Shown: positions 1 to 64,000 of the stretch, one piece after another
Numbering within the stretch: position 1 is the stretch's first letter
Layout of the letters: the number at the start of each line of letters is the position of its first letter
Origin: Mytilus trossulus
Taxonomy: Eukaryota
Assembly: GCF_036588685.1 (NCBI RefSeq)
Contig: NC_086378.1
Coordinates: 9,052,001 to 9,116,000, forward strand
Direction of reading: 5' to 3'
Length of the DNA stretch: 64,000 nt
The notes under the pieces: model-generated
Told to the model about the DNA's origin: nothing
Seen by the model: the letters and a program-made list of their open reading frames with translations, nothing else
The model's database searches: none
Program-made: the position numbers and the translations under genes

Positions 1-719
1 CCATCTTGCTTATTCTTTAGTTTTCTATGTTGTGTCATGTGTTCTATTGCGTGTCTGTTTGTCTTCTTTAATTTTAGCCAGGCTTTGTCGGTTTATTTTC
101 GATTTATGAGATTGACTGTCCCTCTTTTACATAACTGTGCATAAAATTCACACATGTATTTATTATTAGTAATCGAAATAACAAATTTATGAACTTTGAG
201 GGAATAGTATTGAACCGTTGTTCAAATCTCACTATTTAGTAATATACAAGGTAACCATTTTTTAGAGAATCAAATGAACTCAACAAAAGATCAAGATCGA
301 GTGCGTAGACAGAGTCAAATTGTCATGATTAACATGCCAATTTACTCTCAGTTAAAATGGTTCTATTTACAATTGGACACAATCGAAAGCACAGTGCTAT
401 TAAAGCGGAAGGTTTGGCATGCAACAAAACCAGGTTCAACCCACCATTTTGTTCTTAAAATGTCCTATACCCAGTCAGGTAAATGGCCAATGTTATATTA
501 AAGTTCGTTTCTGTGTATGTTTCATTTTAATGTTGTGTTTCTGTTGAGTCGTAGTTCTCCTCTTATAGTTGATGCGTTTTCCTCTGTTTAAATTTGTAAC
601 CCAGATTTGTTTGTTTTTTTCTCAATCGATTTATGAATGACGAACAGCGGTATAATACTAATGCCTTTATCTGGCATCTGGGACAACAAAATCATGTAAC
701 TAGTGAAGGCATTGTATAG

Positions 720-870
720 TTCAAATAAATCGTAGTGGTGACCATAAAACAACTGTAATGTCGATTTCATCTTGTGTAAGGTGCACACCGTTTGTAAGAG
801 CATACGGTGAGCACATACACGAGCATGGCCTATCAATTAAGATTTGGTATCCCCAAACAGTACAATTTGT
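720..870 (-). mobile_element. Old Penelope-like RT fragment
   Basis: LIGHARVC...KMKSTLQLFYGHHYDL resembles the QLIRY.RAC...KLKSSLRKFYGRH motif seen in the other fragments. Confidence 0.4.
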
Positions 871-1131
871 ACCTAACATTTAATAGAAGGATAAGCAAAG
901 TAAAAAAATAAATAATCTTGAGTTAATTGTCTAGAAATGGAAACTTTCACAAAGTGTCTCTAAATTCTCTTTGATATTTTTTGTCCCGTCGGTAGTTTAT
1001 TTAGTTATTTAAGTCTTTACATTTCAAGGCTGGTTTGGTTTTTTTGGTTGAGGACTCGGTATTAACTACTCGGAAAAATTCTTTCGACGTCCCATGTCTT
1101 TACAGGTTTATTTTTATTTGCTTTTACTTAC

Positions 1132-4100
1132 AATAAAAGGTATATCCTATGCCAAGATAGAAAACCAGGTCCGTCGTGTTCCGAGTTACTCCCTGTATGA
1201 ATGCTTGCAAGGATGTCGTAGGTATTCATATCAGAACGAACTCCCTGAAATATTGAATAAAATAAACGGTTATTGATCTGCTTTATTTGACCTAAATACT
1301 CAATTTGCATTACTTAGCAGTGTTGAGTGTCCTGATATAACCCCTTGTAGAAATTAGCAAATCTTTAGCTACCAGTCTTGTATTACATCTCCCGTTTTCG
1401 GTGCATGTCAAAACACGGAGGGAAACAAGATATTGCATTTTTTTCGGAATTTTTTTCTGAACTCAATTTTTTCTGTTTGATTATAGGTTTGTGCTGAATT
1501 GAAACATATATATAGACTTTAAAAAAAATCTTGCATCTTTTGGGGATATCAATCCAAGAAGTGAAAGGATATCATGTTTACTGGAAGTGGTGCGGCCTAA
1601 AAAAAAATGTTTTGACTTCAGGATTGCGTAACATTTTTTTGTCGTGGCATGACCCCTTTTTTTCGATTAAATCACAATTTCACATTAGTACATACATGAT
1701 ATGAACATGAAAAGATCAGCTGTTTTGCATGTAAGCCTATGGAGCAGTCAATAACAAGACCGCAACCTTTACCAGTAAAATATTTTCTTCTTGCTGATGT
1801 TTAAATGGTGAATTGCTCGTCTCAAGGATGTACTTATGTAAGGTTTTGATAGTTTTATCAGATTTTTGGACTTCTTAGTTTTTTCCCGTATAATACAATG
1901 TAAAATATTGTGACCCATAACACCCATTTATCTTTTCATACAATACTTTTAAATAGCCCATAAACATTATAAAGGTCATATGCCTAAATTGAAGCAGATT
2001 CTTGATTTTTATTCTTTTGATTTGGGACCCTTATAATACAGAAGCAAATATACGGTAAAAGTCCGAGTCAGCCTTTTCCTGCCATATTTTCCATGAAAAT
2101 AAAATATCTCAAAAAGGAGATCCTTGACCTATCAGTATTTTTAGCTTATTTTGGTTCCTGAACTAATGCTCTTCCAACGTAATGTATCAATTTTAAATTA
2201 TTGATTCTTTGAATTTCACCTACGTACATCCTTAAGTTCAAGATAATTGACATTCGTCTACATTCATTAAATTTAACATTATATAATACAACTATTTGTG
2301 TTTGTGATATATAAAAGCTTAAGAGTATATTGCTATTTTTTGATTTTTTTTAATCGTTTATCATTATAAATGCAACATTTAATACACCTGTAAAATATTC
2401 AATGAACAAATATAATACAACACCCCCCCCCCCCTTTTAGTTTTTATTTCAGTTGACCTTCAGAAATATCATTTTATGAAAATGTGTTCTCTATTTTCTT
2501 TCATTCGTCTCACTTTCTAATTATAAGTAAAACAAAACCTCATACTAATTAATACAATTATATTTTCCTCTTCTTTTGTTCACTTTTTACTTTATTTTGA
2601 GATTAACACAAATTATCTTAATCTATCTTACAATAAAAACCATCCCAAAGTAACAATATCATCATATAGTAAAAGTGTATTTATTATGAGGACAATATCA
2701 TTATATAGTAAAAGTGTATTTATTATGAGGACAAAATAATAGATATTCAAAAACGTATTCGACTTTCGTTGCATTATCCTTTTGGTATCTTTCGCACCTC
2801 TTAAAAAAAAGACGAAACTGTAAACCTCTGTAAATGCATTTAAGTGCATTTACCGTATACATCATTTAAAATCTAAATGTAAGAGTACAAAAAGTTGTTG
2901 TACTTTAGAATTTTAAATAAAAATTTCATGAAACTATGGAGGATATTTATTCTTCCGCTATAAACAAATTATGGTCTTACTACAATAGTACTTACATAAT
3001 GGTACTTTAATCTCCGTACAGCCAGTGCGTAACGTAAGAAATTATTTTCGTATGGAGCTGCTCTGACTTCCCTCCTGATTGGTACACCACTAGCCTGCCT
3101 TTTGTGTCGAGAATTCGCCGTAGTATCAGCTTCACTGTTGATCTTTCTCCATAATGCCGATAAGAAATTTTTGGAACTTGTATCATTCAGCGTCTCTACT
3201 GCCGGTTGTAGGAATTGTTTGAAGCATATTATATCAATCCCCCTCTCAAAACAGTCTGTTTTGTAATAGGTGGCATTTGTTTGATTGTTCAAAGTATTTG
3301 CTTCTACATTTTGAAGAAAAGACGCTATGAGCAAAGACAGCAACAGACTGATCTGAAAAACAAAACCTATCAATGTTTAAAGATTTTTTGACGGTTTTCT
3401 GAAAAAATGTTACTACAATAAATTAATTAAGGTAGAAACTCATCTCTATGCAAGTTTTTTATTTGAAACAATTTTTATTTTAATAATCTTTTTTATCAAT
3501 TAACCTGTAGAAAAATCGATCAAGTACCAATAATGCACTGTCTAAAGTATACAAACTAGAATATGTGTTACTTATAGAAAGCCATACTTTTTAAATAAAA
3601 TAATATGTTTGGTATTTGTAAATTGTTTGGTATCTGACAATTGTTTGGTTTCTGTCAATCGGTTGGTATCTGTCAATTGTTTTGTTTCTGTCAATTGATT
3701 AACCATAAATGTTCAATTCAAATATCAATTTATTTTTTTATTATCATTTCATTACACGGATACTAATAGGTAATCATATTACAATGCATTTTGTATTGTA
3801 TAAAAGTTTCTTTTGTCTGAACAAAACCAATGAAATATATCTCATAATTTATAACATTGTTTTAAAGATCGTCAACTATATAGATATAAAAGTATAAATA
3901 GTAGAGGCCGATATTCCAGTAGACAACTTTCGAATTCGTGCACTTCCCCGTACATATTCTTTGTCACAATGCTCATGGTATTTCGTCACAGTAATCAGAA
4001 CCGATTGTTTAATGACGTCGATCAGAACAATTGACCGCATTCATTAAAAAATCAAATCGAGACCGTTGTTTAAGTCGGTGAATTTGAAAAGCGTTACTGT

Positions 4101-4398
4101 TTTATTTGTTTGTTTTGTTATGTTAGCCTCTGGTCGAAACTTGACTATTTTGTAAGGTTTGTAATTCAAGCCTCTGGTGGTAACTAATAGAAAAATAAAT
4201 GAAATTAACAAAAACTGCTTGCTTTACATAATTAATGTAAACACAATTGCTGGAAAAGTCAAACATAACTTTTGTAAGATGGATCTTATTGAATACCATA
4301 GTGCTCGATATGAACATATGCAGTAGCTTGTAATCGACTTTCAGGCAGTCAGTTAAGATATTTTAAAAAACACCTACCGAGGTTGTGTCGATATGCAT
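1132..4398 (-). CDS. Tyrosinase-like secreted protein, paralog 1 (3'-partial; CuB exon lies before position 1)
   Basis: Exons read manually: 4378-4398 (MHIDTTS|gtaggt), 2996-3352 (cag|ISLLLSLL...RHKR...RREVR...KYHY|gtaagt), 1132-1244 (GVRSDMNTYDILASIHTGSNSEHDGPGFLSWHRIYLL, CuA H-x6-H-x8-H). Intron phases 0,0,2 are identical to the other four paralogs. Confidence 0.9.
1826..2231. mobile_element. MITE with TTAA-like target site (Kolobok-like termini)
   Basis: tcaa|GGATGTAC ... GTACATCC|ttaa terminal inverted repeat. Confidence 0.6.
3605..3697. repeat. 18-bp minisatellite x~5
   Basis: (attgtttggtatctgtca)n. Confidence 0.8.
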
Positions 4399-5535
4399 CC
4401 TACAACCGATCCAAGTGCAAATCCTGAATGAATGACTTTTGAGAGTAAATGTTTTGTTGAACAAAGTACATAATTATGATTAAATCAACATTCAATATGT
4501 TAATCAAATGACGGATTGTTACATTTTGCAATCAATTTGGTTTTGATTTACAAGGTAAATGCCCTCTCGAATGCACAATTAGAAAAACCACATGCATTTG
4601 AGGAAACGAAATACTCGTTGTTGAAATTTCATATACGAGCATGAATTTGGTAAAACCATGATACTACTTTTTAGTTTTTTTTATCGTTTCCCCTTTTATA
4701 CATATTGAACTTGCGATGAAACAAAAGAGTACACACAATTCCTCACAAATTTATCTTTTTGATAACTTGCTGAACTAATATGATACCTAAAAAAAACCAA
4801 GAAAAAACCAATAATCTTTAAATAACAAATACTAACCATGTGTTTTCTATTAGGTACTTGTAGGATGAGGAATAAAGCAGATATAATTATTGTTGTTTAA
4901 ATTTATTACTCTTTTTATAATGATAAAAATATAACAGGTATAAATGATGATGATGATGAAGATGATGATGATAGTTCACCTATTGCATGAAAAGACATTG
5001 AGGTGCTGAGCTCGATTCCCGTTCAATTCCGATATTAACTGATAAGATAACCGAGAATGCGGATTCTCTCTGTGTACTCTGATGTCCTCCACAAACAAAA
5101 ACCGGGCGACTCTATATAGTCACGAGCGCTGGAAAAGAAATAAAGTGATATGGAGTTTAGAATTGTAATGTACCCATTAATATTAGTTTTTTTTGGTACA
5201 ACATGTGGTTTTTTTGTTGTTTTTTGTTTGTTTTTTTTTGGGGGGGGGGGGGGGGGGGTAATTATCAATGCTTCGAACAGGTTAAATCATTTACGACTGA
5301 CTTGGGTATCACCAGCCCAGTAGTCCACACTTCGGTGTTGACATGAATATCAATAATGTGGTAATTTTTTGATAAAATTCCTGTTAACAAAAGTTTAACT
5401 TTTTCGAAAAACTAAGGATTTTCTTTTTCCAGGCATAGATTTCCTTAGCCGTATTGGGCACACCTTTTTGGAATTGTGGATCCTCAATGCTTTTCAACTT
5501 TGTTATTGTTTGGCTCTATAAATATTTTGATATGA

Positions 5536-5579
5536 GCGTCACTGATGAGTCTTATGTAAACGAAACGCGCGTCTGACGT
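5536..5579 (+). ncRNA. Type I hammerhead ribozyme (core intact, one stem II mismatch)
   Basis: GCGUCA CUGAUGA GUCU uaugu AAAC GAAA CGCGCG UC^ UGACGU; stem I GCGUCA/UGACGU; palindromic stem III ACGCGCGU; predicted cut after 5573. Confidence 0.85.
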
Positions 5580-5836
5580 ACTAAATTATAATCCTGGTTC
5601 CTTTGGGTATCACCAGCCCAGTAGTCAACACTTCGGTGTTGACATGAATATCAATAATGTGGTAATTTTTTGATAAAATTCCTGTTAACAAAAGTTTAAC
5701 TTTTTCGAAAAACTAAGGATTTTCTTTTTCCAGGCATAGATTTCCTTAGCCGTATTGGGCACAACTTTTTGGAATTTTGGATCCTCAATGCTCTTCAACT
5801 TTGTTATTATTTGGCTCTATAAATATTTTGATATGA

Positions 5837-5880
5837 GCGTCACTGATAAGTCTTATGTAGACGAAACGCGCGTCTGGCGT
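5837..5880 (+). ncRNA. Type I hammerhead ribozyme, G8A core variant (probably inactive)
   Basis: GCGUCA CUGAUAA GUCU uaugu AGAC GAAA CGCGCG UC UGGCGU; stems fully paired, core CUGAUGA changed to CUGAUAA. Confidence 0.75.
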
Positions 5881-8278
5881 ACTAAATTATAATCCTGGTT
5901 CCTTTGATAACTATTGTATTGTTTGTTCTTATGGTGTGCAGGTTTTGGAAAGTCTTGAACACTCACAAGCATGTTTAGCCCCGTGATATTCTATATATAC
6001 CAGTCCCAATTAAAATTATTTGTTTTACACTTGAATGTACATTTATTGCACTAAACCTGTTATAATATAATTATATGGATTTTCTTGTTTACATTTACCT
6101 AGAAGTTCAGTGTTTTTATAATTGTATGTTCTTACTAAGAAACCACATTGAAGGAAGATAAAGCATTTCAAGAACTTGAAGCAAGACTTACATTCCCTAG
6201 TAGTTGTATTTAAACTAAAACAATCTTTATTTAACTCTATTGGGGTTTAAACAATTAAAAGCAGATATGAACAAACTGTAGAATCCATGATAAAGACATC
6301 AGAAGTTAACAAAAAAACTCAAAATTTGACAAACAGATGATACAATTATGTCCTCCTTTCATCCAATAAGACAACACCGGATAAGACTTATCTGCGAGTT
6401 GTCATTACATGAACAACAAGACGGTAGTCAATATATGTTTTACTTTAGGGAATCTAAGAAAACTGTTGATTTTGGTAGGGTTTGTGATGCTCACGAATTT
6501 TAAGCTTTCCGTATCAAATTTGGTAAACTGCTTTTTTTGTAAGCTTGTCTTCAACTTTTGCAATCTTAAACGTCTCATTTCAGAAGCCTTGATTTTATTT
6601 CAAGCGAAGCTGACCATAAAAGAATTTGACAATTTCGTCGTTTTGTAATAATGCAGCTCGTAACGTTATTAAGTATTTGATAATCCCTGGCTTTCGATGA
6701 TTAGATATGAGTTTTCTTGAATAAGTATAGTCTAGAAAATCTCATCCGACTAACACAGTTAATCCAGTGTATATTTATCTATTCCCTTCCGCTCTTTTAA
6801 AATGCGGTTTGAAATCTTCCAACAGCTTCTTTCCTTCCACTCTTTGACTTTTAGATAATTAAAACTTGTATGTTTTTATCAATACGTTGTTTAACTGAAT
6901 CTGAAGTTGCGGTTTCAGTGTAAACGATTCACGAGGTAAAAAGTTGTAACAAATATTTCAAAAAATCAAATTTTAATCAGTGGTTCATAAAGTTTCAAAA
7001 CATATCACGTTTAACCAATTACAAAAAAAAAACCAGGAGAGATGTTTTCCGTGTTAAAACATAACAAAAGTTAAGTGTGATTGACGAGTTTCTAAAATTA
7101 ATATTTTGCAGAAATACAATTTTACAACTTTATTGTTCTATTCCTAGTTTTTACTGACTCATCATTTGACAAGATCGACATGTATACTTCAGCTGTCAAT
7201 ATGTCATTAAAATAAAATAAATATTCGTTTATGATGAGGATCATTTTTTACCCAATATCCTTATGTTTGAAAAAAAAAACAATTATTTGTCAAAAGTGTA
7301 AAGACAAATAGTTGGATTTTGTTTAACAGTCAATTGACGTGAACCAAGTGTTGAACACCGTACTTTGATATATAATTTGTTTACTTTTACAAATTTTGAC
7401 TTGGATGGACATGTGTGTCGTTTGCACCCATTCCACGTCTTCTTGTATCTATATACCTTCATTTTTGGTTCTAATCGCATGATATGCTTGAAAATAAAAA
7501 CAAAAGCGATGTTAACAAGGTTGTGTGTTTCAACTGCTCTTGATTTATTTTGACAATACGGTGCAGTAAATAAAAAATCAAACGAAAAGGTCGGTACCTG
7601 AAAAGGTCAATTGTTAACTGTTAGTGGCGGGCCTTTAGCAGAACAAATCACAGAATTCATACGAAATAGAATAAGATCAAGATTTTTTTTTTTTAAATAA
7701 AAAAATCAATATTAAAATCAACTCTGTACTATCCTTATCATACTGATAAACAAACATTTTAAATACAAGCCTCTGCAATGCATAAAAATTAATACATTTT
7801 CAAAAATGAATTCATAAAAATGAACAATGAAATAACACTTTGTAAATTGTTTGCGTATTCAATTATCTACCTTTACCACACAGAATAAAACTTCAAATAT
7901 TTTTTTATATTTTTTTATAATACTGAGGTACTTGTTTATGACTTTGTAAAGTAATTAACGGTCAGATTGTACCATATGTGTATTTTTACAATTTATGTCT
8001 CTCCAGTGATGCTCGGAGGGGCACAGATAAAGCATATAAACATAATAGAATTACCTCGTTTTTGGATTGTGCGAAAAACCTTTGAATACAATTAAATTAT
8101 CCTGTCGGTGTTTTTCATGACTTGTTTTCTGAATAGTATCGGTATGGTGAGTTGAGTTATTTTCAATAGTTTCGTAAACAGTTTGTTCATACTACTTTTC
8201 CATTTAAGAGGAATGGTTTGGTACTTATAAAAAATAAAAAAAACGCCTCATTCTGAATATATATAAATAATTTTTAAA

Positions 8279-8930
8279 AAAAATGTGGTATGATTGCTAA
8301 TGAAACAACTCTCCACAATATAACAAATGACACAGAAATTAACAAATATTGGTCACCATACAGTCTTCAACAATGAGCAAAGCATATACCACATAGTCAG
8401 CTATAAAAGGCCCCGAATTGTCAAAGGTTAAACAATTCAAACAAGAAAACTAACGGCCTAGTTTATGTACAAAAAATGAAAAAAAACAAATATGTTACAC
8501 TTCAAAAAACCACAACAACTGCGTTACAGGCTTCTAAATTGGACCAGGCAAATACATTTAGAATGTGGCAGGTTTGAATATGTTAGCGAGATACCAACCC
8601 TCCCCTCACATGGTATAGTAGTGTAACAGTGCAATAATAAAAGAACGAACTATAAAAATCAGTTGAAAAAGTCTTAACTCGTCATAGCCTGAATCAGTGA
8701 TTGTGGTGTGTTGCTGTATTGTCTCTTATCGTATTTTTGTATGTAATTTTGCTAAAAAAAAACAAGCCGTAAGTTTTCTCGTTTGAATTGTTTTACTTTT
8801 GTCATTCCGGAGCCTTTTCCAGCTGACTATGTGGTAAGTTTTGTGTTCATTGTTCACTTCATACGTAGACAAATAGTTGTTATCAAATATCATATTTGGT
8901 CACTGGTAGAGATGTGTCTCAATAGCATTC
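8279..8930. repeat. Interspersed repeat family D (direct and inverted pieces)
   Basis: atgtggtatgattgctaatgaaacaactctcc...aaacaattcaaacaagaaaactaacggcc and its reverse complement at ~8765-8930. Confidence 0.7.
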
Positions 8931-9787
8931 ATATCGTAATAATTTTTTAATCTTGATCGTCCTTTTAGTTTGGTTCTCCATTGTGACTTTTCAACTCTCT
9001 AAAACACCATTTCAATCTTATCAAACGAAAGTATTCTTCTACTATGAAATCTGCGATGAAATAGTTAAAGCATGTATTTTCCCCTGAACAACGTCCGTTT
9101 CTGAAATAAACTTTTTGACAATTTTTCAGGTATTCTTATGGACACTAAATGTTTGCTTTTACAGCAGACATCTTCGTGTTTGTTTTGCTGTAGATTTGAA
9201 ATAATAAACAGTATATGACATCATTATTTTTAAGGTAATCCTATTTGTAAAGATTGTAAATTTAAAATCGACACATGTAAACTCGCAACCATTCTTAAAC
9301 TTATTTTTACTGTAAACCAATATAACACCGTGGTTAATTCTATCAATAAAGATTGAACAATGACAAACATTGTTTTTGTTTTGATAAACTACAACATAAC
9401 TAAACATTTACTTATATTCAGCTATGGAAAGTTATGGTCTTAAACCTGTCGAAATTTCGTACTAATGTTTTAACCTTGCACTAGGTCTGAATTCCGATGG
9501 GTGTGTACTGAATAATAAGTTAATATGAAAAGAACAAGGTTTTTATGAAGTTATTTGGATCAAATACTCACGTCATATTCTTTGACTTAACGGTATGGGC
9601 TCTAAATTTAACTTTCAGTGCCTATCATGTTTAAGTAAACTATACAGTTTGCTGTGATACCACTGTCCCAGATCAGAGACGGATTGAGCATACACACAAA
9701 TTTAAAATCCGTTCACATTATATCTTTGCCATTCTCAAATCAAGGGCAGTTCACTGGTTGTTGTAGGTTACTCTCTGTCTTTTTTTT

Positions 9788-10301
9788 TTATTTATTGGGT
9801 TTGTATAAAATTACGCTGTTGGTTTCATTTTAAGACTTTAAAGCTGATAACGTGGTTTGGGCTTTGGCAATTGAACCACATCATCTTCTTGTGCGTGTAT
9901 TTTCATACACGTCCATATTATTTTGAGGAGGTGCTGTAATTACAGCAAAAGAAGTTTCACAATATCTCAACGGTTACAACCAAACATGTTTTGATTTCTG
10001 TTTTTTTTTGTGTAGCTATCATTGATCATAGCACAACCTAGGGTTTATTTATTGGGTTTGTATAAAATTACGCTGTTGGTTTCATTTTAAGACTTTAAAG
10101 CTGATAACGTGGTTTGGGCTTTGGCAATTGAACCACATCATCTTCTTGTGCGTGTATTTTCATACACGTCCATATTATTTTGAGGAGGTGCTGTAATTAC
10201 AGCAAAAGAAGTTTCACAATATCTCAACGGTTACAACCAAACATGTTTTGATTTCTGTTTTTTTTTGTGTAGCTATCATTGATCATAGCACAACCTAGGG
10301 T
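9788..10301. repeat. Perfect 257-bp tandem duplication
   Basis: 9788-10044 equals 10045-10301; no differences seen on manual comparison. Confidence 0.92.
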
Positions 10302-10496
10302 AGATTGAAATGTAGGCCACTTTTTCTGAATCAGAGAGCTAATTTAATTGGACTAGAACCGTTTACTTTGTATCTTCTAAGTGCTCATGCTACCTTTATA
10401 ACTATAGGTATATAAAATAACAAAAACACAATTAATTGGATACAAGCATGTGCGGATATTTCACATGCTGTTTAATGTACTTTTACAGCAATTATA

Positions 10497-13400
10497 TTAT
10501 GCACTAAAAACAGATACAGGACGAGTGTTCGGATCGATTTGAATTGCCGTAAACAAATTAAGAGGAGAGCCAGCCGGAATATCTTGTAATATTTCATTCC
10601 TGATATCTTGTAACGCTGTCACTGTTGTTGTCACATCTGCCATTCCAGACGCAATATCAATCGGAGCAACAGCTGCATCTGAAGCAAAGAAAGCAACATT
10701 GCCACCTGCACTTGGTGCACCTGATACTTCAGACGTTGCCTCTGTAGAAATACATATATCTCTATTTTGGTCACAGAATAAGTCTGGACTATTCGAACAC
10801 TGATTTTGACACGACGGGGCAGGTGCATATCGTCGCAGACGGGCATATATGTTACTGTAGCCTTCTCTATTTGTTATCGGAGGGTTTGGTTGGTATCTGT
10901 AATTGCTAAATCGCATTTGATCATCTGGTGGATGCAACGGAAAACCTAATGGATAATCTGCAGGAGCATTTGGAATACGTCTTCTAAACAACTCCCAGAC
11001 ATAGTCAACAAATGCATGATGGCACCAGAATATTGGATCAAATGCAGCACTAACCCCCGCTTCCATGTCTCCGCCTACCCAGACATGTACACTAGCGTGA
11101 TAACATTCCCAGCAATATCTACTTTGATCTTGTCGTACAATCTGACTATGACTTGTTCTTGATAGCACAGCCGCAATTGCGTTTTTAGAAATCAAACCTC
11201 CCGGACTATTAATTGCACGCCTTATTCTTCGCCCAGGTAAGTTTGCAAAAAAGCCTTCTGTAACTCGACCAAATGGTGTCCCAAAATATCTGTTTGAAAA
11301 TAAAACTGTTCTTGCCTGTCTATTTCCCATGGCCTGATCTAATGAAGAGTCCCAATATGGAGTAGTCACACCTGGTCCAAAAACAGCCTGCAGTGCAGCT
11401 TCATATCTGAAAAATATGAGAATAGTTCAAAATATTATATAGATATAAGAAGAAAAGTTATGAGTGTCACTAACCAAACACTTTATCCAAGTCACAATTT
11501 ATGTTAACAACTATAGGTCAAAGTGCGGTCTTCAACTCGAAGCCATGGCTCACACTCAACAACAAGCTATAAAGAGCCTGAAAAATTCAAACGGGAAAAC
11601 AAACGGTCTGATCTATATATAAAACGACGAGCCACATCAACAAACGACAACTTTGAACATCAGAAACCTATTTGTAAAAGAAAAACAAGGCATTCTTTCA
11701 CAAATCACGTAATCAGAATAAAAAAATAGAATAACACAATAAAATGCCATAAGTCTTTTTTTGAAATTCGGAGATTTTTTTCATAATCATTGCAATTTTA
11801 TTACTTATAAGATATTACTGGTCTGTTTATTTATCGACAGAAAAGATATTTGCAATTACGTGTATGTCGATTCCCCTGTTATTCTAACATTCTGATATCG
11901 TTTGTGGCATATAAAGGGCTGATATAACATTCTTGTTAATTTTAATGATACACTTTAATGCTTTCAAATCTACATTGATCTACAACCCTAAGTTATATTT
12001 GGAGTAAATAGTGAAACAATGTTTTTTTTTTACAGCAATACATTATTAACAAGTATAGGTTTATACAATAACTACTTGAACTTACAACAACAAATAAATT
12101 CTGTGCCATGAGAGGAAAGCTGAACCTCGATGTTCTCGATTTCCACCTGTGTGAATTGTTGCAATGATGTCATATGTATTCATATCCGGACGAACTCCCT
12201 AAAATATCAAAACATACTATAATGTATATGCTTCCATCAAACTTAAGAGAGAGTCTCGTTTTTAATTATAATTTTCAACTTTTTTAAGTATGGGTATAGT
12301 TTACTCATTTTGCTTGCATTCAAAGTCCTAACGTTCCATATATTGTTTATTCATACACAAGAATCAAAAGACATGTGGATTAATTTTTTGATTGATTGAT
12401 TGATCGGTCGTTATTTGCTAGCGTAACGCAGTGTAGCAAATAGTTCATGTATAAATATGCAAATAAGCGCTCAATATTATATGAAAGTTAAATAGTGGAA
12501 GCCAAACGAAATTCCTGAAATGGATTAATGGTTCGATCAAATTAAAGAAAATTTATTCCAGCTAAGTTGTAGAAAAATAAAGACAATAGTGTTTTATTCA
12601 AGTCATAAATTTGTGTGCTATTGTTTTTAATTAGTTACGTTTTTAGGAAATATTTTTTTAACAGTTCGTATTTTAAATTTAATAAAACCATTAGCACTTA
12701 ATCATAACGAGCTTTGTGCTTATTTGAACAGCGGTATACTACTGTGCCCTTTTTAGATTATGTTACTACATTTACCGAAGATGAGACCTTTAGTTTTGCT
12801 GTTTAGTTTTTACGTCACGTGTTATTTTTCAATGTTTTCTATTATTTCTAATGATCTTTATTTGGCACTTTTTAAACCACTTTTTGGACAACCTATATTT
12901 TAATACTTATGGAAGAAAAATGTTGGTGATTGTATTATTTATTGTTATTGTATGAGCATTTTTATTTGAACTTTCAAACAACTAATATGTATTTACACTT
13001 TGTTTCTTAATACAAAACCTAGTCTTTATCTTATTGAAACAATACTTACAAAATGGTTTTTCAACCTCTGTACAGCTTGTGCATAACGTAAAAAGTTGGT
13101 TTCGTATGGAGCTGCTCTCACTTCCTGTCTGACTGGTACCCCAGTCGCCTGCCTCTTATGTCGGGATTTACTAGCTTCATTCGCCTCACTGCTAATTTTT
13201 CGCCATAAAGCCGTTAGGAAATTGGAGGAACTTGTATCGTTAAGTGTGTCAGCAGCTGGTTTTAGAAATTTATTGAAGCATATTATATTGATCCCTCTTT
13301 CGAAACAGTCGGTTTTGTTATCTGTTGAATTAATTTTATATTGTATAAACTCTGCCTCAATGCCTGGGAGGATAATCGCCAGTAACATAAATAATGAAGG

Positions 13401-13995
13401 ACTGACCTATCAATGAATAAAACATTTAAATGTAGAGAAATGAGAAAAATCATAAAAATACCGAACTTCGAGGACCAATTAAAACGGAAATTTCGTAATC
13501 AAATAACAAAAAACAAAACCTAAATCTCATCTAACGAAAGGATAACAACTAGTATATTCTTGAATTGGTCAAGGCATTTTCGCAAGTAGGAAATGGTGGA
13601 TTAAATCTTTTATATCTAGTTTAACGTCTCACTCGAATGACAGTCGCTTCAAATTCCAGTATACTGACAACAATATGTGAACAAAAAAAAACCAGATATA
13701 ATAGGTAAAAATGTCACAAATAGGGGTACAGCATTCAAAATTGTGTTATAATCTTTATCACTTACTATATTATGTTGATATCGTTTTTATAAATTAAGAA
13801 TTTTGATTTTGTATTTTCCTGCTCGACAAAAGCTAAATTACATAAGTGAAGTAGTAAACACAACTTTATTAATGAAGCACCTTTATATGTTCTTATCTGT
13901 TTTTCTTTTCTTAGCTCTTAACACGGAATTTGGTTAAAAAGACAAGCAAATTAAAACAAAACACTAATACATACCAAGGTCCTGTTGATATGCAT
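10497..13995 (-). CDS. Tyrosinase-like secreted protein, paralog 2 (466 aa)
   Basis: Exons 13975-13995 (MHINRTL|gtatgt), 13050-13406, 12086-12198 (CuA: IHTGGNREHRGSAFLSWHR), 10497-11406 (PYWD; CuB ECYHASVH...FDPIFWCHHAFVD). All introns GT-AG; total 1401 nt, in frame. Confidence 0.93.
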
Positions 13996-14948
13996 CCTGC
14001 AACCTATTCAAGGGAAGATACCGATTGAATGACTTTAAGAAGTACATATTTTGATGAAATAGTTACATAATTATAATTATTTCTTATGTAAATTAAGTGA
14101 TGCACTGTTACATGTAAAAACAGGTCTGAGTTTGATCGACTAGATAAATACACAAAAGAATGCATTATTAGAAAAACAACAAACATCGGAAGAAAATGCA
14201 AATTTAAAAAAAATATTATCAGGATTTGCTTCAAAATTGTTCCTTTATACAATACCATGGGTAGCGAAATAATTTCTCATAAAAAATGAGGCAAAAGAAC
14301 GGAAAAAATACAAAAGGCATAATTAAACATAAGATATGATGAATAACAGACTACAGCATTTATAAATATCCTGGGATACTTGAAATGTTTTGAAAGCGTT
14401 TAAAATGTCGATAATCGAAGATACGTAACAAAGATCTCTGATAATTAATGACAATTTGATTAAAAGTTTGTCGAAAAATATTTGTAAAATAAAGTATCAA
14501 TTATTTTCAGGTGGTGAACATTCAAAATGACTAAACATAGAAGAGTTTAATTTAGTTTTAACAACATAATGAATGTTAACTGTGATTGATGAGTTTTAAA
14601 TTTAATATATATTGCAGAGAAAAACAATAAAATTTGTTGTTTTTTTGTAGCTTCACTGACTAAGCGTTTTACATGAACGTACTGGTGATATGTAAACTGT
14701 CACTATATCAAAGAATAGAATATTTATGCATATTCAAAAAACATATGCAATGACAATTGTGGTGCGACATCCTGCTGATATTCATATGTAAGCGTTTGTA
14801 ATATAATATTCTACTAAGCATTTGGAATGAAATAATCGAAAAGCAAATTATTATCGTGCGATTGGACTAACGAACTCTCCGTATCTTATTTGGCTTAGAT
14901 TCTGACTTTTGACAAATTCACTTTAATGATTTATTATATGCAGTTTAA

Positions 14949-15314
14949 AGGAGTTCGCTTCTCAGTTTCAAAATAATTAACTTTTCAAAACACTTGTTTA
15001 TATTGATAGAAGATTAATAGAATATAGGCCAATGTGCTTCTTTTTGATATATACGTCATTGAAATGTTGAACGGAAAGTATTCTCTCTTGACTTTTCATA
15101 GCTTTATTTTTAACAATTTTAAGTTTTCAAACAGTATTAAAAAATGATTAAAATGTTATAAGACGTTTGCAGATTGCTTATCATTATGCATGTAAAAGAT
15201 TTATAAAAAGAAAAGAAAGGGGTCAATGGGCAAATATATTAAGGCATTCAAATGGATAAAACCAGAGGATTCCGAAAATCTTACAAAAATCCCAAACATG
15301 ACAAGAGAACTTCT
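14949..15314. mobile_element. MITE, TTAA target-site duplication
   Basis: TTAA|AGGAGTTCGCT ... AGAGAACTTCT|TTAA. Confidence 0.65.
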
Positions 15315-15500
15315 TTAAAGAGCTAACAACTAGTGCGACCAACTAACCAACTTTATCAGTGTCTGAGCAGAGAGCTGATTATTAAGGGTAATGTCAAAGA
15401 AAGTTTCGTCCTTATTTATTAAAATAAATCATAAGAAGATGACAACAAGACCTTGCTGATAATTATTCCGTGTCAACTCCCTCATTGTCTTTTGCCATAG

Positions 15501-15845
15501 TTGTTATGTGACAAACAAATTTGTCCAGCTTTCCAATTGTTACATTTTCTTTGCTATGCAGCATCAATTAGCAGCGGCTGTGTACAATGTATATTACTCT
15601 AAGTTGATACGATTTTACAGGGCTTGCGTTTTCTATCATGCTATTTTTAATAGAGGGTTGCTGTTTACAAGGAAGCTATTAAACAAAGCGTCAAAATGAT
15701 GAAGTTGTAACATTCCTTCGTACTTATTTTACGGGCATTATTTTATTGATCGTAGTAAATATATACCAGTTTATAACTTGACAAAACAAATGTTCCAATA
15801 ATCGAAATCATAATCCAATCATTTTTTCCTTGAATTTGACCTAAA
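15501..15845 (+). mobile_element. Degenerate Penelope-like retroelement RT C-terminal fragment
   Basis: Frameshifted SFPIVTFSLLCS / AAAVYNVYYSKLIRFYRAC..RGLLFTRKLLN resembles, from memory, the FPIVNFP.L.SNIP..PAYGVYISQLIRY.RAC thumb region of abundant mollusc Penelope-like RTs. Confidence 0.6.
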
Positions 15846-15877
15846 ACAAATATAATTGTGCTAAAATAGTTGCAGGA

Positions 15878-16015
15878 ATATGATTCAATCGACATTCAGT
15901 ATGTTAAATTGAATAAAATTATGCATAATTACATGTATCAATCAGTGTTGTTTTGATTTACTAGGTGATGAACACGAGAAATTACAATTTAAAAGACAAA
16001 ATCGATGAGAGGAAA
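15878..16015 (-). promoter_or_regulatory. Orphan copy of the conserved upstream element (no exon 1)
   Basis: tatgattcaatcgacattcagtatgttaa..catgtatcaatcagtgttgttttgatttactagg aligns with the paralog 1 upstream region 4475-4610. Confidence 0.6.
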
Positions 16016-16571
16016 CCTTTTTATTAAAAAGTTATCTCTTAAAATTATTTGGTGTTCTAATGTTTATTTTTCGACATGTACATGTATATCTATAGCATGA
16101 AAGATAGATTAAATAAAAAAAAGTAGTTGCTAAAAATCATCAAAACTCTTGTGAAACTTCTTTTTAGAAAACTTTGTGAACGTATTACAACCGGTTCTTT
16201 AAAGTTGATAAATTTTGCTGTCAATCATATCCTCTAGCGCATTGATATCCATTCGTTCCGTGAAGTCACAAATTATTCAGAGTCTACCAACTAAACCGTT
16301 TTATTGCACTCGATATTTAAATTATTTGTTTATGTTATTGTTTTAAATTTTCCCGATCGGATAGTTATTATCGAGATAATGTGGTGAAATCTGCATATCC
16401 CAAAGACTTAATCCAATTTCGCGCTGATGAAATCGATTAATAGACAAAGAATAGTACACAAAACACAACATGATTTCCTTTTGGGATGAAACAGAAAAAC
16501 TAGATATCCCATTTATGGTATCTATTACACAGCATTACAAGGGCATGTTGATAAGCAATATATTTACCATT

Positions 16572-17240
16572 CAGGGGCATTACTTAAACAAGTAACAATT
16601 AAAATTACCTATACAAGTAATGTTGAAAACGAGGCTAATCAAAATATATTTTCTGAATATTATTTTATAGGTGTAGAATAATACAGATTTTACAAGCTTT
16701 AAATAATTTTTACAGTCATCTGGTTATTTTCCCTTGATATATAAAAACTAATTCTTCCAAAACACTAATTAACTGACGCACTTATCTTTCATACCGACGC
16801 TTTTGGGTCAAAGATTGGTCTCTTGGGACTATTAAATTATCATTTTCCTCTAAAATCTTGAAAGTAGAATGATATGAATAGATAGATACTTGTGAATTAA
16901 TTAAGACCTGACGTTATTTATAATTTGTAACCCAAATCAATTACATATGTGCCTTAGATAAGTGTTATTGCTATTTTCTTCAAAAAAGTATAAAATAACT
17001 TATTCAAGTAATATTTTTGTCATTATTTTTTAAGTAACCTTTTATCTCTATACTCCTCTCAAATCTGATAAACTCTTTATTTCATGATATAAAATGTTGT
17101 TTAAAATAATGAAAACTATATTTAGTGTATGTTTCTATTGAAAATTAAAATAACTCTTTTAAGTAATTTTATTTTTTTTTAAAACAAAAATTACTTACAT
17201 AAGTAATTAAAAAAAATAACTTGTTTAAGTAACGCCCCTG
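16572..17240. mobile_element. MITE with hAT-like 22-bp TIRs
   Basis: CAGGGGCATTACTTAAACAAGT ... ACTTGTTTAAGTAACGCCCCTG (21/22 match); no clean TSD. Confidence 0.7.
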
Positions 17241-18221
17241 ACTGTTTACAGTAAAGCACGAGGTCTTATCTTAATTCATGGTTTGTATTCTTTATTTTTT
17301 TTTTATGAAAACACGGTGAAATATATGAGTAAATAGATGAAGATAAATTTAGAAAAGGTCTTTCGACTCACAAATGTTTCTAGTGTTTTGCAGTACAAAA
17401 TATGAATGTGTTGTTGTATCTATATACTTTAATTAAATACGTACTCTACAAAACCGTTTTATGATATTTTATTAATGTCAATATAATATATAAAAATCAA
17501 TGTTGAATTTATGTTACTTCTATATATTTTACCATCCATAAAATTAAAATTGAACAGTCTAAATAGCCATGTAGTTATTTATCACTTTTCGACTTGTTAA
17601 AGGTGGCCTGATATCATTTGCCTCATCAAGTTTTCGCTTTAAGATCATTTACAGTCAGTCTGTTGATTTGTTTTAATACATTTAACTTTATTTCAGAAAA
17701 TTACACTTTCAGCACATTGCACAATAATAAATTTATAAAGAAATATCAATTATCTCTTTAGTTCTTAAAATGAAATCATGTTTAATGATTTACGGTAATA
17801 CGGAAGAAAATGTTTCAACGTGATAACATAAAACAGTCTTATTTGATTGAAGAGTTTTTAAAGTTAACCTTTGTGTAGAACAAACACACTTTTTAAAAGG
17901 TCAAATGACAGTAAATGGGCTATGTTTCAGAATCTGGTATAATTTTGCATACAATCTTGGCTCGTTGAACTACAATAGAAAATCGAAAAAAATCAGGCAT
18001 TTTTCTTTTTGACTTTCGTAAATAATGCTGCTTGATTTTTTTTTAAATTGGTGGAAATTGGTATAAAAACACATAAAATCAGCGAAAAACTTTCCAAATT
18101 TTGACTTAAAATCATCAAATCTCTAATTCTACGTTATAGATTTTCTTGAAAACTATATGTTGTTGATGCATAAATTTCCATTATAATGGAAGGAATATGT
18201 GACGGTAGATATAGGAAAATG

Positions 18222-18600
18222 TAAAATTAAAAAAATACTGACCTTCAAGGAAAATTCAAATCGGAAAGTTCATTATCAAATGGCAAAATCAAATAATAAA
18301 ACACATCAATCGAATTGACAACAACTGTCATATTCCTGACTTGGTAAGTACATTTTCAAATGTAGAAAATAGTGGAATAAACCTGGTTTTATAGCACTTA
18401 ACCTATCACTTGTAAGACAGTCGCATCAAATTTTATAATATTTACAACGATGCGTGAACAAAACTGGCATAATAGGTAAAATATTCATAATATGGGTACA
18501 GCTGTCATCACTGTGCCACATTATTAAAACAAATAAATATTCAACAAAAAAGCACAAAAAGCATCTATCAAACTTAAAAACCACATGTATTAATTCACGT
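18222..18600. repeat. Interspersed repeat family C copy
   Basis: atggcaaaatcaaa..aactgtcatattcctgacttggta..aaatgtagaaaat block; also at ~398-668, 13440-13760, 25545-25910, 33500-33690, 55843-55960 and 60568-60752. Confidence 0.75.
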
Positions 18601-18775
18601 GTTTGACATCATAAAATGTACACATTATATATGAAGAAATATAAAACAATTTTGCCTTTTAATGTTGGTTTCTTTAAATCAAAACGAAACTCTCAACTTT
18701 CATAACTCCATAAGATTGTACTATTATTCCAGTGATACAAATTAGACATATACTCTTTGTTTTGATGAACTGTTT

Positions 18776-21700
18776 TTAAACATCATAAATAGATGTTCCA
18801 CGAGCGTATGGATCGATTTGATTTATCTGAAACAATTTAAGGGGAGAGCAAGCCGGAAAATCTTGTAAAACTGCTTGCTCTATTATTTGTAATGAGGTTA
18901 TTGTTGCAGTAATATTTTCATTAACTCTAGGATTCGTACCAACATCACATAGGGAAGTCCTGTCTTGAGCATATCGTGCGTCATGTACTCTCTCCGTAGA
19001 GATACATATGTCTCTATTTCTGTCACAATACAGAGCTGGGCTATTTGAACAATGGTTTTGACATGATGGCGCGGGTGCATATCGTCGAAGACGGGCATAT
19101 ATATTACTGTAACCTTCTCTATTTGTTAATGGTGGATTTGGTCGGTATCTGTAATTACTAAGGTTCATTAGACCCTCTGAAGGATGCAACGTAAAACCTA
19201 AAGGATAATCTGCAGGGGCATTTCCTATGCGTCTTCTGAATAATTCCCAAACATAGTCAACAAAACAATGATGACACCAAAACATAGGATCAAATGCAGC
19301 AGTAGTCCTGCCTGCCATTGTTCCGTCTACCCAACGGTGAACAATGTTGTGATAGCCTTCAACAAAATACCTCCTTTGGTCATCTTGTACAATCTGACTA
19401 TGGCTTGTTCTTGATAGAACAGCCGCAATTGCGTTTTTGGAAGTAAGACCTCCTTTTGCACCAATACAACGGATAATTCGTTTACCGGTTAAGTTTGCAA
19501 ACAAATCTTCGGTAACATAACCAAACGGTGTCTCAAAATATTTGTTCGAAAATATAGAAGTCCTATTCTGTCGATTTCCCATGGCTTGATCTAATGAGGA
19601 GTCCCAAGATGGAACAGTTACATCTCGTCCCAAAACTGTTTGTAATGCTGCTTCATACCTGTGAACAAAAGATAGCAAGGATTTAAATTGTATGACTTCT
19701 TATAAAAAGAGTATATTAAAAAATAAAATAAAATAAACTACAGACACTTACTTTTTACTTATAATTATGTTGTTATTTGAGTTTACATATGTATACAAAA
19801 AATACTATGTTGGTCGCTTATTGCACAAGACATAAGTTAAAGTAACTCTAATCCAGGTTTACCCAACCATTTTCTCCACCACTCACACAGAAGACATACT
19901 ATACCACTGACTCAAAAATTCAATCAAATACATATCTGCCCAATAAAATGTGTAGTTGATAGTACATATGGTATATTACCACCATATGTCATACCAATTT
20001 CCTTATAGCTATAGAGTACTCATGAAGCTATATATCAAAACAAGACTATAGAAAATAAAAACTACAGTATACAAATCGCGCTTCTAAACCAGATAAACTC
20101 TAAATTTGAATGTAAACAAAGCAAGACACTAAGAGTAATACGACCAAAGAAATATAATAGTACCACGATAAATAAAAGAAAAACTGTACCATAGATAAAA
20201 GGATATGTTACGTAAGTACCTGGAGGTAAAATAACAAAAATGCAATAAAATCAACTTAACATGAGCTTACAGCAGTAAATAAATTCTGTGCCATGAGAAA
20301 AAAGCTGGCCCTCTATGTTCTCGATCACTACCTGTATGGATGCTGGCAATGATGTCATAGGTATTCATATCTGGGCGAACACCCTGAATTTTTTAAGATA
20401 TGCAGTTATTGATCCGCGTGAGTTCTAGTCTGACTGTTTTATTCGAACATATTTTTTGTTTCCAATGTTAACGGTTGCTTTACTTCAGTAATCAATGAAT
20501 TTAAGTAGAGATTTTGCTGTGACAAGGGCATAGTTATATCCGCGATGATACACTATGCATTGTGTATCGGAAATAAATCATCAATGGGACATTTGCTTTA
20601 TAGTTAAAGCCTTTTATTTCTAACTTATCATCACTTTTATACAGTTTTTGCTTTTGAGGCACTTTTCTAGAAGGACCTCGACCAAGGAAACTCCAGGCTT
20701 ACATTTGGGATCCAAGAATGTTTAAATAGCTGAATGTATAAATAGCTGAATGTATAAATACATGAATGTATAAATACCTGAATGTATAAATACCTGAATG
20801 ATTCAAAACATATATTGTTCAGACTGGACATTAAAACAAATAGCTTTTCACTAAATATTCATCTTCATGACGTTAAAATATATAATAAGACGGAGACGAT
20901 AAACAGACAACAAGTCTTTGACAAACTACAATTATACATACAAAATGATTTTTTAGCCTTCGTACAGCAAATGCATAACGAAGAAAGTTGTTTTCGTATG
21001 GTTCTGTTCTAACTTCCCGTCTTACTGGTACGAAAACCGATTGTCGTCTTTTCCGAGATTGAGCAACTGTATCTGCATCACTCTTAACCTTTCTCCATAA
21101 TGCATTTAGGAAATTTTTGGAACTTGTATCATTCAGCGTCTCTGCTGCCGGTAGTAGAAATTTTTTAAAACACATTTTATTGATCCCTCTCATAAAACAG
21201 TCCGTTTTGTATATGTGATTAGTTGAATTTATTTGAAGGGTCAAATTATCTGTCATAATGTTTGGAAGAACCGCAATCAGAAGTAAAGTCAAAAATAAAG
21301 TGATCTAAAAATAGATAAAGCATGTTAATGAATGAAATGATGGGAAATGATAACTATAACAATCTGTAAAGTATATAAAAAAAAAAAAATCCAGGTTATT
21401 GTTATATGTAGTGTTCTACTGTGGATTCGTGTGTACCAATTTTCGTGGATTTATGAAAACTTGCATTTTTGTGGATCTAAATGTTGTGGTTTTTTTTTCA
21501 AATTCTGCATACATTCCGTCAGAAAATTGTGGTTCATTGAACATTTAAATTCGTGGTTCTGCTGTCCACACGAAATCCACGAAAATTGTTATCCAAATGT
21601 AATAAATTAAGTTTTCGATTAAATGATTTTTTTTATGTACATGTTATCACAGTTACATTTTTTATGTAGATTAAAATCACTAGAACTTTTGACCGTAACA

Positions 21701-23297
21701 AATATCTTAAATATTATTTTTAGATTGTTTTGGAAAATTTCAGTTATATTTTATGGTTACTGGTAAATTGTTAACACTAACTAAAGCATGGGATAAATTT
21801 ATGTTTTACTAAGGTTGGTTAAAAACGTATTAAATACTTTTTGAATGAAGGTAATGCAATTTGAAAAAAATATTGAATGCCATCTTGTTTTGTAAAATAA
21901 AGAATTAAATATTATACAATTTTCATAGCAATTCTTGATAACGTTTTAAAAAAGAATTAATCATAAGTTCCAGTGAAAATTTAAGTTGATTACTCGAGTG
22001 TTGTCAACCTTTAAGAGATGGCATAAAGGAAGCCTTTTAATACAGTTAAATTACCTCAATACATGTGTTTTTACAGGTTAAATGAAACCCCCATTAATCT
22101 TAAAATCGTGTATTATTTATCTAGATACTTTAAAGTTTTAAAGAGTGGTGTTTAATTTTCAATTGATTTTATACTAAAACAATATTAGGCTCTGACCAGG
22201 TGTTATGTTATCACTGAGTGTGCCTTAGAAGAGAATATTTTACTGAACACAACAAATGAAAGTTTTTAACGACCTTGACTGGCAATACATTTATTAACTA
22301 TAGAAGAACAATTTAAATCATTTCTTCAATTTATATCCATTTCAGATTTATATATTGTTATCTATTCCTGTGATTTTCCTATCGATATCGTATGTTACCT
22401 TGAAACCTTTGTTTTAATTTAAAAATTTATTTGACTTATTTTTTTCTGAAGAATGCCAAACAAGAAGCATCTTTAATTGTTTTTTAATCATCAGTACATG
22501 TTGCGGTTTTTTTTAAAGACTCATAATCTAAATCTAGATAATTTGACCATCTCGATTTGATAACTCTGATAATTATGTAAGGACGTAAATCTGTTTTTTT
22601 ATATGACTTTACTTTTTTTGACTCTAGACATGACAGTTAAAAAGAAATTCATTAAAACATTTAAAATAAAGAAAAATCTAGAGGTTATAAGTTCAAGTAT
22701 GTTTCAGCACTGTTAAGTAATCGTTTAGACTATTTTCAATGGCAAAGATAATGATCAAGTACAAATCAGTCCAGTCGAGAATGATTTGAAAATATCGATT
22801 AAATTAAAACAAATTCTTACTGGTCAGGCTTAAATCAGAACAGTCAAATGAAAATATAGACCATTTCAGACATGAACTGAATGAAGGGTATGTTCGACGA
22901 TATTTGTATATAATGAAGTACTAATTTAATTATTTACATTTTTTCCTTTTGTCTTCTTTTCATAGCTACAACTACAAAAATGAGTTTTCATGTAATCAAT
23001 TAAAAAGGAAATAAGGCTTAATCAGATTTCAGCTATTAAAATCTCGGTTATCGATTATAAGATTATAAATTATAAGCAATAATCGATACTTATGATAAGC
23101 ATATCCTCTATAAAGTATGAGATCAGTCTGTTTGCAGAGTAAGCGTCTTCTTGTATTCTCGAATCACCAAAGCTTTGTGAATCTCTATTCAGCCAACATG
23201 TCAGAATTGGGAGTAGAACACACTCGATAAAATTACAAATCATACGACTGTACTAGTAAAACTTAATAACACCTACCAATGTCTCGTTGATATACAT
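18776..23297 (-). CDS. Tyrosinase-like secreted protein, paralog 3 (459 aa)
   Basis: Exons 23277-23297 (MYINETL|gtaggt), 20942-21304 (RKRR furin site), 20271-20383 (IHTGSDREHRGPAFFSWHR), 18776-19658 (EGYHNIVHRW...FDPMFWCHH). Total 1380 nt, in frame. Confidence 0.92.
20723..20800. repeat. 16-bp minisatellite x5
   Basis: (taaatasctgaatgta)n. Confidence 0.85.
21418..21600. mobile_element. Partial TA-type MITE in paralog 3 intron 1
   Basis: TACTGTGGATTC start; internal inverted repeat aattttcgtggattt / aaatccacgaaaatt; right end not found. Confidence 0.45.
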
Positions 23298-23464
23298 CTC
23301 GTTACCAATGCTGTGGAAAATCCCGAACAATGACTTTTAAATGGAAAAAAATTGTTAAAATATGGACATTGCTTACATTTACTTTATGTGAACTTTGGTC
23401 TCATTGGCAATCATACCACATCTCCTTTCCTTTGTATGCATAATTATCATTTATTCATTAGTAT

Positions 23465-23525
23465 ATGTATCAATCCGTCTGGTTTTGATTGACTAGCTAA
23501 ATGGGGTGCAAACTAGAATCCACAA
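23465..23525 (-). promoter_or_regulatory. Conserved upstream element of the tyrosinase paralogs (copy before paralog 3)
   Basis: atgtatcaatccgtctggttttgattgactag; homologous blocks lie 120-200 bp upstream of every ATG (4524-4580, 14111-14170, 37681-37735, 57351-57410). Regulatory function is inferred. Confidence 0.6.
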
Positions 23526-24764
23526 TAAGGATACTCTTATACTTTTGATGAAGAATATATTTGTTGACATTTTACCACTTTGCAGAATTTGAAGCGAATA
23601 GTTTTATTTTATATACATATATCTCTCATATTATTCTATAATAGCCGAATAAACAATACTCATCAACCAATATTAATAGGTAAATACACCCTAAACCGTT
23701 TTGAAAACATTTTTTTTTATAAGGGTAATGTGTTGTAAGAGGCGGTATTCATAATGTAATTGGTATATTTTATTCTGTATACATTTCAACCATTAATGAC
23801 CGTTCTGATAACAGTTGTAATCCATATTCATTTGCAACACTGCATTCAAAGTGTTCGTTTTAGACATCATAAATCAACGAGTATTAGTGATTTTTTTCTG
23901 TTTTGATCATTTTATTTTATGTGCTATACTTGAAAAAACATTTAAAAATAAAATTCCTATTTGAAAAGAAAGGAGATATAATATTTTTGAGACAACTATC
24001 TACCGGAAACATGAAAGTTTACAACAGTAGTTCACCGAACAGCCTTTGATTATGATCATATGAAAATATGTCGTATATGATAATATTATTTTTCATAACA
24101 TCTTTATTTTTCCTTGACTAAGGCGTTGATTTGAGGCTAAATAACCGAGAGGAAAACAAGATAATATAGACATAACGTATAAATCTTCATCTTTAACGGT
24201 CAAAAGCCATGTCATTTCTTGGCCTTAAGTCAATCATATCGTGTGGGTTATGGAACTCCTTGAGAAGATGGACAACAATTAGTATAGGTTTAAACTGATA
24301 TTTACAGCCTCCGTCTTAAAAACTTTAATAACGGAAAATACCGTAATCACGAATAGAAAGCAGGTATAAAGTTCCAGAGAACAAATAACAGACAAAGTCT
24401 CTAGGGTCGACACATATAATTACCGAAAGTAATGTTTTTCTCATCATATTACGCCACATTATATTAATATGCCAATACACCTTGAGACAATGATCAACTC
24501 AACAGTAAAGTTCGCTGAAACTCAAACATGATACTTTGATAAAAGGCATCGTTTGCAAAATGTGTTTGCATACTCATGATCATTTATAAATACATATAAA
24601 AATGATTCAGGAAAAGGACGTATAAAACAGATATTGCCGAGGTCAATAAAATGTTGATTGTACCGGTAACTTAATCTTCTAAACTGCATAAATGTTTTTG
24701 GAAAAAGTTAAAGGTTATGTCATGAATGTGTTTCCTATCCAAATCTATTTTTTTACGTTTTAGA

Positions 24765-24986
24765 TTTTCCACAATTTCATGTGGTTTTTACTTATTATAC
24801 ATTCTGATCTACATTTACATTGTCTATCATTGCCAGACTGATTGATACATGTGATAATGAGTTATTTTATTTGGGTATTATTTAATCATAATAATGTTCC
24901 TGTCTCAACAAAATATGTACTTTAACATGTGCAGGGTCTGTCCTAGAATTGGCAGTAAGATGGATATCATCATCTCGTTGGAAGGT
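24765..24986 (+). pseudogene. Inverted remnant of a tyrosinase-like gene 5' end (upstream element plus exon 1 with dead donor)
   Basis: gtaagATG GAT ATC ATC ATC TCG TTG gaaggt (24960-24986) matches the 21-nt exon 1 with GT changed to GA. It is preceded by ccagactgattgatacatgt and catgtggttttt blocks that match the paralog upstream regions. Confidence 0.7.
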
Positions 24987-26154
24987 ATTGTTTTTGAATT
25001 TATTTTAAAAAAGAACGAACTTTATTTTATAATTAGTTTATCAAATATCACTATACAATTTAAATTTTGGCATGAAAACTATATGTAAAAGAAGAGGGAC
25101 GAAAGATACCAAAGGGACAGTCAAACTCGTAAATCTTGTAACTCGTAACTTTTAACTGCTAGAGTGCGGGAGGGCAAGATCTGTACAATAAATGTAGTGG
25201 CATTAAACAACTCATTGGAATAATAACATAATTTTCTAAACTGTTTTCCGTTTTTCATGAAGAGTTGTTGTTTAACTATTGCAGCTTGCAAGGGAGAGGA
25301 TCAGCCTAACATAACGATTTGCTTTCATCCGTCTTGTTCATTAATTAATTATCGGGTTTCTCGGACTTAACCTGATCAGACAATACTGGGAATTTACTTT
25401 GAACTCATTACGATTTTGACAGAACATATATAATCAGCTGATTGCAACATATAGCTGGAAGTAATAAAGCACTAATTAATAAAGGTGTTGATTGCATTGT
25501 TTGATAAAATGGTATAGTTAAATGGCGTCCGTCTCATGTCATATAAATAAAGGCAACAGCAGTATATCGCTGTTCAAAACTCATAAATCCATGGACAAAA
25601 ACAAAATCGGGGTAACAAACTAAAATCGAGGGAAACGCATTAAATATAAGGGGAGAACAACGACATAACACTAAAATGTAACACAAACAGAAACGGACCG
25701 AGCATCAGAAAATATCCCACGATAATAACAAATATAACATCAAAACCAAATACATGAATTTATGATAGACATGTTCCGTGACACGTCTTATCGCAACGTG
25801 AATTCACACTCAAAAATTAGAGAAAACAAACAACACAACGTTAAAATGTAATACACACAGGAACGAACTATAATATAACAACGGCCATATTCCGGACTTG
25901 GTACAGGGCCTATGAAGGATGTATTGACCATTTTGCGCACGTGTTTGAAGCAAACTTTTGACATCTCCTCTCATTCTATAAACAATCGATTGTCCGGAGA
26001 AAAAACTGTAATGACTGAATATGTTCCAAAGCAAGAAAAATCTCCGACTTAACACTGAAACTTTCAACTTTGATATAGATCGTTCATTTAGGAGTCCGTA
26101 AAAGAAAACTGTTTTTATAAGGAGGTGGCGGTAAAAAATTGACCCATGGGAATA

Positions 26155-26612
26155 CTGTCAGAGGGACATTTAAACTCATGGATCGAAAATAAACTGACAA
26201 CGCCATCGCTAAAAAAAGATAAATATATTAGAACACAAAACCCAACATAGAAATCAAAAGACTTAGCAACACGATCCCCACCAAAAAATGTAAGTGATCT
26301 CATGATCAGGTGCTCCAGAAGGGTAGGTAGATCCAGCTTCACATGTATCACCCATCGTGTTGCTCATGTTATTACAAACACGACAAATAGTCTTATTCGG
26401 TAGGTCACATAAATGAAAAGGGAACGGGATGGGAGTAAAGACATAAGGATCATATCTGTTATCACAGATCTGTGAAACCTACATAAAGATGATTTCAGCT
26501 TCAGCACTTGGAACTCGTTACTGAACAGCTTCTTTGTGATAGGAAATACTAGTCCTAGAATGAACTGAAAGATAAATACTCCGTATGTATACGCTGCTAG
26601 AATATGGAACAC
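26155..26612 (-). mobile_element. Penelope-like RT C-terminal fragment plus its 3' non-coding region (repeat family E)
   Basis: AAYTYGVFIFQ..ITKKLFSNEFQVLKLKSSLCRF, followed by the cccttctggagcacctga..ggggatcgtgttgct block also seen at 1-130, 27833-27945, 40083-40415, 47985-48180 and 51151-51390. Confidence 0.6.
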
Positions 26613-26656
26613 ATTTCAAAGATGTTAGTTGAAAAAGATCACGCCTTTTTGCATGT

Positions 26657-26910
26657 GAATAAACTCATCATAGATACCAGGACTAAATTTTGTATATTCG
26701 CCAGACGCGCGTTTTGTAACGAAAGACTCAACAGTGACGCTCGAATCCATCAAAATGTTAAAAAAGGCTAAATCAAGTACAAAGTTGAAGAGCATTAAGG
26801 ACAAAATTCCTAAAAGTTTTGCCAAATACAGCTTAGATAATCTATGCTTGAGGTAGAAAACCCTTATTGTTTCGCAAATTCTAAATTTTGCAAACAGTTA
26901 ATTTATAAAT
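26657..26910 (-). mobile_element. Retrozyme subfamily B fragment, degenerate hammerhead (26699-26741)
   Basis: Reverse complement gagcgtca CTGTTGA gtct..ttac AAAA cgcgcg tc tggcg, followed by the B-type flank tcctggtatctatgatgagtttatt. Confidence 0.75.
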
Positions 26911-29117
26911 TTCTGATCGTTACAGTCAGTAGGAATAGAAGTTTGTTTATTTTACCGTTTTAGTTGGACACAGAGGGGTTCTGCTGAAACGCCCTGACAA
27001 TTTTATTTTGAAGAATTAAGAGTTTTGTAATTTCATACGTTTAAATGGGCTGTGCATTAGAATGCATTATTTTTTTCCTGTGTGTTTTATTCATATGTAG
27101 CATAGAGGGCGTAGGTTTTCACTCTTTAAAATCCTTTTCGCTTTAGTTGTATTCATTCAGCACGAAAAGGTCAATCTAAAAAGTCGAAATTTTCTTGGTA
27201 TAATTTACTTCTTGTTAGAGTAGATATATCTTTTGTTTTTAAAGACTTTTTAGTTTTATACTGCTGTTTGACTTATATATTATATGTGAAGATATATTTT
27301 TGAATAATGATAAATTCAAATATCCATAGCTTTATATTGCATGTCTATTTATATATTTGATAACAGAGTGTTTATCTATACTTGGATATTTGGTACAAGT
27401 TTTGGTTTTATGTCTACAATGATGGTGGTTTGTAATAGGATAATACAAAACCATGACATTCTGTAAAATTAAGTCCTAAGGCAGTGCATTTACAAGCATC
27501 ATTTATTCGGTTGCTACAGTCATTGTTGTTCTACAGTTATTGTTTTAGCAATAATCTGGGTTTTTTTTCAAATTTAATCATTTCTTCTCGTTTTTTATTT
27601 GCATCAATAGTTATCCGTTGCTGAGGCATGTACGGGATTTATTTACTAGTTCTTGTCATTTGCTTGATCGTTTATTGAAATATATCTGATCAGCAATCGC
27701 ACCATATTTTTTTCTTTTTTATTTAAATCAGTTAGATAACTAATACTTTATTATAGCATATCTAATGTTGTGAAGAATAAATTTTCGGATAGTAATTGCG
27801 TCTTTTATCCTTTCTAGATTTCTTGTGTTATAAAAAGACAACCAGATAAACAATAGTACACATGACACAACATAGAAAACTAAAGAATAAACAACACGAA
27901 CCCTACACAAAACTAATGGTGATCTCATATGCTCCGGAAGGGTAAAATTATGTTATTGGGAAAAAGTCACAAGGCTCCAAACTGCAATTTTCCGAACAAT
28001 TTGAAATCGAAAAACTGTTTCAATCACTGTTTAAATGTAATCATCTCATTTTCACTTCATTGTAAGGTTAATATTGTTTATAAATTTAATGAGAGGCTAA
28101 AGAACTCACAAATTGGATTCAAATGGATTCACTAGATATAAAGTGGTTCAACATCACCTACTTAACATTTCTGAACTTACATATAATCTGAATTGATAAT
28201 TTGTTAATACAATTAACTTTTATTTCTAATTAGATAAAAGAAGATATGGAAATGAGTGCCATTGAGACAACTCCCCATCCAAGTAACAATTTGAGAAAGG
28301 TAAGTCATTTTAGGTCAAATTACCGCTTTTAATCCACTGTCCTAGGTTAGGGGAGTGTTAGGATCCCGCTAACATGTTTAACCCCGACACATTCTGTATT
28401 TATGTGCCTTTCCCAAGTCAGGAGCCTGCAGTTCAGTGGTTGTCGTTTGTTAATGTATTACACATTTGTTATTCTTTCATTTTTTGTACATAAATATGGC
28501 CGTTAGTTGTCGGGGCCTTTTTTGGCTGACTCTACGGTATAGGCTTTGTTCATTGTTTAAAGACGTAAGGTGACCTATAGTTGTTAATTGCTGTGTCATT
28601 TTGCCTCTTGTGGAGAGTTATTTCATTGGCAATCATACCTCATTGTCTTTTTTGTATTAATCAAATGCGCTTCCCTCAGTTTTATTTTGAAACCCGGAAT
28701 TTTTTTTTTTCTCTATCGATTTATGAATTTCGAACAGCGGTATACTACTGTTGCCTTTATTTGGAAAACAGCTGTCATAGTCCTGTCTTGTTACATACAT
28801 TGCCTTCTGTAGAAAATGGCGGATTAAATCTGGTTCTATAGCTATGTTAACTCCTTATTTGTAAGATAGTAGCATACAATTCTAACATATTGACCACATA
28901 GCAAAGCCCATACCCCATTGTCAGTTATAAAAGGCCTTTTCTTTAACATAATAAATGCTACATTTAAAGTCAGTAGCAATCGGCATGATTAAAAAGACGC
29001 ATTGATTCGAATCAACCATTTGTTTGATATTTACATGATGTGTGAAGTTATAAAATCGCAGTGACAAAAACAATAAAGGACGAGTGTTTTGATTGATTTT
29101 GTTCCCGATAGTTGCCG

Positions 29118-29319
29118 ATAATTTCCTGACGTTTTTACAAATGCATGATGACAGCTGAATATTTTATTGAATGCAGCCATCATGGTCCCACTTCTTATGA
29201 TTCCGTCTATTTTTATATAAAATATGATAAATGATGACAGCTGAATATTCGATTGAATGCAGCCATCATGGTCCCACTTCTTATGATTCCGTCTATTTTT
29301 ATATAGAATATGATAAATG
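29118..29319 (-). pseudogene. Degenerate CuB-site fragment of a tyrosinase exon 4, tandemly duplicated (86-bp unit)
   Basis: Translates IDGIIRSGTMMAAFNKIFSCHHAFV versus VDGTMASGTIAAFDPIFWCHHAFV in paralog 5; units 29145-29230 and 29231-29316. Confidence 0.75.
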
Positions 29320-29566
29320 CAAACAAAAATCGCATCTATTGTTAGATTTTGCATTTTTTCAACTTCATTAACTGAGGAAAGATGAGTCCGGTCCATCACT
29401 AACGGAACATAACAAAAATATTTCAGTAACGAAATTTGTTTACTAGTACCTAACTTTGGTGAAATACATTTGTTTTAAGTAGGTTAACAATGGGCATATT
29501 AAAAACAAACGCAGTAAGGTATATTAAGCATGTGCCAATGTTTAATAACATTAATACAACAGTATT

Positions 29567-32500
29567 TTAAACGTCGAAAACAGAAATAGCACGAGTGTTA
29601 GGAGAGATATCATTTACCTCAAACAAATTTAGAGGAGTCCCAGCCGGTATTTCTTGCAGTATAGCTTGTTTTATACCTTGTAATGTTATATTATCTGGGC
29701 CTTGAGGTACACTTAAGGCAGCAAACGGGTATGCGATTGCATCTTGTACAATTGTTTCTTCACTTACTCTCTCCAGAGATACACATATATCTTTCTCTCT
29801 GTTACAGTATAGATCTTCACTATTTGAACAAAGATTTTTGCATGATGGCGCGGAATCATATCGTCGAAGACGCGCATATTTGTTACTGTAACCTTGTTGA
29901 TTTGTAATCGGTGGATTTGGTTGGTATATGTAACTGTTAAATCTCATTTGACCATCTGGAGGGTGCTCTGGAAATCCTAATGGATAATCTGCAGGGGCAT
30001 TCCGAATGCGTTTTCTAAATAATTCCCAGACGTAGTCAACATACGCATGATGACACCAGAATATTGGATCGAAAGCAGCAATCATCCCGCTTGCCATATT
30101 TCCATCTACCCAACGGTGTACACTGTTGTGATATCCTTCCCAAAAATACTTCATTTTTTCCCTTCGCACAATCTGACTATGCCTTTTTCTTGAAAGAACA
30201 AGCGCAACTGCTTTCTTAGTAATAAGGTTTGCAGTCGCACCGATATTACGTCTTATTTTAGCTCCAGGTAAGTTTGCAAAAAATCCTTCGGTAACCTCGC
30301 CAAAAGGTGTCCCAAAATATTTGTTTGAAAACAAAATGGTTCTTGCTTGACGTTTTCCCATAGCTTCATCTAACGTGGAGTCCCAGTATGGAGTAGTTAC
30401 ACCTGGACCAAAAACAGATTGCAATGCAGCTTCATATCTGAAAATAACAAGCAGTTCAAATATTGTGTTTAATAATTTATGTTATATTTACAATGCAAAA
30501 AGATACAATTCATTTATGTACAAGGAATAATCGTTTCAATCTTTTGTACATGCATAAGTATGAATCATTTATGTTCATTGCTTTAAAAGTAAACCTCTTT
30601 TCACAGATAGGGAACACATACCATAAGTGCAATCAAAAATGCTTATTTTGAAATCTGTGGTACATAGTAAGCTAGTAATTTTTTTTTTTAATTTTCATTT
30701 TGAAAGCAGGAGGAATTAGTACAAACAACTTTTTGATTGAACTTAACTATTTTTATTAGTTGATTGAAAGCGTTTGATTTTGTCAGTTTTTATAGTTAAC
30801 TCTTGTAAGTTAAATCATTCTTTTACTAAAATAAATGTTTGTCTCTCTCTTTTGATATCAGATTCTTCAATCTTTACAGCGCAGAACTGAAATTTTGTAT
30901 CTCTTTTTTTCAAACATTCAATTTGTTGTTTTCCATCTTTCAAAACTATATATTTTTTCCGTTTCGTCTTTGATTTTTACTTCTTTGAATGTTATATTAC
31001 GTATTTTAACAACTGGTTTTTTATACAGGATTCTATCTATTTTTTTGGTTTAAGGGCATACGATACCGTTACAGGGTTAAAGGAGAATTTACATTTAACG
31101 AATTGTGAATCTGTAACAAACAACTAATATAGGAAGATGTGGTAAGGTGCCAATGAGACAACTCGCCATCCAATAGATATAGGAAGATGTGGCATGAGTG
31201 CCAATGAGACAACTCTTCATCCAATAGATATAGAAAGATGTGGTATGAGTGCCAATGAGACAACTCTTCATCCAATAGATATAGGAAAATGTGGTATGAG
31301 TGCCAATGAGACAACTCTCCATCCTAATAACAATTTATAAAAGTAAACCATTATAGGTCAAGGTTCGGCCTTCAATACGGAGCCTTGCCTCAAAACGAAC
31401 AACAAGCTCTAAAGGTCCCCAAAAATTAGTAATGTAAAACCATTCAAACGGTAAAACCAAAGGTCTTATCTATATAAAAACGAGAAACACGTATGAACTA
31501 CATGTACATAAACAAACTTCTATACATCAAATTGATGACTTAGGATAGGTGCAAACATTTGCATGCATGTTATTAGTATTCTATGAATGCTCAAATTGTG
31601 TTCCATATAATAAATACTAATTTAAAAAGTTATGATTAGTATTAAGGTTTAATTGTTTTAAAATTTTAAAGAATAAATAATCAAAACAAAAAAAAGGACT
31701 ATAAGGTTACTTGGAAAAAGACAAATTATTGCTAGGTTAAGTGTTACAAAATATAAAAGATATATAAATGCAAGTCATAAAATTTGTGCAATGATCGATA
31801 TTGATAAAAAAAAATAAACAAATCATAAATACATATACACAAACCAGATGAAATGAAATAATACTAAAATATGTTTCAGTTCAACAAGTGACTTTTGACA
31901 AAGTGATAAAACTAATAATTTATTGTTTGCTAAAAGAGCTTACTCATACATACATATGTGGTAATAAAACGTAATAAAGAAGAAAGTTCATATCAAGACT
32001 CTTATTAAAAGGATTAGCTTGTAAAGAATCAGTTGAATCATAATACATTAATTATGAGTTCAGTGGTAGTGTTTGTAGACTAGATTAAAGATGGTCGAAC
32101 TATTTTTGCAACGCGTGTTAGGTTCATTTTGGTGATGAATCTCATCTGTTGTTTATACTTAGTTGACTTCTTAAATACGTATATATAAATAAATAATGCA
32201 TTGAGTTTATTATTAAATAATTTAATTTTGGATGTAACGCGTCTTCTGATTGGCTAACGTTATTTAGTTATCTGCCCATAGACATAATTTAGTAATGTGA
32301 CCATGACGTTATCAACGTTTTTTCATGGTTTTCTATGGTTAAAAATTAAATTTAGAATTACATTATAAGAAATGATTGTAATATTTGTTCTGTCTTTTCG
32401 AGGAACTAACATAAAAAATGTGGTGCACACTGTTGAATCTTGTATTTAATGCGTTTCCCCCGTTTTATGTTTATGACCCGGATTTGTTTTTGTCTATCGA

Positions 32501-35500
32501 TTTATGAGTTTTGAACATTGGTATACTATTGTTGCCTTAATTAAAATAACCCGCTACGTGTGTTATTTATTGTGCACTAAACTGTTTATGTTATTTCTTC
32601 ATTTATAGAAAAAATATTACAGTCATTCCTTAAATGCTTCAACTTTTTTTTATGATAGAAATGCATTGCACCCTAAAGCCATGACATATAAGCATGTATG
32701 AAAACAGAAATAAATATATTCTAAACCATATCAACTTGCACTTACAACAACAAATAAATTCTGTGCCACGAGAAGAAAGCTGGCCCTCTGTGTTCTTGAG
32801 GACTACCTGTGTGAATCATTGCAATGATGTCATAGGTACTCCTATCTGAGCGAATTCCCTGTAATTTTAAAAAATGAAATTTTTGATGCGGGTTTCGTAT
32901 TAATACTATTATTTTGTATGAATCTTTTATAACTACAATGTTGCCCTGTTATCAAGAGATTATGTGGCGAGATACTGTGCTGGAATACCTGATGACCCAA
33001 TATCACAAACATATAACAAATGGTGGTCGACATTTGAATCAAACGTTTTTCTGAAATGCATATCGTAAAGATAATTGTACACACGGAATAGAATTATCAT
33101 TTTTTTTTAAATATTCCTTGTGTGATTTTTTATCTTGTGGAAGTCTCCTGCTGAGGTCTCTTAAAATACTTAGTATTTTTTTGAATTCTCAATGCTCTTC
33201 AACTTAGTACTTTATTTGGCCTTTTTAAACTTTTTGAAATCGGGCGTCACTGATGAGATTTTGTAGACGAAACACGCGTCTGGCGTATGTACTAAATTTA
33301 GTCCTGGTATCTATGATGAGTTTATTTGTAATGTAAATGTGCATCGTTCTACATCAAACCTATTTTTTTCATGTAGTCTGGCATTATGAGAAGATTTCTG
33401 AAGTTGTCAATTTGTTATAAACATTGAGGTTCAAAGCAATTTTAATTCATGAGTTTTGACCAAAAAAATCCTCCGCTGTCTGCATTTCCTTTCAATTACA
33501 TAAACGCTTTAAAACCAGGTTTAATCAACGATTTTCTACATTTGAAATGCCAGTACCAAGTCAGGAATATGACCGTTCTTGTCCATTCGTTTTTGATGCG
33601 TATTGTTATTTGATTTTGCCATGTTATTATGGAAATTCCGAATTGATTTTCCTCTAAGTTCAGTATTTTTGTGATTTTACTTTTTTTTAAACATTCGATA
33701 ACCTGAAAAAATGTATGCTGACTCGGCACGGTTTGAAACATAATCTTATCTGCCATTATGTTAGTTCCAAGTCAAAAGCAAGTCTTTCAATTCTATCCGA
33801 TATCTCCTCTTGAAAACTTTTCTAAGCCTGGTATCAGTGAAGATTTTTTAAAAACTATATAATAATTGACTTGTTAAACAAGCCAGTTTGTGTTTATATA
33901 AAAACAAACTGTCGGACCTTATCCGAGATTGACGGAATGGCGTCACATAAAATATAGTTATGACAACTACTTTGTGAATTGACGCTGATATATTCTAAAA
34001 GATCTGTTCACAAATACCAATTTAAGGCCTTTTGACATTCGCCTAAAAAAATTAAGATGTTTCAATTTTGAACCAGTTGTATAACATTCTGGTTTCCTTC
34101 TTCTTAAAAAGGTCAACATATTTTAGAAGCGCAATAAGTCATTAACATTTACATGTTAAAATATATACATAAGGAAGACGCAAGTCTGTGTCGAACTTAA
34201 ATTGACCTTCCAATTTATTGTTTAGCCTCTTTATAGCAAGTGCATAACCATAATTACATGTTTAAATATATGAAAATAGAAGACACTCGTCTATGTCTAA
34301 CTACAACAATACTTACAAAATGATTTTTTAGCCTCTGTACAGCAAGTGCATACCATAGAAAGTTGGTTTCGTATGGACCTGCTCTTATTTCCCGTCGTAC
34401 TAGTTTTTTAGCAGCCCTTCGTTTATGGCGAGATTTAGAAGCTGTATCCGCCTCACTGTTTATCTTCCGATACAATGCATTTAGGAAATTTGTGGAACTT
34501 GTGTCATTAAGCGTAACTGCTGCCGGTTGTAGAAATTTCTTGAAACATTTTATATTGATGCCTCTCTCAAAACAATCTGTTACATGACCAGTGGAATTTG
34601 TTTGTAAACTTGAGATGTTTGGGAGGAAAGCCACCAGTAACACAGTCAACAATAGACTGCCCTACAAATAAATAAAGCTTTTAATGAACAAGAATATGAA
34701 ACAAAAATAAAATATAAAATTGATTGAAGAGGAAATTATTCTTGTGGTTTTCTTAATTATGTAAGGTTTGTGATGACCTTTCTATCAGTATACATGTTTG
34801 AAAAAGGCTTATACATCTTGAATTTTACTAAACAGTATGGAAAATAGTGTTAGATGTTATATAGATAATTATCCTTGTTATTTAAATTAATTCCAGCAAC
34901 AGTAGCTTATCAAAAAATCAAATCAAACATCGGAATAAATTATTCTTTTGTTGAAAAGGACATTATGTAAGGTAAAAACACGAGAGAACTAAAATATGAT
35001 AATTTTTAAACATGATTATCATATATTTTAAATGGGTACTATGGAAAATTAGAACTTCAATAAAATTTGACAAAACGCCTAAAGCACCGCAAGATATTTA
35101 TAAAATCTGGAAAGAAAACTTGAAAAATAATCTAAAATTTGTTCTTCTTTTGAAAGGCGTTGACATCATTTATTAGAAAAAAATGGAATCGGTAATAGTG
35201 ATAATTTAGACAGTAAATATAGTTTAAGCCTGAGTCAAAGTGCATTTTTCATGGTTTATCGTATAAGAATATCGATTTTATCAATTTATACAAACATAAA
35301 AAAAATTGTAAAAAAAGATTATTTCCCCCAAAAAGCATAAACATGAAGCAAAACATATTGTTAACTTTTTCTAACGTTTTGTTACATATACAGATTATCT
35401 GTCCAACATAAAATTTAATGAGATGTGGTGTGATTTACAATGAGGAAATTATCTAACATAATTATAAAGGCGTGTTTATAAGCAATTACTTATTATAGTT

Positions 35501-37564
35501 CATTGTACGGCCTTCTACAATACGAAAACAAATACTGTATAGTCAGCTAAAAAAAAATGACATGAAAATTCTGAAACAAACCAAACGAGAATACTTTAAA
35601 ACAATACAACAAGTTAGTTTATATTCTTTTTTTTTAGAAATTTAGTAAATAGAGAAGGATGCAACCTTCAGAGATCAACGTACCATGGTTCTGATTTAAC
35701 ACGCCAGACGCGCGTTCGTCTTCGTTAGACTTATTAGTGACGCTCAAATAAAAACAAATATTAAAGCAAAAAAAGCACAAACTTAAAGAGCATTGAGGAT
35801 ACAAAATTCCAATAAGTTATGCCGAAAAGCAGGCCTAAGGTAATTTATGCCAGGAATAAGAAAATTCTTCGTATGTCAAAAAATTCATAATTTGGTGAAC
35901 AGGAAATTCATAAAAATTACCATATAATTGATATTCATGTCAACATCGAAGTGCTGACTACTGTTCTGGAGTACCATCGGAGACGAAACGTTCACCAGAA
36001 GTGACATCGACCCAGTGGTGTAAATAGTTATCAAGTGTACCAGGCTTATAATTAAATACGCCGGACGCGCGTTTCGTCTACATTAGACGCATCAGTGACG
36101 CTCAGAATAAAATAGTTATAAAGACAAATAAGTACAAAGTTGAAGATCGTTGAGGATGATGAAGGATGGTCATATTTAAATCGTTTTTTGTTGTTGTATT
36201 TCTATAGAATGTGTGATGAAGTTATGAAGGTATGAAGATACACATGCAAAACATTTAAAATCAGGAACACTGGTTATTTTTCATCATGAAACTAAATGCA
36301 ATTGCTGGAAAAATTAAAAACCTCTTGACCTTATAACAATCATATTCTGTGTTAAAAGAAAATCAAGCAGCATGATATGAAATCATACAGAAGGGCTAAA
36401 TAAACTTTTGATAAACGGATAACACTTAAGCTTAAAATTTCATTCAGACATTTGTTTTTGTTAATATACAGATGTTGGAAAAAATGTGTCATGCGAAGAC
36501 CGATTATTATACGATATTGTAGCAAGCAATTTCTGGAAATACATAAATATTTTTTCCAAAAAATATTTATAGCTGCAAATAAAAGCGGGCAAAAGGAAAA
36601 ACTCTTTTTTTTTTTTTTGCCGTTTCAAGCAAAAATAATATCAAGGCAACAGTAGTAATTCCTTGTTTAAATCTTGTTATACTTAAAACAGAGAAACGTA
36701 GAGAAAATAAATAAAATTTCGGATCTCACATAGACTCCAAAAGGGATGAGATCGAGTGCGACGACATAGTATGCATCTCATGCTATGAATGAATCGCCCG
36801 TTTTTTGTATACTCGTTTAGTCATGATGAGGTTCACTTAGGGCACAAAACGGCCCAAAATATTAACTTTATCATAAAACACCAAAATTATTACATTTTGG
36901 TTTGGTAATGGATCTGTTTCAAAAGCCTTAATACTAAATAAATCAGTTATTTTCATAAAAGAACAAAATATTCTTCAAAGTAGGCATTTTTTTACATTTT
37001 GTCAAAATATGATGATTTTGTGCAATTTTCAGACCTAAAAGCTTTCAGAAAACCTGGAACAACACCTATGATCCAAATTGTTTTGTAACCGAGAGATTCG
37101 AATGTTGATATTGAATTCATCAACATAAAAAAAAATTGAATCGTGGATGGCGTCCAAGGGTAATTATGCAAAAAACAATTGAAATTATGGAAAACCTTGA
37201 CAAAAATTTACCTAAAAACCTTGACAAAAATTTACCTAAAATACAAATATGGTTTATTAATGGTTCATAGCTTCATAAATTGTGAAGGAAGTGCCATAAA
37301 AATATGTTTTTGTCTTAATATTATATCACAAGTTTTTCTATGTCAAATTTGTATTATTGTGGCCTGGTTTAAAAAAATATTAAAAATGTAGGGCCAATTT
37401 CGACCTTCCTTAACGTTCGCAATCGGTAAGAGGACACACTCGGTAAAATTACAAAACATACACCGATACTCGTAATTAGTTATCAGAGTTACTAGGATTA
37501 TAATTTGATACGCCAGACTCTTGTAATTTTACAAACAACTTACCCATGTTCTCTCGAGACCCAT
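29567..37564 (-). CDS. Tyrosinase-like secreted protein, paralog 4 (449 aa)
   Basis: Exons 37544-37564 (MGLERTW|gtaagt), 34317-34661 (RHKRR), 32746-32858 (IHTGSPQEHRGPAFFSWHR), 29567-30437 (EGYHNSVHRW...FDPIFWCHH). Total 1350 nt, in frame. Confidence 0.92.
31127..31324. repeat. Tandem 4 x ~51-bp repeat of the family D end
   Basis: atataggaagatgtggtatgagtgccaatgagacaactcttcatccaatag units starting at 31127, 31177, 31228 and 31279. Confidence 0.9.
33180..33327 (+). mobile_element. Retrozyme subfamily B fragment with hammerhead 33244-33286 (antisense in paralog 4 intron 2)
   Basis: GCGTCA CTGATGA gattttgtagac GAAA cacgcg TC TGGCGT; core intact, stems II and III weakened; B-type 3' flank. Confidence 0.75.
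35672..36160 (-). mobile_element. Retrozyme subfamily A, ~1.4 units (357-nt spacing), two degenerate hammerheads (35701-35743, 36058-36101), sense in paralog 4 intron 1
   Basis: Homologous to the 5302-5913 repeat; cores read CUAAUAA/GAA and CUGAUGC. Confidence 0.8.
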
Positions 37565-40082
37565 CCTACTTCCAAATCTATCGAAGACCCTAAACAAATG
37601 ACTTTTGTTAGTACTTTGTTGATTATGCACATAATAATTTTAAAATCATTTAAAACATAAATTAAACGACTTTTTATTAGATGTATAAATCCGTCTTGAT
37701 TTGATTGACAAGGTGCATGCGAACTAAATTTACAATTGCAGTTTTTTTTTGTATATTTTTAAGTTCAGTGCATATGGTTCATCTAAAACTAAATTAGAAA
37801 CAAATATTATTACTATGCATATTACAATCACTAATTTATTCTAACTTTTTTTTCTCTTCGGCTCTTGTTCGTGCTTTTAAATGATTTGGCAATCAATACT
37901 AAAATAAAACTAATTTAGTGATCTAAGATTTGTATCAATTAAACATAATTTAATTGGCAATTAAACCATATCATTTTTTAAATCAAATATGTATCACAAG
38001 GTTTTTAGGAATACTGATTTCAAGGTCTTATAAACGTTTTGGTATATAAACATAAGTTCTATATCATATTATTGTACTTCTTTTTAGTCAGATATGTGTC
38101 TTTTACTTAATCATATTTTACTTTACAAATGTATATACCTGCTACTTTCCTATACAATGTCCGTTTTATTCTTCTATGAGTCCATGGGTGATTTTTTTTT
38201 AAATCCTACTTAATTACATTATAATCCAAATGCAACAGGTCATTTTTTTTATTTCACAAGGTTGCACTAATTCATCAGTATAACATGCATATTTTTAAAA
38301 CAATGGCTGACAATGCAACCTCCATGAGAGAATTCTATTTTTAATTTTAATTACAATTGATGTCTCTTTGAGTGATGAATATGTTCATTAGCGATTTGAC
38401 AAATTGTATCATGGTGATACATACAAAAACGACACAATGAATAAAACAATAATACATGTGTTCAAGCGTGTCAACATAAAATATTGTGTGTCGTTTGTGG
38501 AACAGGATACACTAGCTCCTCGTGTTTGTATGTTATTGTATTTGTGTTGTCATTTGCTTAATCATCATGTTGGGATGTTCATAGAATCTGAATATCAAAT
38601 CAAAATTAAACGAAAATATCTTTACACATCATGTGTATGTAAAATAAACGAATGCCTTTAATGTAATTTAACCACATAAAAAATCTCATCAAGAATTCCA
38701 GACTGTTACCTCAGTATATGATACCTTCAGGGTATCGTCAATACAAGAATTAACAGTCAAGCTTTAACCAAAACATTTAAAAGGCAACAGAATATCAGAA
38801 TTTTAAGTCAAAACTGCAAATTCTGAAATAGGGACCATCACTGCTAAGGTTATCTTTGCCCTTTGTAGTAACATTTAGGTGATACAGCTTTAAAAGAAGA
38901 TTTTAAGAAAATATATGTACTTATGATATTAACGGTAAAAACAAAGAATCTTGTTTTAACACAATGAATCAAGTTTCTAGAAAACAAATCTCATATTAAT
39001 ATAAATTGTATACAAACATTGATCAAAAATGGCCAAACATGCCAAAACTTATCAGGTCAATTGTTTTAACCATTGCAAGTTGTAGACAAAAATCGAAAAT
39101 GTTCTATGTATTGTTTCTTATATGTTGTTGTGTTAGGACATTTTAAAGCTAGCTATATGATATTGGTTTTGCTCATTGCCAAAAGCCGTACGGTAAACAA
39201 TAGCTATTTGAATCTGTCTGTTAGTTATCCTTTTATGTTATGTAGGTTAAGCATTTTTTTATATAGGTGAAGCGTTGACTGTTTTATGCGGTTATCTTGA
39301 TCTTGCAATAAAATTATGATGCTTATACTTTTTTAATGTTTGCACCTGCGTCTTGCTATCCTTTAATTTTGATATCATATGCCGTTCCCCCCCCTTTCGT
39401 GGGAAAAATTTGATTGATTATATAGGGAATCACTTAAGCATGACTGGACCGCCCCCTCCTTATGAAAAGTTCTGGAACCGCCACTGGATATATATATAAA
39501 TATTTATAGCGCTCTTACAAATAATAACAACATCTTCCTAATGTTTGCCCATGAGAGATGAAATGTTAGTGTATATTCAAAATATCTTAAGATTGACTAC
39601 TGAACTGATGCTAGCTTAGGGTTAAGAAGTTCATGACCAGCGGAATCATTCCAGCACTGATAAATGAAATAACGTTTTAAAAATCTTGTAACGTCTAAAG
39701 CACTTTTCTCTATTCCCTTTCATTAATTATATGATAATTGTACCAGTTGTCTTTTCTAGATTTGTTACGTTGTTGTCTTGTTCGCTCATCGTCATATGAA
39801 TCAATTAATTCTGATAGTCATATCGGATGATATACATTTTTAAGTAAGATAAAAACAAAAATGGATAACTAGTATTCTAAATCATTTGTTTTATTTTAAT
39901 AGAATCCACAAGGTTATCTAGAAATTGACACAACGTTTCAAACTGTGAATTATCCAATCAAAAGTAATGAAACAAAACAATATCGAAAACCATTTTCAGC
40001 ATTGCTCGAAGGTTATCTCCACATTGCTGTTTCATTGTAACAGTGTTCATATATTTCTACATACTCAATGAAAGGCTTAGAG

Positions 40083-40415
40083 TTCCTTATGTGATAACTA
40101 CAATCCAATTTCCTTTTCACCACGAAGGTGACCTACCGATTTAGACTATTAACTGGGTGTGTAATGACATGAGCAAGACGACGGGTGTCACATGTGGAGC
40201 ATGATCTGCATACCCTTCCGGAGTAACTGAGATCACCCCATCACCACCACCACTACCACCACCCCCTTTTTTTGATGGGGTTTGTGTTGCGGAATCTTTA
40301 GTTTTCTATGTTCTGTCTTGTGAACTATTATTTGTCCTTTTGTCTTTTTATGTTTTAGCAGTCTATTTTCGATCTATGAGTCTGGCTCTCCCTCTGGTAT
40401 CTTTCGCCCTTCTTA
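40083..40415 (+). repeat. Interspersed repeat family E copy
   Basis: atgagcaagacgacgggtgtcacatgtggagc..cccttccggag..tctggtatctttcgccct; multiple homologous copies in the window. Confidence 0.75.
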
Positions 40416-40433
40416 TAAAGAACCAACTTTTAA

Positions 40434-40706
40434 GGTGGTACCCAAAACTTTCACTAAAATTAATTTGGCTCGTTTAATTTTCATAAAATTTTGACAAAGT
40501 ATTTACTTTGACCCTTTAACAAAAATATAAAAAAATTTAAAACTTCGAACGAATCGTTTTGTCAGAAAAAATACACTGGTTATATAGCAGTTTGACAAAC
40601 ACCAGTTTTGATCATTGAGAAGCTTGTTATTTCTCTTACAACACCACGTTATTTAAACGTTTAGCTGACTTTACAGTGTTATCTCCCTGTAGTGTTTGGT
40701 ACCACC
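40434..40706. mobile_element. MITE, perfect TTAA target-site duplication
   Basis: TTAA|GGTGGTACC ... GGTACCACC|TTAA. Confidence 0.8.
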
Positions 40707-43700
40707 TTAAATGTCCTTGGAATAAAACAGTTTTAAGTAAAAAAAAAAAAATAAAAAAAAAAAAAGAAGACCTGTATACCCTTGGTTTTCTTAATCTGAA
40801 GTCGTCTAGCAGAATCTACATCCTAATTCGAATTGATCATGATCCCCAGAGGATTAAAATAAGCTGATGTAATAACTGTATTGTCAATCAGAACGAATAA
40901 TTTCCCCCTTCGGATTACATATGACTCTCTAATTTGTTTTTTGTTTTCTCGATTTGTTTCCTCGGTCGATTTACGAGAATTGATAAACATCTGTGAACTA
41001 CTGTTGAACCTTCGAATTGTATGACAGCTGTGTATAGTTCCGTTATTTTTACAAAATTGGGTGAGAAATACAGTATTTGTGATTGTCAAATAAGCAGATG
41101 ATTTTTGATAAATAAATATAACGAAGAGTTTTTCTATGTAACTAGAAAAAAACAGTTTGTTGTTATTAAAAAAAATACAATTTCTATTTATAAGATAAAG
41201 TTAAATATAAGTTTAACATTAAATCACTGTACCGACCGACTTATCATTTTTTTTTGTCACTTATACTGTCAAGATGATATAAAACACTATCAACATTGAG
41301 GCATGACATATTTTCTAATTTCATACTCTTGCATTTCATTAACTGCTTTTTTTTAAAAGCTTTTAATACTTTTTTACCGGTGTATCGCTGGTTTCCTCAT
41401 TTCAAGTTGTTTTCTATTGTTTTTTAAGCATCTTTCTATATTTCAACGGATGTCTTTTGATGTACTTGAATTTTTGAATAGACAAATGAAACAATTTTAT
41501 TTTTTTTTAATTAAGGATAAATGTCAACATTACGTGTTTTAATCTGATACTATAATAACTTGAAAAATGACAAATAACAAGCTTGTGTTTTCAGTGTGTT
41601 TGTTTATTGTGTTAACAATTCAGTGACTGAAGGATTTTACAAATACAAAAACTAAGAAGAAAGTAATCAGATAAATAATAAAAATTAATAATTTAACCTA
41701 ACATGTTGCAACAAGTCAAATGTCCTTTGTGAACTTTATTAAGATGATCTATGATACGAACGGAAACATTAAATACATTAATCATGTCAAATATTCATAC
41801 TTACAGACCTGTGTATACCTTTTGCCCCAAAGTTTACTTAGGTTGCTAAATCAAAACAATTACATAAAAAGCAGTTTCTGTTACACAAGCAGAAAGGTTT
41901 TAACATTCTTGAAACGTAAAATATCGGTATAAATTACATTCATTCAACCTTTGTTTAGGTGTCAAAATGTACGGTCCAACTCAACTAACGTAATCATTAC
42001 ATTTTTAGGTATGTTCATATCTACAATGTAGATGTAGATTTGAACCCATCTCTATTGAAATGTTTCATATATTTTATATCTTTGCCTTTTATAGCCGACT
42101 ATAAGCTATTTGTTTTCCTCATTGTTGAAGGTTGTACGATTGACTTACAACCACTTTATTCAACCTTTGATGGAGAATTGTCTCGACCACCATACTACAT
42201 CTCTTTGTTTTTTAAGTCTAAAACTAAACTCAAAATTCTCTAACAAAATAATCAGGTTTAACTTGGCTTGACTTAATACCCAGACTGAACATCTATAAGC
42301 ATTTGAGATTGTTTTTATTTATTTTGCTCATTCCTAATTTTTTTAAAGCGTTTAAATACTTACCTTGCTGGACATGAGAAATTCTATATTTATAAACGTT
42401 CAAAATTATCAGGTGACAGGAAATGTAACTAAAAAAAAATAACAAAACAAGAGAAAAAATTGAACTTTTCTTGCTCTGTTCTCTTCTTCACGTATGCAAT
42501 AAAATAGTTAAATTAAAGTCTTACACACTTTCACTTCTTCAGAGTAAGTCGTGTAATTTATGTAAGCAAAATAAATTTCGCAATGACAACAAATTTACTG
42601 TAATTCCTGCTCAATTTGATTTTTTTAACTCCGCTAGAGGTGGGGATACCACTTACGGAACAGCAAAATCAATATAAGTTAACAATGGACATACAGCCAG
42701 TCAGGCAAACAAAGCTTGTGTCTGTATTGTTTCTTATATATTAACAGCTTTATATACATCAAAGACAGAGAAAACTACGAGTTTTATGAGCTTTCTTAAT
42801 AACCGTAAAACGAGAAAACCACGTATGCATCATACATTTAGTAAAGTGTTGTTGGTCCTTGTTCGCAGCAAGTGGTCCATATCGATGATGCTAGACTGTC
42901 AGTCCCGCATTTATTATCACCTAAGTAGTCAGTATTTCGAAATTCGGTTCTTGAAAGATTTATGATAAACCGTTCTAATATTGTCGATTTAGAAATATAG
43001 AAATTGTTAAAAAAAACTTTGGTTAAGATAAAGTTGACCTCAAATGGGGTTGGCTATTATTTTCATATCCTTTTTGGTCATGTATCTCTTCAACTGTCCG
43101 GTGTTATGTACCATAGACTGTAAAGTACCTAGATTTGAGCGTTCATTATAAAGGCCAATCCAGAGAAGAATAAAAAAAATAAACGTTGATGATTATTGTT
43201 ATTCAAATTTACGTCTTTCTTTAAACCTTCATCGGCTTTCACCGTTTACATTACGTGCCATTCTTTCACAGCATTCGACGTACTAAAAACTGTAATGATG
43301 ATTTGGTTTAATTTGCCAATATTCAAAAATATGCTGTGTAATTCTAAGCTTCAAAACCCAGTTTGCTGTCCATTTGTTTGAAGTGTTTTATCATTTGATT
43401 TCGCCATTTGATTAGAGACTTTTCGTTTTGAATTTTCCTCGAAGTTCAGTATATTTGTGATTTTACTTTAAATACTACTATACACCAAATAAGACAGATA
43501 AATCAAATGTATACTGAAGTCGTTCATGTTAGTGTAAAAGTGTCAGTCTCCTATTATGTAAGTAGTTATACCACGTAATCTGTGTATCATGGCCATTTCT
43601 CAAATGTCTGATAACATTCAAAAAGTAGTCTTAAAGCCGCTTTGTTTACAAACATTGCAATATGAGGGTAACAAACTATGTGCCTGTCCCAAGTCAGAAG

Positions 43701-43952
43701 CCTGTAATGCAGTGGTTGTCGTTTGTTTATGTGTAACATTTTTTTTATATAACTAAAGCGGTTAGTTTTCTCGTTTGAATTGTTTTCCATTGTCATAAGA
43801 AATTATTCCAGCGGGTTTTTTTCAATTAGTACTGTTTATTATTTTGATAACCTTTATAACACGTTATTTGAAACATCGGTAAACATTAATTACCAATTAT
43901 GTATTCATAATTTGACTAAACAAAAACCATCTGACATGTGAATAATTAAGTA

Positions 43953-44129
43953 CAGTGAAACCTTGCTACATCGAATCCTGCATACGTTGATAACGTGAAT
44001 AAACCAAACATGTGATTATGCACCGTCATATCAAAGTGTATACGTTATGAACCTTATAAAACCAAACATCGAGCAAAACCGAACAAAATGTTAAGTCCCA
44101 AAGAGGTTCGGTTTAAGCAGGTTTCACTA
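43953..44129. mobile_element. Tc1/mariner-type MITE (TA target site)
   Basis: TA|CAGTGAAACCT ... AGGTTTCACTA|TA. Confidence 0.7.
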
Positions 44130-44185
44130 TATATGTAATAACCGTTAACATTTGAACACATAAAGTTAATAATTCGACGGATAAT

Positions 44186-44344
44186 TAAGAATTGAAAGCT
44201 TCTTTTTGTAAATTTATTGGGTGGTAAAAGCGTTGACCGAAGTACATTTTGTATGAAGCGCGGAAGCGCTTCATTCTAAAAATGTACGCACGGTCAACGC
44301 TTTTACAACCCTATAAAGTTTCAAAAAGAAGTATTCAATACTTA
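44186..44344. repeat. ~160-nt imperfect palindrome/hairpin (part of a non-autonomous element)
   Basis: gtaaaagcgttgaccg..gtacatttt..tgaagcgc GGAA gcgcttca..aaaatgtac..cggtcaacgcttttac. Confidence 0.85.
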
Positions 44345-44649
44345 TAATTACATTTTTTTTTAGCTAAAATCATGAAAACACGATTTTTATCCAGTTTTAT
44401 TTAATTCACCTGTGCACTTTTTTGTGGGACCTCGTGTCAGCATGCATGATAAATGTTATTGTCTGATGCAATTGTTTACGGAATAACATGTTAGCCAATC
44501 AGAATAGCGTATTATAATGAAACTTACATCTAATGTAATTACTTAAAATTGAAGATAATAAATATCTTATCAGGACATGAGATGACATGACACATAACAG
44601 GTTGCATTTCAGTTCATTTAGTGTCCCGGAATTATGTTGACTTTTATCA

Positions 44650-45645
44650 AGGCCAGAAATGAACAAATATATTCGGTTTTGTAGTTTTATTGTTCCTGTT
44701 TGCAAAATCTTTTTTTCAAACGAGATATCACATCCTCATTTTTATGGAAAGTTTATATACCGTGCCCGGAAATTTAGAAACTATCATGGTAAATTCATCG
44801 ATCCTTTAAATAAACTTATCCTAAAAAGTTACCGAATAACACAATAATTGGATCTTAGAATATCGATTTTGTTTATTTGATATTCATTTTGTTGTCAGAT
44901 ATATAAAAGCAAACTAAATTTTATTGTTATATACCTTCATGGATCTACAATCTATCAATATATGTATATTGGCACCATGTCATGTTTTTCTCTGACTGTT
45001 TATAACATCCTTACACTAAAGAAGTTTGATGTTAGGTGTGTAATGATCGATAATTTATTCTAAGTAACATGTTTTTTTTTCAGATGTTATTGGCTAGTTG
45101 TCAGTAACTTCAATTACTATAAGTTCTGTATGTAGTGTCTTTTTGTTGTATTACCTGTCCATTTCCACTCTGTTTTTGATAGATGTATTTCTATTTGTAT
45201 CCATCTGACGAGTTCAGCCTTTTTAACTGATGTATGTAGTGTTGGTACACCACTGTCGTAGGTTAGGTGATGATTTGGATCCCCCTTACATGTTAAACCT
45301 TGTCACATTCTGTATGTATAGAAGTGGGATTTAAACTATAATTTTTAAACCCTTTATTAATGGTTATTTTGTATATAAATGACTGTATGAATGTATGTCT
45401 TAAAAGTACTCTAGATTTTTTTGTATGTATGTGCCTTTCCCAAGCGAGGAGCCTGTTTTTCAGTGGTTGTGGTTTGTTGTGGTGTACATATTTGTTCTTC
45501 GTTAATTTTGTTATGTACACATTTGGTATGGGCTTTGCTCATTTTTCAATGCCGTACGGTGACCTATAGTTGTAAAATTTCTATGTCATTTGGTCTCTTT
45601 TGAATATTTGTCTTATTGGCAATCATGCCACATCTTTTTTATATG
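44650..45645 (+). mobile_element. Retroelement C-terminal fragment (ISHPHFYG..IYRARKF..PLNKLI) followed by repeat family D
   Basis: ORF 44659-44847 motif. The downstream cactgtc..ggttagg..tgtgcctttcccaag..ttggcaatcatgccacatct block recurs at 8279-8930, 28236-28640, 31127-31560 and 43675-43795. Confidence 0.45.
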
Positions 45646-45876
45646 TAACTTATTAATGAAATTTATTAAATATTACATGTTATGATGGAAGCATTAACCT
45701 TAATTGGCCTCGAAGCCAAAATATTGAATATCCAGAACTAAAAACAAAACCATGAACATGATTAAAAGGTAAAGATGTATTGCATTTCTTTTCTATTTTT
45801 TTTTTATTAAATGTGAATGCGTATATGGTTAGCGCTATAGAATCAGGTTGAATCCACCATTTTCTACATTTGACCC

Positions 45877-46757
45877 TAACCTGAAAGTAATTGCAACTGA
45901 AGATTTTTAAGTTTTAATCTTTAGCATTATAACTCAAATATACACAGAATAAAGTCCCATAAAATCTAACTTGAGAAAGACTAAAAAAATCACCATTTAA
46001 AATTCCTATGGAGATTTGCATTGAAAAGGGAGATAACTCTTGCAAAACAGGCAGAAATATCAATAAAAATTGATACAAAATTATAATTTTACCGCTTCTA
46101 TTAATCAGAATGTGTTGATTCTTGATTTTTTAGCAGTCTTTAGAGTATAACATACAACTCTAAAGGTGTTTTCGTATATTTCATCAAGCTATAATCTAGA
46201 TTTCGTAATTCATTAGTTGACCATTTATTGATTTTTTCAACATGTCAAGGTAAAGAATCTCAAATTTGATAAAAAATAATAAAGCATGTATTCTTCTTTT
46301 TGTAGTTTAAAGTTTCTTTAGATAATTAAATTGCTGAAAAAATATAATATACAGATGCAAACAGTACCAAATTTTCACATTATTTTTTCAAAATGCTGAC
46401 AAAGCTTCAAATTTGAAATTTCATTAATGAAAAATGCATGAAAGAATAAAACTACCCATAGCACTTCAATTTTGTGCATTTCATGAGCAGGATACTAAAT
46501 AATTTAATCAAATACAAACTTATAAACCCATCAAAGTGTCATACTTAACATAAATTTCAAGAAAAAAAAACAAAAAAATGACTATTTTTTGCAAGAGTTA
46601 TCTCCCCTTCCAATGTTAATTTCAATAGGAAATTAAAAATGCTGATTTTAGAGTTTTCCTGAAGTTAGATTTTATGGGACTTTTTTCTGTGTATATAAAG
46701 GGTATAATGCTATAGATTGGAACTAAAACATTTTCTGTTGCAATTAGATTGAGGTTA
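45877..46757. mobile_element. Fold-back MITE with ~170-bp TIRs (piggyBac-like ends)
   Basis: 45877-~46047 is the reverse complement of ~46585-46757 (e.g. gtcccataaaatctaactt / aagttagattttatgggac; gagataactcttgcaaaa / ttttgcaagagttatctc); ends ctaa|CCT...AGG|ttaa. Confidence 0.8.
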
Positions 46758-49700
46758 AATCTTAGTTTGACTGGAGTATCAGTATATTGAATAAACTCCA
46801 TTTTTTATTATTTTATCATACTTATCAAAACTGCAGGTTTGTAAATGGAATAAGATAGTATGCGTACACTATCCCGTCCTTGATAGTATTTTTAGTATTT
46901 ATTTAATAGATTTATGTAAGTAGTTGTTATCTAGGTTCAGAATTTCAGAAATATACCTTAAAGAACTATAATATCAAGCCAAACTTTTTATGTTATTTAG
47001 CCTCAGGTGGTGGGTGTCTCACTGACGATCATATCACACCACTTCATTTTTAAATGTGATTACAGCATTCAAAAACGCTGAGGCATTCTTAAATAAAAGG
47101 TGCAGTATTTACTCAAACACAATAGGTATGAAAGAATGCAGTTGGGTATATATATGTTAAATTTATTTGTGTACTTGATAAAAAAAAATGGGTGGTTGTG
47201 GTATGATTAAATATAAGACAATTATACAGACTTTAAACGACATTGATTTATATAGAATAATGGCATTTTTTTAAAACTGACTTCATCATCAAAAATATCA
47301 GGTGAGTCTGCAATAGCGAGATGATAGTCGAGCTGATAAATTTATTTCAAAACAAAAAACGCAATTTTTCCTTTGATTGGTAATCTGGGTGTTGTCTTTC
47401 TTTGGTTGAAAATATTTGAAATAGTTGTTAAAACTTTTCGTATGCGTACAAAACGCTGTGATTTTTGTTCTGTTCTATCAAAGAAGTCGCGTGCATTTTA
47501 TTCATAAGTTGACGTGGAGGAACATTAACACGTTACGTTGAGCACTGTACCGATATGTGACCTCATTTCCTAACATTTTCATCTACTTTTCATGATCTAA
47601 GAGTCATCAACTCATATAAACCAGTATGTCTAAAAGGAAACTAAAAAATAGTCGATAAAAGGTTACTTTACGCGCTTCAACCATGAAAAACTCATACCAA
47701 AAAGCCAGAAAAAATTAAAACAATTCAAACGATAACGTAACAGCCTACTTCATGACTAAAAAATATGTCTTTTTCTTTCTCAGAAAGTAATCTAATAGAG
47801 ATGAATTATCAAATATTAGCTCAAATGAGTGATTTATCTTTTAATTTAATTTAATTTGTGATACAGATTTACAGATAAACAGGCTACACGTAAAATCATA
47901 TAATTTAATAATAGAAAATATTTTTAACGAACACTGATTGATTATCATGATCAAAGTCCATTGTTGAAAATAGTAAAACGTATGTACCTTCCCTTCCGGC
48001 GCACGTGCAATCAGCTCCAGATTTTGGTGGGGTTCGTGTTGCGGAATCTTTTGTTTTCTATGTCTGTCTTGTGTACTGATATTTGTATGTTTGTCTTTTC
48101 TTCATTCTTAGCCATGATGTTTTCAGTTTATTTTCAAAAAATATATGAGTTTGCTCTGGTATCTTTTGCACTTCTTTTATGATAACTATAGTCAGTATTG
48201 AACTTAAAACAGTGTGATAACAAATCATAGAGAAGCATTTCATAGACTTTAAAAAAAAAAAAAAAGATAACAGTTTTGCATATTGTGCTTAAAGTTTTTT
48301 TGACAGATTTTTTCATTATTGCAAAGACCATGGAAATTGCATACCGATGATTTCATAATGTAGTTATAAGTGCTTAACTAATAAAGCACATTTATAATTA
48401 ATTATTTATTTATTTCATGGCTAAAAACATAAAAATAGGGTTTAAATTAAACGTGTTTTAATTTGGTCAAAGCATATATAAAATATAGACCACAGTTAGT
48501 AACAAAGGTTCATCTTAAATACATTTTCATTTTCTTTATTATTGATGTAAAACCAAACGGCAGACAATCAAAAAGACAAGCGTGTCGAGAAAGCACTGCA
48601 TACTCCGACACACATCTTTACATATTGTGCTAGAACATGGTGTTGCAAAACGTACTTGTAGTTTAGTTACCACCAATACTATTCGTGTGGTTTCTCTCTT
48701 CCAGGGCAGAAAAACAATAAAAAGACTACTAAAAGTGTTCGGAACACAACATAGAAAACCAGTAACACGAACTTAATATCCAAGGATTATCTCATGTACT
48801 TGGAAAGAGTAAAATTACAAAAATAATGAACTCTGGGGAAATTGCAAAACGGGTATAATCAAATGGCAAACTCAAAAGCTCCAACACATCAAACAAATAG
48901 ATAACAACTGGAAGGTGTCAAATCCTGATCCTTTTTAATTATTTTTGAGAGATAATTTTTAGAGCGATCATTTTTATATCAAAGTTGTTTTAGTTTTGTC
49001 ACTGAAAACTATACGTCTCACGGCAAGATTGTTTACATTAGTATGTAAATAATAGTTTAAGTTTTGTCTGTTCGTTACATTGACACCTTTTTTAAATAGT
49101 ACGTTGATGACGTTTCGATATAAAAACATCAAGATGCGGTATAATGGACAATGACTAAAGTTTCGTTCGATACTAAAGTACGTATAAGTCAGTATTTATA
49201 GCTCCCCGTTCGGCCTTCAATATTAAATGTCATCCCATATTGACAAGTGTTAAACAATTCAAACGAAAAAAATAACTGAACGATATCATTATTTTGTTCA
49301 GATTGTGTAGTTTCTTGCAGGATTGTTTATATAAAAGTTGTTTATAAATATATAATATTAAAAGTTAGGAGATGGTGACAGTTGTTCTTATACCTATTTC
49401 AAACCAATTGCAACTGAAGTTTTCATAAACATGTCTTGCAGGATCTCCGTATGGAATGCTTCAAGTATAAAACCCTGGTGCTATTAAACAAACTGGTAAA
49501 AGGAACAAGCTCGACTTTTAAAACGACACTCTGATTCAAAAAGCATTCTCTTAAATTCAAATTATTAGAATGCTTGATTTCTTGTTTGGCATTTGTTGCA
49601 TTTGGATATTGTGTTTGTAAAAAGAACAATTGTTATTTTCACGGCATCAGACTTAAACGCGACAGACTTCGTACAACAGTCATGTCGGCATTGTGACTTG

Positions 49701-50184
49701 TCCTACCTACGTTAGGTTCGTGACTCGTGACATCTCAGCAATATATCGAATAGCTCAAACAGGAATTTATTAATATTGTAAGTGAGACTTCGGTAAGCAT
49801 ATTGAAAGCTCTTTTCTCGATAGAAGACGTCACCTGCAACGCACGCATCATCTGCATTGCAAATTCACAGTCAGTCAAAATCTCACAACCGGCTATAAGA
49901 CAAATTTGGTTACTTGCAGTACAAAGAGGAACCTGAAGACTGAACGCATGTCATTCATTTACTTTACTATTTATAATCTAGGGAATATCCCGTGTTTTTT
50001 TTTTTATTTTTAAACCATATTTTACGTCGAAAACACATTCAGTAATACCTACAGAAGTTATGTTACGATATATTCTCTAACATATCATTTACAATTTAAA
50101 GTATCCAAATCTGATTCCTAAAGTTATCGGAACATGGAGTTAAAAAGGGTAATAAGATCGAAGTAGCATGTTTATTAACAGATC

Positions 50185-50343
50185 TAGATTACCTTAGCAG
50201 TATTTGGCACAATATTTTGGAATTTTGGGTCCCCAATGCTCTTCAACTTTGTATTTGTTTGGCTTTATAACTATTTTTATCTGAGCGTCTCTGATGAGTC
50301 GTATGTATGTATGTATGGCGTATTGAATTATATTTCTGGTACC
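50185..50343 (+). mobile_element. Retrozyme subfamily A fragment; hammerhead destroyed by (TATG)n
   Basis: gcgtct CTGATGA gtc gtatgtatgtatgta tggcgt; flanks match subfamily A. Confidence 0.75.
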
Positions 50344-51150
50344 CAGATCCACTCAGACTTTTTAAAAACAATTATTTGATATTGTATCAACGACTTCATA
50401 GTAAGGTTTTGCGTAAAGGTTATAGCCTAGAATAATCGCAGACTGAACCCATATGTATTTTAGAATTATGTTTCAAATTGATAGATTGAGACTAACGATA
50501 TGTTATGCCTTTGAACAACATATTTGGTTGAATAGAAGTGTTATTGACAGGATCCTGCACAACTTTTTTATGAATGAGGATATAGCACCAGTGGTTTATA
50601 ATTAAAGCATTCCATACGGAGATCCTGCAAGATGTAATTATGAAAATTTCAGTCGCAATTGGTTTGGTACATGTATGAGAATAAATTTTCTCAGACCTTA
50701 ATCTACGTATTTTAAACATTATATATTTATACACAACGTGCATGCAAAACAACCCTGCAAGAAACCACACTATCTGAACAAAATTATTATATCTTGCAGT
50801 TACTTTTCTCGTTTGAATTGTCATTTGTCATTATGGAATTATAGTTATTATTGAAGGCCGAACGGGGACCTATAATTGCTCACTTATACGTCTTTTAGTA
50901 TCGGATGGAACTTTTTTTAATAGCTAGTAAGAAAGAACTGGTTCCCGGAATTGGGAAGTGTCAAACATGTACTTCAGATCTAAAAAAAACCATAGAAAAT
51001 GTTTAGATTTCATACAATTCTTTTATTATCAGAATTATAAAGTAAAAAAGGGTACTACTCTGACATCTGTTATTCAGCTTTCATTTAATATCAGAATTAC
51101 TAACGGATTCTTTTTATTTTGAGAGTTGCAACCCATCGGATTTGTTATCT

Positions 51151-51390
51151 CATAAGCAACACGACGGGAGTCCACATGTGAAGCAGGATCTGCTTACCCT
51201 TCCGGAGCACCTAAGATCACCCCTAGTTTTTGGTGGAGTTCTTGTTGTTTATGTTTTAGTTTTCTATGTTGTGCCATGTGTATCATTGCTTGAATATTTG
51301 TTTTTTTTTCATTTTTGGCCATGGCGTTGTCAGTTTATTTTCGATTTATGATTTTGACTGTCCCTCTTGTATCTTTCGTTTCTCTTTTAC
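51151..51390 (+). repeat. Interspersed repeat family E copy
   Basis: Colinear with 40170-40415 and 1-130. Confidence 0.75.
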
Positions 51391-52422
51391 ATTTATGCTT
51401 ATCAACCATTTTGTTTTTTAATATGTATTACGAGCCCGAATAAGTCGTTGCACGTCTTTTGATTTTAATTTGTTTTTAAACTAACGTTTACTGTGATCAA
51501 AGAGGTTTGTTTTTAAATTAATATTTTACAGATACAGTTATACATATGTTTTGAATATTAAATCCCTTTACTGACTAGTCATTTCATAAACACCTACTTT
51601 TGACATGTTAGTTGTCAATATGAGATAACACTTCAACGTCCAAGCATGACATTTTTTTCAATTTCTATTATATTACCAAAGTTATTTCATCTGATTTGGC
51701 TTACGTATTATTTGCGTAGTTGAAGATTTGTGTGATAAGGATAATTGCCTTTATTATTGTTATTGATTTCTAATCACCAACCAGAATAGCACTTTATTGA
51801 TGAGGTTTATTTTTCCAAAAACACCTGTCTATAGATGGACTGGCCATTGATAAGCAAACCGGTTAAATCCCGTCCAGTCAAGTGAAATGAATCAAACTCA
51901 CTTAAACATAAAACAAAGTTATTTTACATGCGCAAATTGCATACTTAGTCATTTAATTCGGCTTCTTTTGTTTTAAACATATTTCTATAACCATCTGGTA
52001 CCCGTCGTGTTGTTTATGTGATAAAAAAAATCCGGTAGATAGTCTAATTCGGTAAGTCAGATTTTTTTATTCCAGCAATTCAAAGATTTCAAAAATACAC
52101 AAATAAAGATGAAGGTTAATGAATTAATACTAGTTATTAAGTATATAAATCAATCAATCAAATCGGACCATTACGTATTATGGATTTAAATGTTAGTTAC
52201 TTAGGAACAGGAGATAAAATATTATAAATATGATTTTAAAAGTTTTGATCTATGAATCAACGAATAAGAACAATACATTAAATATGTAATTTTCATACTA
52301 TGGACCTGTGTATAACGAAGCCTTTGCCACAAACACGTTTCAATTGAAAAAAAAAAGTAAGTCAATTTAGACGTATGTCTGATATTTTACTTGCGGTGTA
52401 AGCATTAAACAGGACACATTTA

Positions 52423-55400
52423 TTATACACTAAAAACAGATAATTGACGCGTGTAACGGTCGAATTGATCTGCAATAAACAAATTAAGAGAGGTACCATT
52501 GGGAATATCTTGAAATAAATCTTGTCGGATATTCTGTAGGTATACCACTGTTGTTGTCAGATCAGCCATTCCAGCAGCAATATCAACTGGAGCTAGAGCC
52601 ACACCTGGAGCCGCAAACGCAGATCCACTAGCCGCATCAGAAGCCACAAACGCAGAGCCACTAGCTGCACCCATTGCAGCCGATCCTCCAGGCGATGCCT
52701 CTCTAGAGATACATATACCTCTACTTTGGTTACAGATCAAGTCTGGACTATTTGAACACAGATTTTGGCATGATGGCGCAGGATCATATCGTCGAAGACG
52801 GGCATATCTGTTACTGTAACCTTCTCTATTAGTAATTGGTGGGTTTGGTCGATATCTGTAATTGTTAAATCGCATTTCACCATTTGGAGGATGAGTTGGA
52901 AAACCTAATGGATAATCTGCAGGGGCATTTGTAATACGTCTTCTAAATAATTCCCAAATATAGTCAACAAATGCATGATGACACCAGAATATTGGATCGA
53001 AAGCAGCAATGGTCCCGCTTGCCATGGTTCCATCTACCCAACGGTGTACCATGTTGTGATATCCTTCCCAAAAATATCTGCTTTGTTCTCGTCGTACAAT
53101 CTCACTATGACTTCTTCTTGATAGCACGGCCGCAATTGCATTTTTGGAAATTAATCCTCCTGGTCCGTTTATTGCGCGTGTAATTCTTGGACCAGGTAAA
53201 TTTGCAAAAAAACCTTCGGTTACTCGACCTAGCGGTGTACCAAAATATCTATTTGAAAATAAAATGGTTCTTGATTGTCTATTTCCCATCGCTTGATCTA
53301 ACGAGGAGTCCCAATACGGAGTAGTTACTCCTGGTCCATAAACAGCTTGCAATGCAGCTTCATACCTGAAAAGATACAAAGGAATTGATAGCTTAACCAT
53401 GAAAAAAAATGGGTTCATAAAAAAAAACTTTTAAGTGACAAGAATGAAAAGATTTTCAAGGTTCAAAGTTGAGTACAACAATAATATTCTAATTATTTTT
53501 TGTTAAGGAAATTTTAGAAGTAAGAAAAACATTGAAACTCAAATTAAAGGCTAATACTATATTTACTACACTTACAATTTATAATCCTACACTTATAATC
53601 CTGGTACCTTTGATAACTACTTACAACAACAGGTAAATTCTGTGCCATGAGAAGAAAGCTGACCCTCGATGTTCTCGATTACTACCTGTGTGGATGCTTG
53701 CAAGGATGTCATAGGTATTCATATCCCGACGAACTCCCTAGAAAATAAAAAGATAACCGCATGTGATCTGCCTTGGTTTGAGTTTTATTGTTTTGTTTAA
53801 ACCGGGTTTCTTTAAGTTTGTATTATATCTAATCATGAGTAATCAATTAACTTGACTGGATATTTTTTGTAAAATGTTATGGTCATATCCCGTACGTTAC
53901 AAAGTGGACAACTATAACCTATATTTGACATGGAAATAAGGTACAACTTAGACACTCAAATGGTTCATTATTAATTCCCACACATTTAGGACCGTTACAC
54001 ATATACGAGAAGATTAATAAATAAAGTTTTAAAAAGAATGATACGTAATGTGTGTTTTATCTGGTCTTCCGACGACCAGCGTAATCGTAAATATTCCAAG
54101 TTAATATGCACACACAAAAGTAAAAATTTGAACTGATGTGGTGTTTTATAGACCATTGATGTTTCAATTAAGCTACTTGCGATGTCAAACGGCCATTTGC
54201 TTGTGACGCTTATAATATGTTTCTATGAAGTATTTCTTGAATTGCTGTAGACCCTCCAGGAGTCAATTTCCGAAATCTTATTTCCGTACGATATGTTGAT
54301 TTGATATACAGACATTGATAAACAAAACTATCACATTGCAATATCAGGGGTTTTTGTTTTCAATTATTTGGACTCGAGGATCACTGAGCATCCATTAAAT
54401 ATCGGTTGAATTTCTTCCTTTAAATGTGGGTAAAATGGAAATGTATTGTCAAACAAAACAACATCAACGTGTTCATGGCGGCATACATACACCGTAGGCC
54501 AACTTTTCTTTCTCATTAACTATTCAAGATTATATAATCCTGTTCATTTGTCAATTTAATAAACATAATTGATGAAGTCCGGCATGATTTTCATAATATC
54601 AGAGTGTTCTTTTAATCATATTTTAATTGTTTTCTGTATATTGTTCTTTACCACTATTAAAATAGTTTTATGACTATAGATGCTAATGTTACAAGCAATC
54701 GGCTATACACTTTTTTCCATAACCTTTTCAATTGGTGCATTCAGCACTTCAATAATTGAATTTGAATTAGTTTTGGATTTTCATTTTTTTTTAACCTCGA
54801 GCATCAATAAAGAGACATTACAAATAGTATCGTTAATCTTGTTGAATAACAAATTGATATTCAAACTGGTTTCATTTTACGATGTATAGATTCAAACTAA
54901 AACAATACTTACATAATGGTTCTTTAACATCCGTACAGCTAGTGCGTAACGTAGAAAGTTGTTTTCGTATGGAGCTGCTCTTATTTCCCGTCTAACTGGT
55001 ACACCACCCGCCTGCCTTTTGTGTCGAGATTTACCAGCTGTTTCAGCCTCACTATTGATTTTTCTCCATAATGCCGATAAGAAATTCGAGGAACTTGTAT
55101 CGTTCAGCGTCTCTGTTGCCGGTTGCAGAAATTCTTTGAAACATGTTATATTGATCCCACTCTTAAAACAGTCTGGTTTGTTGTCCGTGGAATTTATTTG
55201 ATAGCTTATTTCTGCATCAATACTTGGAGGAAAATCCAACAACAACACAGTCATAAACAGACCGACCTTTAAAATAATATATCATTATAACATTATCATT
55301 TACGATGTTATATAGCGAATTTATTATACAACAATCATGATAATACAATTCCAGTTGAAAAGATGAAAATACAAACGACTGCTTTACCACTGAAAACTTA

Positions 55401-57236
55401 AACACATACAAAATGTATTATGAGAATAACTATGACGTCTCTACGTTTTAATTACCGAAATAAAAGTATATGCTGTCAATTATTGAAATATTAATTATTG
55501 CAGGGATTGTGGTTGATTTTCATGTGATTTACCATGTTTCTTCTGTTACCTATTCTAACATTTTTTTAACTGAGTTTTATTGTGGGGTTTAATGTCTGTT
55601 GGTTTTTTTTTCAATTTGGCTTGAGGTTTAGGGAAAGAGTTGAGATCTAACAAAACATAGTTAACACTTCCGCATTTTTGCGTTTGTCGTCCTTATGCAG
55701 ACGTTTGGTCTGTGATTTGTCGGTTCTATCCGATTTAAGCTCGTAAAAGTTTTCATTAGTTCTTGATTTTCATTATGGGTGATACATGCGAGAGACGCTT
55801 GTCCTTTCAAAACATCCGATTTTTCTACGTTTGAAACCCATGGAAAAAGTAAAATCACAAAAATACTGAAAATCAATAAGAAAGTCCATAATCACATGGC
55901 AAAATCAAATAACAAAACGCATCAAAAACGAATGGACAAGAACTGTCATATTCCTGACATACACTTTCAAGGCATTCTACATATGAAGACCATGGGATAC
56001 AGATTAAAATAATTCAGGAGTTCTACGTTTGAAAACCATGGGATACCATAAAAGCATCACGTCTTTCTAAGTATGATGACCATAGGATACCCTGTAAAAG
56101 CATCCTGTCTTTCTACGTTAGATGTCCATTGGAGACACTTTCAGAGCATCTAGTCGTTTTACGTTTGAAGACAAAGGGATACCCTTCAAATCATCCAGTA
56201 TTTCTACGTATGAAGACCATGTAATACCCTGTCATAGAATCTGGTCTTTCTACGTTTGATGACCATAGGATACGTTGTCAGAGCATACAGTCTTTCTGCG
56301 TATAAAGTCCATATGATACCCTGTCAAAACATCCGATTTCTACGTTTGAAGAGTTCAAGACCATGAAAAACTCTGTCAAAGCATCCAGTCTTTCTACGTT
56401 TGAAGACCATGAATTTCCCAGTATGTTATCCCTTGTTTTTTGTATTCAAAAGCGAATTACGAATTTTTAAATATCGGTAAAATGCGTAAGCACCTTCTGT
56501 GTAATTCTATCATAGATCGAGATTTTTTTTGTATTTATTTGTGTCATGGATAAATAAACTCATTTTAGATACCAGGATGAAGATTTGTATTTACGCCAGA
56601 CGCACGTTTCGTCTACAAAAGACTCATCAGTGACGTTCGAATCTAACAAGTTTAAAAGGCCAAATAATATGCGAAGTTGAAGAGCATTGCTTAATATAAA
56701 TTAATTTATGTAGTATAAGCTTATTAATTGAAATTTGGAAATAAAAAAACAAATAACCGTGATATAAATCAAATAAAGAAATCAAGAATAAAAACAAAAC
56801 AAAAAGAAAACGGGTTGCTTATTATCATGAAAAGATTCCTTATAATTGCATATCTTCCCAAAAGTTCACAACATCTTCAAGAGTATTATCACGAAAATGT
56901 CGACTTCGACTGGTTGTGCTACGATTATAGAAACATTGATGCCCTCCTGCTCCTTATGTATTTTAATTGTTCTCGTTATTGGATTGCCATCCTCTATTAT
57001 TCTTTTGTTATACAGTTTGATCGTTACTGCATATCGTGCACATATTATGGCAATAAATAACTTGAAAGAAATAAGAAATATTTCAACGTCCAACATGATT
57101 ATTTTTCATATATGTAAACAAAAAATTGGGTTATAAAAACGAGCAAATGTATTGATTTCAAAGTAAAATATAAAAGTATGTCATTTTTTTTCTCAAAATC
57201 AAATAATATACTAACCAATGTGCTGCAGGTATGCAT
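52423..57236 (-). CDS. Tyrosinase-like secreted protein, paralog 5 (476 aa)
   Basis: Exons 57216-57236 (MHTCSTL|gttagt), 54913-55266 (RHKR), 53625-53737 (IHTGSNREHRGSAFFSWHR), 52423-53365 (EGYHNMVHRW...FDPIFWCHH). Total 1431 nt, in frame. Confidence 0.93.
55790..56412. repeat. Degenerate ~43-bp minisatellite interrupted by a family C fragment
   Basis: Recurring tttctacgtttgaagaccatgggataccctgtcaaagcatccagtc, about 11 units; family C insert at ~55843-55960. Confidence 0.85.
56553..56690 (-). mobile_element. Retrozyme subfamily B fragment in paralog 5 intron 1
   Basis: B-type flank (aataaactcat...gataccagga) plus hammerhead and the aagttgaagagcattg block. Confidence 0.8.
56593..56636 (-). ncRNA. 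Type I hammerhead ribozyme, fully intact
   Basis: ACGUCA CUGAUGA GUCU uuugu AGAC GAAA CGUGCG UC^ UGGCGU: stem I 6/6 pairs, stem II 4/4, canonical core, GUC triplet; predicted cut between 56599 and 56598. Confidence 0.88.
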
Positions 57237-60200
57237 CCTACCTATCCTACGGCAAAACACAAAACAAATACATTTTTTCAAATCTCTTTTATTTATTGTA
57301 ATTGAAACAAAAATATGATTGAATTGTCATTTTTATTGTAAATAACACTACGTTATCAATCAGACTGGTTTTAATTGACTAGATAAATGCAAACAAGAAT
57401 CCGTAATTACAAGAACAAACTAGTTTCGATAAAGAAAATAGCTAATTATGCAAATTTAACTGAATTAACATGCGGAAGATACATGTGAAATAATGTTTTC
57501 ACACTTTCGCCACTTCTGTAATATATCCAGAACTCACACAATATCAAATTTTGTTCAAAACGAGAAGAAGCAAAGACTACTTTTTGAAACTATTTATTTA
57601 TCATGTAAGCAGGACGTTAAAATACTAAATCCTTTTGATGTGTATTAGTTGAATTTAGTTTCTGATACAAGCTTTTTTTTATTAATAATTGTATGGGCTT
57701 TTTACTAGCTGTCAGTAACTGCGAGTACTCGCAAATCGTACTTTCGTGTTAATATGACCTCTTGATACTAGTTGTAATGCCTTTTTTTGTTATATAATGT
57801 TTACTTATTCAGGGTTATATTTGGTCTATATATAGAGAGTCTATATTCTTAAAATATTTTTTTAACTTGCTATACAGCTCTATATGTTGGAGACAATTGT
57901 AAATGTTTATGAGTCTTGAGTTTGTTAAAAGATAAAACATTATTAAATTTCAGCTTTTACAAAACATTCACGTAATATTACAACTTCGAATAATATAGAA
58001 CTAAGAGCCACTCTAAAAAGAGAACATATATTCATCACTAAAAAAAAATTCAAAAAATTATCGTCATTTTATAAATCATAAAAATTATGACAAAAAGCAT
58101 AAGCATGACTTAACAAACAACACAAAAATCTGCATATAGTTGTCATTTCAAAATTTCGAATTTTTTGCCAAACCTCTTCTATATTTCCCAGCAATATTTT
58201 TACCAATATAACTTTCTACCTTAAATTCTGTTTTAAATGAAATAATAATACATGACGGTTGTTTTTATTTTAATTTGCATCGAAAAGTTGTAACTATCAT
58301 TATTATAATTATATAATTATTAGCAGCAGTAGCATATAACAAAAACAAAAAATTATACAAATATTTCACGGATGAAATCTAATACGACGAATCAATAGCA
58401 CCAAGAGATGTTTCGGCACCAACAAGAGCAGACTTAAAAAAACAAAATCATTGTAAGGTATTTCAGTGTTTATTAAATACATTTTAAACACGTTTTTCAT
58501 TCGTCATTTATTACTGCAAAAACATGACAATCAAATGTCAATTAAGAAATAATTAATCATCAATATACACAAAATGAATTTAAAACAATAGTTCTAAAAG
58601 CTGAAATAGCCTAGGTATTAATTGCACTTTTACCTAGTAAGACCGAATTTCTAACATTCCTACTTCCTTGTCGTCTGTTATCCTGATGAGAGGCGCTAAA
58701 AAAATATTGACAACCGACTATCGATCACAACAGCATCATGTGTGGGTGTGCGTGCCCCTAGTTCAAAAGAAAAGAATTAGACTTCTGTACACAAACTAGT
58801 ATCACAGTTCGTCCGCATTCTAAACTTTATATGTTTAATGGTAGTATAGTGCCATATATAGATTTCACTACCTAGGCCTTTGGTATCTTATGGAATATTT
58901 GTCTGAGGTGAGATGTATTTGCCTCAATTATCCAATGGTAATGGTCATCAAATAAATAACTCAAAAACTCAAAACTGTTGTAACAAATTCGAGTACGTTC
59001 ATTCTAACAAAAAGGGGTGGAAAGACATTTTTTTTTAGAAATTCAGGTTTGAGGAATTCGCTGAAATTCCGGAATAACCAGTTGGGAATTCGGAATTTTA
59101 TCATAGTGTGATGTTGGTAATGTGTAACTTGCAATTTCAGGGCCATACTTAGCTAATATCCGGAATGAAAACTAAATTGGAAATAATTACCAGTTAAAAA
59201 TTGATTTTTTTTATTTTGACAACAAAGACCATCTTCACGTATTGGTATCTATTTTCATATTGTGTCGGATTTTTTCTCTGGTAGATCTTATCTCAATCTG
59301 AATTCCCGAGAACAATAAATGCTGACTCCCGATTTGTTCTGAAAATAATGTCTCTATTCCCGCATCATTATATAAAACAAATCCAGAATTTCTGAATGTT
59401 ACTTTGCTATTTCAAAACTCCCGAAAATTACAAAACTCCGGTACAAATTCTACATTGTGGTTGTCGTTTGCTGGTATAATCATCATCATCATCATCTTTC
59501 CTCTGAATACATTTGAACTATGATATTTTAAACGATTCGTTTAGCAATCAGATATCAATCAATCATCAATCTTCTTCTTTTTTTTTGCGTTGGGATTGGA
59601 CCACAAAGAAAGGATTCCATACTCATTAGCTATATAACTTGTTGACCGGAGGTTAATTTTAAAATTAGTATGAAAGATCAAATTAAAGGAACCAGTCAGT
59701 ATAATTGATTGACATTATAACAGAAAACAAAATTCAGAACAATATTTTACTCAACGATATGATACCGTTATGCATCCTTCCGCCAACGAAAACAGTAAAT
59801 TCGTGAATTATTGACTGTAGCAAATCCATTTAATAAACTTCAATAAGAAATAAAGTTTCAAAAATCACATTTGGATAAATGTTTGTAATAGTTTATCACC
59901 ATGATCAAAGGTTGTCAGTCAGTCTGGCTTTAATTTTATTGGCAAGAACCAATAAGTAATTTAATTTTGAAAAACAAGTTCCGTATGTAAATAAAACTTT
60001 TCTTGTTTCCGAAAATGAATCATAAAAATCAAAAACAAAAACATGTTACAATGATTTTGAACAAAGAATCCCAAATAAGAAGAGCTGTTGAAGTGGCATC
60101 TGTATGTCCAATACGATATTTTTTTTTATAGAATTTCAATAGAAGATCTTACTTGAATGTTTGGAAGTTAGATATCTATCACAAATGTGTAAGCAATTTT

Positions 60201-61078
60201 CCTTCTCCTAAAGTTGTTTTTACCTTGCATTGCTTAAATATAATTTTTTAACTCGTGGTTTTAATTTTTGAAACTTTTTTAAGCACCCTAAATACATATA
60301 ACTTATAAAACCCACTTCAAATAGAAAAGAAAACAAAAAAACAAAGGAACAGCTTAAGTTTGCGTCATCTCACAGTGAGGCCTTCATCAAGGAGCTAAAA
60401 CTCTTATCTCACCGCAAGTTTAAAATAGCCTCTTGTACCGGTTAGAGCAGAATTCATTGCATTGAAATATAAGATTTCTGCACAGACACGGACGTGTAAA
60501 TGCAACTCCATTTAAAGGAGCGTGTATGTTAAAATGACTTATGTTTGGGGTAAATTGTAAAAGGTTTAGCTAGCTATAAAACCAGGTGCAATTCACCATT
60601 TTCTACATTAGAAAATGCCTGTACCAAGTCATGAATATGACAGTTGTTATCCATTCGTTTGATGTGTTTGGACTTTTGATTTTGCCTTTTGATTTTGGAT
60701 TTTCCTTTTTGAATTTTCCTCGGAGTTCAGTATTTTTGTGTTTTTACTTTTTGTTATAAATTTATAAAAAGAAAGTCAATGTATTATTATAAATAATATG
60801 CAAAATTTTGCATATTGCATATCAACTTAGCTTCAAAACTTGACATTTAATGAATCCCATGTTATTCTGAACATTTTGGTTACTTACATGACTCCGTATC
60901 TTTTAGAAAAGGTGACGGTGGATTTACAAATAAGTGTTTTGCAAATTAAAGTGTCCAGTGTTTATGCACCGAAAGAAATTATTTGAAATATTCTACATCC
61001 ACAATTCTGACCTTTGAATAGTTCGGCGAAAATTAATTCTTAAAGAATTCATCGTAAAATGAGTCGCATTAACATTAA

Positions 61079-61246
61079 TTGGTTATCAAAAGTACCAGGA
61101 TTATAATTTTATACGCCAAACGCGCGTTTCGGATACATAAGACTCATCAGTGACGCTCAGATCGAAATAGTTAAAAAGCCAAATAAATACAAAGTTGAAG
61201 AGCATTGAGGATCCAAAATTCCAAAAAGTTGTGCCAAATACGGCTA
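61079..61246 (-). mobile_element. Retrozyme subfamily A fragment, hammerhead 61113-61156 with broken stem II
   Basis: gcgtca CTGATGA gtct tatgt atcc GAAA cgcgcg TT tggcgt plus A-type flank. Confidence 0.78.
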
Positions 61247-61325
61247 ATAAATAAATTGATAAAACGTGTCGAATTTGAATAACAAACTTTAAGTCTAAAT
61301 TTTAGTAAATATAACGCCATAACGC

Positions 61326-61897
61326 AATGGCGCCTTCGTAGCAAAGAGTTCTAATTAAGTTGTTCATCACTAGCCATATGTGAGTTCGAACCCAACATGT
61401 GGCAGATGCATTCGATTTTTAATTGACTAGGATTGCATTTCTTCCTTCCAAAGGTCGGTGGTTCCCCAAAGACATTCCGGCTTGCTCAACCAATAAAACG
61501 AAACGCCACGATAAAGCCAGTAGTGGTGAAAATAAAGTCATCATAGATACCAGAATAAAAAAATTGTGTTTTCGCAAAACGAGCGTTTCGTCTACAAAAG
61601 ACTCATCAGTGTCGATTGAGTCCAAAAAAGTTTATAAGGCAAAATAAAGTACGAAGTTAAAAAGTAATCAGGATCGATGTTCCTAAAAGTTTGGCCAGAT
61701 ACACCTATGTAATCTATTCCTGATGAAGAAAAGCATAAGTATTCCAACAATTCAAATTTTTGTAAACATTTAGTTCAAATTTATGGCCATATTAATGATA
61801 ATTCATGAAAAACAGATGTGCTAATTACTGGGCTAGACAGAATAAGAATACGTTGTTGTAAATGAACTTATCATGAAAGTGGTGATAAACCCCAACA
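61326..61897 (+). mobile_element. tRNA-derived SINE (split by the retrozyme)
   Basis: B-box GTTCGAACC at 61384-61392; central ggtcggtggtt...ccggcttgctcaaccaataaaac..gccacgat domain resembling mollusc SINE cores; tail tgaaagtggtgataaac resumes at 61874. Confidence 0.6.
61532..61873 (-). mobile_element. Retrozyme subfamily B near-full monomer (~342 nt) inserted in a SINE; hammerhead 61572-61615
   Basis: CTGATGA gtct tttgt agac GAAA core with decayed stem I; terminal redundancy (ataaagtcatca / atgaacttatca); flanked by TGAAA direct repeats. Confidence 0.75.
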
Positions 61898-62181
61898 CTG
61901 TATCTTTCATTTATTTTTTTGTTGTGAAAAGTTTGTTTTTTGGAGGGAGGGGGTTCTATCGTGTTTCAACTGATTCACTGATTATCAATTTATTTTATAA
62001 TATTTACAAAAATAATGTAAAATACAACAGTTGACATGTCTGCTGAAATAAAATTCAAAAAAATAACGTTAGAACATGATATTTTGTTTAAAAATAAATC
62101 ATCTAACGTCAAATGAGATATATCTAAAAAGGCACTCGCAGATAGATGACCTTTTTACACATAATATGTGTTTTTGTCTTT

Positions 62182-63913
62182 TCAACTGCTAGATGAGTTA
62201 TGACGAGATCTTTGGTTGTGTGGTTTAGTACGTGGGACAGACATACATGTTGGTATAGGTGTTTGCGGCTTTTCCACCAATGTTGACAATGCTGTAGGAA
62301 GACTCCTGGATTGACGTAGAGCAATGTCTGCAAAATTCTAAAAAAGAAACCATTTTAAAACATCAAATTTCCTTTATAATCCATTCATTTCATTGAGCAC
62401 GCGTTATTTGGTTTTTTTTCTCTAGTTCTGCATAAGCTCCGCCCGCCCATAGCAACATCTGATAATATAAGCCAAAACGAAAAATAAAGCGAGTTAGGTC
62501 CTAAATATAATGACATATTTGAGAAGGAACCAATTAGTTTCACCGCCGTAACAGGATTTTTGTTTGTGTGTTAGCGACATTAACCTTTAACTATGTAGAA
62601 TATAAATAAAGTGTTTGAAAATGACACCACTGTCCACTAGATAGTAAAAGATTAGGATGAAAGCAAATACAAGGCAATTTTCGATCTTCAACCATGATGA
62701 CACCAAAACTGTATAGATGCCAAAAAAAATTTAAAAAAATACGCAATTTTTTGTTTTTATCGGTAAAAAACAAAATGGCAGTTATAAATTTGGAGAAAAA
62801 ATCTTCTTTATTAATAATTGCAGGGTAGTGATCGATACATCAAGAGATGGATGCAATGCCAAATTGAATAAGCGTCATTCACTGCCATAAACAAATGTCT
62901 TTGAAAAAGTCTCCTATATTTAGAACAGGCATCGTAGTACGTTTTGAAAACATAAGCGTATGCAACGATGATCTTATTCAAAAATACAGCTTTCATACCT
63001 TTGGTATCCCGAGGAAGGTTTTGACTTGTTTCATCTCTTCTGTTAACATATTAACAGTATTGAGCAAACACTGATTCTCTTTAGCTATTCCCTATAATTG
63101 AAAAAAAACTGATGTAGACATACAAATAACTTCACAGATAACTGTATACATGTTGTTAATTTATGTGAGTAGGACAAATTAAATCCGGCTGACAAATTGT
63201 TTAAGATATTGTAAATCATATCCTTGCCTGTCTTGACCAATTAATATTTTTAAAAACATAAAATGAATTCAGAATAAGATACAGTGCCATACTCGAGTAT
63301 GTTGCCATCGACTGATCCATCTTATCATAAAGACTAATTGCACCATTTTATCTTATATCTTTTATTCATCATTACATCTTATACCATTACATTGTTACCA
63401 TGTCTCTTCTTTAAACAAGTAAATTTGTATAAATGAACTCTTAAGTTTTGTTGGATGTTAAGTGTAGTGTAGGGGATAAGTCCAACTTCGCTAGCCAAGG
63501 GTAACGATCCACTTCCGTTCTCCGCGAAGATGGGTATAAGGCATACAAGCTTAAACCAACCAAACTAGTTCTTGTGAATGTAGCTTCCTCGGGCATATTT
63601 CGTATCGCTTGTCGGGTTTCGCTTTTCTCTTAGGTCCTTTTGATTTTATGGGGTCTCCAACGTTTGTATTATGTTTTGGATTGTAGAAATGTTTACTTTA
63701 GACATTGCTGAAGAGGCATTAGTTTTCGGAATGCTCATCTGGTGCAATACAAAAAATGTACCGTTAATTGTATATCTTACTATCTCCACTGACCTTCATT
63801 TCAATTCTGGTCTTTTCTTTTCCTTGCAAGAGGTCTTTCACTACCATCACACTCATTTCAAGGTGTTTGTGCGGAAATATTTCCTCATGATAATTATGTT
63901 CGTGAATTTTACC
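62182..63913 (-). CDS. Probable 3' exons of an unrelated upstream gene (coiled-coil plus Ser/Pro-rich tail; weak resemblance to the end of a TRAF-type Zn finger)
   Basis: Three phase-0 compatible exons with pyrimidine-rich AG acceptors and GT donors: 63794-63913 (GKIHEHNYHEEIFPHKHLEMSVMVVKDLLQGKEKTRIEMK), 62999-63091 (GIAKENQCLLNTVNMLTEEMKQVKTFLGIPK), 62182-62337 (NFADIALRQSRSLPTALSTLVEKPQTPIP...HNSSSS*). Confidence 0.55.
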
Positions 63914-64000
63914 CTGAATACAATAAATAATTTTCTCAAATAATTGTTGGTATTTTCTCCAATTGAAATACACTTTATATTCAATACTATCAAAATAATT

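What the first reader, a model, noticed from the sequence alone, without database searches (positions are those of the whole stretch)
5302..5913. A common 'repeat' here is a self-cleaving hammerhead ribozyme element (retrozyme); a local dimer has complementary defects
Seen: each 301-bp unit contains a minimal type I hammerhead (stem I GCGUCA/UGRCGU, CUGAUGA, stem II, GAAA, palindromic stem III ACGCGCGU, GUC cut site). About ten copies in two subfamilies (loop II uaugu vs uuugu, different 3' flanks) occur in this 64 kb. Established: minimal type I hammerheads with palindromic helix III cleave best as dimers, and tandem copies yield small circular RNAs. From memory, such retrozymes have been reported in Mytilus, so the family itself is probably not new. 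Inference: this dimer arose locally via TTG microhomology and lacks ~56 nt of the 357-nt unit. Copy 1 has an intact core with a stem II mismatch; copy 2 has fully paired stems but G8A. It should therefore cut once rather than release a circle.
Basis: partly seen in the sequence, partly recalled or inferred. Interest (0 to 1): 0.8.

Follow-up and report, generated by a model that had tools for sequence, protein, structure and literature searches.

The report
Decayed mussel hammerhead retrozyme dimer
This is a worn, apparently silent two-unit copy of an already published family of small mussel mobile repeats that each carry a self-cutting hammerhead RNA motif, so it is ordinary, although its ends and odd internal joint hint at how such repeats are copied into DNA.

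Summary
5302-5906 is a 2.0-copy, 301-bp tandem repeat (97% alike), and each unit carries a type I hammerhead motif (Rfam RF00163: 31.4 and 25.9 bits, gathering 34). It is a copy of a very abundant 357-bp family of this 1.3-Gb mussel-like genome: 10,617 exact copies of the intact 38-nt ribozyme core. The family matches the published Mytilus galloprovincialis retrozymes in unit size, two ribozyme subfamilies and RNA expression. This scan has already noted such elements many times in this genome (152 notes).

- **Defects:** both are real and arose after the two units separated. They are G8A in copy 2 and a C·A mismatch in helix II of copy 1.
- **Joint:** the 56-nt-short joint is unique in the genome.
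- **Cut site:** Folding favours the double hammerhead, in which each core cuts the other copy's site. The one efficient cut would then be at 5874|5875, not 5573|5574.
- **Expression:** no RNA read touches the flanks, so local transcription is unsupported.
- **New detail:** the family has fixed ends (5' at unit 85-88, 3' at 38-41) flanking a GC-rich hairpin. The local dimer may have arisen when reverse transcription skipped that hairpin.

The parts
5304..5915 (+). The whole local retrozyme insertion: two units without the usual 56-nt inter-unit segment, with the family's canonical 5' end (GGGTATC, unit position 88) and canonical 3' end (...GATAACTATT, unit position 41).
   Evidence: Family homology starts at query position 3 of the unit, i.e. 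5304. The upstream flank 5240-5303 is not family-like: local score 16 against shuffles 14.8±2.1, and 101 of 300 shuffles score as high. All 6 arrays inspected end at ...GATAACT(ATT).
5302..5602 (+). Repeat copy 1 (301 bp). It carries 6 derived substitutions: 5326, 5463, 5476, 5492, 5559 and 5576.
5603..5903 (+). Repeat copy 2 (301 bp). It carries 2 derived substitutions: 5809 and 5848.
5536..5579 (+). Hammerhead 1. The core CUGAUGA 5542-5548 is intact. Helix II has a C5551·A5559 mismatch. The helix III palindrome is 5565-5572. The cleavage site lies after C5573.
   Evidence: RF00163 31.4 bits, E 7.8e-4; sequence; the non-canonical pair is listed.
5837..5880 (+). Hammerhead 2. The core reads CUGAUAA (A5848 = G8A). 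Helix II is fully paired. The helix III palindrome is 5866-5873. The cleavage site lies after C5874.
   Evidence: RF00163 25.9 bits, E 0.052; sequence; G is ancestral in 13 of 13 family units.
5594..5616 (+). The joint between the copies (5602|5603). It joins unit position 31 (...CCTTTG) directly to unit position 88 (GGTATC...) and lacks the 56-nt segment.
   Evidence: The 23-mer is found exactly once in the genome. The two 3-mismatch hits read ...CCTGAGGGTATC and ...CCCGAGGGTATC, like the S-segment end of normal units. The 80-mer is contiguous only here, in 1 of 49 scored matches.
5907..5915 (+). Terminal ATAACTATT, the family's fixed 3' end.
   Evidence: RNA and DNA reads leave the window sequence at 5915 and continue with the 56-nt segment (tables 5 and 7).
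35682..36157 (-). A 1.3-unit copy of the same subfamily with the full 357-nt spacing. Both of its hammerheads are broken: A9C in one, and G5A, G8A and GAAA>GAA in the other.
56592..56689 (-). Fragment of the second subfamily (loop II uuugu). It holds the only fully intact hammerhead in the window (56593-56636).
   Evidence: RF00163 32.9 bits, E 2.5e-4.
61094..61247 (-). Fragment of the first subfamily. Helix II is broken and the site reads GUU.
61579..61834 (-). Diverged copy of the second subfamily.
26676..26909 (-). Diverged copy of the second subfamily. The core reads CUGUUGA and GAAA has become AAAA.
33179..33308 (+). Fragment of the second subfamily with helix II broken.
50185..50307 (+). 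Fragment of the first subfamily. The 3' half of its hammerhead is deleted.

Best explanation
5304-5915 is one decayed genomic copy of an abundant non-coding, non-LTR retrozyme family of a mussel-type genome, of the kind published for Mytilus galloprovincialis.

**How the family works (from the literature, not shown here).** Tandem units are transcribed. The type I hammerhead in each unit cuts the RNA into unit-length pieces. A host RNA ligase closes these into about 357-nt circles. A retrotransposon reverse transcriptase, probably from a Penelope-like element, copies them back into DNA as head-to-tail arrays.

**The local copy.**
- It has the family's canonical ends but only two units.
- The units are joined without the 56-nt GC-rich inter-unit segment.
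- After the two units separated, copy 2 lost the essential G8 of its catalytic core, and copy 1 acquired a mismatch in helix II.

**Predicted behaviour (inferred).**
- Helix III is an 8-nt palindrome with no room for a stable loop. The favoured active fold of a two-unit transcript is therefore the double hammerhead, in which the core of one copy is assembled around the cleavage site of the other.
- The weakened but intact core of copy 1 would then cut after C5874.
- The dead core of copy 2 would leave C5573 uncut.
- If each motif instead folds alone, the one cut moves to 5573|5574.
- Either way there is one inefficient cut and no 301-nt monomer or circle.

The locus lies between two minus-strand tyrosinase-like genes, with the ribozymes on the opposite strand. 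It shows no sign of transcription, so it is most likely an inert relic.
For: **Family identity.**
- The unit search found 6,317 first-look candidates. Of these, 39 were scored, giving 77 matches at 87-94% identity in 354-359-bp tandem arrays.
- The intact 38-nt ribozyme has 10,617 exact copies.
- RF00163 on the whole genome scored 74 candidates. 48 had E<=0.001, and 42 of those were above gathering.
- Two subfamilies are present.
- GC is 35-38%.
- These features fit the published description: about 5,000 type I hammerheads in two ribozyme families, within 350-390-bp repeats, giving abundant circRNA (PMC7229834, passages).

**RNA.**
- Two raw RNA runs from two studies laid 4,001 and 2,237 reads on the repeat at 90% likeness or more.
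- In X21 the first mate lies on the minus strand 2.5-5 times more often. In most stranded libraries that means the RNA is of the ribozyme strand.
- Reads run from 5915 through the 56-nt segment back to 5605 (X21 52+345 reads, X24 36+23).
- No pile of ends at either cleavage site reaches the tool's threshold.

**Local facts.**
- The joint is unique.
- All 8 differences between the copies are derived: 6 in copy 1 and 2 in copy 2, judged against 13 of 13 family units.
- The two copies share rare variants, so they are sister copies.

**Fold.**
- Co-folding two copy-2 45-mers gives exactly the double hammerhead at -30.9 kcal/mol. The single-hammerhead fold is -6.4, and the non-ribozyme monomer MFE is -9.6.
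- For the transcript 5536-5881 the unconstrained MFE (-78.1) already contains the inter-copy 8-bp helix III.
- The enforced double hammerhead is -74.1, against -58.5 for two single hammerheads.

**Dimer mechanism in the literature.** PMC4209133, PMC6155905 and PMC6466107 (passages). G8 as the likely general acid: PMC6155905.

**Context.** A tyrosinase exon lies at 10497-11369 on the minus strand (PF00264, E 8e-18). RNA depth in the flanks is essentially 0.
Against: - No window copy reaches Rfam's gathering score.
- No cleavage was measured. The size of the G8A effect is recalled from classic mutagenesis, not read here.
- The review PMC7761336 (passage) states that most invertebrate type I hammerheads form a stable helix III and cut well as monomers.
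- The mussel construct in PMC7229834 cut at about 0.1 per min, but the text I saw does not say whether as monomer or dimer.
- Energy models ignore tertiary contacts and co-transcriptional folding.
- Short reads cannot tell circles from uncleaved multimers, so circularity of the family RNA rests on the paper.
- The raw RNA runs are from 'organism B'. The best DNA holder, and the only run covering the local flanks well, is 'organism A'. The locus might simply be absent from the RNA samples' genome.
- Species identity and sequence identity with the deposited clones (MN642551-MN642576) could not be checked. The paper's supplementary figures with the ribozyme consensus were closed.
Confidence: 0.8

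Rival explanations
1. Each hammerhead folds and cuts on its own (cis). Copy 1 therefore cuts after C5573 and copy 2 is dead. The dimer arose after insertion, by a 301-bp tandem duplication or a 56-bp deletion between TTG microhomologies.
For: - PMC7761336 says most invertebrate type I hammerheads cut efficiently as monomers.
- Helix III can form 2 bp plus a GCGC tetraloop.
- TTG stands at 5302, 5603 and 5904.
- Tandem duplications are common.
Against: - The single-hammerhead fold is 15.6 kcal/mol worse than the double one in the two-unit transcript. It is not the MFE of the isolated motif.
- PMC4209133 says such short palindromic helix III motifs are poor as monomers.
- The left TTG overlaps the family's canonical 5' end. 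A post-insertion duplication would therefore need its breakpoint to fall on that boundary by chance.
- The flank shows no trace of the 56-nt segment.
Confidence: 0.3
2. The 301-nt unit is a replicating deletion variant. A shortened circular RNA was copied by rolling-circle reverse transcription and should have sister insertions elsewhere.
For: The two copies share rare variants, and the joint is clean.
Against: - The joint 23-mer occurs exactly once in 1.3 Gb, even allowing 3 mismatches.
- Only 5 shortened joints exist, against 6,143 normal ones, and no two are alike.
- RNA reads reaching 5605 from upstream carry the 56-nt segment (430 reads in X21).
Confidence: 0.03
3. It is a plain satellite or tandem duplication, and the hammerhead resemblance has no catalytic meaning.
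For: All window copies fall below Rfam's gathering score.
Against: - All 15 core positions and the three helices are present in copy 1, with E 7.8e-4.
- 42 genome copies exceed gathering.
- The intact core has 10,617 identical copies.
- Self-cleavage and circRNA are published for mussel repeats of this description.
Confidence: 0.02

Closest known systems
Non-LTR retrozymes of Mytilus galloprovincialis (Cervera & de la Pena, Nucleic Acids Res 2020; PMC7229834)
   Same: - Tandem 350-390-bp low-GC non-coding repeats, each with a type I hammerhead.
- Two ribozyme subfamilies and thousands of copies.
- Abundant RNA.
- No LTR, primer-binding site or polypurine tract.
   Different: - The local copy has a 301-bp spacing because it lacks the 56-nt inter-unit segment, and both of its ribozymes are damaged.
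- Sequence identity with the deposited clones could not be tested.
- This assembly holds more than 10,000 exact cores, against about 5,000 motifs reported for an older draft assembly.
Newt satellite 2 and axolotl retrozyme hammerheads; ASBVd double hammerhead (Forster et al. 1988, as cited in PMC4209133, PMC6155905 and PMC6466107)
   Same: - Short helix III with a palindromic loop.
- Two tandem motifs merge their helices III into one long helix, and activity rises in dimers.
   Different: - Here the palindrome is 8 nt (ACGCGCGU) and helix I is a plain 6-bp stem.
- The mussel motif is reported to lack the usual loop 1-loop 2 contacts.
- Dimer dependence of the mussel ribozyme has not been shown.
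Minimal hammerheads of Penelope-like elements (Cervera & de la Pena 2014, PMC4209133; Lunse et al. 2017, not held)
   Same: - Type I topology.
- Tandem arrangement and a proposed dimeric action.
- They co-occur with retrozymes. PLEs are the proposed source of the reverse transcriptase.
   Different: - PLE min-HHRs lack helix III nucleotides and have a longer helix II. They sit in pseudo-LTRs of a 3-4.6-kb coding element.
- Here there is no ORF and helix II has 4 bp.
- One PLE family of this genome shares a 29-nt stretch with the retrozyme's 3' tail. Its own arrays end 415-420 nt further on, and Rfam finds no hammerhead in it.

Membership tests
Hammerhead ribozyme, type I (Rfam RF00163) | Conserved core: C3 U4 G5 A6 N7 G8 A9, G12 A13 A14, A15.1-U16.1, H17. 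| tested here: met
   Copy 1 has every core position (5542-5548, 5562-5565, 5572, 5573). Copy 2 fails at G8 (A5848). The feature is therefore met for copy 1 and for the ancestral unit (13 of 13 family units), but not for copy 2.
Hammerhead ribozyme, type I (Rfam RF00163) | Three helices around the core, with the open ends in helix I. | tested here: met
   Helix I has 6 bp. Helix II has 4 bp, with 3 standard pairs in copy 1. Helix III forms either 2 bp plus a GCGC loop, or 8 bp between copies.
Hammerhead ribozyme, type I (Rfam RF00163) | Score at or above the curated gathering threshold of 34 bits. | tested here: not met
   The scores are 31.4 and 25.9 bits. The intact family motif scores 33.0. 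42 other copies in the genome pass, the best at 40.9.
Hammerhead ribozyme, type I (Rfam RF00163) | [quoted passage not shown] | not testable with these tools
   No pile of read ends at 5573|5574 or 5874|5875 reached the tool's threshold. That fits mostly ligated or uncut RNA and proves nothing either way.
Metazoan non-LTR retrozyme | Head-to-tail repeats of about 150-450 bp, each with a type I hammerhead, low GC, and no LTR, PBS, PPT or ORF. | tested here: met
   (GC 0.35-0.38). No ORF of 70 aa or more lies within 5302-5913.
Metazoan non-LTR retrozyme | Expressed as unit-length linear and circular RNA. | tested here: inconclusive
   Family RNA is present in 2 of 2 raw RNA runs laid, and it is continuous across unit boundaries. 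Circularity cannot be read from short reads. No read supports transcription of this locus.
Metazoan non-LTR retrozyme | Sequence relationship to the published mussel clones (MN642551-MN642576). | not testable with these tools
   The accession numbers are given in PMC7229834.
Double (dimeric) hammerhead | A palindromic helix III/loop 3 and a second copy in the same RNA, with the dimer fold more stable than the monomer fold. | tested here: met
   ACGCGCGU is self-complementary and the two copies lie 301 nt apart. The energies are -74.1 against -58.5 kcal/mol, and the co-fold MFE is the double hammerhead. This is thermodynamic prediction only.
Double (dimeric) hammerhead | Cleavage at one site depends on the core of the other copy. 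| not testable with these tools
   This follows from the pairing scheme. The classic mutational proof in ASBVd is recalled, not read.
Penelope-like element minimal hammerhead | The motif lies in the pseudo-LTR of an RT/GIY-YIG-coding element and lacks helix III nucleotides. | tested here: not met
   There is no coding element here, and helix III nucleotides are present.

The most novel reading that the evidence does not exclude
The family's 78-nt GC-rich hairpin region (unit positions 33-110) may be the landmark that the reverse transcriptase uses on the circular RNA. Its predicted stability is -29.3 kcal/mol, z -2.9.

**Proposed mechanism.**
- Copying starts just 5' of the hairpin, which would give the fixed 3' end at unit positions 38-41.
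- After one or more rounds, copying tends to stop at the base of the apical stem, which would give the 5' end at unit positions 85-88.

**Application to the local dimer.** It would then be the product of a single insertion event, not of a later duplication. The enzyme jumped across the hairpin from position 88 to position 31 and stopped at the same place one round later. That would explain three facts:
- the joint and the element's 5' boundary fall on the same nucleotide;
- TTG recurs three times;
- the joint is unique.

**Evidence in hand.**
- 135 places have non-family sequence directly upstream of GGGTATC, against 1 at a control position.
- 16 of 20 sampled places are true element starts.
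- All 6 arrays inspected share the 3' end.
- Two other loci have a canonical 3' end abutting a unit that starts at position 90 or 91.
Probability: 0.35. Interest if true: 0.5.

Novelty: already known. Interest (0 to 1): 0.27.

Why it matters
As given, the finding matters little. The repeat belongs to a described class and almost certainly to a described family, and this copy is a relic. Two things go beyond that.

1. **A natural two-allele test.** The locus has one dead core and one weakened helix II. It could show whether mussel retrozyme hammerheads cut in cis or in trans. On this point the published statements disagree: PMC4209133 differs from PMC7761336.
2. **Sharply defined family ends.** A hairpin lies between them, and this gives a concrete, testable picture of how animal retrozymes are reverse-transcribed from circles. 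The papers I read leave that step open. They only name PLEs as 'strong candidates'.

Tried and rejected
1. **Is the flank 5240-5303 a diverged copy of the 56-nt segment?** No. The local alignment score is 16, against shuffles of 14.8±2.1. A 21-nt AT-rich minus-strand patch (score 22) was judged to be chance.

2. **Is G8A under-represented in RNA?** Inconclusive.
- RNA reads show non-G at 5848 in 3.6% (X21, 67 of 1,844) and 5.8% (X24, 49 of 847).
- DNA contig depth gives 12-13%.
- Exact 38-mer counts give 134 against 10,617, i.e. 1.25%.
- The three measures are not comparable, so I draw nothing from them.

3. **Helix III covariation.** 18 of 20 top Rfam hits carry ACGCGCGU. These hits were chosen by a model that rewards that sequence, so the result is biased and uninformative.

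4. **Circular-RNA stability.** The MFE of the 357-nt and 301-nt circles is only about 1.3 sd below mononucleotide shuffles. This is not distinctive.

5. **Bacterial promoter/terminator scan.** It is irrelevant for a eukaryote, and the counts are at shuffle level.

6. **Is a Penelope-like element with the same tail the mobiliser?**
- Of 16 GIY-YIG loci fetched, 4 share a 29-nt stretch (89-93%) with the retrozyme's last 29 nt. All 4 belong to one 4.6-kb family, and two of them (L042 and L046) overlap on the same C9 stretch.
- That element's arrays end 415-420 nt further downstream, with an unrelated terminus.
- Rfam finds no hammerhead in it.
- The link is therefore unproven.
- The search with 160 nt around the motif returned only full-length matches, because only the best 40 of 720 candidates were scored. 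It could not show termini.

7. **A 6-mer CAGGTT on both sides of the element.** I noticed it by eye in the sequence, without a count, and I take it for chance, not a target-site duplication.

8. **Literature.** A search for 'G8A' gave nothing useful. Lunse et al. 2017 (PMC5785218) is not held. Supplementary files of PMC7229834, which hold the ribozyme consensus, cloned circles and primers, were not seen. They could confirm or refute family identity.

Full report
**What is there.** Window 5302-5906 is a perfect-register tandem repeat of 301 bp: 2.0 copies, 97% matches, no indels. Each copy holds a type I hammerhead motif that can be read directly from the sequence.

- Copy 1 has helix I GCGUCA/UGACGU (5536-5541 with 5574-5579) and the core CUGAUGA (5542-5548).
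- Its helix II is GUCU-uaugu-AAAC, with a C5551·A5559 mismatch.
- It continues with GAA, the 8-nt palindrome ACGCGCGU (5565-5572) and the cleavage-site C at 5573.
- Copy 2 is the same 301 nt further on. Helix II is fully paired, but the core reads CUGAUAA, with A5848 at position G8.

**Rfam scores.** Rfam's Hammerhead_1 model does not reach its gathering score anywhere in the window.

- In E-value mode it finds copy 1 at 31.4 bits (E 7.8e-4) and copy 2 at 25.9 bits (E 0.052). It also finds four other window copies.
- The undamaged family ribozyme scores 33.0 bits, one bit under the threshold (8 of 10 hits on three family loci).
- The threshold, not the motif, is therefore the reason for the blank.
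- 42 variant copies elsewhere in the genome do pass. 74 candidates were scored, and 48 had E<=0.001.

**The family.** The window's genome is 1.30 Gb in 541 contigs. Fourteen of these look chromosome-sized, judging from the contig lengths.

- Runs that hold the stretch are labelled with coded organisms and with 'mollusc metagenome' and 'gill metagenome'.
- I take it for a Mytilus-type mussel. That identification is an inference.
- The 301-bp unit finds 6,317 first-look candidates. The 77 matches from the 39 scored candidates are 87-94% identical, start at query position 3 or later, and stand in arrays spaced 354-359 bp, mostly 357.
- The intact 38-nt ribozyme occurs 10,617 times exactly.
- In the window there are ten copies or fragments of two subfamilies.
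- This fits the published description of M. galloprovincialis retrozymes (PMC7229834, passages read): about 5,000 type I hammerheads in two ribozyme families, within 350-390-bp repeats.
- The paper also reports self-cleavage at about 0.1 per min and circular RNAs at high levels in gonad and mantle.
- I could not compare sequences. The clones are in GenBank (MN642551-MN642576) and the consensus is in closed supplements.
- This scan has noted hammerhead retrozymes in this same genome many times before (152 notes).

**RNA.** I laid two raw RNA runs from two studies (organism B) and two DNA contig sets on 4900-6300 at 90% likeness.

- 4,001 RNA reads (X21) and 2,237 RNA reads (X24) landed on the repeat. 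Most were 90-95% alike, so they come from other family members.
- In X21 the first mate lies on the minus strand 2.5-5 times more often. In most stranded libraries that means RNA of the plus, ribozyme-bearing strand. X24 is balanced.
- Reads leave the window at 5915 and re-enter at 5605, with the 56-nt segment in between (joint 5915>5605: X21 52+345 reads, X24 36+23).
- The loose ends before 5605 read ...GCCACTGCTGGTGGACGTTTCGTCCCCGA in 430 X21 reads. The expressed form is therefore the 357-nt one.
- No pile of molecule ends is listed at 5573|5574 or 5874|5875. This fits RNA that is mostly ligated or uncut, but short reads cannot show circles.
- Depth in both flanks is zero in both RNA runs, apart from a small unrelated repeat at 6028-6074. 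Nothing shows that this locus is transcribed.
- The caveat is that only the organism-A DNA run covers the local flanks well. The locus may not exist in the RNA samples' genome.

**The local peculiarities.**

- The joint is unique. An 80-mer across it is contiguous only here (1 of 49 scored matches).
- The 23-mer is found exactly once. The two 3-mismatch hits read like the S-segment end of normal units, and the reversed control gave 1 hit.
- Between the same two anchors, 6,143 places have the normal 50-80-nt gap and 5 have a gap of 0-30. All five are different.
- The eight differences between the two copies are all derived. 13 of 13 family units, from five arrays of which two are duplicates of each other, carry the other base.
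- Six changes fell in copy 1. These include G>A at 5559, which breaks a helix II pair, and G>A at 5576, which turns a U·G into a U-A pair in helix I.
- Two changes fell in copy 2, including G8A at 5848.
- The copies also share about a dozen differences from the family, several of them rare in the DNA reads. They are therefore sister copies, and the ancestral dimer had two intact ribozymes.

**How it would work.**

- Helix III can form only two pairs and a GCGC loop within one copy. It forms eight pairs between two copies.
- Co-folding two copy-2 45-mers gives exactly the double hammerhead as the minimum-energy structure (-30.9 kcal/mol). The single-hammerhead fold is worth -6.4 and is beaten by a non-ribozyme fold at -9.6.
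- In the transcript 5536-5881 the unconstrained optimum (-78.1) already contains the inter-copy helix III.
- Enforcing the double hammerhead costs 4 kcal/mol (-74.1). Enforcing two single hammerheads costs 19.6 kcal/mol (-58.5).
- In that structure the 5' strand of helix I, the CUGAUGA box, helix II and GAA of one copy surround the C17 and the 3' strand of helix I of the other copy.
- The G8A core of copy 2 therefore faces C5573, and the intact but weakened core of copy 1 faces C5874.
- The site it named (5571-5573) follows only from cis action, which contradicts its own premise that these motifs work as dimers.
- The literature is divided. PMC4209133 says metazoan type I motifs with short palindromic helix III are poor monomers and fold into active dimers. 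PMC7761336 says most invertebrate motifs cut well as monomers.
- G8 is described as the likely general acid (PMC6155905). The magnitude of the G8A loss I only recall.

**Ends of the family, and a different origin for the dimer.** I number the unit from the first nucleotide after the cleavage site.

- All six arrays I inspected end at positions 37-42, at ...CCTTTGATAACT(ATT). Five of them are independent, and their 5' ends vary.
- One 5' end is strongly preferred. Sequence unlike the 56-nt segment stands directly upstream of GGGTATC (position 88) at 135 places. An equivalent pattern at a control position in the unit gives 1 place.
- The two anchors are about equally frequent in my loci: 21 against 13.
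- Of 20 such places fetched, 16 have flanks unrelated to the family, so they are true starts. 8 of those 16 begin CGAGGG. The other 4 of the 20 are small internal deletions.
- At two other loci a canonical 3' end abuts a unit that starts at position 90 or 91.
- Between the two ends lies a GC-rich hairpin. The 78 nt at positions 33-110 fold at -29.3 kcal/mol, z -2.87, with 3 of 200 shuffles as good.
- The local element has both canonical ends: 5304 is position 88 and 5915 is position 41. Its joint connects position 31 to position 88.
- The upstream flank shows no trace of the missing segment.
- A later tandem duplication would need its left breakpoint to coincide with the element's boundary.
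- A reverse transcriptase that tends to halt at the hairpin explains the coincidence and the triple TTG. It would once have jumped across the hairpin, then stopped there a round later.
- I rate this origin at roughly 50-55% against 40% for post-insertion duplication. It is inference.

**Who copies it.** The papers name Penelope-like elements as candidates.

- I found many GIY-YIG-coding elements (149 matches).
- One 4.6-kb family shares 29 nt (89-93%) with the retrozyme's last 29 nt. It appears in 4 of the 16 loci examined, two of which overlap.
- Its own arrays end 415-420 nt further on with an unrelated terminus, and Rfam finds no hammerhead in it.
- The link stays open.

**Context.** A tyrosinase exon lies at 10497-11369 on the minus strand (PF00264, E 8e-18). 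A signal-peptide-like ORF with no Pfam hit lies at 2969-3373 on the minus strand. The dimer sits between them with its ribozymes on the plus strand. Read-through from these genes would produce the non-ribozyme strand.

**Verdict.** The local inferences are partly right. The thing itself is a known element in a decayed copy. Interest is low. The modest extra value lies in the cis/trans test that the two defects offer, and in the sharply defined ends of the family.

Noticed in passing
window 5186-5249: A T-rich run is followed by 22 consecutive G, about 55 nt upstream of the element. DNA reads 'seem cut' at 5204-5268. On the minus strand it reads C22 followed by an A-rich tract. It may be the tail of another element or a hard-to-assemble stretch.
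   Followed up: no
window 10497-11369 (-) and 2969-3373 (-): A tyrosinase central-domain exon (PF00264, E 8e-18) lies here. About 7 kb away there is a signal-peptide-like ORF without a Pfam hit. Tandem tyrosinase-like paralogues appear to flank the retrozyme copy, as another note on this window also says.
   Followed up: partly
G000:C9:8150500-8167999 (L046+L049), G000:C4:16013000-16022999 (L050), G000:C2:7816000-7833000 (L051+L045): This is a young Penelope-like element family with a 4.6-kb unit, a long ORF with a GIY-YIG domain, and partial-tandem insertions.
- Their 5' truncation varies, and the arrays end at a fixed point (...GTGATTTTACTTTT).
- The element contains an internal 29-nt stretch nearly identical to the retrozyme's 3' tail.
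- It also has about 260-bp internal repeats near its end.
- Retrozyme fragments lie right next to two of the three insertions.
   Followed up: partly
genome-wide; e.g. G000:C11:58415549: The G8A form of the otherwise identical 38-nt ribozyme occurs at 134 scattered places, against 10,617 for the G8 form. One of them is the unit that follows another shortened joint (L052). This is probably recurrent G>A decay, and I did not examine it further.
   Followed up: partly
G000:C1:113730-118368 and C1:269295-295175: Very long, highly homogeneous arrays of the intact family unit lie near the start of contig C1, with dozens of units at 354-355-bp spacing. They are candidates for the transcribed source loci.
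   Followed up: no
G000:C8:52331090-52331800 (L012): In one array the 5' flank ends with TTTGATAACTATTT, the same 14 nt as the element's own 3' tail. Either the insertion went into a tail-like target or into the remnant of an older copy, or the flank is a long target duplication.
   Followed up: no
window 9787-10301: A perfect 257-bp x 2.0 tandem repeat (100% matches) lies just beside the tyrosinase exon. I did not examine it.
   Followed up: no

Follow-up and report, generated by a model that had tools for sequence, protein, structure and literature searches.

An intact hammerhead motif in a tyrosinase intron of Mytilus trossulus, carried by a truncated copy of an abundant retrozyme-like repeat

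Results and Discussion

Analysis of a 64,000-nucleotide stretch of the Mytilus trossulus genome (referred to here as the window) identified a real hammerhead ribozyme motif in a tyrosinase intron, on the strand that is transcribed. The motif is part of a 5'-truncated copy of an abundant repeat and is very probably a neutral passenger of the gene, one that would cut slowly in cis and would mostly be outrun by splicing. It is a truncated member of a kind of element that has already been described. Coordinates of the motif, its carrier, the host gene and related repeat copies on the same strand are given in Table 1.

Table 1. Features of the hammerhead locus and its host gene, in window coordinates
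Feature	Coordinates	Strand	Evidence or remarks
Type I hammerhead ribozyme motif	56593..56636	minus	Sequence and Rfam RF00163
Solo 139-bp fragment of a 354-368-bp hammerhead repeat of non-LTR retrozyme type, 5'-truncated	56551..56689	minus	Genome matches, array-unit alignment
Likely first exon of paralog 5, coding part	57216..57236	minus	ATG and 6 codons, phase-0 donor; X8 and X5 both contain the splice joint
Host intron, 1,949 nt, GT..AG	55267..57215	minus	Joint 55264-57214 that leaves out 1,949, present in two runs from two studies
Exon 2, end of signal-peptide-like stretch and N-terminal region	54913..55266	minus	Splice joints, frame
Exon 3, first copper-site histidine region	53625..53737	minus	Splice joints, frame
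Exon 4, with the tyrosinase domain, the second copper-site region and the stop	52423..53365	minus	Pfam PF00264 (E 2.4e-22), joints
Sense-oriented copy of the hammerhead repeat, 1.3 units long, within paralog 4 intron 1	35677..36157	minus	Both hammerheads with core lesions
Two further repeat copies, 4.5-5 kb upstream	61076..61834	minus	Both with broken stems, upstream of the likely transcription start

The hammerhead motif

Read on the minus strand, the motif runs from the 5' arm of stem I (ACGUCA) through the CUGAUGA core, stem II (GUCU/AGAC), GAA, ACGUGCGU and C17 to the 3' arm of stem I (UGGCGU). All three helices are present, with helix I open: stem I has 6 bp, one of them U-G, stem II has 4 bp and a 5-nt loop, and stem III has 2 bp and a tetraloop. 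The sequence elements that define the core of a type I hammerhead (CUGANGA, GAAA and an NUH triplet) are found here as CUGAUGA, GAAA and GUC. Cleavage is predicted after GUC, at 56599|56598, which is the position named in the preliminary description of this DNA. That description also called stem I, stem II, the core and GUC canonical, as can be read directly from the sequence, and the Rfam model RF00163 (Hammerhead_1) aligns over its full length at exactly 56593-56636 (32.9 bits, E-value 1.4e-6). The gathering score of this model is 34. A scan of the 64-kb window at the Rfam gathering thresholds returned no matches because 32.9 bits falls just below this value, and the motif appears by E-value only. 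A reversed control pattern has no matches genome-wide, and the motif is therefore not a chance occurrence.

Ten copies of the repeat in the window extend into the hammerhead core. In nine of the ten, the core is altered, stem I or stem II is disrupted, or there is a deletion, leaving the present motif as the only one without a lesion, so that its earlier characterisation as the best-preserved hammerhead of the window is upheld. Another early statement, that the helix III variant ACGUGCGU can still pair with itself in a dimer, holds with one correction. In the dimer the pairing does form, with two G-U wobbles; in the monomer, helix III consists of 2 bp closed by a GUGC tetraloop, and the variant base, which sits inside this loop, is therefore unpaired.

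The host gene

The minus-strand reading frame at 52423-53430 matches the Pfam Tyrosinase domain (PF00264, E-value 2.4e-22), and the four exons of Table 1 join into an open frame of 476 amino acids. All three introns are joined at GT..AG in contigs of runs X8 (guessed to be RNA) and X5 (kind not on record), which come from two studies and from animals that may or may not carry the insertion. The GT..AG joint of the 1,949-nt intron spans the hammerhead, and the motif is therefore intronic and in sense orientation, with its cut site 617 nt past the donor and 1,332 nt ahead of the acceptor. Thus the placement on the transcribed strand made in the preliminary description is confirmed by the minus-strand domain match together with the splice joints that bracket 56593..56636. 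Its placement inside the gene's first intron agrees with the joint seen in two runs, the rank of the intron being probable: a block upstream of the ATG exon is conserved among the paralogs and promoter-like, and because it sits directly upstream of that exon, the 1,949-nt intron is probably intron 1, although an upstream untranslated exon is possible. In four paralogs this block ends in a word that we take to be initiator-like.

The host gene is the fifth of five tyrosinase paralogs in the window, the other four lying to its left and being 59-89% identical to it by exon. The five are arranged in tandem on the minus strand (1131-57236) with an identical exon layout, and paralog 1 runs off the left edge. 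The conserved block, about 200 bp long and located upstream of each ATG exon, is likely a shared promoter. Two extra copies of it, one of them inverted, occur without an ATG exon at 15850-16050 (minus) and 24720-24960 (plus) and are possibly leftover promoter duplications. The C-terminal tail of paralog 5 (52440-52720, minus) is an Ala/Gly/Ser-rich region of low complexity that follows a Cys-containing stretch. The intron that carries the hammerhead also contains a degenerate tandem array with a 46-bp unit (55967-56410, 8.4 copies, 70% matches), which adjoins the hammerhead fragment; the four runs mapped cover positions 56140-56533 little or not at all. A 36-bp antisense end fragment of the hammerhead repeat lies at 53593-53628, at the splice donor of exon 3 of paralog 5, where it overlaps the first bases of the intron.

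The carrier repeat and its family

The 139-bp fragment has 40 other scored matches in the genome, 83-90% identical over the same stretch of about 140 bp, and the sequences flanking the fragment itself are unique. The repeat occurs in arrays with a period of 354-355 bp and in pairs spaced about 368 bp apart, and has two stem II loop variants. When 41 loci were mapped on the array unit, most were found to end 40-95 nt after the start of the core and to begin at variable points. A shared 3' end combined with variable 5' ends is the pattern of 5'-truncated insertions, and the 139-bp fragment fits it. No target-site duplication was found at 56551..56689, where the longest word shared by the flanks is 7 AT-rich bases; according to PMC7229834, such duplications are not always present in mussel retrozymes. 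The fragment holds a single hammerhead, the full monomer between two hammerheads being absent, and this copy therefore cannot release a circle by itself. It is a fragment derived from the family and not a working element.

The family has the organisation by which non-LTR retrozymes are recognised, namely a type I hammerhead in tandem repeats of 150-450 bp. It is low in GC (0.30 for the region), dispersed and of high copy number: a family 16-mer has 23,083 exact copies in the genome. In the runs mapped, contigs from other copies of the repeat pile up on the hammerhead site. The retrozymes described from Mytilus galloprovincialis likewise carry type I hammerheads in low-GC repeats of 350-390 bp, form two related subfamilies and number in the thousands of copies (PMC7229834). 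Judging from unit size, low GC, the two subfamilies and hammerhead type, the repeat is likely the published mussel non-LTR retrozyme family, from whose elements 56551..56689 differs in being a solo 139-bp piece that yields neither monomer nor circle alone.

Several other repeats were observed in the course of the analysis. A head-to-tail dimer of the hammerhead repeat (5302-5915, plus strand, period 301, units 97% alike) lies upstream of paralog 1; one of its hammerheads has a core change, and the other is core-intact with one stem II mismatch and might keep weak activity. The formation of a cis dimer between the hammerhead of paralog 5 and the two copies located upstream, at 61.1 and 61.6 kb, was considered and rejected, as the stems of those copies are broken and they lie upstream of the likely start. 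Elsewhere in the genome, one array unit (L028, about position 1762, plus strand) also carries, on its opposite strand, another word resembling a hammerhead (CUGAUGA, a stem and GAAAC), which may be chance or an antisense motif of the 355-bp unit. Dozens of intact hammerheads occur in a long array of the 355-bp unit at 269-286 kb of contig C1 of the assembly (G000), which is a likely source of circular RNA. Pairs of inverted repeats of about 80% identity, resembling non-autonomous DNA transposons, are present in the window at 44186-44344, 45877-46757 and 49157-50914.

Abundance, decay and conservation

Intact hammerheads were counted with a pattern of 35 positions comprising the core, stem II, the helix III base and the cut triplet. 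This pattern has 21,106 matches in the genome (none for the reversed control), compared with about 5,000 copies given in PMC7229834 for a different assembly and by a different search. Evenly spread, the matches would amount to 1.04 per 64 kb, with many of them in fact lying within arrays; the first 100 matches listed fall into 27 separate places over 2.95 Mb (counted by eye). With about one intact match per 64 kb on average, one in the window is therefore expected. The exact 42-mer of the present copy occurs 70 times in the genome and the common form of it 1,528 times. The view that this copy is special does not survive these counts.

In the ACGUGCGU variant of those 70 copies, a CpG within the helix III loop has undergone a C-to-T change. 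The mirror change at the same CpG, G-to-A, which would give C-A mismatches in the dimer, is found in 65 copies (p=0.73 for 70 versus 65), and a transversion at the same base as the C-to-T change in 22 (p=5e-7). The variant looks like CpG decay with no preference for dimer-compatible forms, and selection for such forms was rejected on the comparison of 70 with 65 copies. Nor does the G-U-compatible base appear to be tuned, as had been suggested: the change that spoils the dimer is equally common, and pairing of the variant is weaker than that of the common form by about 2 kcal/mol.

Relative to the majority of 25 related copies, a biased set drawn from 26 loci chosen for similarity, the 139-bp fragment has 15 differences. 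Two fall among the 44 positions inside the hammerhead, both preserving the pairing of the monomer, and 13 among the 95 positions outside it (Fisher p=0.14 with this similarity-chosen comparison set). This is a trend, and no evidence of selection. An intact sense copy is not present in any of the other four paralogs; both sense hammerheads in intron 1 of paralog 4 are dead and the paralog 5 copy is intact, numbers that are too small to test. A search of the genome assembly gave no match to the intron flank that would represent another haplotype or a close paralog, and DNA runs X2 and X3 provided no bridging contig and no empty-site joint among the contigs and joints listed.

Cleavage in competition with splicing

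A cloned mussel monomer is reported to cleave itself without a partner, at about 0.1 per min when assayed at 37 C with 6 mM Mg, dimers being required in amphibians and not in most invertebrates; the mussel motifs are described as being without most of the usual contact nucleotides between loop 1 and loop 2 (PMC7229834). Because the cloned mussel monomer cuts alone, a trans partner is probably unneeded, contrary to the proposal that cutting of the tyrosinase intron may require one. If transcription proceeds at 1-4 kb per min (the lower value being our assumption and the upper one a rate for mammals given in PMC10919898), transcribing the 1,332 nt between cut site and acceptor takes 0.3-1.3 min. 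By hand arithmetic, 3-12% of transcripts would then be cut, at 0.1 per min, ahead of the synthesis of the acceptor. The share would be nearly half if splicing lagged by five more minutes. Mussel cells are cooler and lower in Mg, and the rate within them is likely below the in vitro rate. A rate of 0.1 per min likely loses the race to splicing 1.3 kb downstream, and slow intronic ribozymes have been found to leave splicing unaffected (Fong 2009, cited through PMC10919898). Of the earlier idea that the pre-mRNA is cut co-transcriptionally and the gene thereby regulated, what can be kept is that the retrozyme origin and sense orientation would allow cutting at some rate; regulation of the gene is not supported, none of the other four paralogs having an intact sense copy.

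Alternative explanations

The evidence allows other readings to be weighed against that of a passenger. If the gene model were wrong or the motif a product of chance, there would be no hammerhead in the pre-mRNA. The Rfam score lies 1.1 bits under the gathering cut-off, and the minimum-energy folds predicted for this copy differ from the hammerhead fold, which nearest-neighbour folding at 37 C places 5.4-9.6 kcal/mol above the ensemble in eight sequence contexts. However, three family copies (five contexts each) have the hammerhead fold 5.8-9.7 kcal/mol above the ensemble in the same model, and since they fold equally badly, folding energies are uninformative on activity. Together with the E-value over the full model, the empty reversed controls and the splice joints that bracket the site in two studies, this leaves hardly any room for such an error. 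Considerably less improbable, though still unlikely, is that the ribozyme acts in cis as a leaky attenuator: the monomer would cut a measurable share of transcripts before exons 1 and 2 are spliced and so lower tyrosinase mRNA, either as a side effect or as a mildly selected trait comparable to CPEB3. Every core and stem position is intact, the family monomer is reported to be active alone (PMC7229834), Cpeb3 provides a precedent (PMC10919898), and Xenopus introns are described as depleted of retrozymes (10.64898/2026.07.22.740005). Against this, the half-life would be about 7 min, compared with the 0.3-1.3 min needed to reach the acceptor, whereas CPEB3 is reported to combine a half-life of 2-3 min with 9.9 kb (PMC10919898); furthermore, the in vitro rate was taken at a temperature and Mg concentration under which it probably exceeds that in mussel cells. 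The probability of stem I pairing, computed with flanks at 37 C, is 0.00-0.14 here versus 0.33-0.97 in two copies of the same subfamily, with a third family copy equally low, and the motif is not conserved among the paralogs.

Regulation in trans is a still more doubtful proposition. Here abundant retrozyme RNA, for which the most plausible candidate is a linear monomer's 3' end left by cleavage, would use the 8-nt palindrome and the 6-bp stem I to pair with the intron, would cut it, and would couple tyrosinase expression to retrozyme levels. Pairing through the palindrome, as envisaged in the preliminary description, is energetically possible according to the model, which assigns the trans complex -20 kcal/mol at 37 C and the enzyme strand -7 when it folds alone. 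The same calculation gives -22 kcal/mol on the common form, whose exact copies, at least 1,528 in number, would compete with this site in addition to retrozyme RNA itself, and dimer-compatible variants are not in excess. Trans pairing would not single out this site, since better sites outcompete it. Trans cutting of a host-gene target by a schistosome satellite hammerhead is said to have been reported in 1998. For satellites of crickets and schistosomes, cleavage in trans or by double hammerheads has been proposed (PMC2837043), and mussel gonad and mantle are described as rich in retrozyme RNA; on the other hand, the mussel monomer needs no partner, most mussel retrozyme RNA is stated to be circular, and its authors infer that the hammerhead of the circle is blocked in vivo (PMC7229834). 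The proposal can be widened such that each cleaved linear retrozyme 3' end is a hammerhead acting in trans and recognising its target over 8 + 6 bp, the pool of which would cut sense intronic remnants in hundreds to thousands of mussel genes, tyrosinase included, and set their output tissue by tissue. We consider this wider version very improbable as well.

We thus favour the neutral passenger, for which the following history may be envisaged. Mussel retrozyme arrays are reported to be transcribed, cut by their hammerheads and circularised (PMC7229834). The copy in the tyrosinase intron would have been inserted by target-primed reverse transcription with Penelope-like machinery and would later have decayed by point changes, among them a transition at one CpG of the helix III loop, with the core surviving by chance. 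Any cleavage would take place in cis as a monomer, with the 2-bp helix III and tetraloop, and the cost to the gene would be a minor share of transcripts at most, or the ribozyme would act on the intron after its excision. In Xenopus, 42-44% of retrozyme copies are reported to be intronic, and the depletion of retrozymes from introns described in that preprint (10.64898/2026.07.22.740005) indicates some cost to genic copies, and therefore counts against the passenger reading. Also against it are the fully intact core amid decayed flanks (2/44 versus 13/95) and the upper kinetic bound, with nearly half of transcripts cut if splicing lags, which is not negligible.

Relation to known systems and significance

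The motif shares with Rfam Hammerhead_1 (RF00163) the core and the palindromic helix III, and differs in scoring below the curated value. Being in sense orientation in an intron of an expressed gene, it has a property expected of a domesticated intronic ribozyme, and can be compared with those that are known. The HDV-like ribozyme of CPEB3, the one endogenous intronic case that we met in the literature searched, is also a sense intronic self-cleaver able to compete with co-transcriptional splicing; it is described as single-copy, conserved in mammals, matched in half-life to 9.9 kb and tested in vivo, whereas the hammerhead in the tyrosinase gene is a repeat copy, predicted to be slower, at 1.3 kb from the acceptor (PMC10919898). 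The amniote hammerheads of RECK and C10orf118 are likewise intronic and have been proposed to be repeat-derived, but are reported to be conserved across mammals or amniotes (PMC3088659); the present copy is absent from the paralogs. Hammerheads of newt, axolotl and Penelope-like elements also have a palindromic helix III that permits a double hammerhead. Their helix III is described as 1 bp or absent and their activity as dimer-dependent, in contrast to the 2 bp and tetraloop found here, a type reported to be active as a monomer in invertebrates (PMC7229834; PMC7761336). No mussel host gene regulated by a retrozyme copy was met in titles and abstracts, in a search mostly outside subscription papers.

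As it stands, the finding matters little, the locus adding a further decayed copy to an element family already described. If cleavage in trans by retrozyme RNA were true in vivo, it would constitute a natural ribozyme-based regulatory network in an animal, and nothing marks out this locus within it. The locus does offer a convenient test case for asking whether the thousands of intact hammerheads in animal introns cost or tune the expression of their hosts.
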